From IMG/VR virus record IMGVR_UViG_3300037851_000518, positions 1 to 46,708 of that record: a stretch of 46,708 nucleotides of DNA. The stretch is one strand, 5' to 3'. Positions 1-46,708 of this stretch are shown here, in pieces. The translations under genes were made by a program, and so were the position numbers. Within the stretch, counting starts at the first letter, position 1; each line of letters begins with the position of its first letter. Under the pieces are notes generated by a model. The model did no database searches and was not told the origin of the DNA. It worked only from the letters and a program-made list of their open reading frames with translations. The DNA is from a virus (lineage: Duplodnaviria > Caudoviricetes).

Positions 1-92
1 CTTGAGAAAATTGCAGAATCAAATCCGTTATGGCTGGCCGATAACAGACCAGAGTGGATGGATTATAACAGGCCAGCGTGGATGGCTGATAA
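1..92. repeat. Terminal direct repeat / circular overlap, left copy
   Basis: 1-92 is identical to 46617-46708; the first ~33 nt lie outside the tandem array. Confidence 0.95.
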
Positions 93-792
93 CAGACCAG
101 AGTTGATGGCTTATCACAGACCAGAGTGGATGGCCGATAACAGACCAGAGTGGATGGCCGATAACAGACCAGCGTGGATGGCTTATAGCAGACCAGAGTG
201 GATGGCTGATAACAAACCAGAGTTGATGGCTTATAGCAGACCAGAGTGGATGGCCGAGAACAGACCAGCGTGGATGGCTGATAACAGACCAGAGTGGATG
301 GCTGATAAAAGACCAGCGAGGATGGCTGATAAAAGACCAGAGTGGATGGCCGATAACAGACCAGAGTGGATGGATTATAACAGACCAGCGTGGATGGCCG
401 ATAACAGACCAGAGTGGATAGCTGATGACAGACCAGAGTGGATGTCCGATAACAGACCAGCGTGGATGGCTGATAACAGACCAGAGTGGATGGCTTATAG
501 CAGACCAACGCGGATGGCCGAGAAAAGACCAGAGTGGCTGGCTGATAACAGACCAGCGTGGATGGCTTATAGCAGACCAGAGTGGATGGCTGATAACAGA
601 CCAGAGTTGATGGCTTATAGCAGACCAGCGTGGATGGCTTATAACAGACCAGAGTGGATGGCTGATAACAGACCAGCGTGGATGGCCGATAACAGACCAG
701 AGTGGATGGCCGAGAACAGACCAGAGTGGATGGATAGGCGCAAAAACCAAGACGAAGTGCCTGAGAAAATCAAGAAAATCATTGGTCTATAA
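1..792 (+). CDS. Octapeptide (MADNRPEW) repeat protein, 3' part; true start 46587 across the junction, ~273 aa
   Basis: Frame open from base 1 (LEKIAESNPLW...) to TAA 790-792, in frame with ATG 46587; unique N- and C-terminal caps. Confidence 0.8.
   Translation, partial: LEKIAESNPLWLADNRPEWMDYNRPAWMADNRPELMAYHRPEWMADNRPEWMADNRPAWMAYSRPEWMADNKPELMAYSRPEWMAENRPAWMADNRPEWMADKRPARMADKRPEWMADNRPEWMDYNRPAWMADNRPEWIADDRPEWMSDNRPAWMADNRPEWMAYSRPTRMAEKRPEWLADNRPAWMAYSRPEWMADNRPELMAYSRPAWMAYNRPEWMADNRPAWMADNRPEWMAENRPEWMDRRKNQDEVPEKIKKIIGL
34..729 (+). repeat. Tandem array, 29 x 24 bp, consensus ATGGCYGATAACAGACCAGAGTGG
   Basis: Units counted from the translation; no spacers and no indels. Confidence 0.95.
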
Positions 793-802
793 ATCACAGA
801 CC
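784..802. promoter_or_regulatory. 19-bp palindrome, copy 1 (GGTCTATAAATCACAGACC)
   Basis: Overlaps the repeat-gene stop; followed by AGAAAGGA RBS and ATG 816. Confidence 0.85.
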
Positions 803-815
803 AGAAAGGAATAAC

Positions 816-2078
816 ATGAGCACAATTGTCCATGTAAAAACAGAGCGTCAGTTTAAAAAACTGCTCTCAATGGTTGAGCCGTGTGAAAGATACAGGTATA
901 ATCCAAGTCATCTTAAGTGGGCGTTTGCGTCAGGGTTTCCCTACAGGGAGATTTCGGATGACGGAATTCACCTTTGCGGCAAGGGTATGTCTTCAGATGC
1001 AATTCCGGTTTGGGCGTACTGCCTCGCAAAGATGGGCAAAAACGCGAAAACAATTGTTACCGACAGAGCAAGGCTTCTCTCCGCGCTTCGATCTATCGGG
1101 GCAATGTCCTGCTACAGGCTCATCATGCGAAGCCGAAAGGACTTTGTTTCTCTGTCGTCAACCGAGCCAGGATTGTTTTCGTATTCGAGATCAGCAAGCG
1201 ACAGGTTTAATGTCGCCAGAAGGGTGAAGACATCATTTCAAAAAATAATGAGAAGGCTTGGCTCCGAAGAACCCGACCATGTGCTATCTGATGTTGCAGC
1301 GAAGCTGTTTCCTCTTCTGTCTGAGAACAATGCGGTCAGGCTTATCACGGGCGGGGAAATCGGAGATTTCTACTACAAACACCGCCTCCTGCTCAAGTCC
1401 TGTATGACGGAACGAGGTGCAGTTGAGATGTACGAGATCAACCCGGACGTGTGCAGTCTGGCTGTTATCACGAAGGAAAAAGACGGAGCCGTCACAGGCG
1501 CAGCACGGTGCATGGTTTTTAAATCGCAAAGCGGGAAGCTGTACCATTCCAGAGTGTACTACACACACCCTGAGTTTTCAGAGGCTATCCTGTCGTACAT
1601 GAACAAAAACGGGATCGATGCCGCGTATGAACGCAGTCCCTGCGATACCGTTTTAATGAAGGTTCCAGATAGCGGAGAGGTTCCATACATGGACGTTTTC
1701 TTTTACACAGACGACGCCCCAGATCCGGGAGCAACCTGCGAATGGAAGAGCAGCCCTGGGGATTACACTGCACGATGCATAGACGGAACTGTCGATGGAT
1801 ACGATAGACCCCGATGCGATTATTGCGGCGAAACATGCTACGACACAACGTATGTTCGCGGGTTGGGAGATGTATGCGACGAGTGTGTTAGCGAACAAAC
1901 TTTCGTTTGCGACAGATGCTACGACCGCCGCTCAAACGACCGCATGTACACGGTTTCTTATCATGGACAGGAACTCCAGGTTTGCGAAAGTTGCCAAAAC
2001 TGGTACATCGAACAGATTGCAAAAGAGAAAGAAGCCGAAGAAAAATCAGAAGAAGGAGCGTGGTGTGAAGCTGTTTGA
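816..2078 (+). CDS. Phage hypothetical protein with C-terminal CxxC Zn-ribbon repeats
   Basis: 420 aa, RBS AAAGGA; SCM, RVY, PYMD motifs; CDYC, CDEC, CDRC, CESC. Confidence 0.8.
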   Translation: MSTIVHVKTERQFKKLLSMVEPCERYRYNPSHLKWAFASGFPYREISDDGIHLCGKGMSSDAIPVWAYCLAKMGKNAKTIVTDRARLLSALRSIGAMSCYRLIMRSRKDFVSLSSTEPGLFSYSRSASDRFNVARRVKTSFQKIMRRLGSEEPDHVLSDVAAKLFPLLSENNAVRLITGGEIGDFYYKHRLLLKSCMTERGAVEMYEINPDVCSLAVITKEKDGAVTGAARCMVFKSQSGKLYHSRVYYTHPEFSEAILSYMNKNGIDAAYERSPCDTVLMKVPDSGEVPYMDVFFYTDDAPDPGATCEWKSSPGDYTARCIDGTVDGYDRPRCDYCGETCYDTTYVRGLGDVCDECVSEQTFVCDRCYDRRSNDRMYTVSYHGQELQVCESCQNWYIEQIAKEKEAEEKSEEGAWCEAV

Positions 2079-3087
2079 GCGAAAGAAAAAAAACGTCAGG
2101 GCGAACGCGCCCGCAGGGTCTGCCGCTTTCTTGATCGGCCTTCCGGTCTGCATTCCGCTGATCCAGAGAAGATGTATGCAGTCAACCAAAGCCTTGTTCA
2201 AATCGCTTGTCAATGAGCTTGGGTTTTCGGAGCACTACAACCAGAAAAAAGATCACACGTATTGCTATCTTGACAGGGGAAACAAAGTTCTTGTGGTTGC
2301 TCACGCCGACTCGGTTCAGTCGGCCCGATTCTTCACACGAGAGGGGAATCTTGTTTTCTCGCCAAGCCTTGACGACCGGCTTGGCGTAGCCGTTGCGGTT
2401 GACCTCCTGCCTCTTCTCGGAATCGACTGCGACGTTCTCATTACGGATGAGGAAGAGTTTGGAAATTCGTCGGCCTCTTCGTTTGTTCCAAGTCACGATT
2501 ACAACTGGATTGCTGAGTTCGACAGGGGCGGCGGCGGCGTTGTCACGTATTCATACGACAACCAAGCGTGGGAGGCAGCGCTAATGGGGGCCGGCTTCAC
2601 GATTGAGATGGGGTTATACTCCGACATCTGTGAAATGGAGGGCCTTGGAATCAGCGCCGTGAACATAGGAATCGGATACGAACAGTATCACTCGATCAAC
2701 TCGTTCGCAGACCTGTCCACCATGGATGCGAATCTAAAGAGATTTGTGAAGTTTCATTCGAAATACGCTGGCAAAAAGTTCGCGCACGAAGAGCGCAGAG
2801 CGTATCGTTATCCAGAAAACGATCTCGGTCGGTTCGATGCACACCGTCGCGTAGAAGCTTTTCACAGACGATGCACAAAAGAAAAGAGCCTGAACAGGCG
2901 GCTCATGTGCGAAAACTGCGGAGACGTTTTCTGGGAGGAAGACGTGTATGTAAACCGGGAGGTGGTCATGTGCCCGACATGCTTTGAGGCTCTCTATACG
3001 GATGACGCAGCAGCCACCTACGAGTTCTTTGCAAGATCGTTCAGCGAAAAAAGACGGACCGATGTGGATGTTTGCGGGTGGAATTAA
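2065..3087 (+). CDS. Zn-dependent M28/M20-like peptidase with C-terminal Zn ribbon
   Basis: AHADSV, LDDRLG, DEEEFG, EFDR, YSD, YH motifs; CENC..CPTC; start reassigned to GTG 2065 after AAGGAG. Confidence 0.8.
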   Translation: MKLFERKKKNVRANAPAGSAAFLIGLPVCIPLIQRRCMQSTKALFKSLVNELGFSEHYNQKKDHTYCYLDRGNKVLVVAHADSVQSARFFTREGNLVFSPSLDDRLGVAVAVDLLPLLGIDCDVLITDEEEFGNSSASSFVPSHDYNWIAEFDRGGGGVVTYSYDNQAWEAALMGAGFTIEMGLYSDICEMEGLGISAVNIGIGYEQYHSINSFADLSTMDANLKRFVKFHSKYAGKKFAHEERRAYRYPENDLGRFDAHRRVEAFHRRCTKEKSLNRRLMCENCGDVFWEEDVYVNREVVMCPTCFEALYTDDAAATYEFFARSFSEKRRTDVDVCGWN

Positions 3088-3091
3088 CAGC

Positions 3092-3110
3092 GGTCTATAG
3101 ATCATAGACC
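3092..3110. promoter_or_regulatory. 19-bp palindrome, copy 2 (GGTCTATAGATCATAGACC)
   Basis: Intergenic, followed by AGAAAG and the RBS of ATG 3132. Confidence 0.85.
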
Positions 3111-3131
3111 AGAAAGAAAAAGGAAAGCTAA

Positions 3132-3461
3132 ATGGAAAACAAAGAACAGAGAGAATTCGAGGCGAAGGTCGTTGCAACCACCAAGGCGCTTATGCGTGCA
3201 GCTGACCAAAACGAAGAAGGGCCCGTGTTGCTTGCCGCACACACAGCTATCGCCAAAGCTCTGGTAGTAGAAAGCTCCAGAGTTGAGGTTGTAATTTCGA
3301 TGGCCGGGGTGTTTATTAACATGGCCCTGTCAATGTCAAAGTCTCTTGGAGTGGAGCCGGGAGAGTTTGGGAAAATGTTTACAGAGTACACGGGAGTGGA
3401 TGTTGTTGTCTTTGACAGACGCGGACAGACACAGAACAACAATACAAGAGAGGATGCGTAA
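3132..3461 (+). CDS. Hypothetical protein
   Basis: 109 aa, RBS AAGGA, fits the operon. Confidence 0.75.
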   Translation: MENKEQREFEAKVVATTKALMRAADQNEEGPVLLAAHTAIAKALVVESSRVEVVISMAGVFINMALSMSKSLGVEPGEFGKMFTEYTGVDVVVFDRRGQTQNNNTREDA

Positions 3462-3462
3462 T

Positions 3463-4440
3463 ATGGCACACGGAATAACAGAAATCGACAGGGGTTTTGT
3501 TCAAGGAGACTCGACGTGGCACAAGCTTCCACAATATATAGTAATTCCGGACAGAAGCATTACGATCAAGGAGTGTGTTGAGGTTGCAGACTATGCAATC
3601 GAGACAAAGCCTCTGTTTTGGCAGGACGACGCCGGCGAGTTTCGTTCATCGGACGGAGCGCACTGCATTGTCCGGCCTGACCACAAGAGGGTTCTCGTTC
3701 CAGCCGTTGGGAACCGGTTCTTTGCTGACACAAACGTCCACATGGTAAACAGGCTGAGCGAAACGCTTCTTGCCGCCTACCCAGACCTTAAGATTGAGTC
3801 TGCCGGAACGCTGTTTGGCGGCGCTACATTCTTCCTGAACCTTCGCGTCGGAGAGTTCAGGGTTAAGGGCGACAAATCCGCAACGCTTACAAACCTCATG
3901 TTTACAAACCCTCTTGGGCGCGGACAGTATATTGCCTGCGCACACAACACGCGAATTGTGTGCAACAATACGGAGCAGATTGCTGAATCTCAGGGGCTCA
4001 TTAACAATGCACTCAAGAAGTTTCGCCACACATCAGGAGCAAAGAGCAAAATTCAGGACTACCTGTTTGAGCTTGCAGACCTCAAGCTTCAATTGAAACA
4101 GCGAGAGCTTTTGCTGGACGCCCTTGCCGGATGTGCCGTATCGGTGGAACAGGTTGACAAATTTCTCGACACGTTCTTTTCGCTGCCGGAAGATGACGGG
4201 CGCAGCCTGACAATGGCGAAGAACGGGCGCGAAGCGTTCACGGGAATATTCGACGGAACGCAGACGCACACGATGGACAACCCTCACACAAAGTATGGAT
4301 TGTATATGGCATACACGGACTGGGTTGACCACGAGAAGAGAACACGCGGGTCTGATTTGGCGGCGACAATGTTTGACGGGATAACCGGAACAAGGGCGGC
4401 GTCAAAACAGGATGCCCTTGATTATATCACGGTGATGTAA
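3463..4440 (+). CDS. DUF932 / phage-plasmid-like (TIGR03299-type) protein
   Basis: MAH start, WH, RIVCNNT, RHT motifs; start reassigned to 3463 after GAGG. Confidence 0.8.
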   Translation: MAHGITEIDRGFVQGDSTWHKLPQYIVIPDRSITIKECVEVADYAIETKPLFWQDDAGEFRSSDGAHCIVRPDHKRVLVPAVGNRFFADTNVHMVNRLSETLLAAYPDLKIESAGTLFGGATFFLNLRVGEFRVKGDKSATLTNLMFTNPLGRGQYIACAHNTRIVCNNTEQIAESQGLINNALKKFRHTSGAKSKIQDYLFELADLKLQLKQRELLLDALAGCAVSVEQVDKFLDTFFSLPEDDGRSLTMAKNGREAFTGIFDGTQTHTMDNPHTKYGLYMAYTDWVDHEKRTRGSDLAATMFDGITGTRAASKQDALDYITVM

Positions 4441-6053
4441 TGATAAAGAAAACAAAAGACGGCTACGTGTTTGACGGAGTTCCGTCGAGCCAGCAGGCAG
4501 ACATCTTGCGAAAGGCTGGATTCAGGTGCGGGAGAAGGGGGTATTACACAACCGACGCGGCTTGTGTTACCCGCTCCATGGCAATCGTTTCCATGTGCTC
4601 GCCGCAACTTCAATGCGAGATGTCTGCGCTTAGGGAAAACATGATCAATATGCTTTCCCTTTCGTCGTCGGCAGAGGCGACAGATCTTCCCGTTTACCCG
4701 GACGGAGACCTGTCGCTTCTGCCGTATCAAACGTCAGGCATTGCGTACATGCTTAAAGCCGGACGCTGTCTCAACGCGGATGACATGGGGCTGGGGAAGA
4801 CGATACAGGGGGCGATGTGCATCAAAACGCTGTTCGCTCAGAGAAAGGCAAGCACCGCCCTCGTCGTGTGCCCTGCCTCGTTAAAAATAAACTGGCAACG
4901 GGAGCTGAAAACGTGGGCCGGCATTGACGCGCATATCGTTTCGTCGAAGAACGCTCCGGCACGCTGTCAGGTTGCAATCATAAACTACGACATCCTCAAG
5001 AAACAGTCCGCGTGGCTTGCCGCAAGACGATGGGATGTTCTTGTTTGTGACGAAAGCCACTACATAAAGTCTCTTGGCGCCGGAAGAACAAAAGAGATTG
5101 CAAAGATACCGTCCGAATATTTCTTCGCACTGTCCGGAACTCCGATGCCGAACAATCCGTCAGAAATGTTTCCGGTGCTTAACAAGATGCGGCCGGATAT
5201 GTTTCCTGACAAGTGGCGGTTCGTTAATGATTACTGCTACATTATTAAAGAGTTTGGTCACATGAAGATTGTTGGCGGAAAGAATCTTGATAGGCTGAAA
5301 AATAAGTTACGCGCAACCTGCATGGTGCGAAGAAAAAAGACAGACGTTCTAAAAGACCTGCCTCCAAAGCGAAGACAGATTATAGAGATTGAGAACTCAC
5401 TGGAATCGCTTACAAAAAAAGAAATCGATGCGTACGATAATCAAGAGCGCCTTCGAAAGCAGATGAAGGAGTTAAAGAAACAATGCGACGAAACAAAAAA
5501 CAACGAGGGGCACCGTGTTTCACTTGAGGCATTCGCGGCAAAGACAGAGGAGTTTCGTGTCGCATACGGAAAGCTTTCTTCCGCTCGCAAAGAGCTTGCA
5601 ATTAAAAAAGTTCCGGCGTGCATCGAACATATTGCATCCGTTCTGGAATCAGAAGAAAAGCTGGTTGTGTTTACATATCACAAGGAGCCGGCCTATTTGA
5701 TGCAGAAGAATCTAAGCACAATGGGTGTTTCGTCTGTGTGTATAACGGGGGAAACGCAGGCCAGAGAGAGACAGGAATCCGTTGATTCGTTTGTAAAGGG
5801 AGACGCCAGAGTAATTATCGGAACGTATGGCGCGATGGGCACAGGGCTTACGCTGATTGTAGCATCAACCTGTATTATGACAGAACTTGACTGGGTTCCT
5901 GCGGTGCTAGACCAAGCAGAGGATAGGCTTGTCAGGATCGGCCAGCGGTGCTCTGTGCTAATTCAATACCTTGTACTCGATGGAAGTTTGGATGGAAAAA
6001 TGATAAGGAAGTTATGCGTAAAAGGAAGACTAATAGAGCAGGTGATGGGGTGA
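4440..6053 (+). CDS. SNF2-family (SMARCAL1-like) helicase
   Basis: DDMGLGKT, VVCPASL, DESH, LSGTP, GTGLTL, QAEDRLVRIGQ. Confidence 0.95.
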   Translation: MIKKTKDGYVFDGVPSSQQADILRKAGFRCGRRGYYTTDAACVTRSMAIVSMCSPQLQCEMSALRENMINMLSLSSSAEATDLPVYPDGDLSLLPYQTSGIAYMLKAGRCLNADDMGLGKTIQGAMCIKTLFAQRKASTALVVCPASLKINWQRELKTWAGIDAHIVSSKNAPARCQVAIINYDILKKQSAWLAARRWDVLVCDESHYIKSLGAGRTKEIAKIPSEYFFALSGTPMPNNPSEMFPVLNKMRPDMFPDKWRFVNDYCYIIKEFGHMKIVGGKNLDRLKNKLRATCMVRRKKTDVLKDLPPKRRQIIEIENSLESLTKKEIDAYDNQERLRKQMKELKKQCDETKNNEGHRVSLEAFAAKTEEFRVAYGKLSSARKELAIKKVPACIEHIASVLESEEKLVVFTYHKEPAYLMQKNLSTMGVSSVCITGETQARERQESVDSFVKGDARVIIGTYGAMGTGLTLIVASTCIMTELDWVPAVLDQAEDRLVRIGQRCSVLIQYLVLDGSLDGKMIRKLCVKGRLIEQVMG

Positions 6054-6364
6054 GTGACAAAGTAAAACGGTACGACGATCTCGATAGAACAAAGGCTGCG
6101 TCAATAAGAAACCTGTCGTCTCAAGAACTCGGAGAGGCGATTATTTCTGTATGCGGATCGGACGAACAGCTCGAAAGCAAGATCGCTGCGCTTCTGTGGT
6201 GGGAGCGTCCAAGTTCAACAAGAGATAGCTCTGACTGCCTATACGTAATGTACAAAAGGCTCAGGCTTGATCACAACATAAGCAGCAAAAAAATATTCGA
6301 CGCTCTTGTTTCCGTCGGTGCGCCAAAGACGATGGCAAGAGTAAAGATGTCAACGAATAACTAA
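6050..6364 (+). CDS. Hypothetical protein
   Basis: GTG overlapping the helicase stop (GTGA), 104 aa. Confidence 0.65.
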   Translation: MSDKVKRYDDLDRTKAASIRNLSSQELGEAIISVCGSDEQLESKIAALLWWERPSSTRDSSDCLYVMYKRLRLDHNISSKKIFDALVSVGAPKTMARVKMSTNN

Positions 6365-6379
6365 ATCGAAGGAGATGTG

Positions 6380-6655
6380 ATGACTACGAAAGAATGGTTT
6401 TCCTTTCTTCCAGATGGTGTAAGAGAGAGGGCGATTAACAACTCGCTGTGGGGCACAGACTGGGAGGCCGCCTCTATCGGCAGCGCTCTTCTTGTGTCGT
6501 TTGATTGGCCAGACACTCCTGAAGGATATGACTTCTGGTGGACAATATACGACATTTGTTCCTCTGGAAGCGATGATGTGTTTGAAAAAATTGCAGAGTT
6601 TTATGGGTCAAGAAAATGCACGGAGGATCTAGTATGGAGACAGGCGGCACAATAA
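6380..6655 (+). CDS. Hypothetical protein
   Basis: RBS AAGGAG; FDW..TPEGYDFW motif. Confidence 0.75.
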   Translation: MTTKEWFSFLPDGVRERAINNSLWGTDWEAASIGSALLVSFDWPDTPEGYDFWWTIYDICSSGSDDVFEKIAEFYGSRKCTEDLVWRQAAQ

Positions 6656-7509
6656 AAATATATCAGGTATTAAATTGGGACACGTTTTTCGAGGGCGCAA
6701 AGTCGAGAACATATAAAAACAAGTCATCCTGCAACATGCCAACGAAACACGGACTAGGTTTTACGAGATTAATTAAGGGGAAAAACGGGCCTGCGCTATT
6801 CGGTGCGTGGTGCGCGCTGATTCAAGTGCTGTCGAGGCACTCATCTCCCCGCCAAGGATACTGCACGGATACTGGACGGATACAAGACCGACCGTACAGC
6901 TGCTCAGATTTGGAGTTGCTGACGAACATCCCGGAATCTCTGTTCATGGAAATGTTTGAGGCAACGCAAGCCATTGGCTGGGTGCAACTTGTGGACGCAG
7001 GGATACCACGCGGACACCATAAGGATATTTTGGTTCCTCTTAACTCTAACTCTAACTCAAACTCAAACTCAAACTCATGCGCTCCGGCTTCGCCTCCGCA
7101 TGGGGCTGATGAATTGGAAATTCCGACTCGAAGAGAAAAAACCAAGGTGCAACTTTTGGGAGTTCCGCGACCGCCCGGCGAGGATGCCCCGAAATCGAGC
7201 GCATTTGCCCCGCCAAGCGTCGAAGAGGTACGAGCCTATACGGAGGGCCGCTTTAATGCCGGACGCCCCAGAATCGACGCGGAGGCCTTTGTCGCGTTTT
7301 ACTCATCAAAGGGGTGGCTTGTTGGAAAAAACAAGATGAAGGACTGGAAATCGGCTGTTGTAACGTGGGAGTGTAAGGCTTTAGAAAATGCTCCACAGAA
7401 ACATAAAATAAAAACAACAACAGGGCATATTACAAAAGAACAGTTTGAGGCTATGGAAAAGCGGAGAGCAAGCACGATAGGTAATATTATTAATAAAAAA
7501 GGAGGGTGA
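6634..7509 (+). CDS. Replication initiator / replisome organiser
   Basis: RBS GGAGG; (NS)6 linker; C-terminal PPSVEEV..AEAFVAFYSSKGW..KMKDWKSAVVTWE; upstream of DnaB. Confidence 0.8.
   Translation: METGGTIKIYQVLNWDTFFEGAKSRTYKNKSSCNMPTKHGLGFTRLIKGKNGPALFGAWCALIQVLSRHSSPRQGYCTDTGRIQDRPYSCSDLELLTNIPESLFMEMFEATQAIGWVQLVDAGIPRGHHKDILVPLNSNSNSNSNSNSCAPASPPHGADELEIPTRREKTKVQLLGVPRPPGEDAPKSSAFAPPSVEEVRAYTEGRFNAGRPRIDAEAFVAFYSSKGWLVGKNKMKDWKSAVVTWECKALENAPQKHKIKTTTGHITKEQFEAMEKRRASTIGNIINKKGG
7041..7076 (+). repeat. (TAACTC)3(AAACTC)3 hexamer tract inside the initiator gene
   Basis: Read directly from the sequence. Confidence 0.85.
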
Positions 7510-7511
7510 TT

Positions 7512-7694
7512 ATGCATAAGGGAACTGTCGATGTTTTAAGGGTGAAGACGAGATGCGATAGATGCGGATCGGAAATCATATCTGACGGGAACACGAAGGT
7601 TACGTGTTACTGCGGGCTGACGTATCGTGTCGAATCATCGGTGAAGATAACAACACAGGAGATCAGAGATGACACAACAGTTGTTAATCGGTGA
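7512..7694 (+). CDS. Small Zn-ribbon protein
   Basis: CDRC..CYC; RBS AAGGAGG. Confidence 0.65.
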   Translation: MHKGTVDVLRVKTRCDRCGSEIISDGNTKVTCYCGLTYRVESSVKITTQEIRDDTTVVNR

Positions 7695-8049
7695 CGGGGA
7701 TGCAATAGATGACGCCCTGTATCGAATCCCGGTAACAGAAAGCGAAGCCTCCTTGCTGTCGATTCTTATTCAGGAAGAAGCCTGCGTTGCCGCAGACTTT
7801 TATATCGAGCGGGGAAGAGAAACAACGCGAAGGCACGGAACAATAAAGAAAGACGGGTATAAGAGTTACGTGATCCGCCTAAACAAACCGTCCATCGGGG
7901 CTCTTCTCCACGAAATGGCGCACATAGGAAAAAATGGACTGCCGATTGACAACTGGAACCATACCGGAAAGTTTAAAAACCAGCTGAGGCATATGGTTGC
8001 CGCATACCATGCCGTAAAAGAACGAGGGCTGACGGGAGATGACCAATGA
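7669..8049 (+). CDS. HEXXH minimal metalloprotease-like (SprT/YgjP-like) protein
   Basis: LLHEMAH...NHTGKF. Confidence 0.7.
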   Translation: MTQQLLIGDGDAIDDALYRIPVTESEASLLSILIQEEACVAADFYIERGRETTRRHGTIKKDGYKSYVIRLNKPSIGALLHEMAHIGKNGLPIDNWNHTGKFKNQLRHMVAAYHAVKERGLTGDDQ

Positions 8050-9398
8050 CAGAAAGAAGACTTCCTCCGTATGATGAAGCCGCAGAGCGATCAACGCTTG
8101 GCGCAATGATTCTAAACCCGAACTTAGCGATAGATTTGTGCGTCGAGCTTGGGGTGACAAAGAACAGTTTCTATGTTCCAGCGTCGAGGGTGCTGTTCGA
8201 TGCGCTTGTTTCAATGCAATCATTGGGAAAGGCAATCGACCTGCTAACGGTTGGCTCGTTTCTAAATGAGAACGGGATGCTTGATAAAGTCGGCGGGCAC
8301 GTATATCTAGAGTCGCTTGTTGACTCGTGCATAACAACGGCACACGCGGAGCATTACGCGCAGATCGTTAAGAGCAAGGAGGTTGCGCGGGCTGTTATAT
8401 GTCTTGGAGCGGAGCTTATCGATTCGGTGTATGCTTCACACAATCCAATAGACTCTGCCGCAGAGGCCGTCTCCGCGCTTGATGTGGTTATCAACGAGCG
8501 ATCTAAAACAAAAACGGTTGACGATGTAAACGAAGAGATAGAGCGTTCGTGGGATGCAGGCGGAATTCCAAGCCACTTGGTTTCGTTTGGGCAGATGTTT
8601 AAGTATGAGGGAATGGTTGTGCTTGGGGCGTACCCGTCTGTCGGAAAAACCGCCAGCATGATATGCGAAACAGTCAACTGGTGCAAGGCCGGCCTCCATG
8701 TAGCCGCCGCATCGCTTGAAATGCCGGAGCCCAAAATCAGGGAGCGAATGGCCGGATCTGTGTGCGGAATAAACACAAGGCTTCTTTGTGATGACGAGTC
8801 GCTAAGCGGAGACTTGAGGCGAAGAGTCATTGCGCAACTCAGAGAGATGAAGGCATGGAAGCTGACGATCAACGACAGCTCAATGACGTGCGACAAATTT
8901 TGCGCATGGGCTCGCTCAATGAAAGCAAAAGGGGCCGATCTGATATGGCTTGATTATCTTCAGTTGTTTTCTGCAACGAGCGAAGAGTGGAGGATGCCCG
9001 TTGAACAAAGAATCTCAATGTGGTCGAACAAAATCAAATCCGTTCAAAAAGCAATAGGCATTCCGGTTGTTGTTCTGTCTCAGTTAAGCAGGCCGTTCAG
9101 CAGAGATACGTCATCCATGCCGCCGCCGCCAACGCTGTCGTCGCTTCGTTATTCGGGATCAATTGAGCAAGATGCCGACTCGGTTCTGCTGCTGTACAAA
9201 GACCCGGATAAGGAGCCGTCGTTTTTCTTAGAAAACAAAACGTGGCCAGAGTACATCGACATCGCGAAACAGCGCAACGGAGACACCGGAAGGATACGCG
9301 TTGAGTTCGAGAGAGAAACACAGCGCGTTAAGGATGCGATAGATGTTTTTGATACAGACAACAACAGGCTCGAAAAAGGAAAGGACTTCGAGTGGTAG
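8046..9398 (+). CDS. dnaB: Replicative DnaB-like helicase
   Basis: PPYDEAAE N-domain, GAYPSVGKT, SLEM, DYLQL, LSQLSR, SGSIEQDAD, IAKQRNG. Confidence 0.95.
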   Translation: MTERRLPPYDEAAERSTLGAMILNPNLAIDLCVELGVTKNSFYVPASRVLFDALVSMQSLGKAIDLLTVGSFLNENGMLDKVGGHVYLESLVDSCITTAHAEHYAQIVKSKEVARAVICLGAELIDSVYASHNPIDSAAEAVSALDVVINERSKTKTVDDVNEEIERSWDAGGIPSHLVSFGQMFKYEGMVVLGAYPSVGKTASMICETVNWCKAGLHVAAASLEMPEPKIRERMAGSVCGINTRLLCDDESLSGDLRRRVIAQLREMKAWKLTINDSSMTCDKFCAWARSMKAKGADLIWLDYLQLFSATSEEWRMPVEQRISMWSNKIKSVQKAIGIPVVVLSQLSRPFSRDTSSMPPPPTLSSLRYSGSIEQDADSVLLLYKDPDKEPSFFLENKTWPEYIDIAKQRNGDTGRIRVEFERETQRVKDAIDVFDTDNNRLEKGKDFEW

Positions 9399-9440
9399 CA
9401 CACCCGGAGAGATCGTGTAGTAAATAAAATAGTAAACATA

Positions 9441-9469
9441 TTGACGGCGCACCCGCGCTGTGGTTAGAT
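9441..9469 (+). promoter_or_regulatory. Possible sigma70-type promoter for ssb
   Basis: AT-rich tract, TTGACG-N17-TTAGAT with TG; weak -10. Confidence 0.4.
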
Positions 9470-9490
9470 AAAAAAACAAAGGAGGATCAT

Positions 9491-10048
9491 ATGGCAGAGA
9501 AGATTATCAGGACACCAAAGGGTGTCGCGAACTGGCCGTTTCTGACGAAACCGTACACACAGTTCAAGCCGGAGGGAGAGTATAAAGTTACGCTTGTTAT
9601 GAAGGAGGACGGCGACGGAGTCGCTGAATTCATCAAGAAGTGCGACGCAGCAACAAAGCAGATCAAGGCGAAAAACAGCCCGTACACGTACGACAGGGAC
9701 TCGGGAACATATAGCATGAAGCTCTCAAGCAGCTTCAAGCCGTCTCTGTTTGACTCCCACGGCGTACGCATCGCAGATGATATACACATCGGATCAGGAT
9801 CTGTTATCATTTGTGCCGTTGAGCCAAAGCCGTACGAAGGATTCGGCGGAGGGATCAAGTTTTATCTCAAAGCCGTTCAGATTCTTGAGTATGTTGAATA
9901 CAGCGGGGCTACGGCAGACGACTTCGGGTTCTCGGCAGAAGAAGAAGGGTTCTCTGTTGGATCGTTCGGAGACGGAAATCTTGGCGCAGCAAGTCCGATC
10001 ACGGACACTGACGGCGGAGCGGAAAACGAAGCAGGGTTTGACTGGTAA
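9491..10048 (+). CDS. ssb: Single-stranded DNA-binding protein, T7 gp2.5-like
   Basis: TPKGVANWPFLTKP..GEYKVTL, IGSGS, LKAVQILE, acidic tail ending FDW. Confidence 0.85.
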   Translation: MAEKIIRTPKGVANWPFLTKPYTQFKPEGEYKVTLVMKEDGDGVAEFIKKCDAATKQIKAKNSPYTYDRDSGTYSMKLSSSFKPSLFDSHGVRIADDIHIGSGSVIICAVEPKPYEGFGGGIKFYLKAVQILEYVEYSGATADDFGFSAEEEGFSVGSFGDGNLGAASPITDTDGGAENEAGFDW

Positions 10049-10054
10049 TGGCCG

Positions 10055-10098
10055 CCCTTCCCTGCGCCGGGTTTCGCAGTCTTTGGCGCAGGGAAGGG
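10055..10098 (+). terminator. GC-rich 14-bp stem-loop after ssb (no U-tract; terminator or processing site)
   Basis: CCCTTCCCTGCGCC / GGCGCAGGGAAGGG perfect inverted repeat. Confidence 0.5.
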
Positions 10099-10100
10099 AT

Positions 10101-10119
10101 GGTCTATAACTTATAGACT
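10101..10119. promoter_or_regulatory. 19-bp palindrome, copy 3 (GGTCTATAACTTATAGACT)
   Basis: Directly before GAGG RBS and ATG 10130. Confidence 0.85.
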
Positions 10120-10129
10120 AGAGGTGCGC

Positions 10130-10363
10130 ATGATTATCGAAAAGGGAATCACCGTTCCAAAACGAACGAGGACTGGTGCAATTATGCAGCTCGCGTCGCA
10201 AATGAGTGCAGGAGACAGCGTGCTTGTAAAAAACACGCAGTGCCAAGCGCTTCAAAAGCGTCTTCGTGGGCTTGGGTTTCGCAGCGTCAGCCGAAAGGAA
10301 GGTAACGGGCGAAGAGTGTGGGTAATCGGAAAACAGGAATCAAATCAGGGAGATGAAAGATAA
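10130..10363 (+). CDS. Small basic putative DNA-binding protein
   Basis: IEKGITVP, MSAGDS, GRRVW motifs; very basic. Confidence 0.7.
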   Translation: MIIEKGITVPKRTRTGAIMQLASQMSAGDSVLVKNTQCQALQKRLRGLGFRSVSRKEGNGRRVWVIGKQESNQGDER

Positions 10364-11271
10364 TGCAATTCACAAACAAATATAATCTGCCGGAGTTCGT
10401 TGTCAATGCGCTGAAGCGCAGTGATTACGAAGCCGTTGGAGACTTCTCTGCAACGGGGCTTCTGAAGTCTCCGCGGCAGAGAATTCTTACGGTGCGTCAC
10501 TCGGACAAAATTGTTGCGGACGTGTCAGATTTCACGTACAGCGTTCTCGGAACGGCGGTCCACAAGGCGTTTGAGCTGCGAGGGAGCGGCGATGGAGTCA
10601 TGGTAGAAGAGAGGCTTTGCAGCGAATTCCAAACAAAGTTCGGCCCCCGTACGCTTTCCGGACAACCAGACTTGGTTGACCTGACTGATGGCACCCTGTA
10701 CGACTACAAGTGTACGTCCGTGTGGGCCTTTATGCTTGGCGGGAAACCTGAATGGGAGCGCCAGTTAAACATCTACCGGCTCCTTCTGAAGCTGGAAAAA
10801 GGCATTGAGATCAACTCGATTAAAGTTATTGCGCTATATCGAGACTGGGCGCGAAGAGCCTACGAAGAGGCCGCTAAGAAGAACCCGTTCAACTGCGAGT
10901 ATCCTGAGTGCAGCATCGGGGTTATTGATATTCCGATCATCGATTACGACAAGGTGCGCGGGAATGTTGTTCGTCTTATGGATCGCCATGCGGCAGAGGA
11001 ACAGAAGAGCGACTCACAGCTCATGCTTTGCTCGGACGAAGACAGGTGGTGCAGGGAGTCGTGCTGGGCGGTTAAGAAGGACGGGCAAAAGCGCGCTATG
11101 CCGGGAGGCATACATGCAACCGAAGAAGATGCAATCATGTTCGCGGCAAAACAGCCGTGCAAGACGGAAATTGAGAGACGACCGGGGCGCAATATAAAAT
11201 GCGAGAGCTACTGCCAAGCCGCTCCGTTCTGCTCGCAGTGGAAGGCAATCCAAGAACAGGAGAAGACATGA
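10363..11271 (+). CDS. PD-(D/E)XK exonuclease (Cas4/RecB-like)
   Basis: GTAVH, EER, SGQPDL, DYK, QLNIY, C-terminal C..YC....FC. Confidence 0.9.
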   Translation: MQFTNKYNLPEFVVNALKRSDYEAVGDFSATGLLKSPRQRILTVRHSDKIVADVSDFTYSVLGTAVHKAFELRGSGDGVMVEERLCSEFQTKFGPRTLSGQPDLVDLTDGTLYDYKCTSVWAFMLGGKPEWERQLNIYRLLLKLEKGIEINSIKVIALYRDWARRAYEEAAKKNPFNCEYPECSIGVIDIPIIDYDKVRGNVVRLMDRHAAEEQKSDSQLMLCSDEDRWCRESCWAVKKDGQKRAMPGGIHATEEDAIMFAAKQPCKTEIERRPGRNIKCESYCQAAPFCSQWKAIQEQEKT

Positions 11272-11447
11272 TCGGGAGACCAAGAAAGCACTTCATCCAC
11301 TTGATGGATGTTGGAGAGCGCCGAAAGCTTTCTGCAAAAGATGTCGAGTGCGCAAAGCAGATTGCGTACAGGGAGAACGCTTTCGGGGGGAAGCGTTTTT
11401 CGTTCTCGACAACAGAAGGCGGACGGTTTGTAGAAAGAACAAAATGA
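11268..11447 (+). CDS. Small basic protein, apparent paralogue of 10130
   Basis: GRPRK..MDVGE..EGGRFVER; ATGA overlap. Confidence 0.65.
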   Translation: MIGRPRKHFIHLMDVGERRKLSAKDVECAKQIAYRENAFGGKRFSFSTTEGGRFVERTK

Positions 11448-11758
11448 TAACCGCTCATCTTGGGTTTAAGCGTGACTCAGGAATCAACCCTTGGGTTAAG
11501 TGCGCGGAACTGAATGTTATGCCAACCGGAGAGGCTGTGCTTTCGTTTACAGCAATCCGGCAGGGGTTGCTTCAGGGCCGCGCATTTGACGGCGCGTTTG
11601 CCCCGTATCTGGATGGGGACATTTATTGCGGATCTCAATGGGTTGGGTTTATGCAAACGGCAGAGACGGATACAGGGGTTTGGTACACCGCAATAATCGA
11701 GGCTGTTCCGTTCGCATCACCAAGCCCGGCCGGAATCGTGTTGATGAGGATGAGATGA
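11444..11758 (+). CDS. Hypothetical protein
   Basis: ATGA overlaps at both ends. Confidence 0.6.
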   Translation: MITAHLGFKRDSGINPWVKCAELNVMPTGEAVLSFTAIRQGLLQGRAFDGAFAPYLDGDIYCGSQWVGFMQTAETDTGVWYTAIIEAVPFASPSPAGIVLMRMR

Positions 11759-12069
11759 ACCACAAATGCACGTCAAAAATGGTTGGAGATCAAGAGTTCT
11801 TTCGATTCGAATCAGTTAAAAAGAACGGGGTCTATATTGGAACCGCAATAGGAACGATTGGAAAGTGCAGGGGATGCGGGCGGCTGGTCAAGTCATGCGT
11901 GCTAATCAAGGCAAGCGGAGCTGTTCAGGAAACGATCATACAGCTCGGAGAAACAAAGAAAACAAAAGGCGGAGAAATATCGTTCACTCAAAAGGAGGCC
12001 GATGAATACAAAGCAAAGGCAGAAAAAGCCAAGGCTGAAAAAGAGAAGCTGGTACACAAACAGGCTTGA
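11755..12069 (+). CDS. Hypothetical protein with CxxC
   Basis: RBS GAGG, ATGA overlap, CRGC. Confidence 0.55.
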   Translation: MNHKCTSKMVGDQEFFRFESVKKNGVYIGTAIGTIGKCRGCGRLVKSCVLIKASGAVQETIIQLGETKKTKGGEISFTQKEADEYKAKAEKAKAEKEKLVHKQA

Positions 12070-12478
12070 GGACATTGCGAAGAATCTTGCAAAGCAGAGA
12101 GATGGGAACACCTGTCTCAAGTGCGGAAAGAGGGTCGGCACGAAAAATTCGCACGGCTCGCACATCATTCCGAAGTCGAAGGGGCTCCGGTTCCTTTTTG
12201 ATGTCAGGAACATTAAATGCCTGTGCTACCACTGCCATATAAACTGGTGGCACAAAGACCCGCATGAGGCCGGCGTGTGGTTTTCAGAGTACCTTGGTGG
12301 ACACTGGGCTCGCGAGACGGAAAGAACGCGAAACGAGGTGCTTGAGATAAGTACAGCATCGCTCGCTGAATTTTATGAAATGGCGAAGAGCGTATCGTCA
12401 CACATAGAATACGAAATCCTGTTTGATAAAATGATTCGCCCGAACATAAGGGAAAGCCATGAAGAAGTCACAGGCTGA
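12002..12478 (+). CDS. ninG: NinG/Rap-like HNH recombination endonuclease
   Basis: RDGNTCLKCG, SHIIPK, FDVRN, CYHCH; RBS AAGGAGG. Confidence 0.8.
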   Translation: MNTKQRQKKPRLKKRSWYTNRLEDIAKNLAKQRDGNTCLKCGKRVGTKNSHGSHIIPKSKGLRFLFDVRNIKCLCYHCHINWWHKDPHEAGVWFSEYLGGHWARETERTRNEVLEISTASLAEFYEMAKSVSSHIEYEILFDKMIRPNIRESHEEVTG

Positions 12479-12704
12479 AAAAATTCTGATTATGCTTGGG
12501 GCAGGCTGGGTGTCTCCGCTTGACGCAATGCGAGAGCTTGGGTGTATGCGACTCGGTGCCCGCATATACGACCTCCGCAGGGACGGATATGCCATCGAGG
12601 AGCGTTGGAAAGAAAGCACAAACCGCTTTGGCGACACCGTTAGGTTTAAAGAGTTTATTCTCTGGAAGCCTAGGGGGGTGTATGATTCTGCGACTCGACC
12701 CTGA
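12459..12704 (+). CDS. Winged HTH protein
   Basis: SQAEKIL..SPLDAM..GCMRLGARIYDLRRDGYAI. Confidence 0.85.
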   Translation: MKKSQAEKILIMLGAGWVSPLDAMRELGCMRLGARIYDLRRDGYAIEERWKESTNRFGDTVRFKEFILWKPRGVYDSATRP

Positions 12705-12787
12705 ACACGAAGACTACGACCCGGAAGGCTTCCGCGAAGAGCGCGGAGAGTATTGGATGGAATCGTTATCGGACACGTAAAAAGGAA

Positions 12788-13138
12788 ATGACAATGGAAA
12801 CGAAGAATGCAATAATCGAGAGCGCAGAGATCACATGCGACAACGGGTTTCTGGATTGTTGGATACGCTTGGACTACGGCGGAGTTATACAGGGATTCGG
12901 CGGATACGCTCTGTATCTTCCAAAGTCGTTTACCAACCACGAAGTCAAATCCATAGCCGGGCATTTCATGTTTCGAGTTATGGAAATTGCGGGCGTGACT
13001 CGGTGGGCCGATTTGAAAGGCAAGACGATTCGTGTAAAGGCCGACAACGTCCACGTTGAGGCAATCGGGCACATTGTCAAGGACGATTGGTTCGATCCGT
13101 CCAATGACATGCGCGAGGCGGAGTTGGTGGATTTATAA
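12788..13138 (+). CDS. Phage hypothetical protein
   Basis: NAIIES..LDYGG..QGFGGY..W.DLKGK.IR..AIGHI..D.WF; RBS AAAGGA. Confidence 0.8.
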   Translation: MTMETKNAIIESAEITCDNGFLDCWIRLDYGGVIQGFGGYALYLPKSFTNHEVKSIAGHFMFRVMEIAGVTRWADLKGKTIRVKADNVHVEAIGHIVKDDWFDPSNDMREAELVDL

Positions 13139-13277
13139 TTCAAACGCCCGAAAAGGTCTACGAGAAGGCGGCAGAAATCGCCACTGCGTTAGACGCTGGT
13201 ACGTACATGGGGAAACTCAATGTGTTGGTGTCCGCCTCGCACGAGGTGGACATTGCAACAGAAAAAGAGGTGGTACG

Positions 13278-13457
13278 ATGAAAGCAACGATCACAATCGA
13301 TTTCGAGGTGGACGGCGTGTGCCCGTCGGATGAAGTGCTTCAGGACGCATTCTGGAAGCTGATTCGCGCCACCGGATACATCGGCAGTGCGGAGGTCGAT
13401 GGGACAGATGCGTGGGGAATCGAGGTTGGAAACGTAACGCTTTTGGTGTTCCAATGA
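13278..13457 (+). CDS. Hypothetical protein, 59 aa
   Basis: RBS GAGGTG, MKATITIDFEV. Confidence 0.65.
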   Translation: MKATITIDFEVDGVCPSDEVLQDAFWKLIRATGYIGSAEVDGTDAWGIEVGNVTLLVFQ

Positions 13458-13556
13458 ATGTCCTCGGAATAGACCCCGCAAACGGCAGCAGAAAGGAAAG
13501 ACGATGGAAAACGATAAAACACCCGCTGCCGGTAGCTCTGCGCCGGCTGGTTCAGC
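13457..13556 (-). mobile_element. Degenerate attC-like site enclosing the start of gene 13504
   Basis: Minus strand GCTGAAC-N5-GGCGCAGA; inner stem CGGCAGC 13483-89 / GCTGCCG 13525-31. Confidence 0.55.
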
Positions 13557-13770
13557 AATTAAGTTTGCTCTGGAAAACCGCGTTGAGCTTCGCATAAACG
13601 CTCCGCACGGTAACAGGATTCGGCTCCAAGCAATACAGGGCGCATACCCATACAAAAGAAAGACGGAATATCTTGGAACCGGAGCGTCGGCGCTGGAAAT
13701 CGATGAGGCAATACGGAGAATCGCAACCAACGTATTGCTGATCGGTCCCATTCAGACGGCGGGCGGATAA
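13504..13770 (+). CDS. Hypothetical cassette-like protein
   Basis: RBS GAAAGGA; N-terminal GSSAPAGS encoded by the attC-like arm. Confidence 0.7.
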   Translation: MENDKTPAAGSSAPAGSAIKFALENRVELRINAPHGNRIRLQAIQGAYPYKRKTEYLGTGASALEIDEAIRRIATNVLLIGPIQTAGG

Positions 13771-13778
13771 GTGAACGC

Positions 13779-13810
13779 GAAACCTGAAACTGGAAATTTG
13801 AAACTTGAAA
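13779..13810 (+). repeat. Intergenic heptamer tandem repeat GAAACCT/GAAACTG/GAAATTT/GAAACTT
   Basis: Read directly from the sequence. Confidence 0.8.
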
Positions 13811-13819
13811 GGGACGTGA

Positions 13820-13987
13820 ATGAAGAAGACGCCACCAAATAAACCGAAGCCGGAGCTGTGCGAATTCCCGGACTGCCCAAAGAAACCCGTGACGGTGCTG
13901 GGCGGGTACTGGTTCTGCGCAGAACATGGCGACCGGAGTTATGAGAAGGGTTCGCCGCAAAAAGGCGCAGAAGACGCAAAACATTAA
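13820..13987 (+). CDS. Small Zn-finger protein, 55 aa (not in ORF track)
   Basis: Manual translation MKKTPPNKPKPELCEFPDCPKKPVTVLGGYWFCAEH... Confidence 0.6.
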   Translation: MKKTPPNKPKPELCEFPDCPKKPVTVLGGYWFCAEHGDRSYEKGSPQKGAEDAKH

Positions 13988-14001
13988 GGGGATTGAAACC
14001 A

Positions 14002-14445
14002 ATGAAAACGCTCATGCTATCAAAAACATTTCCAGCCGGACATCCTTGGCCTGGAAATAAGACCCTCTTCCTTGAACAGGCGATGAGCGGTCGCAAGCTC
14101 CACACCATCAGGAAGAATATGAAGGGCCGTTACAAAGCCGGCGATGTGGTGGAGATCCGGCAATGGAGCGGAAAACCGTACTGCTCGAAACAGGATCGAA
14201 CAGGGCTCCTGTTCCGCATCGGTGTTGAGCCGGTCACGCTCGTGTTGCGCGCCGGCGAACTCATCGCATCAGTCAACGGAATTCCTGTTTCACCCAAACG
14301 CCTGGCTGCGAACGACGGCCTCACTCTCGACAACTTTATCGACTGGTTTTTCCCCGGCCGCAAACCCGGAACCTTCACTGGCGACATTATCCACTTCACC
14401 TCATTCCGGTACGCCCCCGGCCAGACGGCAGAAAGGAAGCAATAA
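14002..14445 (+). CDS. ASCH/PUA-like protein
   Basis: GRKLHTIR, RQWSGKPY, LAANDGL..F..WF. Confidence 0.75.
   Translation: MKTLMLSKTFPAGHPWPGNKTLFLEQAMSGRKLHTIRKNMKGRYKAGDVVEIRQWSGKPYCSKQDRTGLLFRIGVEPVTLVLRAGELIASVNGIPVSPKRLAANDGLTLDNFIDWFFPGRKPGTFTGDIIHFTSFRYAPGQTAERKQ
14410..14438 (-). mobile_element. attC-like half site plus RBS
   Basis: GCCCCCGGCCAGAC at 14413-26 is identical to 15107-20; minus strand TCTGGCC-GGGGGC-GTA. Confidence 0.5.
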
Positions 14446-14743
14446 TGATCAGTAGTTTATCGAATGAACGTATTGTTGACGAGTGGATTGCAGGCGGAGA
14501 AACATTTGGCTGTGCCGCGACTGCGGAAAGTTCTTCCAGCCGTCTGAAATTGAACGGTTGGAAGGCGATATTGATCCTGTGAGTCTTTCAAGGATGAAGC
14601 CAAGCGCAGCCGTTCAGGCTCCAGAAAATCAGGAAGGGATAGCACCATGAACCCGGACAATACGGCAAGGCTAAAGAATTTGCGCAGGCGAGTGCAGAGT
14701 TCTCAAAATCGCTCTGTATTGGAAAAGCAAAGGAGGCTGGCAA

Positions 14744-14890
14744 ATGAAGGTGCATGTGTTTGGCGACGAAATCAAGATCGTAGACGACTTTGGGCGGGAC
14801 ATCTTGATCGACAGAGATCAAGCGTCGGAGCTTCGCGACCTGCTCGCCGAAAAAATGAAAAAAGGCGGGCTGACGCGGATGGTGGTGTGA
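14744..14890 (+). CDS. Hypothetical protein, 48 aa (not in ORF track)
   Basis: RBS AAGGAGG; MKVHVFGDEIKIVDDFGRDILID... Confidence 0.65.
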   Translation: MKVHVFGDEIKIVDDFGRDILIDRDQASELRDLLAEKMKKGGLTRMVV

Positions 14891-14893
14891 ATT

Positions 14894-15157
14894 ATGAAAA
14901 CGAAAGATCATATCAAAAAAGCCGTACACGCTCACTCGACCTTTACTACATGGGCTTGCGTGAAGGAGTTGCTGGAAAGCGGAAATTTCTACTCGTCGAA
15001 GACAGACAGAGACAGACGGCGGGTTTTAAAAATTGTTAAAGAGGCAATGCGAAAAGAATTGGCGGAGTATGATGTTGAGGCAGAGATGGTTCTTTGTACC
15101 TCCAAAGCCCCCGGCCAGACCGAACTATCAAATCGAAAGGAACTGATACATGACTGA
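14894..15157 (+). CDS. Hypothetical protein
   Basis: 87 aa; ends APGQT..RK like gene 14002. Confidence 0.7.
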   Translation: MKTKDHIKKAVHAHSTFTTWACVKELLESGNFYSSKTDRDRRRVLKIVKEAMRKELAEYDVEAEMVLCTSKAPGQTELSNRKELIHD

Positions 15158-15199
15158 TACTAAACAAAACGCATGTAGCTCTGCGCCGAACGGTTCGCT
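15100..15199 (-). mobile_element. Near-complete attC-like site with degenerate R' box
   Basis: Minus strand AGCGAAC-N5-GGCGCAGA...TCTGGCC-N6-TTTGGAG, with one extra G in the 8-nt L box. Confidence 0.65.
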
Positions 15200-15428
15200 C
15201 CCGCCCATTGAGATTGTTGCGTGGGTTTTCGCACACGTTGCACAGCATCTTCGAGAGGGCGGATCGTATCGTCATCTCATTTACGACCGCATGGGATACG
15301 GGCCTGACGCATATCTACCATTGTGTGAGGCCGGGGGTCTGGAAATTAGCAATGCGTTTCACGATTTGGCCGTATTTCAAAAAGCGAACAGCGTATCGGA
15401 CGAATCGGCGCGGCCTAAACAGGATTAA
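15150..15428 (+). CDS. Hypothetical cassette-like protein
   Basis: GGSYRHLIYDRMGYGPDAY..GGLEISN; body bounded by GTTCGCT / AGCGAAC. Confidence 0.8.
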   Translation: MTDTKQNACSSAPNGSLPPIEIVAWVFAHVAQHLREGGSYRHLIYDRMGYGPDAYLPLCEAGGLEISNAFHDLAVFQKANSVSDESARPKQD

Positions 15429-15552
15429 CGGCTTGCCCGTCTCGCTTCCGGTAGCTCCTGCACTCTTTGGGCCTGCACAGTTCGCACGCCACGCGTATCG
15501 GGCAGTGCTCATAAAACCGGCAGGATTCACAATCAGCTTTCACCGCGTTCAT
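15415..15552 (-). CDS. Small Cys-rich protein, 45 aa
   Basis: MNAVKADCESCRFYEHC..CELC..EC; G-rich RBS. Confidence 0.55.
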   Translation of the reverse strand: MNAVKADCESCRFYEHCPIRVACELCRPKECRSYRKRDGQAVNPV

Positions 15553-15562
15553 CTTTAAGCCC

Positions 15563-15593
15563 CCCGAAGCCCGTGGCCTGAAGTCTGAGGCCT
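15563..15593 (-). repeat. Degenerate intergenic heptamer repeat
   Basis: CCCGAAG CCCGTGG CCTGAAG TCTGAGG on +. Confidence 0.55.
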
Positions 15594-15604
15594 TCTCCTC
15601 CCCC

Positions 15605-16432
15605 CTACCCCGCCCACTCCGTCGCCTTGTCATCGAGGCTGTCCAGCGACGCGCTGACCGCCTTGCGATATTCTGAAATCTTGTGATCTTCGACCGACAC
15701 CGCCTCGCCGACCCGCAGGCCGGATAGCGTGACGTGCGCCGCCGCAATCCGCGCCGCCCTCTGTGTCGTCTGCCAGAAAGAACCCATGCCGCGCTTGATC
15801 TGCCCGTTCAGGGCGACAACCGCCACGCCGGAACGGATGTGCCGGTATCCCATTAGGTACGGCGGAAGGCAAGGCACGGCATCCGCCTTGTTGCGGAGCT
15901 GAATCAGCTTCCCGGCAAACTGACTGTCGAATGAGTCCGCAAACGCCTTGTCGCCCGGACGCGGAGCACCGGCTGTAACGCATAGCTCCCACGGAATACC
16001 CTCCTGCGCCAGCTTCATCGCCAATTGATAACAAACGGCCCCGAAAAGAGAGTGTCCCGTCAGGTAGATCGGACGGGCAGACTGATTGAACTCATAGCGA
16101 ATAGCTCTCACAAGCGGCTTGCGAACCATGAGGAAATGCTCAAGGAAGCCGGCTGCGACCCGCCCTCCGATAAAATCCATCTTTTTGAAAAATTTCGCGT
16201 TCTGCTTCCAGTCTTTCGGATCGTTGCTTCCGGCTCCGGAAACCACGATGAAATCTTTGTGCATGAACAACACAGCCCGCGCATTGCCGACAACGATTTC
16301 TTGAGAGCGCAACTGATTCCTCGCCATGAACTCTTCGACCTTTGGACGGTCGCACGGCAAATACGCCGCCTCCGCGCAGCCCAAAAGAAACTCCACAAAC
16401 TTTGCCAGTTCCCTGCTGTCATTCGCGTCCAT
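15605..16432 (-). CDS. Lipase class 3 family alpha/beta hydrolase
   Basis: DW..N, V..GF, TGHSLFGA, GAPR.GD..F, N..DAVP.LP, YRH, DH.I..Y. Confidence 0.9.
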   Translation of the reverse strand: MDANDSRELAKFVEFLLGCAEAAYLPCDRPKVEEFMARNQLRSQEIVVGNARAVLFMHKDFIVVSGAGSNDPKDWKQNAKFFKKMDFIGGRVAAGFLEHFLMVRKPLVRAIRYEFNQSARPIYLTGHSLFGAVCYQLAMKLAQEGIPWELCVTAGAPRPGDKAFADSFDSQFAGKLIQLRNKADAVPCLPPYLMGYRHIRSGVAVVALNGQIKRGMGSFWQTTQRAARIAAAHVTLSGLRVGEAVSVEDHKISEYRKAVSASLDSLDDKATEWAG

Positions 16433-16791
16433 TATAATCCTTCGGTTATATCCTCAACTTGGCAATCCATGATGCGAGCGGCTTTCCGAACCGAAACGAG
16501 GCCGCGAGAAAACACATAATCAGTGAGCCTGCGAAGTCTCTCCGCGCTTAAAAACGGTTTTCTGTGCTTGATCGGAGTATGGTTTTCAATCCGGATTGTG
16601 CGACCGTCCCGCAAATCAATGCGAGCGAGAGACTCGTCGCCATGACCGCAGCAGGATGCAACTGTTTCGATTCCAGCCGAGTTCAACGCGCAAACAACGT
16701 CTAATATGCACGCGTCAATTCCGCAACGGACGCCGTTATATTCGACGATTCGCTGACACTCATAGCTTCCAATTTTACAGCAGTTTTTCAT
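16432..16791 (-). CDS. SCCGH-motif phage protein
   Basis: IDACI..V.ALN..GIETVASCCGHG; HTH-like tail VSVRKAARIM. Confidence 0.75.
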   Translation of the reverse strand: MKNCCKIGSYECQRIVEYNGVRCGIDACILDVVCALNSAGIETVASCCGHGDESLARIDLRDGRTIRIENHTPIKHRKPFLSAERLRRLTDYVFSRGLVSVRKAARIMDCQVEDITEGL

Positions 16792-16948
16792 CTTCGTGTT
16801 TTCCAAGCCTTGGAAGAATCTCAAACTCAAACCCTCGCCAGTCGAACCGGAACCCTCCGAATCTCCGGCATACAACCACGCCCGCCACGATCAACGCCAC
16901 AATCACAACGGCGGCGAGGCAGATGCAGGCTGTGTCGGAGGAGGTCAT
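16775..16948 (-). CDS. Small single-TM membrane protein, 57 aa (not in ORF track)
   Basis: MTSSDTACICLAAVVIVALIVAGVVVCRR...; ATGA overlap. Confidence 0.65.
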   Translation of the reverse strand: MTSSDTACICLAAVVIVALIVAGVVVCRRFGGFRFDWRGFEFEILPRLGKHEDEKLL

Positions 16949-17145
16949 TTTCCGCCTCTGCCGTGATGGTGAATCTGTTCATGCACGCTGACCTTTTCGT
17001 CAACGTAATTCGTCGTGGCAAAGTCCTTTGTCAGCGAGGCGAACTCACTCTTAATGGAGAGCTTCACAACCCAGCCGAGGAACCCGCCGACCAATGCCAC
17101 CGCCGCCGCCCCTGCCGCCAGAATTCCTGCTGTATCCGCTGTCAT
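16945..17145 (-). CDS. Single-TM holin/antiholin-like protein
   Basis: AGILAAGAAAVALVGGFLGWVV followed by a hydrophilic tail; RBS AAGG. Confidence 0.6.
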   Translation of the reverse strand: MTADTAGILAAGAAAVALVGGFLGWVVKLSIKSEFASLTKDFATTNYVDEKVSVHEQIHHHGRGGK

Positions 17146-17164
17146 GTTAAATGCCTTCTTGTTT

Positions 17165-17192
17165 GTTTCAGGTTTCAAGTTTCAGGTTTCAG
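17165..17192 (-). repeat. Intergenic heptamer tandem repeat (GTTTCAR)4
   Basis: Same sense-strand unit as 13779-13810. Confidence 0.85.
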
Positions 17193-17353
17193 GGAAGCAG
17201 CGGCACCTCATTGTTGTTAGCCGAATCGTTAATCTGTATCTCCGAAGAGATCAACGGCGCATTCCGGTTGATCGTGCATCCAGACAGTATCACCACAATC
17301 ATCGTAACCACGATCGCGACCCGGATCATGATGTATAGGAGGAATTGTTTCAT
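17189..17353 (-). CDS. Small lipoprotein, 54 aa (o-spanin candidate; not in ORF track)
   Basis: MKQFLLYIMIRVAIVVTMIVVILSGC lipobox. Confidence 0.65.
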   Translation of the reverse strand: MKQFLLYIMIRVAIVVTMIVVILSGCTINRNAPLISSEIQINDSANNNEVPLLP

Positions 17354-17355
17354 GT

Positions 17356-18192
17356 TTACTTCCCATACTTAGATCGCTGGTTGTTAAAAATTTCAACCAC
17401 CTCGTTCGTGCTCAGCGCCCTGTTAAACACTACCAGGTCTGCAATATTTACCGCCGCTTTTTCAGGTAGTACAGAGGTCGTTGTCCCGCCAATCGAGAAC
17501 GACGCAGACGACGCAAAACAGGTGGAACCTAAGTCCTCGACGGAGTACGGATACCCATCCGCTACATATTGTACATATCGTCCATTCGACATAATCAATG
17601 CAACATGAGTCCACCCGTTCGTCAGTACTGATTTCGGAGGCCCGTTTGTTTTTATCTGTAGAGTTGTTCCGTTCAGGGAAAAAAGAGTTGCCAGTCGATC
17701 TGGATATTCCACTGTACCGCGAAACTGCATAATCCACGAATACTGATTCGTCGTCATCACCCCCGAGACATATTTGTAAGTGTTTGGCCACGATTTTATG
17801 TTAACCCACATTGCCACAGTCCAAGAATTTGTGCCCGACAAACCGGCATACGATGGGGCCAACAGCAGGTCCGACACTCCGTCAAATGACGAGGCCCACG
17901 CTCCGTTTGTGTAAACCTTTGTAGGCTGATTGGTCAGCACAGGTTGCGTAGCATCGCCGATACAGTTTTTCGCATAGCACAGCCACGTTGCATTGGTCGC
18001 ATCAGCGTTTACAACAGGGCTATCTGCCGTCAACCAAAACAGCGTGTTTGTCCATAAGCTCTCTGGCATTGTCGCCTGCGCAACGTGCAGGCCGTTGTCT
18101 CGCCGCGTCGCCTCCACGTAGGTCGTCTGAGAGTTTCCAAGCGTTGGAAACAGTGCGGCCAGAGTCGCGGCGAGAATGACCGTGCGGATCAT
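17356..18192 (-). CDS. LamG/ConA-like domain protein with signal peptide
   Basis: FDGVSD, WTVAMWV, WTHVA, FSIGG, IADLVVFNRALS; N-terminal signal. Confidence 0.85.
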   Translation of the reverse strand: MIRTVILAATLAALFPTLGNSQTTYVEATRRDNGLHVAQATMPESLWTNTLFWLTADSPVVNADATNATWLCYAKNCIGDATQPVLTNQPTKVYTNGAWASSFDGVSDLLLAPSYAGLSGTNSWTVAMWVNIKSWPNTYKYVSGVMTTNQYSWIMQFRGTVEYPDRLATLFSLNGTTLQIKTNGPPKSVLTNGWTHVALIMSNGRYVQYVADGYPYSVEDLGSTCFASSASFSIGGTTTSVLPEKAAVNIADLVVFNRALSTNEVVEIFNNQRSKYGK

Positions 18193-19133
18193 TGCGCAGT
18201 CTCCGTAAATTTGAACACGTGGTTCGTGGCATCATACCACTGCGTAACGAGGTAGTTCGTGGTGTTCGCCGTGGCAGAGTAGTACACAAGCTCGTTCGTG
18301 ACGTTCGCCTTTCCGGCCAGCGCATCCGTCACCGCCGCCTGACTCATAACAAGATTTGTACCGGTCCCAGACGACGGCACAATCGCCGACGGCTGTACCG
18401 CCATTGTGGCGAGGTTGCTCACCGTCTCATATCCACCCGGGGTTGACGCCGCCAGCGCATCCGTAACCGCCGCGCCGCTGGGAATCTCCGTCGAGTTGGT
18501 CGTCACAGTCTGCGTCAGATGGTTCGTGCCGAGTGCGCCGATCTGCGCGGGAGTGACCGCGTGCGGGTTGTTGGTGTCGTCTACATGGGCCGTCAAATTG
18601 GTAGTTCCCGCCGCGCCGATTGCGGTTCTGAAATCCTCTTCGGGTACGGTGTAGGCAAGTGTCGGATTCGGCGAATAATCCCCGTAGTCAATCCACTCCG
18701 ACGGGTCTTTTGGGGGCAACGCAGAACGGTGTTCTGCATAGGCGGTGCGGTAATATGGATCGACCACATAGTTCGTTTCCGTTGCCTGAAAAAACCCTAT
18801 AACCCAATATTCAGACCCCTCACCGCCGGAAGGTGAAATGTATACACCTGGAACAATAAGCCATTCCTCTGTCTGATAGACCGCTGGCCCCCAGCTTGAC
18901 AGCCCGTTTGTGGATGGTATCAGGTAGTAGTTTGTGTTTGCGTTACTGCGCCCTGAGCCGGCAACTGTAATGACTGTCGGAGCTGTCATTACTGGAACGC
19001 CGTTCGTCTTTTCGAGCGCACCCTCAGCAAGCGCAAGGGCTTCCGCCGCTACAGCGGGGTCTACAACAATGCTGTTTATTTCAGAAAACCCGATCAGCGG
19101 AATTATCATAAGGATTGCAATAAATCTTTTCAT
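18189..19133 (-). CDS. Tail-fibre-like protein with signal peptide
   Basis: HVDDTNNPHAVTPAQIGA, VMSQAAVTDAL, duplicated AAVTDALA; MKRFIAILMIIPLIGFS. Confidence 0.7.
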   Translation of the reverse strand: MKRFIAILMIIPLIGFSEINSIVVDPAVAAEALALAEGALEKTNGVPVMTAPTVITVAGSGRSNANTNYYLIPSTNGLSSWGPAVYQTEEWLIVPGVYISPSGGEGSEYWVIGFFQATETNYVVDPYYRTAYAEHRSALPPKDPSEWIDYGDYSPNPTLAYTVPEEDFRTAIGAAGTTNLTAHVDDTNNPHAVTPAQIGALGTNHLTQTVTTNSTEIPSGAAVTDALAASTPGGYETVSNLATMAVQPSAIVPSSGTGTNLVMSQAAVTDALAGKANVTNELVYYSATANTTNYLVTQWYDATNHVFKFTETAQ

Positions 19134-19159
19134 CTTACCTCCTGTTGCGGGCGCGCCCG

Positions 19160-19645
19160 TTACTTCTCAACAATGTTCAACTTAACGTCGCTGTCAGTGT
19201 ATACCGAAATCGAGTCGGCAGATTCTGTTGAGTACTGCTGGCCCTTCACGTACGCATACTCTCCGCCGTTAGTTGTTGCGGTTGCCCCTGTGTGATACCA
19301 GATTTGAGCACTCGCCTCTTGAGTAACCAGAACCTTTTGCCGCCCACCCTTGGGAACGGCGATAAAGGTTGCGGTCCCATTTGTGAAGGTTCCAAACACG
19401 GCTGTTGGGGCCGTTGTTGATGTGGTTCCTGCAACCAAACACATGTAGTATCTTTGGCTTCCGGGAGCCTGCACGTATTGCCCATTCGTGTAGGCCGTGC
19501 TTGCCGTCCAAGTCGTATACGTTTTCGGCTGTCCAGCCCTTGGAATAATGACGGTAGAGTTTGTTGCCGGAACGGTTATGGCATATTCGTCAGCGGCCAA
19601 GCAGACTCCGGACAAAAGAACGATAGCGGCAATGATTCTATTCAT
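19160..19645 (-). CDS. Putative virion protein with CBM-like insert and signal peptide
   Basis: RBS AGGAGG; MNRIIAAIVLLSGVCLA; WTASTAYTNGQYV..YYMCLVAGTT. Confidence 0.75.
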   Translation of the reverse strand: MNRIIAAIVLLSGVCLAADEYAITVPATNSTVIIPRAGQPKTYTTWTASTAYTNGQYVQAPGSQRYYMCLVAGTTSTTAPTAVFGTFTNGTATFIAVPKGGRQKVLVTQEASAQIWYHTGATATTNGGEYAYVKGQQYSTESADSISVYTDSDVKLNIVEK

Positions 19646-19708
19646 ACGATTCCTCCTGTTTCTTGTCGTCATTTATACTCTCGCGAGAGTCAATCTCAAT
19701 CCTTATTT

Positions 19709-22700
19709 TCAGTTTTGCTGGACGTATGGCATGTATGTTTTCCCGGTAAGAGTTGACCGCCAGAAGTGCTCCATTGCCCACACAAGATCGGAGAACGTCA
19801 CAATCGTGTCGTCTGGTTGCAGGCCGGCAAGGGCTTTTATGCTTCCTTTCTGCGGAGCAACCCCGGTAAGGGCCCAAGCGGCCCCCTCAATCATTGTCTT
19901 CTCTGTCTCTTTGTAATCCCCAAACGCCATGGCCTCGTTAAAGCGTTCGTCTCCGTCTCCGCCGAACAGGCCGCTTACGAAATCCGCAAGGGCGAGGTAT
20001 TCCGCGTTAGGAACCGTTCCGTCCGCTTTGTAGTGATACTGTTGAATAACTCTCGCAGCGAGCGGAAGCCCGACAACCATCTGCCCGGATGTCTTAAGCA
20101 GCTTGGCAACATCTTTATCTGCCGGAGCTTCTCCCGCCATAAGCTTTTTGGAAACCTTTCCAGCGCTTGAAGCTAGACTTTCTAAAACATCGAATGCCGG
20201 AAGCCCACCGGTATCAAGCAAGTTTGGAAGCACCGAGTTTGAAGCTCTGACATCAGCCTGATCGTCTCCAATTCTGCGCCCGGTTATCTTCTCGTAAGCT
20301 TTCGATATGAACGATCTTTCGTCGTCGTCGCCGCCTCCACCGCTAAGGCCCATTGCAAGATAGATCGGCGTTCCTATCAGGGTCGCGCTTGCAATGTTCG
20401 ACAAGGCTTTTGCGGTTGTGGTTTTCAAAAGCGCCCCAACGCCGCGCCTGATCAGATTGATGTCTCCCGACGCAACCCCCTCAATAATCGGTTCGGCAAC
20501 CGTAGTTTGAAGCATCTGGATGTCGCCAGATTTATACCTCCAAACACCAAGCGCTGCGCGTGTTGATGCGGAGCTTTGCTCAACAACCGATTTCCCTCCG
20601 CTCCTATACTCGAAATTCACCGCCGAGTTTTTCATTCTGGCGTACTCCGAAAGCATGTGATGGAAGCCATCGATGCCCTTGTCATCGGATGCCGCTTTTG
20701 TGAACAGGCCGAACAGATACGCCTGCTCTTCGGCTCTCATTACGTCTGTGTACAAAGAGATCCACACCCTGTCTGCTGATTTTTCCCCGGAAAGAAATTT
20801 CGAAACCTGATCATATCCGTGCTGATAGAATGTGGTGCCGCCCATCAGCCGGCTAAGGTAATCGGAAAACGCCCCGACGTAGGCCGACGCGGTTGTCAGC
20901 CCGTTCTTTGCGAGAGTTTTCGCAAAGCGAACGGCTCCGGCTGATCTCATTTCTCCATACTTCCGCCCTTTAGCTCCGCCAGCAAACCGCTCCTGCATCA
21001 GAATGGACTCGCGGACAATCTGCATCCCCTGAACTTCCGATCTCTTCAGCTCATCATGCACGTATCTGTTTATCGCAGAATCCTTGCTTGTCTTCATAAA
21101 GTACAGCGCTCTCGCTCCCGCTTTAACGGCAGATACCTGCGGAATAACCGCCCCCGCAAGCCACGGCTGTAGCGACATATTGCGAACCGTATACTTGTAC
21201 GCATTGTTGATAAGGTATGGCACCCAGAATATCGCGTTAAGTCCGCTCACAATACCGGAGACTGTTTGCTCGCTGAAACTTGTTTCGTGCGTCCCAACCT
21301 GCTTTCGCATCCACTGAGAGATTTCGGTAACAATTCCGTTCTCGTTTGAGATTCTGGCATCAGATAAAGCATCTGTCATGCTCTGCCCGCTTCGCCAAGC
21401 GTTGGCGGCAATCTCAGACCGGCGCATGTGCCAGTCGAGCGCCCGAACGACACTCACCGATTTGAGAGGATTGGCCCTGTCGTCTTCTCTGCTTCGTACG
21501 TTTTCGCGAGACTGCGATGCGCCAAGCATTGCAGAGCGCTCAAATATGTCATCAGTCTGGGTGCGAGACCCAGGGCTTTCGCTCATCCAGTACGTCGTTC
21601 TCCCGAACGAAAGATCGGCCAGCTCCTTCTCAATTCCTGACCGGCCCTGCGTCTTCATCTTTCCGGCAAGGCTATCCATTTCAGCAACGGACAGCCGCTC
21701 AAGTGAGCCATCCTTGTTCTTCTTGTGCAGAAAAATGTTATCGCCCTTTTCGCCGCCACTCCTGAGGTACATGATAACGGCGTTAACCTTCTGGTTTGCG
21801 AGCGTTGCGCCCTGAAGTTCGTTGCGGATATTCTCCATAAGCTTCTGATAGGTCTCGAACTTGTACGGAGCGCCGCGCATGGACGAAATTTTCCTGACTC
21901 TCTTAACGGCGTCGTTGTGCAGCGACTTGCCGGCACGCTTAATATAAACCGGCTCTCCCTTCCCGTCGCGGCCCGTCATATACTGGTGCATCTCCGTATC
22001 GCTCGGGTCATAGTAAAGAGCGTCTGCAATCGCGTCAGACAGCTCCTTGTTCTTCGGGTCTTCGATGTACGCACCGAGGCGAGAAAGCCCTCCGTTTATG
22101 TTGAGCGCGTTGTTTCCAAGCCTGAACACGTCTCTGAGTCTCTCGTCAACGCGAGAGTTGCTTTTATTCACGTCAACAAGCAGGTCGTTGTGCGCAGTGT
22201 ACAGCGAAAACACGCCGGTGTTTTTTGCAACATCTCCAATAAAATAACGAAAATCTTTCAGCGAATGAAATGTTGCCAGCCCCGCAGCCGCGCCTACAGT
22301 TCCAGATCTGTCCAAATCAAAAAACTTTTTATTTATTTTTGATGCAGCGATAAGGCGGTCTGTTATTCTGGCCGCCTCCGCCGACATCGCCCCGTCTTTA
22401 TCAATCTCCGCCCATCCTGTTCCGATAAGAGTGTCGAGAATATTCTCCGCAGATTTAGAATCCTCTCTGCTGTCGCGGGTTCTTCCGCGAAGCTTATCTT
22501 TTACAAGGGTGCGAATAGCCTTGTTTGCGTCCTCAACGGCAAGCGGTTTTTCTCCAGCCAAAAGCCCTTCATCTTCCTCTGAAAATACAGCAGAGTCTGT
22601 CACAAACTCAACCGGAGAGACCTCCACAATCTTGGGCTCTTCGATGGGAACGTCCGGGTCTTCTTTGACTTCTGGCAAAACGACGCCAGTCTCTGGCGCA

Positions 22701-25700
22701 TAATCAGGCGTTTCTTGAAACGGAATTCCCTTTTTGTTCAGAGCTGCACGCGCTCTGTTTATAGAAAGCATGGCCTCCTGTTCTGTTTCTGCGTACAGAA
22801 TCGCATCGAAATACTTGTCCATCGCGGTCGCTTTATCTTCTGCAACCGAATTTCCGGACTCGATAAATGCGTCGTACGACTTCTGGAGGCCAGCAATAAG
22901 GCGGCTCTTGTGCTGCTTGTTGATGCCTGCGTTGCTTATTGTTTCCGTAACAAACTTGAAGTTTCTCGGAATGCGAGCCTCAAGATCGAACCGTGAAAAT
23001 ACGGCGGGGAGTCCTGCGTTCTGCATAACGGAATTTGCACGGCGCAACATGTCTGTGCCATCAGCAGCCCGTACCGCTCCGAGAACAAGCTGTTCCCCAA
23101 CAGTAAGCGCCTGATCCTCGCCCTTTCCTATAAACCGAACCACCTGCGATTCGGTGGTTAGCGCAACACCAAGGCGCTCTGCGTCTGTAATGATGCGTCG
23201 CATGTCTGCAAGAGATTCATAAAATGGATCGTTAACCGCTCCGGTGGACAGCCTTGCCGGACTTTTCCGCGAAGGAGTGTCAACATTGCGCAGATAATCA
23301 AACGCGGCGTATATGCGAGCATCAATGTGCTTCCGCCTTGCTCTCTGCGGAGGCTCTCCGTTCAGGATTCGAAGCATTTCAGCACGTTGCCCGGATGATG
23401 CTTTCGAAACGTACGCCGCAGCCTCGGCGTAGTCAACGCCGGCCTCTTCCATGTAATATCTTGCAAGCGCGTCCATGTTGTCCGGGCGCATCGGATCAAG
23501 CCTTTCCTCCCTCTCAACATAATAACGCCGGTTCAGATCGGCTCTGCGCTTCTCGACCTCCATCCGTGTGTTGTAGATGCGCTTAACGTCCTCATCGTGC
23601 CAGAAGTCCTCAATGGTTTCTGGATCGGAACCTAGCGCCTCAAGCTTGGCAAGCTTTTTGCGCTCCTTGTTGCTGAGCTTCTGCGGGCGAGTGGCGCGAA
23701 GAGATGCAAGAAGCGCCTCTCTCTCATCCATCGCTTTTTGCTTTTCAGCAGAGTTGAGCGTTGCGTTTGGAATCATGTACGGAAGCCAGCTAAGCACCCC
23801 TTTTTCTTCCTCACCAAACAAAGATTCGTCGTATGCCAGCTCAGATGCCGCCCCTTCAACCAGCGGAGTGTTCTTGTACGCCTTCTTCTGCGCATTGATC
23901 CACGACTGTCTCTGCTTGTCCGTAATTGACGGAGCGCTAAGAGCCCCTCCAAATCCGAGCTGATAGTCCTTATATGCACCGACGAACTCGTCCGCAACAC
24001 GCTGGCCGAATACCGGACGAATTGCAGACTCCATTACGCTAAGGTTCTGAACCTGTGTCCGGTCATCCTGTCGCATAAACCAGCTCATCTTTGTATGAAG
24101 ATCAACGACAGAGCGGTAGTCGCCCCAGCGCGGCTGGTATGCGTATGCGCGTTTTGCGATTCGTTGCGCGGCGGGCGGAGCATTAAGCGCGTACTTCGAT
24201 TTCAGAGTGTCCTTTACGACGGAGTCCGCCGTCTCTCCGCGTCCGAGGAACCGTCCGGCCATATCGCGGATGTCTCCAGCAGACGCAATCGCAAGCCAGC
24301 CATCATCTGCAAGCGCCTCCGCGTCACGGTTTCCGTTTTTAATGTGTTCTGCAACCAGCGGGTTTACGCCGTCAAGCTCTTTTGCTTTTTCTGCCGACCG
24401 TTTTACCAAGTCAAAAACTCTAGACAGCGCCTCATCCTTTATTGTCGTGTTGATTCCAAGAGCGTCTTTAACAAACCGCCACACCTTTTGCCATAGCGTA
24501 GTATTTTCTTCGGCGAGCTGAACTCCTTGCAGTTTTTTCTGTAGCGACTCGGATGAAAGAGCCTCGGAGACAAACTCGTAAATGTTGTTCGCTCCATAAT
24601 CCCCCTCGATATGAGGACGCGCTTGCTCGAAAACGGAGACAAGCGCCTTTACCGCATTGCCCTGATCGCTTGTAATCTTTCCGGTCGCGACCGATTCGGA
24701 AACAGACGCAACCATCTCTTCTGTGCTCGCCGTTCTTGATATACCAGCCTTGCTTATAAGCCCTGCGGTTGCCGCGTGGCCCATTTCGTGAAGGAAATTA
24801 GACGCCGTCTCATTCACCAGAAGACCTCTGTTTACAGAATGGCTTGAAAACTCGATTCTTCCGTCTTTCGTAAACCGGGCCGGAGAGTCGCCCATGTCTT
24901 CGCCGGATACATTAACCGGGACAGCGCCAAGATCATCTCCGTACATGCGGAACAGGTCGCCAAGGGTATCCTTCACCGTCTTGCTTACGTTCGGATTTTC
25001 TTTAAGCGCCTCAAATACTTCTGTCGCAGTCTTGGTTCCGTTGCCAATTGCGCTGCGAGACGCATCAAATTCCGCTTGGTCCCTTTGCTCTTGGGCCGCA
25101 GCCTCTTCAAGAGCACTGCGTCTTTTCTTCGATGTGTATTCCGGCATAAACCCGAGCGATGGAGCTGTCGGCTCGCCGGTCAGGTAGGCGAACTTGTTTA
25201 CTCTGTTCCGATTTTCTGCAACAAACCCCTTTGCCACAGAAGAGGCGTCTCCGCCGGCATCCGACTCTTTGAGAACGGCATATGTCTGCTCATCACTAAG
25301 CCCAAAGCTATCCCGTATCGATTTAAACCGGTTGTATGACTGCTTGTGAGACTCATATGCCTCAACGGAAGACTGCGCCGTGGTTGTGGCTCCGCCAAAA
25401 ATTGCAGCCGGAGCAATGCCCTGCTTTACGGCCTCTGCACCAGCCTTCGTATCCGCCCAAGCCGTAGAAAGATAATCTGAGAGAGCCCCTTTAAATTCGT
25501 CAAACGAGTTTACTTTCCCGAGCTTCTCATAAAACGAGCCGCCCTTTTCTGATAAGCGTGCATATACGTTCTTCAGAATTTCCTGAGGACCCTCTTCAAG
25601 CGCCTCAAATCCTACGTTAATAAGATACTTTGCCAAATTTCCAGAAGCCTGCTTGTACAGCTCCGGGCTTGAAACAAGCTCACGAATAGCCTTGCTAAAC

Positions 25701-26962
25701 ACCATGTCAGACAGGCCGCGCCCCTGCGCACCGAAAAGACTTCCGACGTATTCAACGGCAGCATAGAGCCCGCCGCCGGCAGTTGACATCGCATCGAGAC
25801 GGGAAATCTCTTCCGGAGAAAGCTCTGTAAGTTTTTTTCCGGTGTTGTTCAGGTACTGGACAACGATTTCTCCCTTCCCCTGAGCGGCCCAGTATCCCTT
25901 GTCTGCCGTTCCCGCAGAAATCGTTCCAATGGCAACAGATTCGCCCATAGCCCACGCAGACTGAAGGGCCGTTATCCACCCAGAACGACCGCCCCCTGCG
26001 TCTTCGTAAAGAGACCGGGATGCCTCGGCCATCTTGCTTACCTTGTCAACAGACGCCTGAGCGTCGTCGATAAGGCCGGACGAAAGCAGAGTGCCTATCT
26101 CTTGTGTTTTGTGTACATTCCACTTTCCATACATCAGAGCATCAAAAGAAGACGTTGCTCTTCCGGCAAGAACTCTGTTTTCAATTCCATCATACGTAAG
26201 CCCAAGAGATTCCTGAAGCTCCTTGTACCTGACGCTTTGCGAATCAGACAATCCGCCGTACTTTCTGAACTCATCGAGCTTTGAAAGCTCGTCGCTCATC
26301 CGCATTCGGTCAAGAGCGATTTTTTCGTCGATGTCCAGCCCAGCCTCAAGGTCTTTTGTTTCATCCGGATGGCTTTCAAGGTACGCGGCGTACGCCTCCG
26401 GAGATTCGAAGCTTTCACGCTTCGGCTGCGCATCAATCTGGTTTTTGATCTTAGCAATCTTGACTCCATCGACTCCGGAAAGAGTCTCTCCGAGCTTTGC
26501 TCTTTGCTCGCTGTAATCAAACGGTTTCCGCCCGCCGTATTCGACGCGCCCAAGGTTCAGGATGTTTCTCTGCCGCTCCTCATAGTCATCAAGCGACGTG
26601 CGAGCTGTTCCGTGAATTCGCTCGTCAAACACAAACGGAACAAGGCTCTCATCGGTAGCGGAAACCAGCGCTTCTGCTTCAGGAACCTGATGTATTTTTG
26701 CACGAAACTCAACAAGATCGACAGCAAATCTATTGTCAGCTGACAGCTTCTCGGGTGCTTTCTGCTCATCGTCAGGAAACTCAACCGGATCGCTTGGCGG
26801 AACAGGATCATCCTGCGGAGCAATGCCGGTCGGAGATTCTTCGTTTGCGTCAGATAACTCCAGCTCTGGAGCAACCTGCTGCTCGTTTTTCGCCTTCCAT
26901 TCCTGAAACTCTTTTTCTTCTTCCTCGGTCAGTTCGGGTTCGTATCTGTCATTTGCAGCCAT
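19709..26962 (-). CDS. Large internal virion / ejection (polyvalent-type) protein with zincin motif
   Basis: 2417 aa after tail genes; HEMGH..NIYEFVSE..WQKVWRFV. Confidence 0.75.
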   Translation of the reverse strand: MAANDRYEPELTEEEEKEFQEWKAKNEQQVAPELELSDANEESPTGIAPQDDPVPPSDPVEFPDDEQKAPEKLSADNRFAVDLVEFRAKIHQVPEAEALVSATDESLVPFVFDERIHGTARTSLDDYEERQRNILNLGRVEYGGRKPFDYSEQRAKLGETLSGVDGVKIAKIKNQIDAQPKRESFESPEAYAAYLESHPDETKDLEAGLDIDEKIALDRMRMSDELSKLDEFRKYGGLSDSQSVRYKELQESLGLTYDGIENRVLAGRATSSFDALMYGKWNVHKTQEIGTLLSSGLIDDAQASVDKVSKMAEASRSLYEDAGGGRSGWITALQSAWAMGESVAIGTISAGTADKGYWAAQGKGEIVVQYLNNTGKKLTELSPEEISRLDAMSTAGGGLYAAVEYVGSLFGAQGRGLSDMVFSKAIRELVSSPELYKQASGNLAKYLINVGFEALEEGPQEILKNVYARLSEKGGSFYEKLGKVNSFDEFKGALSDYLSTAWADTKAGAEAVKQGIAPAAIFGGATTTAQSSVEAYESHKQSYNRFKSIRDSFGLSDEQTYAVLKESDAGGDASSVAKGFVAENRNRVNKFAYLTGEPTAPSLGFMPEYTSKKRRSALEEAAAQEQRDQAEFDASRSAIGNGTKTATEVFEALKENPNVSKTVKDTLGDLFRMYGDDLGAVPVNVSGEDMGDSPARFTKDGRIEFSSHSVNRGLLVNETASNFLHEMGHAATAGLISKAGISRTASTEEMVASVSESVATGKITSDQGNAVKALVSVFEQARPHIEGDYGANNIYEFVSEALSSESLQKKLQGVQLAEENTTLWQKVWRFVKDALGINTTIKDEALSRVFDLVKRSAEKAKELDGVNPLVAEHIKNGNRDAEALADDGWLAIASAGDIRDMAGRFLGRGETADSVVKDTLKSKYALNAPPAAQRIAKRAYAYQPRWGDYRSVVDLHTKMSWFMRQDDRTQVQNLSVMESAIRPVFGQRVADEFVGAYKDYQLGFGGALSAPSITDKQRQSWINAQKKAYKNTPLVEGAASELAYDESLFGEEEKGVLSWLPYMIPNATLNSAEKQKAMDEREALLASLRATRPQKLSNKERKKLAKLEALGSDPETIEDFWHDEDVKRIYNTRMEVEKRRADLNRRYYVEREERLDPMRPDNMDALARYYMEEAGVDYAEAAAYVSKASSGQRAEMLRILNGEPPQRARRKHIDARIYAAFDYLRNVDTPSRKSPARLSTGAVNDPFYESLADMRRIITDAERLGVALTTESQVVRFIGKGEDQALTVGEQLVLGAVRAADGTDMLRRANSVMQNAGLPAVFSRFDLEARIPRNFKFVTETISNAGINKQHKSRLIAGLQKSYDAFIESGNSVAEDKATAMDKYFDAILYAETEQEAMLSINRARAALNKKGIPFQETPDYAPETGVVLPEVKEDPDVPIEEPKIVEVSPVEFVTDSAVFSEEDEGLLAGEKPLAVEDANKAIRTLVKDKLRGRTRDSREDSKSAENILDTLIGTGWAEIDKDGAMSAEAARITDRLIAASKINKKFFDLDRSGTVGAAAGLATFHSLKDFRYFIGDVAKNTGVFSLYTAHNDLLVDVNKSNSRVDERLRDVFRLGNNALNINGGLSRLGAYIEDPKNKELSDAIADALYYDPSDTEMHQYMTGRDGKGEPVYIKRAGKSLHNDAVKRVRKISSMRGAPYKFETYQKLMENIRNELQGATLANQKVNAVIMYLRSGGEKGDNIFLHKKNKDGSLERLSVAEMDSLAGKMKTQGRSGIEKELADLSFGRTTYWMSESPGSRTQTDDIFERSAMLGASQSRENVRSREDDRANPLKSVSVVRALDWHMRRSEIAANAWRSGQSMTDALSDARISNENGIVTEISQWMRKQVGTHETSFSEQTVSGIVSGLNAIFWVPYLINNAYKYTVRNMSLQPWLAGAVIPQVSAVKAGARALYFMKTSKDSAINRYVHDELKRSEVQGMQIVRESILMQERFAGGAKGRKYGEMRSAGAVRFAKTLAKNGLTTASAYVGAFSDYLSRLMGGTTFYQHGYDQVSKFLSGEKSADRVWISLYTDVMRAEEQAYLFGLFTKAASDDKGIDGFHHMLSEYARMKNSAVNFEYRSGGKSVVEQSSASTRAALGVWRYKSGDIQMLQTTVAEPIIEGVASGDINLIRRGVGALLKTTTAKALSNIASATLIGTPIYLAMGLSGGGGDDDERSFISKAYEKITGRRIGDDQADVRASNSVLPNLLDTGGLPAFDVLESLASSAGKVSKKLMAGEAPADKDVAKLLKTSGQMVVGLPLAARVIQQYHYKADGTVPNAEYLALADFVSGLFGGDGDERFNEAMAFGDYKETEKTMIEGAAWALTGVAPQKGSIKALAGLQPDDTIVTFSDLVWAMEHFWRSTLTGKTYMPYVQQN

Positions 26963-26971
26963 AGTGCTTCC

Positions 26972-29263
26972 TTATCGTCTCGTTACGCCGCTAGTTTTTT
27001 TGCCAGACTTGGCCTTCTGTTCGCGCCACTCTTGAATAAGCTCGGCCCGTCTCTCAGGAGAAATCTCCGACTCTGCGGCAAGCGGTCTTGACAGGCGCTC
27101 GCGTGTTCCGGGCCTTACCGGAGCCGTCGCTGTGTTGTAAAGCGCCATGCGAACATCTGTTGCCGACCCAACAAGCCCTTCGATTTCTCCAACATCTCCG
27201 CCGAGAGACGAGAACAGTTCATAGGACATGCCGATTGATTTGGCCTTTTCTCTTGCCCATTTTTCGTGCGCCTTGTCGAATGATTCGAGCATAATGCGGT
27301 TCTCGTCGGGGTCTGTATATTTTCCGGAAACATCCAGTCTGGCATCATCCCAGTCATACTCAGACATCAGCGGCTGTGCCTTCCCTGACGACACCTTAAT
27401 CGAAGGAATTGACGCAGAAAGATTGGCCGTCATCATCTCTGCGCCCTCATTGTACTTCTTGATTTTTACCTGCCGCTCGGCCTCTTTGAACTGCAAATAT
27501 TCGTTTTTCTTTTGCTTAAACTGTTCGTATTGAACTGGGAACCTCTGGGCAAAACTTGAAAGCGTATCGTCTTCAGCAATGGTGTCCGCCATAATCCGAT
27601 ACGCACTGTCGTACACAGGAGCCTTGTCCTTGTTTGCCGCCTTCATTGACGCAGAAACTGTATCGAGGAACTTCGTGAGCATAAACTTATCGCCAGTCTC
27701 TGGGGAAATGCGAGCGGCTTCGGCTGCATCTAAATATGACGAACTCGTTAGCATCTCGTCTCCAGACACCGCGCTTGTTGATGTGAACTGCTTGTCATAG
27801 ACCGGGCGAGATAAAGTAAGGCCCTTGGTTCCAAGTTTTATTTGTTCCCTGATCTCGGAAATGACTGAGTTTTCTTCGTCAAGCGCCGCGTTATATTTGT
27901 GTGCCGATGCGATAAGGGCGGCTGCTTCTGGCGTTCTCGGAACTCCAGCCGATGCGACGTTCACCTTGGCCCCAATCGGAGGAAGCTTTACGTCGATTCC
28001 GCCTGCACGCATCCTCATCGCCAATGTCATCATGTTCCTGTATTCGCCAGCCTGATCAGCCTGCTTCTGCTGTCTCACAGCCTCAAGAGAGGCTGCCTTA
28101 TTCCTTGCGGTCTTTAACGATTCATCGTCGTTTTCCGCAACAAATGTCGTCGCGTCAATATCGGCAATCTTTCTCGAAAACGTATCCAGCGCATCAGAAT
28201 GCGCCTGATGAATAGCCATCAAGCCCTTCTGAGTAGACTGGGCCTCCTGCATTTTAAACGCTCCAGTCATTGCGTTTTTCACAGAATTAACAATCGCCTT
28301 TTTCTCGGTGTTACTTGCTCTCTCGAACGCTGGGTCTGTCGCAAGCTGCGAAAGACCGGATACAGTCGAGTCTCTTTTGCTTGCGCCATTCGCGTACATA
28401 TAGGCCGTTGCCGTGACAAGCTTGCTGTACTTAGCCATGTCGATCTCGTCACCTTTCGAAATCTCCACATCCTCTCCGGTTTTGGCAGCATCGGCTTTCT
28501 CTTTGTCGTAAAGCCCTGCGCCGGCAAGAGACATCAGGAAGCTGTCTGCTACTTTTTCAGGATTGTTTATCATCTCTGAAATTTCATTCGGGAAGATAGA
28601 CCCAACCAGCCCGTTGATGGCAAGCTGGCCATCCTTTTCACCAACCGTTGCGCGAAGCATGTCGCCATACTCAAGAATGCCCGCCTCAATGTCTTTAACA
28701 TCAAGCTCTTTCCCTTCAGAAAAGATTACCATTTTGCTGGTGTTTCCTTTTCCGTCGCTTACAGCCGCGTATCCGGTTCCTTTTAAAACACTCGTTGCAA
28801 CTTTGTATAGCGACGCAGGGTCTAGCTTGGATGAAGGGCTGTATTCCCTATATTTCGCAGACCATCCGTTTCTTTCCGGAGAAGAATACATTCCATTTCC
28901 GCCCGGAGAAACATCGGTTCTCATTTCGGTATTCACTCCAACGGAGCGGGCCTTTTGCATGTTGATTTGCGCTTCTTCGAAAACAATCGACGGATCGGGC
29001 GTTTCGGCATCATCGGGTTTTGAGAAATCAATTGTTTCTTTAGCGCGAGGCGGCTCTTCCTGTGGCTCACCCCGTTGCTGATCCTTTCTCTGCTGCGCCT
29101 TTCTTTGCTCGTAAATCATCCTGTCTCTTTCGTCAAGACTAAGGCGAAGCCCGGATGAGTTCAGATCTCCGAGTCCGCTCGTGTATTGTTGAGCTCCGAC
29201 CTCTCTCGCCCTCGCCTCTTGCTTAGCCTTCGCGGAAGCATACATCTCATCTGCCTTAGACAT
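26972..29263 (-). CDS. Putative internal virion / ejection protein
   Basis: 763 aa, helical composition, podovirus synteny. Confidence 0.6.
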   Translation of the reverse strand: MSKADEMYASAKAKQEARAREVGAQQYTSGLGDLNSSGLRLSLDERDRMIYEQRKAQQRKDQQRGEPQEEPPRAKETIDFSKPDDAETPDPSIVFEEAQINMQKARSVGVNTEMRTDVSPGGNGMYSSPERNGWSAKYREYSPSSKLDPASLYKVATSVLKGTGYAAVSDGKGNTSKMVIFSEGKELDVKDIEAGILEYGDMLRATVGEKDGQLAINGLVGSIFPNEISEMINNPEKVADSFLMSLAGAGLYDKEKADAAKTGEDVEISKGDEIDMAKYSKLVTATAYMYANGASKRDSTVSGLSQLATDPAFERASNTEKKAIVNSVKNAMTGAFKMQEAQSTQKGLMAIHQAHSDALDTFSRKIADIDATTFVAENDDESLKTARNKAASLEAVRQQKQADQAGEYRNMMTLAMRMRAGGIDVKLPPIGAKVNVASAGVPRTPEAAALIASAHKYNAALDEENSVISEIREQIKLGTKGLTLSRPVYDKQFTSTSAVSGDEMLTSSSYLDAAEAARISPETGDKFMLTKFLDTVSASMKAANKDKAPVYDSAYRIMADTIAEDDTLSSFAQRFPVQYEQFKQKKNEYLQFKEAERQVKIKKYNEGAEMMTANLSASIPSIKVSSGKAQPLMSEYDWDDARLDVSGKYTDPDENRIMLESFDKAHEKWAREKAKSIGMSYELFSSLGGDVGEIEGLVGSATDVRMALYNTATAPVRPGTRERLSRPLAAESEISPERRAELIQEWREQKAKSGKKTSGVTRR

Positions 29264-29278
29264 AAACAGGACTCCTTA

Positions 29279-30121
29279 TTAAATCGACGGAATGAACGGG
29301 GCTCCGACTGCTTTGAAAGAATCGGCCCTGATAGCCGCCTCTTTCTGTTCTTTCCAGTCGAACTGCCGGGCTGTTTCTGCAAGCTTGGCGTATTCAAGGC
29401 CAAGCGTTTCTCTTGTTGCCTGCATCTGGAGGTCTGACTGATATGCAGTAAGATTTGCATTAATCCACCCGAGAGAGGCGTTTACGTTTGCCATGTATGC
29501 GTTGTTCGTTGCCGTCGCCATGGCGTTGTACAAATCAACCGACGATTGCCCGAGACTTGCAAGTTGCGATGTCTGCTGGATTATAAACGGAGAGTTGATT
29601 TCAGCCGCCCTAAGAGCCGTGTCAACCACGCTTTTCGAGAAGTTGCTGTATGCGTTATCAATTGCGCCATACATGCTTCCAAGTATATTGTTGGTTGTTT
29701 CGTTCGCCAATCTAAACCGAACGGAAGAGCGGGCATCGGACGATGTCGATCCGAGATACGAATCAAGTTCCATCAGCGACTTTCGATTTGACGCAGTGGC
29801 TGTGTTGATAATCTGGTTGGCCGTTTTGTTAAACGAATCCTGAAGAATTGATGTCAGGGCGTCGGCATCAACAAGGCCGCCACCAACCAGCGAATATCCA
29901 GAGATGGTGTCCATTGCTCCAGAAATAACAGCTGCCTGATCTTCATACGCAGATCGAAGGTAATCGAACTGCGCCTGTTCAATCTGCGCAGTTTCTGGCA
30001 GTTCATTGGCGTTAAACTTCGACGAATCTGAAAACATGGCTGCTGTCGCCTTCTTGGCGCTTGCGGCGGTGTCCGCAGGCTGGCCAACCATGTTTTTCGG
30101 GAGAGGGGTTCTGCTTGCCAT
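29279..30121 (-). CDS. Putative ejection / pilot protein
   Basis: 280 aa, A/S/N/Q-rich; synteny. Confidence 0.6.
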   Translation of the reverse strand: MASRTPLPKNMVGQPADTAASAKKATAAMFSDSSKFNANELPETAQIEQAQFDYLRSAYEDQAAVISGAMDTISGYSLVGGGLVDADALTSILQDSFNKTANQIINTATASNRKSLMELDSYLGSTSSDARSSVRFRLANETTNNILGSMYGAIDNAYSNFSKSVVDTALRAAEINSPFIIQQTSQLASLGQSSVDLYNAMATATNNAYMANVNASLGWINANLTAYQSDLQMQATRETLGLEYAKLAETARQFDWKEQKEAAIRADSFKAVGAPFIPSI

Positions 30122-30123
30122 AA

Positions 30124-30327
30124 TTATACCTCCGTCATGCCGACAACATATGTCGTATCTGTTGATGCGTTATAGAACTTCAATACGCCCCCATCAAGAA
30201 AAAAGCAAGAACTCTCCCCTGATGCCGGCTTAAACGACGAAACGAATCCTGTTAGAGCCAGCTTCTTGTTGCGCTCAAGGGCTGCGTCTATTTCGCCTAT
30301 GTCCAATCTGTTTATGTGTTTTCCCAT
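30124..30327 (-). CDS. Small putative tail protein
   Basis: 67 aa between nozzle and ejection genes. Confidence 0.6.
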   Translation of the reverse strand: MGKHINRLDIGEIDAALERNKKLALTGFVSSFKPASGESSCFFLDGGVLKFYNASTDTTYVVGMTEV

Positions 30328-30328
30328 A

Positions 30329-33300
30329 CTATGCCTGAGTGTCAAACATTATTTCGACAGAGTGAATTCTGAAATCAGTGCAACTGTACCCGCGAATCCT
30401 GAATCCGTAGGTATATCCCTTCCCGCTTCTGAATGGAACGATGATTTTTGTGTCATCTTCTGTCACGTTGTATGTGTTCGTTTGAACAACCGCTTCATTC
30501 AAATCAAGATAGTGTTCAACCGTCAATTCTCCTTGAAGGCCCTGAAGGTCGATGTGCAACGAACGAACCTGATGCCGATACTGCGGAGACGAAAAATCCT
30601 CCCACTTTATTCCGTACGAAAACCCCGAATATCCGTACAGGATAAGGTCCCCCGCGCTAGCGTCAACCACCCGCTCAAACGTAACAACACCGTCCGCATA
30701 CGTTGCCCACAGGTATTCATATTCGCCGGTTTCCAAATGATACAGCATAACCTGACACGGCCCCGCATCAGACGGCATTGCGCCGAACGCATCAAGTTGC
30801 GCGGTTGTCGATGTGGCAGATGAAATCGTGTGGGCGGACGCCGTCGTCGCGGAGGGGCGCTGCATAACAGAAACAACTCCGTATCCGGAAGACCTGGCAG
30901 ATGAGCCACGCATTATTACGCTGTCACCGCTTTCATTTCCGTCCCATACAGACCGGACGTCTTCGCATTTTACAGGATAACAGTTGAGAGAGTCCTCGTT
31001 TATGTACAAGCACATGTTGTTTGTGCGACTCGTTCCATCTGGATAATACATTTCAAACCGTCTTTCGGCCCGATTGTAAACCCCAACAATTCCGGTCTCG
31101 TATTCCTTGTTGATTGCGGTCATGTAGTCTCTTGCGCGGTACGCTGTAACGGAATTAATCGATGCCCCGTTCGTATGCGAGAACCCGGACCCATCGTAAA
31201 ACATAACACCAGAGTCTCCTGATACGACAGCGCCTCCAGCCGGGCACCTGACGCGATCAGAGATCAGTTCCGGCTGACTGCCAAGCGAACCGTACGGAAT
31301 CCTCCAAAGCGAATTCTCGCAGAATAATAGAAGGTAGTCGTTGCTATACCCGATTGCTGTAATGTTGTCGCTCATGTCGGTAAGGTTTTCAGCTCTGAAC
31401 CGATGCGGGTTGTTTTGATCAGAATAATACAGGCCATAACTTGACTGAATTAGAAACGCCTCGTCTGCGCCGGCATTGTTTCCTTCGTACAATCGCTCAA
31501 GTCCAAGGCGCTGATTCACCGGATCGACCCAAGAAATCCGGTACGGTGCGGCAGCGCTGTCGCTTGACATTGCAATCGAAGCATCTTCAAGTCCTTCTCC
31601 CCAAAACGTCTTGTTATTTCCGGATGTATTCCCGATTACGTGGTTGCGTTTAAATGTGAGCGAAAAGCTCGCTGATAGGGTTTGCGGATTGTCGAATCCG
31701 TTGCACTGGACCTCAAACCAAGATCGGTCTTGCCCTATTCGAACAATCGTTTCCAGATCAAGATCGAGCCCCGATCCATCTAAGTCTGCTCCATCCGTTG
31801 AAACAAGGTCTCCGGCATAAACATATTCAGGAACGATCTGCAATCCTCCCTCTCCTGCAAAACGAACAACCTTTCCTTCTGTGCCGTACGCATCGAGCCA
31901 GTTGTATTGAAGAGACGTGGTTACGACTCCACTGTAAATTGAAAGAGCCTCTCCGTCAGAGACATCATGCGTGTAGTCTGAAAGCCACAGCACTCCGGTT
32001 ACTGTTCCTCCGCCAGATGCCGCAGCGTTTCCGGAAATCATTTTATACACAGGCGTTCCAAGAGGGTCTATCAAAAGCGCCTGTCCTGCAAACTCGTTTT
32101 CGGCTACGGCATCAGTTCCGTCATACGTAACTACAAGGAACGTCGGGGTTGTTACAGTTCCTTCATAATCCGGATCATGCCCATATACCGTTGCTCCGGA
32201 CGAAAGAGCGTGCGTCGCATTTAAATACAGCGTAGAAGTCGAGTTATCTACAACCCTTCCGTAGATATTTCCGTCACCGTCAGAGATAATAACGCCGATT
32301 TCAGCGTCAGCTACAAATCCGCCGGAGTATGCTTTAACAGAGGTCGATGTGGTTACGGTTGTATTCATCACAACCGTCATCGTGTTCTTTGTGTTGCTAC
32401 GAACCTTTCCAATCAGCGTCCCTTCGGACGTTTTCAATACGTAGTCGGCGTACTGGTTCGCCGTCCATCCTCCGGCAAACAACCCAAACGACTGTCCTGC
32501 CGAAACTCCATGCGCCGCGCATGTTAGCGCTGTAGCCGTATTGCCTGTTACAAGCCCGACCGATGCTCCTGCCTGATTAACAAGAAGCATCCCCACAAGA
32601 GACCCGGGAGCAACGGAAGAGCTGTAGAAATCAACCGACGTGTCTGCCGTTATTCCGTGCGTTGTTGACAGCGTAACGGTTCCTTCAGAATTTGCGGTAA
32701 CTGTTCCGATATAGTTTGACCCATTAAACGCAACGAGACCAATGGCCGCGCTATTTGCAAACAAGGCCGGCCATATTGAAACAGAATCCCCGGCTGAAAT
32801 TGTGTCATACACCGAAGACCCAGATGAGTCAAAATAGTTTGCCGAAACACTTGTTATGCGGGCCTTATTGTTCCCTCCAACAATCGCAAAACTTCCGGCG
32901 CTTGCAGCGGAGCTTATTGATCCGTGCATAACATACACCTTTACGCTCGTATCCGCAGACCATTCCGGTTGGCTTGGAATGGTTATGATGTTTCCGCTAA
33001 CGGAGCAGGTATATATCGCTGCGTGAGGGTTTGTCTCGGCACCGACATATGTTGCAGAGGCGCTTATTGAAGCAGCGGCCCGTCTACTTACGGTTCCGGT
33101 TGATACACTCGCTGACAGGTTGAAATATTGGTACGATGAGTCGGAAGTTATTCCTGTGACCGTCGCATATTCGCTGGTTGATGGATTGTAAACATAATTT
33201 CCCGCAGAAATACTCTGTGAGATCGGGATTTTATAGTGATACGTCGTGCCACCCCACCCAACATATGACGAAGAAGACATCGTTATGTTTCCGTAAATCG

Positions 33301-34786
33301 AGCCGGACATATGATATGAAGTTCCGTCTCTATACATCAGGTATGCTGTAGACGGGGTTCCCGTGTATCCATAAATTCTGCTCGATTCAGCCGTTGACTT
33401 CAGCGCATAGAAACTTGTCAGCGCAGAGCCGGACATGTTCGGACAGCCCAAGACAACTGTGCTTTCATTTTCAGCTTTCGAGCTCGTGTAATCAGGGTCT
33501 CCGCTTCCTGCCGCAAAGTCGATTGTGTCTGTAGTAACCGAAAGCGCCTCTCCGCTCACATCGGCAGTTACTGTGGTATCGGCATGGGTTATTGTGTTTG
33601 TGCCAACAAGCTTTGGAGTAAACGTAAGATCTGCTGTCTCGCCTGCGCCGATTATCGACAGCTCATTTGTTGCATCGGCAACAGTCACTGTATACGTATC
33701 ATCATCAGTCGTCAGGTCTGTAGCCCTCCATCCTTCTCCTGTAGCAAACCCGTCCGACTCTACGATTGCCGGCGAAATTTCTGTTGCCGCGTTGTCTGTA
33801 ACGATTGCGCATTTGTTCCTGTCATTTATTACGGAAAGACCAATCAGTGCGTCTGGAGAGAGAGTCTGCGAGCTGTCGGCAAACCACATGTCTCCGCTTG
33901 CCGCATCGCCTTCTCTAAGAAGAGAGGAAGACACGCCGGCAACGGTTCCCGTTTCGATGTGCGCCATCCCTCTTCTTTCCTCAACGCCGCCCCCGCAAAA
34001 CAGAACGCCGCGAATGCTCTTGCAAGCCTTTGCGTTTGGCGGCGCGTAATAGTTTGCATCGTACGTTTCGCCAGTTTGGTTGCAGGTAATCATCTCCCAT
34101 GTAGAAGTCGTCATGTCTGGGATAACGTCCTGAAGATAAAACGTCCCGCCCATGCACTCTGTTACAGACGACCCTTGAGTTCCGTAAATCAGCCGCGCCG
34201 TACAGAACGGGGTTAAAATGTTGTACCTGTCGCCGGATGTAAACGACGTTCCGTCCGCAGTGATTGTGGTGACAGAATTTGCGGTAATCGCATAAATGGT
34301 TCCGGTTTCAATATTTTTCAGCGAATATCCGGCAAGCTCGTTAATTGTCCACGCCTGAGAACTATCTTCCATTGTGTTTGCGGTTGTCGCTGTACACGCG
34401 CCAACATGAACAATCGTATACTGCTGATGCTCTGTCGGAATTGTCCATGTAATGGAGTCTGAATTTGCAGACGCTGCAACCGGATACGATACGCCTGTTG
34501 CGTTTCCATAAAGCGGAAGTCCGCCAACGCTAATGTTGTAGTTTGCCGGAACAACAATGATCGCGTAATACTCTCCATCGGTTAAGTTGCCGGCAAGCGC
34601 TGTTGTTGTCAGATGCTGTGGCGTGTTCCACACGTCTCCCCAATCCATCACGCCGAGATGTCCCGATTCGATATTGCCCGGAAGGATGTATCGCGGCTTG
34701 TCGTATCCGTCGAAAATACAAATGTGCCCGCTGAGAGCATCTATTGACTTTCTTTCCGGGGCCATGTCATTAAAAAACTGTTTCAT
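30329..34786 (-). CDS. Tail nozzle / stabilisation (tubular B-like) protein with inserted repeats
   Basis: Propeller-like segments (LYYSD..NP..F, ITAI..LLLF..SLW, VMFYDGSG) around Thr/Ser-rich repeats. Confidence 0.7.
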   Translation of the reverse strand: MKQFFNDMAPERKSIDALSGHICIFDGYDKPRYILPGNIESGHLGVMDWGDVWNTPQHLTTTALAGNLTDGEYYAIIVVPANYNISVGGLPLYGNATGVSYPVAASANSDSITWTIPTEHQQYTIVHVGACTATTANTMEDSSQAWTINELAGYSLKNIETGTIYAITANSVTTITADGTSFTSGDRYNILTPFCTARLIYGTQGSSVTECMGGTFYLQDVIPDMTTSTWEMITCNQTGETYDANYYAPPNAKACKSIRGVLFCGGGVEERRGMAHIETGTVAGVSSSLLREGDAASGDMWFADSSQTLSPDALIGLSVINDRNKCAIVTDNAATEISPAIVESDGFATGEGWRATDLTTDDDTYTVTVADATNELSIIGAGETADLTFTPKLVGTNTITHADTTVTADVSGEALSVTTDTIDFAAGSGDPDYTSSKAENESTVVLGCPNMSGSALTSFYALKSTAESSRIYGYTGTPSTAYLMYRDGTSYHMSGSIYGNITMSSSSYVGWGGTTYHYKIPISQSISAGNYVYNPSTSEYATVTGITSDSSYQYFNLSASVSTGTVSRRAAASISASATYVGAETNPHAAIYTCSVSGNIITIPSQPEWSADTSVKVYVMHGSISSAASAGSFAIVGGNNKARITSVSANYFDSSGSSVYDTISAGDSVSIWPALFANSAAIGLVAFNGSNYIGTVTANSEGTVTLSTTHGITADTSVDFYSSSVAPGSLVGMLLVNQAGASVGLVTGNTATALTCAAHGVSAGQSFGLFAGGWTANQYADYVLKTSEGTLIGKVRSNTKNTMTVVMNTTVTTSTSVKAYSGGFVADAEIGVIISDGDGNIYGRVVDNSTSTLYLNATHALSSGATVYGHDPDYEGTVTTPTFLVVTYDGTDAVAENEFAGQALLIDPLGTPVYKMISGNAAASGGGTVTGVLWLSDYTHDVSDGEALSIYSGVVTTSLQYNWLDAYGTEGKVVRFAGEGGLQIVPEYVYAGDLVSTDGADLDGSGLDLDLETIVRIGQDRSWFEVQCNGFDNPQTLSASFSLTFKRNHVIGNTSGNNKTFWGEGLEDASIAMSSDSAAAPYRISWVDPVNQRLGLERLYEGNNAGADEAFLIQSSYGLYYSDQNNPHRFRAENLTDMSDNITAIGYSNDYLLLFCENSLWRIPYGSLGSQPELISDRVRCPAGGAVVSGDSGVMFYDGSGFSHTNGASINSVTAYRARDYMTAINKEYETGIVGVYNRAERRFEMYYPDGTSRTNNMCLYINEDSLNCYPVKCEDVRSVWDGNESGDSVIMRGSSARSSGYGVVSVMQRPSATTASAHTISSATSTTAQLDAFGAMPSDAGPCQVMLYHLETGEYEYLWATYADGVVTFERVVDASAGDLILYGYSGFSYGIKWEDFSSPQYRHQVRSLHIDLQGLQGELTVEHYLDLNEAVVQTNTYNVTEDDTKIIVPFRSGKGYTYGFRIRGYSCTDFRIHSVEIMFDTQA

Positions 34787-35391
34787 TGTTCCTCCATCCA
34801 GATTCCTCCGTCAGAGCAAATAACGATTTGTCCGGACAGCCGTATTGCAAAATCAATGTCTCCATAGAAGAAGCTGTTGTGACTCTGTATCCCAGACGGC
34901 TGGATACTGTTCTCATCGTACTTTAGCCCGTCAGACCTGCCCACCTGCGTCCTGTTGTACAGCTGGCTTTTCCCGTTATCAATGCCAATAAAGATGTTGT
35001 CTTTGCCGCCAAATACGCGACGCATGTATGTTTTCTGGTTAAACCTTCCAGAGACAACAGAAACGGTTTGGTTCCTGGCGGCGGGAGGCTCTGAAACAAA
35101 CGAGTGTTCGCGTGACATCTCCGCATCATCAAGCCACAAATTTTCACCACAACAGTACACAGACCCCATTCCGATAACATATTTCCCGGCATCGATGTCT
35201 CCAAAAAAAGACATGCTTTTTTCTGGATTATCACACGGCTCAAGTTCTCCGATGCGGAAGCTTTGCAAGCCATCCATCCTGCTCACGAACGGCTTGTCAA
35301 TTGTGAGCTGATTGTAGGCATTAGCCACGCCGCGAAACCTGTTTACACGAAGGTCTTGAACGCGATACGGGCTGTACGTCTTTCTGTTCAT
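34783..35391 (-). CDS. Putative tail protein, possibly the N-terminal part of a split nozzle
   Basis: FRGVAN..GEL N-terminus; ATGA coupling. Confidence 0.55.
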   Translation of the reverse strand: MNRKTYSPYRVQDLRVNRFRGVANAYNQLTIDKPFVSRMDGLQSFRIGELEPCDNPEKSMSFFGDIDAGKYVIGMGSVYCCGENLWLDDAEMSREHSFVSEPPAARNQTVSVVSGRFNQKTYMRRVFGGKDNIFIGIDNGKSQLYNRTQVGRSDGLKYDENSIQPSGIQSHNSFFYGDIDFAIRLSGQIVICSDGGIWMEEQ

Positions 35392-36251
35392 CTGCGAGAC
35401 CTTACAGAAAACGAATTGTCTCCATACTGAGCCTTTGTTGACTTGATCGTCTGACTGCTGATCTCCCTGTTTTTAGCGAACACAATCGCATTTTCAAGCC
35501 GCTGCGCATCCACATTGTACTTGTTTGTCATAAGCGCCTGCTGTAGCGCAAGAAGCGCAATCGTTTGCGGACACGGCAAAATAACAATGGAGTCATCTTC
35601 CCAAACAAGAGGGTGCTTCTTTTGATAACAAACTGTCACGTTCCCGGCGGTGTACACGTTATTTGACGGGTCTTTTAGAATGTATCGCTTTGTTCCGACC
35701 GGAGTAAGATACGCAACACCTTCCGTTGCATCTTCGGCTGTAATTGCAGGAGCAACGGTTGCCGTTTGGTTTGGTGCCGTTCCTGACACAGAAACGATCT
35801 CATAAAAGTCGTCCGCACCTTTAAGCATAACGCGGCAACCAACATCATCTTGCGAAAAGAATGTTTCTCCTTCCTGCGCCAGCGATGTTCCTCCCTGCAC
35901 AAAGGACACATCGTACTCTGCTTGATTGCTATCATAACCGTCATACGGAGAAAACGTGTAGAACGCCTTTCCGCCAACGTCCTGCGTAACCTCTCGCGAC
36001 CTGAACTCAAACCGAAACGAAGGATACCCGCTTTCGGTTGCCGGAAGAACATCCATAATCTTTCTGCACCGGGGAGGATCGTCGATGATTCCGGCTGTCG
36101 GAGTAACAGTTGCTGTTGCGCTCATTTCATGGAAGTCGAATGACTCGCATTCTTGAATTGCGAGGTTGATGTAGTTCGTGAAAATTTCGTCGATTGAGTC
36201 GTCTTCAACCCAGTCGCGGAGATACCTTCTAAGCGTCTTCAGCGTTGTCAC
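35388..36251 (-). CDS. Tail adaptor / tubular protein A-like
   Basis: TLKTLR..YINLAIQE helical start; RBS AAGGAG; synteny. Confidence 0.7.
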   Translation of the reverse strand: MTTLKTLRRYLRDWVEDDSIDEIFTNYINLAIQECESFDFHEMSATATVTPTAGIIDDPPRCRKIMDVLPATESGYPSFRFEFRSREVTQDVGGKAFYTFSPYDGYDSNQAEYDVSFVQGGTSLAQEGETFFSQDDVGCRVMLKGADDFYEIVSVSGTAPNQTATVAPAITAEDATEGVAYLTPVGTKRYILKDPSNNVYTAGNVTVCYQKKHPLVWEDDSIVILPCPQTIALLALQQALMTNKYNVDAQRLENAIVFAKNREISSQTIKSTKAQYGDNSFSVRSRR

Positions 36252-36265
36252 TGTCGCTCCTTTTT

Positions 36266-36299
36266 AAAAAAATACGGGCGGGTTTTTCGCCGCCCGTAT
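36266..36299 (-). terminator. Intrinsic terminator
   Basis: ATACGGGCGG / CCGCCCGTAT stem plus T tract on -. Confidence 0.75.
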
Positions 36300-36324
36300 A
36301 CAATGGCTGAAAATAGCGCGGCAA

Positions 36325-36801
36325 CTATCCTTTAAGGCCCAGCAGTTCGCCAATCAAGACCCCTCTGCTCTCTCCATTGTAGGCTCTTCCGAGCATCGAG
36401 GCCATCGTTTTGACATCCATGGCGAGCAGTTTGTCAATCGCACTGCCGTCCGATTTTCCAGAACTGTCGATTTCAAACTCACCGAACTCAATTCCGCCGT
36501 TCGCGTTGTTTGTTTTGTGTTGTTTCAGATAAGCAATGGCCGGACCGTCCTTCTTCAAGCTGAGCCGCAGAATGCTATTTTCGCTCTTGTACAACTTTCC
36601 GTTGGCCAAAAAGGATGCGTTGCGGCCATCTCGCCAGTAGAACGTAATGTCGTCTTTTTCAACTGGCTTAACCTCAGCGGCCGGCTCTTCCGGAAGCTCA
36701 ACTCCATCAGGAATAGACTGTGCGTGGTGGGTAAGCCCAAACATTTCAAGAACCTCTGCCGTTTCTTTTCCGGTCAGTTTTGCATATTGACTTGCCTTCA
36801 T
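36325..36801 (-). CDS. Hypothetical protein in the head module
   Basis: 158 aa, RBS AAAGGA. Confidence 0.75.
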   Translation of the reverse strand: MKASQYAKLTGKETAEVLEMFGLTHHAQSIPDGVELPEEPAAEVKPVEKDDITFYWRDGRNASFLANGKLYKSENSILRLSLKKDGPAIAYLKQHKTNNANGGIEFGEFEIDSSGKSDGSAIDKLLAMDVKTMASMLGRAYNGESRGVLIGELLGLKG

Positions 36802-36813
36802 GTTTTTCCTTTC

Positions 36814-36842
36814 AAAAAATAGGGCGGTGGGTGTCCCGCCCT
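36814..36842 (-). terminator. Intrinsic terminator
   Basis: AGGGCGG / CCGCCCT stem plus T tract on -. Confidence 0.65.
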
Positions 36843-36848
36843 TCGGTG

Positions 36849-37283
36849 TTACTGGTTGACGGTCTTTACCTTCAGGATGTATTCGGTGACGTTTGCGGAC
36901 GGGGTTCCCGTACCGTAAACAGTAAGCACGTCTCCGGGCTGAAGAATAATCGGATCAACATCCGCAGTAACGTCGCCAATTCCGATTGTATCATAGTTGC
37001 TTGTGGCAACCACACCTGCCGTCGATTCGGTCAGCGTATACGTACCGGCTCCCTTTGCCGGAGTCACCTTGTACACGACCGTGTTCGTTCCGGAAGTAAC
37101 CGTCTGATACAAGCCAACAGGATACGTTACGCGGCCTGCGGCGGCGGTATACGTTGCAGACGCAATGGAATTTGTGTTTGCCGTGATTGACAGCAAAACG
37201 TCGGAGTAGAAGGCTCCGGTAGCGTCTGCGCCAAACGCAAGGCCAGACATGGCGATGAGCGCAATCGAGATAATCTTTTTCAT
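36849..37283 (-). CDS. Putative capsid decoration protein with signal peptide
   Basis: Directly after capsid gene; MKKIISIALIAMSGLAFG-A; beta-rich, PIILQPGDVLTV. Confidence 0.7.
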   Translation of the reverse strand: MKKIISIALIAMSGLAFGADATGAFYSDVLLSITANTNSIASATYTAAAGRVTYPVGLYQTVTSGTNTVVYKVTPAKGAGTYTLTESTAGVVATSNYDTIGIGDVTADVDPIILQPGDVLTVYGTGTPSANVTEYILKVKTVNQ

Positions 37284-37339
37284 TTAAGTCTCTCCTTTTT
37301 TTTGATTTTACGGGGAGGATTTTACCCTCCCCGATTTGG

Positions 37340-38503
37340 TTAGGCAAGGCTGATTGTGCGGTGCAGGCTTGCGAGCTGAACCTTCAGCGATGTCGAACCG
37401 AAGATTTCGTGTTTAACCAGATGGTCGTCGGTCTGGGTAATATCACGCCAGTTCAGTTCGAAGTTCGTGAACGGTTTTACCGACACGTACGGCATGTCGA
37501 GCAAATAGCCCTGTTTGCCGGCGGTTGTGAATCCGTGCTTGTCGAGCACAACGTCAATCACGCCTCCGCCGTCAAGCGCCACCTGCCCCATCGTTGCGCC
37601 GATTGTGCTTTCGAATGCCGGGTTCGCCGTCCATCGATCAAAACACATATCGTTGATTCGGCTGTAGCAAGCCTGCGAACAGATAAGCGTTTTGGTCGGG
37701 CTGGAGTTGGTCGGAAGGAACGCATCATTGAAGAGCGTATTGAAATCCTTCCACGTCGGGTCCGCCGGAATTTCAGCGTCCGTCGTGACATACTGCTCAA
37801 GACCCTTGGTGTAGTATGCCGTCTTGCTGTCCTTTGTCCCGATTCCGCCTTTTGAATAGCGAAGCGCAAGGTCCATCTGGCGCATACAAAGAAGCGTCAT
37901 ATTAGCAAACTCTCCATTGATCTGGCCAACACCGTTCAGCATGTCGGTTACTTCCTGCAAGTCGGTGCTTGTCACAGACTGCGAGAAGAAGCTCACCATG
38001 TTGTCGATCTTGGTCGGGAGCCGGACGATTCCGCCGTTTGCGGTTCCGCCTTCTGCCAGCGTTGCGCCAAGCATAACCACTTCGGTTCCAGCCGCCATGC
38101 TGGTCGTTGTGGTGCCCATATGGTCTTCTGTGATGGTGCAGTTGCCGCCAGACACAGCCGTTACAAGGGCGGCGGTGTTATAGGCAGGGAAGAACAGCAC
38201 AGTTCCGGCAACCGCGATTGCGTCGGTCAGCGCGACGGTTCCGCCGCCATCCGTATAGGCGCTCGACAGCGTCGTTTTAACCGCATACTGATCGTCTTCG
38301 AAGAACCAATACTGCGGCTGAGTTGCCGGCGTATCTTTCCGATACATCGACAACATGCGATACAAGAGCGCGGAGCCATTGTTAAGGTTGGTGAACATGG
38401 GGTCAACTTCGTTGATGCGAAGCAGGTCAGACCCTACGGTGCCGATTGCCGGAACCGCGATTCCAGTCAACTGACTGGTTAAGCTGTTGGGTAAATAAGC
38501 CAT
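37340..38503 (-). CDS. Major capsid protein (SU10/DUF5309-like)
   Basis: 387 aa after scaffold; WFFED, EG, N..SFFSQSV, TKGL, C-terminal E..G..SL.V..H. Confidence 0.85.
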   Translation of the reverse strand: MAYLPNSLTSQLTGIAVPAIGTVGSDLLRINEVDPMFTNLNNGSALLYRMLSMYRKDTPATQPQYWFFEDDQYAVKTTLSSAYTDGGGTVALTDAIAVAGTVLFFPAYNTAALVTAVSGGNCTITEDHMGTTTTSMAAGTEVVMLGATLAEGGTANGGIVRLPTKIDNMVSFFSQSVTSTDLQEVTDMLNGVGQINGEFANMTLLCMRQMDLALRYSKGGIGTKDSKTAYYTKGLEQYVTTDAEIPADPTWKDFNTLFNDAFLPTNSSPTKTLICSQACYSRINDMCFDRWTANPAFESTIGATMGQVALDGGGVIDVVLDKHGFTTAGKQGYLLDMPYVSVKPFTNFELNWRDITQTDDHLVKHEIFGSTSLKVQLASLHRTISLA

Positions 38504-38506
38504 ATA

Positions 38507-39220
38507 TTATCCTTTCTGGAGTTCTTTGTGAGCCTGCACCATATCGCGCAGGCTTCCTGTTTTCAAGAGAGCCGGGTGCAATCGTTTGGTTGGCTCGATT
38601 GGTTTTCTTTCTGAAGAGAATCCAGAGCCGCTGAGTCGCTGCGACGGGATCACCCCCGGCTTGCGCTTTCCGAGAGCAAGCTGAATCTGTTCCTGCACAG
38701 ACAGTTTCTTCTCAGGTACTGGTCGCCTGAAGGTTTCCTGCATTTTTTTGGAGCCAAGGACTTCGTCCATGAAAGCCGCACGGCCTTCTTCGGTGGACAA
38801 AACTGTCTTCCGAACGTCTTCGGGAAGCCTTCCGGCCTCACTTTCCAGCTTGTTCCACTCGTCGTCGGTCAGCGCCTTTTCACGGGCGTCGTTCTCCTGC
38901 CTCCACTGCTCTTCGGTTTTTCCGGAGGGCGGTGCATCATCAGGTTTTTTCTCAAATTGTTTTCCGGGTTCCATATTTTTTTTCTCAAGCTCAAGGAGCT
39001 TGCCTCTTAACGCATCAATCTCTTTTCTCGAATCACCGATTGCCCCGCCCTGTTTTGCCTTGATTTCCTCAAGGTCGCGAATCTGTTTGCGAAGAGCTTC
39101 TTCTGCCGCCCGCTGTTCGTTCACCGCAGCCTCTTTCGCCTCAGCCGCAATCTTTGCGTTATACTCCTCGATCGTCTCAACACCATTCGTCTTAAGCATT
39201 TCTTCCAGTGTCATCGCCAT
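38507..39220 (-). CDS. Putative scaffolding protein
   Basis: Charged coiled coil directly upstream of capsid gene. Confidence 0.7.
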   Translation of the reverse strand: MAMTLEEMLKTNGVETIEEYNAKIAAEAKEAAVNEQRAAEEALRKQIRDLEEIKAKQGGAIGDSRKEIDALRGKLLELEKKNMEPGKQFEKKPDDAPPSGKTEEQWRQENDAREKALTDDEWNKLESEAGRLPEDVRKTVLSTEEGRAAFMDEVLGSKKMQETFRRPVPEKKLSVQEQIQLALGKRKPGVIPSQRLSGSGFSSERKPIEPTKRLHPALLKTGSLRDMVQAHKELQKG

Positions 39221-39228
39221 TCCCCTTG

Positions 39229-39594
39229 TTATGTCTCACAGAATCCGATCCGCCCGGAAGGAGACTGTGACGCTGTTTTTATTTCGTCGCTCAACAGCTT
39301 AATCTCTCTGTCGAGTTTTTCAACAACTTTATTGCATGTTTCTTCTGTAAGTTCGGAGATCAGCTCGTGACAGATTCTGCGCCCTTCTTGGCAGCGGGCG
39401 ATGGTATCCCTGTCATCTGGCGAGCACCGATCATATTTGTCAACATAATCGGCAAGCTTCGCTTCAAGCCGCGCTTTCACGCCGGCCATAATGTGAGCCG
39501 TTTGCGGAGAAAGAATGGCGGCCCGCGCATCTCTCCAAAACTGTCTCTTCACAACAAGCGCATCGAGCGCTGCCTGTAGTTCTTTCGTTGTCAT
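39229..39594 (-). CDS. Hypothetical protein between portal and scaffold
   Basis: Start reassigned to 39594; helical, IARCQEG. Confidence 0.7.
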   Translation of the reverse strand: MTTKELQAALDALVVKRQFWRDARAAILSPQTAHIMAGVKARLEAKLADYVDKYDRCSPDDRDTIARCQEGRRICHELISELTEETCNKVVEKLDREIKLLSDEIKTASQSPSGRIGFCET

Positions 39595-39595
39595 C

Positions 39596-41413
39596 CTATA
39601 CGCCTCCCGCCTGTGACGCACCGCCCATCATTGCCTGTTCTCCTTGAGTTTGTCCCGCCTTCTGCTTCGCCGCCTCCTGATCTTGCGCGCTCTGAAGCAT
39701 CTGCTGCTGAGCCTGCATTACATCTGGAGATGCCCGAAGCCTTCTTGCAAGCTCTCTGTCTCCGATGATCCACTCGTCTGCCGCCTGCCAGTCAAATCTC
39801 GGATTGCCCTTAATGACTCCTGCATATATCTGCAAATCCAAAGCCCTGTCGGCTGGCGTCTTGCGGAACTTATCATCCAGAACGATGTTTACATCAAAGG
39901 CATTTCGAAGCTCATTCGCCGTAATCGTCTTCTCAACAAAGCTTTCTTTCGTATCATCGCGAGCAATGTACGTGTCATTCTGTCCAATAACTTGAGCGAG
40001 GATCAGTGTGTGTTCAACAACGGTCCTCAGCCATCCGGTTTCAAGAACCGCGCAGGCAAGCTTTGATCTGGCCTGCGTTGTCTGGAGAAACGACTCGAAT
40101 GCTCCGCCGCCACCGCGAACAACCCCGGCTGTTCCCTGCCCCTGAAACTGTCTCGGCTGGCCGTTCGCTACAGCAAACTGCGTCTCCAGATTGTCGCCGA
40201 TGTTCATTATTCCGTTCGGGAACGGCGGCGGATTCACAAAGCTGATTGCATCGCCAACCTTTCCATACGCCTCAATTCTTCCATGCGGCTCAAGCCCGAC
40301 GTTTGCGTCCTGAACCATCATTCTGTTCACGATGGTTGTCGGATGGAGCGTATACGAAAGCAGGTCCATGATGGCGTTATTGAAAACAATTGCCGCGTCT
40401 GCCGCATCTCTGGATGCCTCAACGTCTCCGACAGGATACCAGTTCCCGCCATCTGGAACAGGAGACGCCTTGATGATAGGGCAGCGAAGCGTTTGGATGT
40501 CATCCTTTATGTGATAGATAATCGTTCCATCCGGGGCCATCCAGATATGCTCGTTCTTGAAGTAGCACTTCAAAACCGGAATGATCACCGGCGTTTTTTC
40601 AGACACAGCAATTCTGGAAATCTGGTTCATCGCCTGCACGTTGCGAAGGATGTTGTTACTTCCCGTAAACTCTTCAAGAACCCACGCAACGGGATAGTAG
40701 CTGAGGTCCATCCGGTTCTTGCGGACGTAATCGATTATTGCGTCCGGATTCCCCTTCAGCAAACCCTCTCCCTTTTCCTTGTCCATGTCGAACATCTGCC
40801 TGAAAACGTCTTCCCGAATCGGAACGAGATGAAACACGCCAGACACATCTTCGGGGCAATCTCCGTCTGGAGTCGGGATGACGCACCGCCAATTAACGTA
40901 GTTGTATTTAAGAACTTCTTTCGGCGCACCAAGCTCCATCGAAACAACCTTTTCCGTCTGGCCTCCGCTGAAAACACGGTTCACGACCCGCTCCGGAGAG
41001 GTGACAATCTCTGTCTCAACAATGCCGTAGCCGACGTTAAACTTAAGCGCGTCCTTCAGTGTAAGAAGACCGTTGCGCTTCACGTCCATCTTCATAACGA
41101 TCAGATCTTCAAGATATTCCTCAACCGGCCTGACAGCCGAATACGGCATCGGCTTTCTTGGGGACAGCGAGAGCATTCCGCTTGACGGGAACATGTAGTT
41201 CATCACGTTCGGAAGAGCCTGCTCAACAGCGGTTCGAACGAACGGAATATAAATCTGTGAGTAGGTTGACCATGTATCCGGAAGCCTGCACTCGAACGCC
41301 TCCTGCATTTTTTCAAGCCGGCGAAGAGCCGGAAGAGCGGCAGAGTATGATTCTTTAAACACGGCGCGAATGTATTCGCCAAGCTTTTTATCTTCTTCCG
41401 AAAGGTCTGCCAT
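39596..41413 (-). CDS. Portal protein
   Basis: 605 aa after TerL; DALKFNVGY, Q-rich C-terminus. Confidence 0.85.
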   Translation of the reverse strand: MADLSEEDKKLGEYIRAVFKESYSAALPALRRLEKMQEAFECRLPDTWSTYSQIYIPFVRTAVEQALPNVMNYMFPSSGMLSLSPRKPMPYSAVRPVEEYLEDLIVMKMDVKRNGLLTLKDALKFNVGYGIVETEIVTSPERVVNRVFSGGQTEKVVSMELGAPKEVLKYNYVNWRCVIPTPDGDCPEDVSGVFHLVPIREDVFRQMFDMDKEKGEGLLKGNPDAIIDYVRKNRMDLSYYPVAWVLEEFTGSNNILRNVQAMNQISRIAVSEKTPVIIPVLKCYFKNEHIWMAPDGTIIYHIKDDIQTLRCPIIKASPVPDGGNWYPVGDVEASRDAADAAIVFNNAIMDLLSYTLHPTTIVNRMMVQDANVGLEPHGRIEAYGKVGDAISFVNPPPFPNGIMNIGDNLETQFAVANGQPRQFQGQGTAGVVRGGGGAFESFLQTTQARSKLACAVLETGWLRTVVEHTLILAQVIGQNDTYIARDDTKESFVEKTITANELRNAFDVNIVLDDKFRKTPADRALDLQIYAGVIKGNPRFDWQAADEWIIGDRELARRLRASPDVMQAQQQMLQSAQDQEAAKQKAGQTQGEQAMMGGASQAGGV

Positions 41414-43319
41414 AGTTTCTCCCCATTAAATCAAATCCGCCAATCTTGCTGCACAGCAGCGGCCTCGTTTCAGCACGAGGTAACGCTCTACTCTCAAAAG
41501 TGTCAACCTTTTTCTTCTTCCGCATAAAGCCAACAGATGTCTTTAGCATTTCTCGCGAATGAATATACGCATACAGCCCGATTGCATACGCAATCAGAGA
41601 GTCATTGCATCCTCTCTTCTCATGATCCGGCCTTCCGTTCTTTCCGACAACGGTTCCGGCAATCTCCTTCAGCACATGAATCGAGCGGATTCCAAAACTC
41701 TTTTCATCAATCCTGTCCTTTATCATCGATCCGATTATGTCGAACAGCATGATGCGCGTCTTCGATGTCGTGAAAAACCCGACGCCCTCCCTCATCTTTC
41801 TGGTTCGGTCGTTGATGACGCTCATTGTATAAATGAACGGGTAGTCCCTGATTTCGGCGAGAAACGTCCCGGAAGACTTCCCGTTTGCTTCCGGTATAAT
41901 CATCGAGTAATTCCAGTATGCCGCCCCATACAGGCACAGTCTGGCAAACTCATCTGTTGGGATTTTCGTTCTCATCGAGGCGACGTGTACAGGCCACGCG
42001 TCCCGCTCTCCATCCTTCGGGAACCTGAAGATATGCGCAGCGTTTGCGTCCGTTCGATCCTCTCCGCTTGAAGACCCCTCAGCCGTATCTACAGACATGA
42101 AATAAACACATCCGTCAGAGCGCTCTTCATGCACTTCCCAGACATCTTCGTCTCCGTCGTCTCCTTCAAGCGCCTCCATCTCCTGAACAAGAAGCTCTCC
42201 GACTGTATCCCATGGCTTTGACGGAACAATTCTCAGATACTCCGGGGCCGCCCGGTATCCGTATACTGCCTTTGTAATATCCTCAAGGAGCCCTTCATAG
42301 TACGGCCTGCCGGCCTGACCAGTATGCAGCCCCCAGATGCGGGCCCCGATCTCCCATTTCGGCATGTACTTCTTCGAATACTCAATCGCTTTTCTGTCCT
42401 GATACGGACAGTCGTACTGCGAGCAGTGATAAACAGGAACTCCCTTCTTAAACAATCCGCCATACGTCCAGCTCAATCCCTTATACGGGGTCGTAATAAG
42501 CCGAACCATTCCGCACCGGACAAGCGCAACCGACATAAACTTCTGATCCGGAGGCTCTTCGTCAAATGTAATCTTATGCAGGTGTTCGTATTCCTGCGTC
42601 TTTCCGGAACCCTCAAGACGGTCGGCCTTCTGCTCATACGTCTTCAGGTTAAGCTTTGCATTCCTGACCAAATGAATAATGTATTCCCTGTTGTCGAATC
42701 CTCCGATTGCCTTCGTCTTGTCAATCAGCGACTCAGGGATCATGTGTTTCATGGCCGGCCACCATGTTTCGTCACGTATCTGCTTCGATGTGACAATCCA
42801 TATCTTCGATCCATGCGGGGCTATTTTTTTCTTAGGGTAAATTCCAGCTCCTGCAACATACCCGCAATCCCACGTTCCGTCAGGCTCCCGCCATTCCCTC
42901 CCAAGAAACTCGCCCGTTACCTGATCGTATCTTCCAAATCGCCTTACGTTGTTCTTCGAAACCTCTCGGCGAAAGCTGGTCTTCTCGCCCTTCGGGACAC
43001 GCATCGAATACGGAATCTCTCCGGTCAGCATGATGATGTCGTCTACGATTTCCCCATAGGTTTTGCCAGTCTGATTCCCGGCAAATGTTGCCGCAAGCGG
43101 AGAGTCATCGAAAAGAAATCCGGTCTGAAACAAATGCGGCGCCTTCCCAATAATCGATACAACATCAGGGTCCGTCAGGCTGACCCCGTCCTCTTTCGCA
43201 ATCTCGTACAACTCTTCGTCACGCTCTTCAACATCCCATGGCTCAAACAGATAAAACGGATGTATCTTCGCAGATGCGTCCGTGAGCGTATCCATAAACC
43301 TGAGTATCTTGCTGCTCAT
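41388..43319 (-). CDS. terL: Terminase large subunit
   Basis: AGNQTGKT, FDEEP, ITTP, VDTAEG, PEAN, NDSLIAYAI. Confidence 0.92.
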   Translation of the reverse strand: MSSKILRFMDTLTDASAKIHPFYLFEPWDVEERDEELYEIAKEDGVSLTDPDVVSIIGKAPHLFQTGFLFDDSPLAATFAGNQTGKTYGEIVDDIIMLTGEIPYSMRVPKGEKTSFRREVSKNNVRRFGRYDQVTGEFLGREWREPDGTWDCGYVAGAGIYPKKKIAPHGSKIWIVTSKQIRDETWWPAMKHMIPESLIDKTKAIGGFDNREYIIHLVRNAKLNLKTYEQKADRLEGSGKTQEYEHLHKITFDEEPPDQKFMSVALVRCGMVRLITTPYKGLSWTYGGLFKKGVPVYHCSQYDCPYQDRKAIEYSKKYMPKWEIGARIWGLHTGQAGRPYYEGLLEDITKAVYGYRAAPEYLRIVPSKPWDTVGELLVQEMEALEGDDGDEDVWEVHEERSDGCVYFMSVDTAEGSSSGEDRTDANAAHIFRFPKDGERDAWPVHVASMRTKIPTDEFARLCLYGAAYWNYSMIIPEANGKSSGTFLAEIRDYPFIYTMSVINDRTRKMREGVGFFTTSKTRIMLFDIIGSMIKDRIDEKSFGIRSIHVLKEIAGTVVGKNGRPDHEKRGCNDSLIAYAIGLYAYIHSREMLKTSVGFMRKKKKVDTFESRALPRAETRPLLCSKIGGFDLMGRNYGRPFGRR

Positions 43320-44071
43320 TTCTTTCGCCTGCCGCTCCGGGGCTGAGGAACCTTCTTCACTTCTTCGATTATCTCATCGTACAACTCCTTCGGAATCTTC
43401 TGCTCAATGATTCTCACAAACGATGCAATCCAGCTCATCACCTGCTCAACAGGTACATACCGGTCGTCTGTTATCTGAAACTCCAGCTTCGCAAGCGTGG
43501 CATACGTCGCAGTCAGTTTCGTCAGTATCGCAATCTTGTATCCGTCACTCGCCGGCTGAGGCCCATTCTTCGTGCTCTCAGTAAATGAACTGTTCGGGTC
43601 GCTCATCTCTTTAATCAAACGCTGTATCTGCGTCTGTATAACAATCGCCTCTTCCCTCGCGCTAAGCACCGTCTCGCACTCATCCGCTTTCCGCTGAATC
43701 TCTTCAGCATACTCACTGTTGTCAATATACCGGTATGGCTTGTCGGGATACCCCTGCTGTATCGCATTGGCCATGTTGGTCGCAACCTCCTGATTTACTC
43801 GCTTCGGGTGCCTGCGCTCGTGAATGTAACAGTACCCAACCCCAACGTGCGGGGTCCCGGTTCCAGCACTCTTGTCACATCGGCATTCGTTGCACACATG
43901 CCCAGCGTCCGTGTGCGGAGCACCCAGCTTAACAGCCTTTCTCCAACTCCGATGCGGACACTTCGGCAACTTGTGCGTAGACGGAAGCCCAAGCGCTGCC
44001 AACGCTTTCCGCTTTCTCGCCTTCCTGTCAACCTGCGTCTCATTCAGCTCTCCTAATTCCTTCGCTCCCAT
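43316..44071 (-). CDS. Putative terminase small subunit with Zn-finger
   Basis: Upstream of TerL with ATGA overlap; C..C.C..AG.GT.H.G.G.C..H; start uncertain. Confidence 0.6.
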   Translation of the reverse strand: MGAKELGELNETQVDRKARKRKALAALGLPSTHKLPKCPHRSWRKAVKLGAPHTDAGHVCNECRCDKSAGTGTPHVGVGYCYIHERRHPKRVNQEVATNMANAIQQGYPDKPYRYIDNSEYAEEIQRKADECETVLSAREEAIVIQTQIQRLIKEMSDPNSSFTESTKNGPQPASDGYKIAILTKLTATYATLAKLEFQITDDRYVPVEQVMSWIASFVRIIEQKIPKELYDEIIEEVKKVPQPRSGRRKK

Positions 44072-45193
44072 AACTCTACCTGCCTCTCCGGTACGTACTT
44101 CACCCCGGTCCCTGTCCGAAATAGCACATACCCATTCTTCCGCCCTATCTCTTCCAACCATACCCAACTCGGAGTCTCACTGCGCCGAGGCCGGCTCCCC
44201 TTGCCCGCCCTCCCTGTAGGTATCGCATCCATCCCGGCTTTCGCTCTTGTCCCATTAACCATTTCTCTTATCATACAAAACCCCACTATAAGGTCCGTGT
44301 CTGGCGGCCATCCGCACCACGGCGTGCGTAGGAAGCTCCGGTGGCCACTATGCCTAGTCCCAGTTCCGGCGGGCTGCAAATACTCTCTTCGCTTCTCATA
44401 CCCATCCCTTATACCCCTTCATCAAATCCATTCAAGAGATTTCTCTACACACATCAACACACCTCTACACACAGGACGTTGTTTGCTTTTGCACCCCCCC
44501 CCCCAATCTCTACCGCCTGTACCACAACGCTTAACCTCACCCATACCCCCAGTTTAAAAATACACCATGTAAGGGGCGGGGGCTGCCCTCTTGTACCTTT
44601 CCCGCTACACGGAACACCCGCAAACACCCTTGGGGCGTCCCTCCCGGTATCCTGCCGTCCTTCGTTTGTTACCTCGCGGCGCGGCGGGGTAACCAAGGCG
44701 AAAGGAGGAACCCGCCGAAGCATCCGGAACGGCTAAGGCTGACTGGCAGATTGTTTCGCGGCTACTTGTGGTAAACGCATAGGGCAAACACTTACCAAAG
44801 CAGGCGGCGGCAAGCGAGTCAGACAGGAATACATGAGTTTCCCGATAGCCTTTTGGGTGTATCTTCGCAGGCCGCCGGAAACCCGCTAATGCGCCACACT
44901 AATGCATAGCTTAGATGCATACCCTCCTGTTTTCCGCGCCTTTCTGGAGCCAAGTTAGACGCCTTCCCGCTTACGTCGCATAATATTTTTTCGCTGAATA
45001 CCAACGGTTTACAACTGCAAACGCGATTTTTTAGGGAGAATCCCCCCCCTTCTCGCTCATGTATGGACCTTACCGGACGGAGACCGTTGGGTGACTGGGA
45101 ACAAAACCGAAAACGGAACTGTGTGGGTGTTATTGCTCTATGGGGGCTTCTCGCATCAAATCGCTTTTGTCGTGACTCGCATCTTTGGCCCGC

Positions 45194-45212
45194 GGTCTAT
45201 GAGTTATAGACC
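45194..45212. promoter_or_regulatory. 19-bp palindrome, copy 4 (GGTCTATGAGTTATAGACC)
   Basis: 22 bp upstream of the -35 box. Confidence 0.85.
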
Positions 45213-45234
45213 AAACAAATGCTGTAAATACATA

Positions 45235-45262
45235 TTGACATTATGCTAAATAGTGATATAGT
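45235..45262 (+). promoter_or_regulatory. Sigma70-type early promoter
   Basis: TTGACA-N16-TATAGT with extended TG. Confidence 0.8.
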
Positions 45263-45324
45263 GCCTTCGTTTTCAATGATCTTTTCCATCTGAATATCTA
45301 GGGCGGTCTTTTAAAGGAGTATCC

Positions 45325-45882
45325 ATGAAAAAGACTGCAAACGAACACAAAAACGTAGCAAAAGAGGCGACAATCGCCTCTATGATGAACACGCTCAAAG
45401 AGGCCGTGTCTGGCTTGGCGCTTGTTGCCAAACTTGACGGAGCATCCGAGGCAGTCGCGAAAGCGAAAAAAGAGGCAAAGGACGCTGTCGCGCGGTCAAC
45501 AAAAACGCTTGTGATGGAAGCCAAGGCGTTGAAGTTGTCGCGCAATGCCCTTTCAAAATACCTTGAAGAGGTGAAGCCGGCGTTTATCGACGCTTACGGG
45601 GAAATCGGCGCGCTTAAAGTGAAGAACGGGAAAACATCCATCGCCAATGCAGCATGGTCCAACAAAAAAGCCTATCTGCTGGCAAAGGTGTTTCCGGTCA
45701 AAGCTGAAAAGGTGCAAGGCGGAAAGGGTGACGGAAGCGCCCTTTCAGAAGAAGAAAAAACCAACACGGGGAACCCTGTTGAAGGGTTCGAAACCGTTTT
45801 CGCGAAACTGTGGGAACGGTATGTTGGAAAAATTGACAAGGCAACCGCTTTGTCAATCGTAAACAAAGTGATGAGTAAATAA
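45325..45882 (+). CDS. First early gene, Lys/Ala-rich hypothetical protein
   Basis: 185 aa, RBS AAAGGAG, own promoter and terminator. Confidence 0.85.
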   Translation: MKKTANEHKNVAKEATIASMMNTLKEAVSGLALVAKLDGASEAVAKAKKEAKDAVARSTKTLVMEAKALKLSRNALSKYLEEVKPAFIDAYGEIGALKVKNGKTSIANAAWSNKKAYLLAKVFPVKAEKVQGGKGDGSALSEEEKTNTGNPVEGFETVFAKLWERYVGKIDKATALSIVNKVMSK

Positions 45883-45909
45883 AAAAAACATGACTGCCCT
45901 AGATATTCA

Positions 45910-45947
45910 ATCCCCGTAAGCACTAACGCTTGCGGGGATTTTTTTTT
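45910..45947 (+). terminator. Intrinsic terminator
   Basis: ATCCCCGTAAGC / GCTTGCGGGGAT plus T tract. Confidence 0.9.
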
Positions 45948-46027
45948 GCTTATTCGCATTTAAAGACAACCGGCGGCCTTTAACCGCCTTTTACAGAAAC
46001 ATGCAAATAAAATATGCTTTAGCGCGC

Positions 46028-46056
46028 TTGACAAGAATATGCGTTTATGATACGCT
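46028..46056 (+). promoter_or_regulatory. Sigma70-type early promoter
   Basis: TTGACA-N17-TACGCT with extended TG. Confidence 0.7.
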
Positions 46057-46133
46057 ATTTGCATACAGTTGAACAAGGCTTGTTCTTTTGTTGTGTTCTT
46101 TCTCATATTGCAAAGTGCTGACAGGGCGCGCCC

Positions 46134-46152
46134 GGTCTATAATTTATAGACC
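46134..46152. promoter_or_regulatory. 19-bp palindrome, copy 5, perfect (GGTCTATAATTTATAGACC)
   Basis: Perfect 9-1-9 inverted repeat. Confidence 0.9.
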
Positions 46153-46219
46153 TACCTCGCTCCAAGGCATGAGGGAGCGGGCCATTATATAGAAATGTTC
46201 TCGCAACCTTGCATATACG

Positions 46220-46420
46220 GTGCGCGTTACAAGCGCAGACGGCAGAAGGGTAAAAATACTGCCGGCACGAAAAAAACCCTGTCAGGATGCTGACTGTTTA
46301 CATACGCCATGCACTTACTCCGTAACCTTAGATGTTATCGGCAACAAATTACGCAAGAGCGGTATAGCAGTTGATGCCCCCTTGAGTCTGAAAGAACGGC
46401 TAAGGAAAACGGCAGATTGA
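46220..46420 (+). CDS. Possible small hypothetical protein
   Basis: 66-aa ORF, GTG start, no clear RBS. Confidence 0.3.
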   Translation: MRVTSADGRRVKILPARKKPCQDADCLHTPCTYSVTLDVIGNKLRKSGIAVDAPLSLKERLRKTAD

Positions 46421-46553
46421 TGCTTGTGCGGTGACGCGCATGTATCGCCCGCATGGATGCTTAAATGGCTGGCGGCGGGAAGCTATAAAACACTTACTGT
46501 AAACGGTTTGCAGTAAACGGTTCCAAGTCCGTGAAAAGTTGAGGATGGCGACT

Positions 46554-46572
46554 GGTCTATAAATCACAGACC
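46554..46572. promoter_or_regulatory. 19-bp palindrome, copy 6
   Basis: 46553-46580 is identical to 783-810. Confidence 0.85.
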
Positions 46573-46586
46573 AGAAAGGAGCTGAA

Positions 46587-46708
46587 ATGAAAATATCAGA
46601 GCTAACCGAAGCGCAGCTTGAGAAAATTGCAGAATCAAATCCGTTATGGCTGGCCGATAACAGACCAGAGTGGATGGATTATAACAGGCCAGCGTGGATG
46701 GCTGATAA
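46587..46708 (+). CDS. 5' part of the octapeptide repeat gene
   Basis: RBS AAGGAG; MKISELTEAQLEKIAESNPLW..., continues at window start. Confidence 0.8.
   Translation, partial: MKISELTEAQLEKIAESNPLWLADNRPEWMDYNRPAWMAD
46617..46708. repeat. Terminal direct repeat / circular overlap, right copy
   Basis: Identical to 1-92. Confidence 0.95.

Follow-up and report, generated by a model that had tools for sequence, protein, structure and literature searches.

Integron attC sites are recombined as a folded bottom strand, in which RYYYAAC is cut between its A and its C (PMC7439510, PMC5027507). The canonical site has the geometry R''-5-L''(8)...L'(7)-6-R', with a single extrahelical base in L''; exchange takes place at the AAC of R', and the cassette ends are complementary (PMC5027507). 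Integron function needs genes that are oriented towards Pc, and the wrong orientation arises when top-strand recombination flips a gene together with its site (Nivina et al. 2016, PMC5027507). CALINs in phage genomes have been published, and IntI1 proved able to recombine five of six attC sites from phages (Qi et al. 2023, PMC9892861). The temperate-phage integrons Va_90-11-286_p16 and M16-3, which carry intI, attI and cassettes in a prophage, are regarded as fragments captured from host integrons (PMC9892861). Synthetic attC sites placed in protein-coding sequence are translated and have recombination geometry (Nivina et al. 2020, PMC7439510). During phage infection, attC can become available in single-stranded form (PMC8946536).

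The locus described here is part of a virus record of 46,708 nt, the whole of which is called the window below (Table 1). It works like an integron cassette array and departs from one in its core, which is not intact, in its fold, which is not stable, and in the orientation of its genes. Like the phage CALINs (PMC9892861), it is a set of small accessory genes separated by attC-type sites, in a phage that lacks intI. On re-examination, TJE1, the main example of that paper, has three sites with genes on the top strand that start after the site, whereas the genes in the window are on the bottom strand, starting in one site and ending in the next. The canonical features listed above, including the AAC exchange and the complementary ends, recur here, and a normal array (locus L107) has exactly the same pair of arms. 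In canonical cassettes the top strand carries the gene, and the attC follows it; here the four genes all lie on the bottom strand, each reversed with respect to its own site, and the exchange is still at R'. The first extrahelical base of canonical sites is typically G, and in the window it is C, on the bottom strand of site C. The translated sites of PMC7439510 are engineered linkers, whereas those here are natural and bring a ribosome site, a start, a stop and variable tails. The prophage integrons of PMC9892861 have the intI, attI and cassettes also seen in two elements discussed below, L109 and provirus G001; in these the antisense genes are co-oriented with intI, whereas the window itself has no intI. 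In the literature covered, which is incomplete, no genes are described that run opposite to their own attC and have both start and stop codons within the sites. We consider it quite probable that the locus consists of worn-down integron-type cassettes with antisense genes, likely inserted into the early operon by an outside IntI-type integrase and probably mostly locked by now.

Table 1. Coordinates of the cassette-like sites, the small genes and related features in the window.
Feature	Position	Strand	Description
Virus record, whole	46.7 kb		Direct terminal repeats at both ends
Short frame	13454..13477	+	Start of the MNVLGIDP frame; overlaps the stop of the upstream gene and occupies the expected L'/R' arm
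Site A	13483..13556	-	Half attC-type site; R''/L'' arm and inner stem only
Site A, inner stem	13483-89 / 13525-31	read on +	CGGCAGC / GCTGCCG (7 bp)
Site A, translation signals	13491-98; 13504	read on +	Ribosome site GAAAGGAA; ATG
Site A, L'' and R''	13537-44; 13550-56	read on +	L''; R'' GTTCAGC
gp13504	13504..13770	+	88 aa; N-terminus MENDKTPAAGSSAPAGS encoded by site A
gp14002	14002..14445	+	147 aa; phrog_8581 (unknown function)
Site B	14410..14439	-	Half attC-type site; L'/R' arm and ribosome site only
Site B, order of elements	L' at 14419-25	read on +	TAC at the core position, spacer GCCCCC, L' GGCCAGA, CGGCAG, ribosome site GAAAGGAA
gp14894	14894..15157	+	87 aa; residues 1-71 common to three relatives; tail APGQTELSNRKELIHD from site C
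Site C	15100..15199	-	Only site with both arms; attC-type
Site C, R'' and L''	15199-93; 15187-80	-	R'' AGCGAAC, 5-nt spacer, L'' GGCGCAGA
Site C, L' and R'	15119-13; 15106-00	-	L' TCTGGCC, 6 nt, R' TTTGGAG
Site C, 64-nt loop	15135-42; 15150; 15155-57	opposite strand	Ribosome site; ATG; stop
Predicted cassette unit	15106..15388	-	283 bp between predicted cut points (cut position after PMC7439510); holds ribosome site, ATG and gp15150 body
gp15150	15150..15428	+	92 aa; head MTDTKQNACSSAPNGSL from site C, tail SVSDESARPKQD from site D
Site D	15383..15464	-	Decayed; intact core AGCGAAC (15383-89 on +)

The replication genes of the phage lie on the plus strand up to ~15.4 kb and the structural genes on the minus strand, and the cassette-like sites with their small genes form the distal end of the plus-strand gene row. 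Among the phage genes are those for a Gp2.5-like annealing/ssDNA-binding protein and for an exonuclease. The preliminary description of this DNA had reported that intI is absent, which holds: the tyrosine recombinase family PF00589 has no match in a six-frame translation of the whole window, and tblastn with two IntI-type proteins finds no integrase remnant there below E 0.85. In having no intI nearby the window resembles a CALIN, and the intI gene and attI site of a complete integron are both absent from it. A CALIN has at least two detectable attC sites close together; with a single complete (but decayed) site beside two half sites and a remnant, the window would probably fall outside that term. 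Reads matching the record were found in one freshwater metagenome run. The reads of one sequencing run, probably that of the source sample, contain no joints or variants, with 13480-13777 uncovered. Annotated phages gave no DNA match, and Rfam gave no match.

Site C is the only place in the window where an RYYYAAC-like R'', a 5-nt spacer and L''/L' pairing are found together. Its minus strand from 15199 to 15100 reads AGCGAAC-CGTTC-GGCGCAGA-64 nt-TCTGGCC-GGGGGC-TTTGGAG, the layout given in the preliminary description. All seven L pairs are present, with the extra base at position 4 of L''; R'' retains its AAC and does not match the RYYY pattern. Where a GTT core in R' would pair with the AAC of R'', site C has TTT at 15106-04 and site B has GTA at 14412-10. 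With a two-arm profile, 15100-15199 is the top place in the window at 36.6, the runner-up reaches 21.0, and the best of 40 simulated genomes reaches 27.8; the profile was trained on 12 sites that are all neighbours in other arrays, three of them sharing the arm GGCGCAG. Taken by itself, geometry is a weak guide: a relaxed rule that allows one core mismatch fits six distinct places in the window, and a strict filter for GTT and stem passes no site in it. Folding, which had been proposed as a check on the site, does not single it out: the two strands of 15095-15204 have z 0.30 and -0.33, no better than shuffles. The bottom strand of site C (z -0.44) has a probability of 0.40 for the L pairs and 0.00 for the R core; its inner stem is disrupted, and it does not form a stable hairpin. 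Among the reference sites 18/22 have z <= -1.8, several of these sites having been chosen with an energy filter. L-box pairing among the reference sites is not counted as covariation, since the site finder selected for pairing.

Two repeats link the sites. GTAGCTCTGCGCCG-NNN-GGTTC, which had been noted in the 5' ends of genes 13504 and 15150, is present there, at 13532-13553 and 15175-15196; with up to three mismatches it has two matches against 0.01 expected, and 0/100 shuffles have two, a figure flattered by the derivation of the pattern from these same copies. GCCCCCGGCCAGAC, noted in the 3' ends of genes 14002 and 14894, is exact at both places (14413-14426 and 15107-15120), and at three mismatches has six matches against 3.37 expected. 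The proposal that attC-type sites run antisense to the genes is supported, with a ribosome site and an ATG inside the site as described, but a complete site is confined to C, and A and B are half sites. In site A, L' and R' are unrecognisable, and the other arm is replaced by the short frame starting MNVLGIDP, which has no PHROG match at E<=10 and which may resemble the first residues of RuvC-type resolvases. No L''/R'' arm is recognised downstream of site B. Site D is without pairing boxes (probability of L-box pairs 0.01), and its segment GCTTCCGGTAGCTC (15444-57) is 13/14 identical to part of site A. As an observation that counts against the main reading, the window contains no intact site, two of its sites being halves.

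gp13504 has no relatives that our searches could find. An in-frame GTGAAC (13771-76) lies one codon past its stop, with 5/7 bases complementary to R'', and may be the far end of the gp13504 cassette. PADLOC gave no match for the five genes tested.

gp14002 has its family's own end, F..RY, followed by the tail APGQTAERKQ from site B. In 3/3 viral relatives examined the protein closes with F..[YF]RY-stop, which makes the TAC (Tyr) at 14410-12 the final codon of the family. This TAC may reflect a point change, a three-base loss from TAT-AAC (a junction present in locus L106) or docking at a non-standard core, all of which fit. The preliminary description had regarded the R' GTT as decayed in both sites. 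This is sustained for the TTT of site C, where relatives have Asn (see below), but GTA at 14410-12 encodes a conserved Tyr, and decay is one of the three readings there. Separately, TAC at this position does not fit a cut at GTT, a point against the main reading.

gp14894 has three relatives, 77-80% identical to it. The bodies of the four proteins (residues 1-71) are 55-69/71 identical over all six pairs, and the tails after residue 71 are unrelated, with 0-4 identities over 8-16 residues. Residue 71 is Asn in 3/3 relatives and Lys in the window (AAA at 15104-06). Because all three relatives have Asn there, we read the R' core of site C as a decayed AAC, a reading that the protein comparison supports; the family pattern fits a decayed AAC with exchange right after it.

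gp15150 is bounded by GTTCGCT (15193-99) and AGCGAAC (15383-89), which are complementary at 7/7 bases, as had been noted earlier; such complementary R'/R'' bounds are those of a cassette, and the 5/7 of gp13504 leave that gene uncertain. Two of its relatives, P0013 and P0162, are identical at 77/81 residues up to QNAN and at 2/12 thereafter, and gp15150 itself reads QKAN followed by its own tail. The gp14894 and gp15150 families thus have, as cassettes do, different neighbours and a break at the R' cut, the breakpoints in both being seen as protein only. A homology break at the GTT/AAC cores had been named beforehand as a test for the gp15150 relatives; these break after QNAN, and the gp14894 family breaks after Asn71. 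Residues 18-72 of gp15150 form a small domain that is widespread (395 cluster representatives at E<=0.001), and the atlas matches of gp15150 are all under 0.9. Site-like ends on both sides were found in only 3/157 members examined (own filter), and 34/157 start within eight residues of the domain. The gp15150 body is therefore a complete stand-alone domain that is cassette-borne only sometimes, and most of the family is not cassette-borne. A search for viral relatives of gp15150 alone, gp13504 and gp14894 found none, and in 17 viral loci of the gp15150 family and three of the gp14002 family no site passes the finder.

The same L''/L' arms occur with an intact GTT in other contigs. A full-geometry pattern with GTT matched 17 metagenome loci, seven of which were judged genuine; the other ten were left out, either as chance by visual judgement or without follow-up. 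A slightly wider pattern matched nine viral loci, seven judged genuine and two (L124, L127) set aside; the genuine loci of both sets include duplicates. One of them, L107, is a normal bacterial-type array with three such sites and genes on the top strand, which answers the preliminary description's test of whether the motif occurs in true cassette arrays. In the genuine loci other than L107 the genes are antisense, with start and stop codons inside the site. L106 and L112 share one unit whose neighbours differ on either side, every change beginning after AAC, and L109 and L120 share one site with differing sequence after G|TT, so that different neighbours are seen at the DNA level for the site family. 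Adjacent sites elsewhere have R'/R'' complementarity of 7/7 in eight of nine pairs and 6/7 in the ninth, a count that leaves out 3/12 pairs between which a missed site seemed to lie.

The antisense arrangement follows a rule, as counted in 20 site copies that are not bacterial (18 of them distinct). AAC is read as Asn by an antisense frame of at least 54 codons in 17/20, the stop of that frame lies inside the site in 18/20, and an in-site ATG opens at least 47 codons beyond the site in 16/20. Site C obeys this rule. In L107, 0/3 sites have the antisense frame with AAC as Asn, the in-site stop or the in-site ATG frame. Scans with patterns of the arms only gave 1 and 34 viral loci and 47 genome loci, which are chance matches, none with attC geometry.

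The annealing protein and exonuclease encoded by the phage, together with the lack of an integrase in the window, suggest another origin, in which the repeats are short linkers and genes are exchanged by homologous or microhomology recombination with no integrase involved. Half sites A and B and the 13/14 copy at 15444-57 indicate that rearrangements without an integrase did occur. However, a shared linker predicts the reverse of what the relatives show, namely identity that stops at the AAC codon and unrelated sequence beyond it; the arms also match the normal cassette array L107 and the cassette ends are complementary, and we regard linker exchange as unlikely. It is very unlikely that site C is still active, with an enzyme that tolerates TTT and GTA cores and with gp14002 joined to site B at a non-standard core. 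Both L boxes are intact (pairing probability 0.40), and the junction at 14410-12 falls on the last codon (Tyr) of the gp14002 family, as if the site had docked there, but a point change or a three-base loss from TAT-AAC, the L106 junction, explains this TAC equally well. Activity is further opposed by the Asn at the core in 3/3 gp14894 relatives, the disrupted inner stem, the GTT core in 23/23 reference site copies (partly by selection) and the lack of a rearranged form in one read run, possibly of the source sample.

The repeats could also be translation-coupling hairpins at the RNA level, or chance duplicates with a coincidental likeness to attC. The ribosome sites, starts and stops inside the sites would suit such a role, the folding is not significant, six places in the window fit the relaxed geometry, and simple arm patterns gave only chance matches in 34 viral and 47 genome loci. 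Neither version agrees with the two-arm score of 36.6 against a simulated maximum of 27.8, with the exact breakpoints in two unrelated gene families or with the same arms in arrays beside IntI genes; this explanation is already largely refuted, and we give it almost no weight.

To return to worn-down cassettes as the preferred reading, the start codon of each gene lies in the loop of one site, and its frame crosses the AAC core of the following site before stopping a few codons beyond it; the AAC (or its decayed form) is always read as one codon by the outgoing gene. The coding strand would correspond to the bottom strand of attC; in single-stranded form this strand would fold, and R' would be cut between its AA and its C. 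The moved unit would comprise the ribosome site, ATG, N-terminus and body, in line with L106/L112 and not with the bare gene body proposed earlier. An IntI acting in trans may insert such units into the phage early operon. Since the cut falls at a fixed codon phase, the unit would gain a short tail and stop from the site at its landing place, and since the start of the next gene is in the same loop, the operon would stay translationally coupled. Of the earlier idea that the site supplies translation signals and protein termini, the tail and stop borrowed from the neighbour remain, but the start signals appear to travel with the cassette. The inversion may be explained by transcription: in two related elements intI lies downstream and co-oriented at the end of the transcribed gene row, so that only genes facing intI would be transcribed. 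After insertion in this phage the sites would decay, leaving the genes fixed, and the array in the window looks locked rather than active. It is likely that phages trade accessory genes by means of an integron-type enzyme that is absent from this phage.

It has long been asked how phages gain or swap small early-operon genes precisely at gene borders. For such exchange, attC hairpins with translation signals of their own would be a testable site-specific route. The first 15-20 and last 10-17 residues of such proteins would be recombination-site sequence and not family sequence. The window appears to be an end stage in which sites decay once genes are fixed, and attC finders would miss such sites. 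The value of the locus is in its exact breakpoints and in the lead that it gives to intact sites (L106, L109, L120, L128, L129) and to phage-borne integrases.

The preliminary description attributed the integrase to the host, which our searches did not bear out: the arm occurs as attC in 0/47 matches of the species-genome scan, and the site family is absent from the 401 Planctomycetota genomes searched. A full-length integrase is lacking in six of the seven viral records that carry these sites. L109 encodes an integron integrase above the TIGR02249 cut-off (274.4 vs 265), downstream of and co-oriented with the antisense genes. Provirus G001 has an IntI-like gene (247.4 bits, below the cut-off) in the same layout. 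The two integrases are 30% identical, and both elements carry a phrog_310 transposase, a family that is presumably Mu-like. A host integron is equally possible as the source because L107 is a normal array of the site family, and we judge a host integron and a resident transposable prophage to be about even. A tentative extension, which we would put somewhat below an even chance, is that phages have their own pool of inverted, frame-locked cassettes; Mu-like prophages with a co-oriented intI at the end of an early gene row would build them, and integrase-less phages in the same host would acquire them in trans, each exchange giving a new C-terminal tail and re-coupled translation, as a natural counterpart of the engineered protein-coding attC sites. 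In L109 an entry core lies just before the integrase, and its seven bases complement R'' of the next detected site.

The two elements that carry an integron integrase (IntI)-type gene, contig L109 and provirus G001, each have a phrog_310 transposase in the same element as that gene and the antisense attC-type cassettes (2/2 IntI-carrying elements). In G001, a virion morphogenesis gene directly follows intI. L109 and G001 look like transposable prophages, each with its own integron. The window differs at the end of its cassette row, having a class 3 lipase gene, which faces the row end, at the position occupied by intI in these related elements.

L125, a 38.6-kb phage record, has at least five antisense sites of mixed families and no integrase in that record. 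Its gene starts pass through R'', the outer core box, in a different codon phase from those of the window. In the published phage TJE1 (Qi et al. 2023, PMC9892861), orf1 and orf2 are on the top strand, entering their own attC in frame and stopping within it. GTACCTCC directly precedes a core codon in the window and is also found twice in the unrelated L125 array, ahead of two AAC cores, the copies being in different reading frames. This recurrence before cores may reflect either chance or a target preference.

Feature coordinates in the window and other records
Record	Feature	Position
Window	24-nt unit, ~30 tandem copies	1-880
Window	244-aa frame	58-792
Window	GGTCTATA...TAGACC	784, 3092, 10101, 45188, 46128, 46554
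Window	GAAACCTGAAACTGGAAATTTGAAAC element	13779-13810
Window	GAAACCTGAAACTGGAAATTTGAAAC, inverted copy	17165-17190
Window	Frame ending PSAAVQAPENQEGIAP-stop	14483-14650
Window	GTACCTCC	15096-15106
Window	Class 3 lipase gene	15605-16432 (-)
L109	Stretch with IntI-type gene, antisense cassettes and phrog_310 transposase	25-5784
G001 (L122, L131)	Stretch with IntI-type gene, antisense cassettes and phrog_310 transposase	C1:12570-24162
L125	Antisense sites	3642-6190
L125	GTACCTCC	near 3640, 4200
TJE1 (L135)	orf1 and orf2 entering their attC	244-293, 1016-1075

The window also has a frame, seemingly without a start codon, whose C-terminal end resembles a site-derived tail with AGC replacing AAC and overlaps the next ATG; this end is possibly a fifth decayed site. 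The GAAACCTGAAACTGGAAATTTGAAAC element begins directly 3' of the possible cassette end of gp13504 (an 88-aa gene), and is common to other contigs from the same sequencing run, where its depth is higher. The tandem repeat at the start of the window is open as a frame of 8-residue repeats, with no match in Pfam or PHROG. A palindrome-like intergenic motif, GGTCTATA...TAGACC, occurs six times and is likely an operator.
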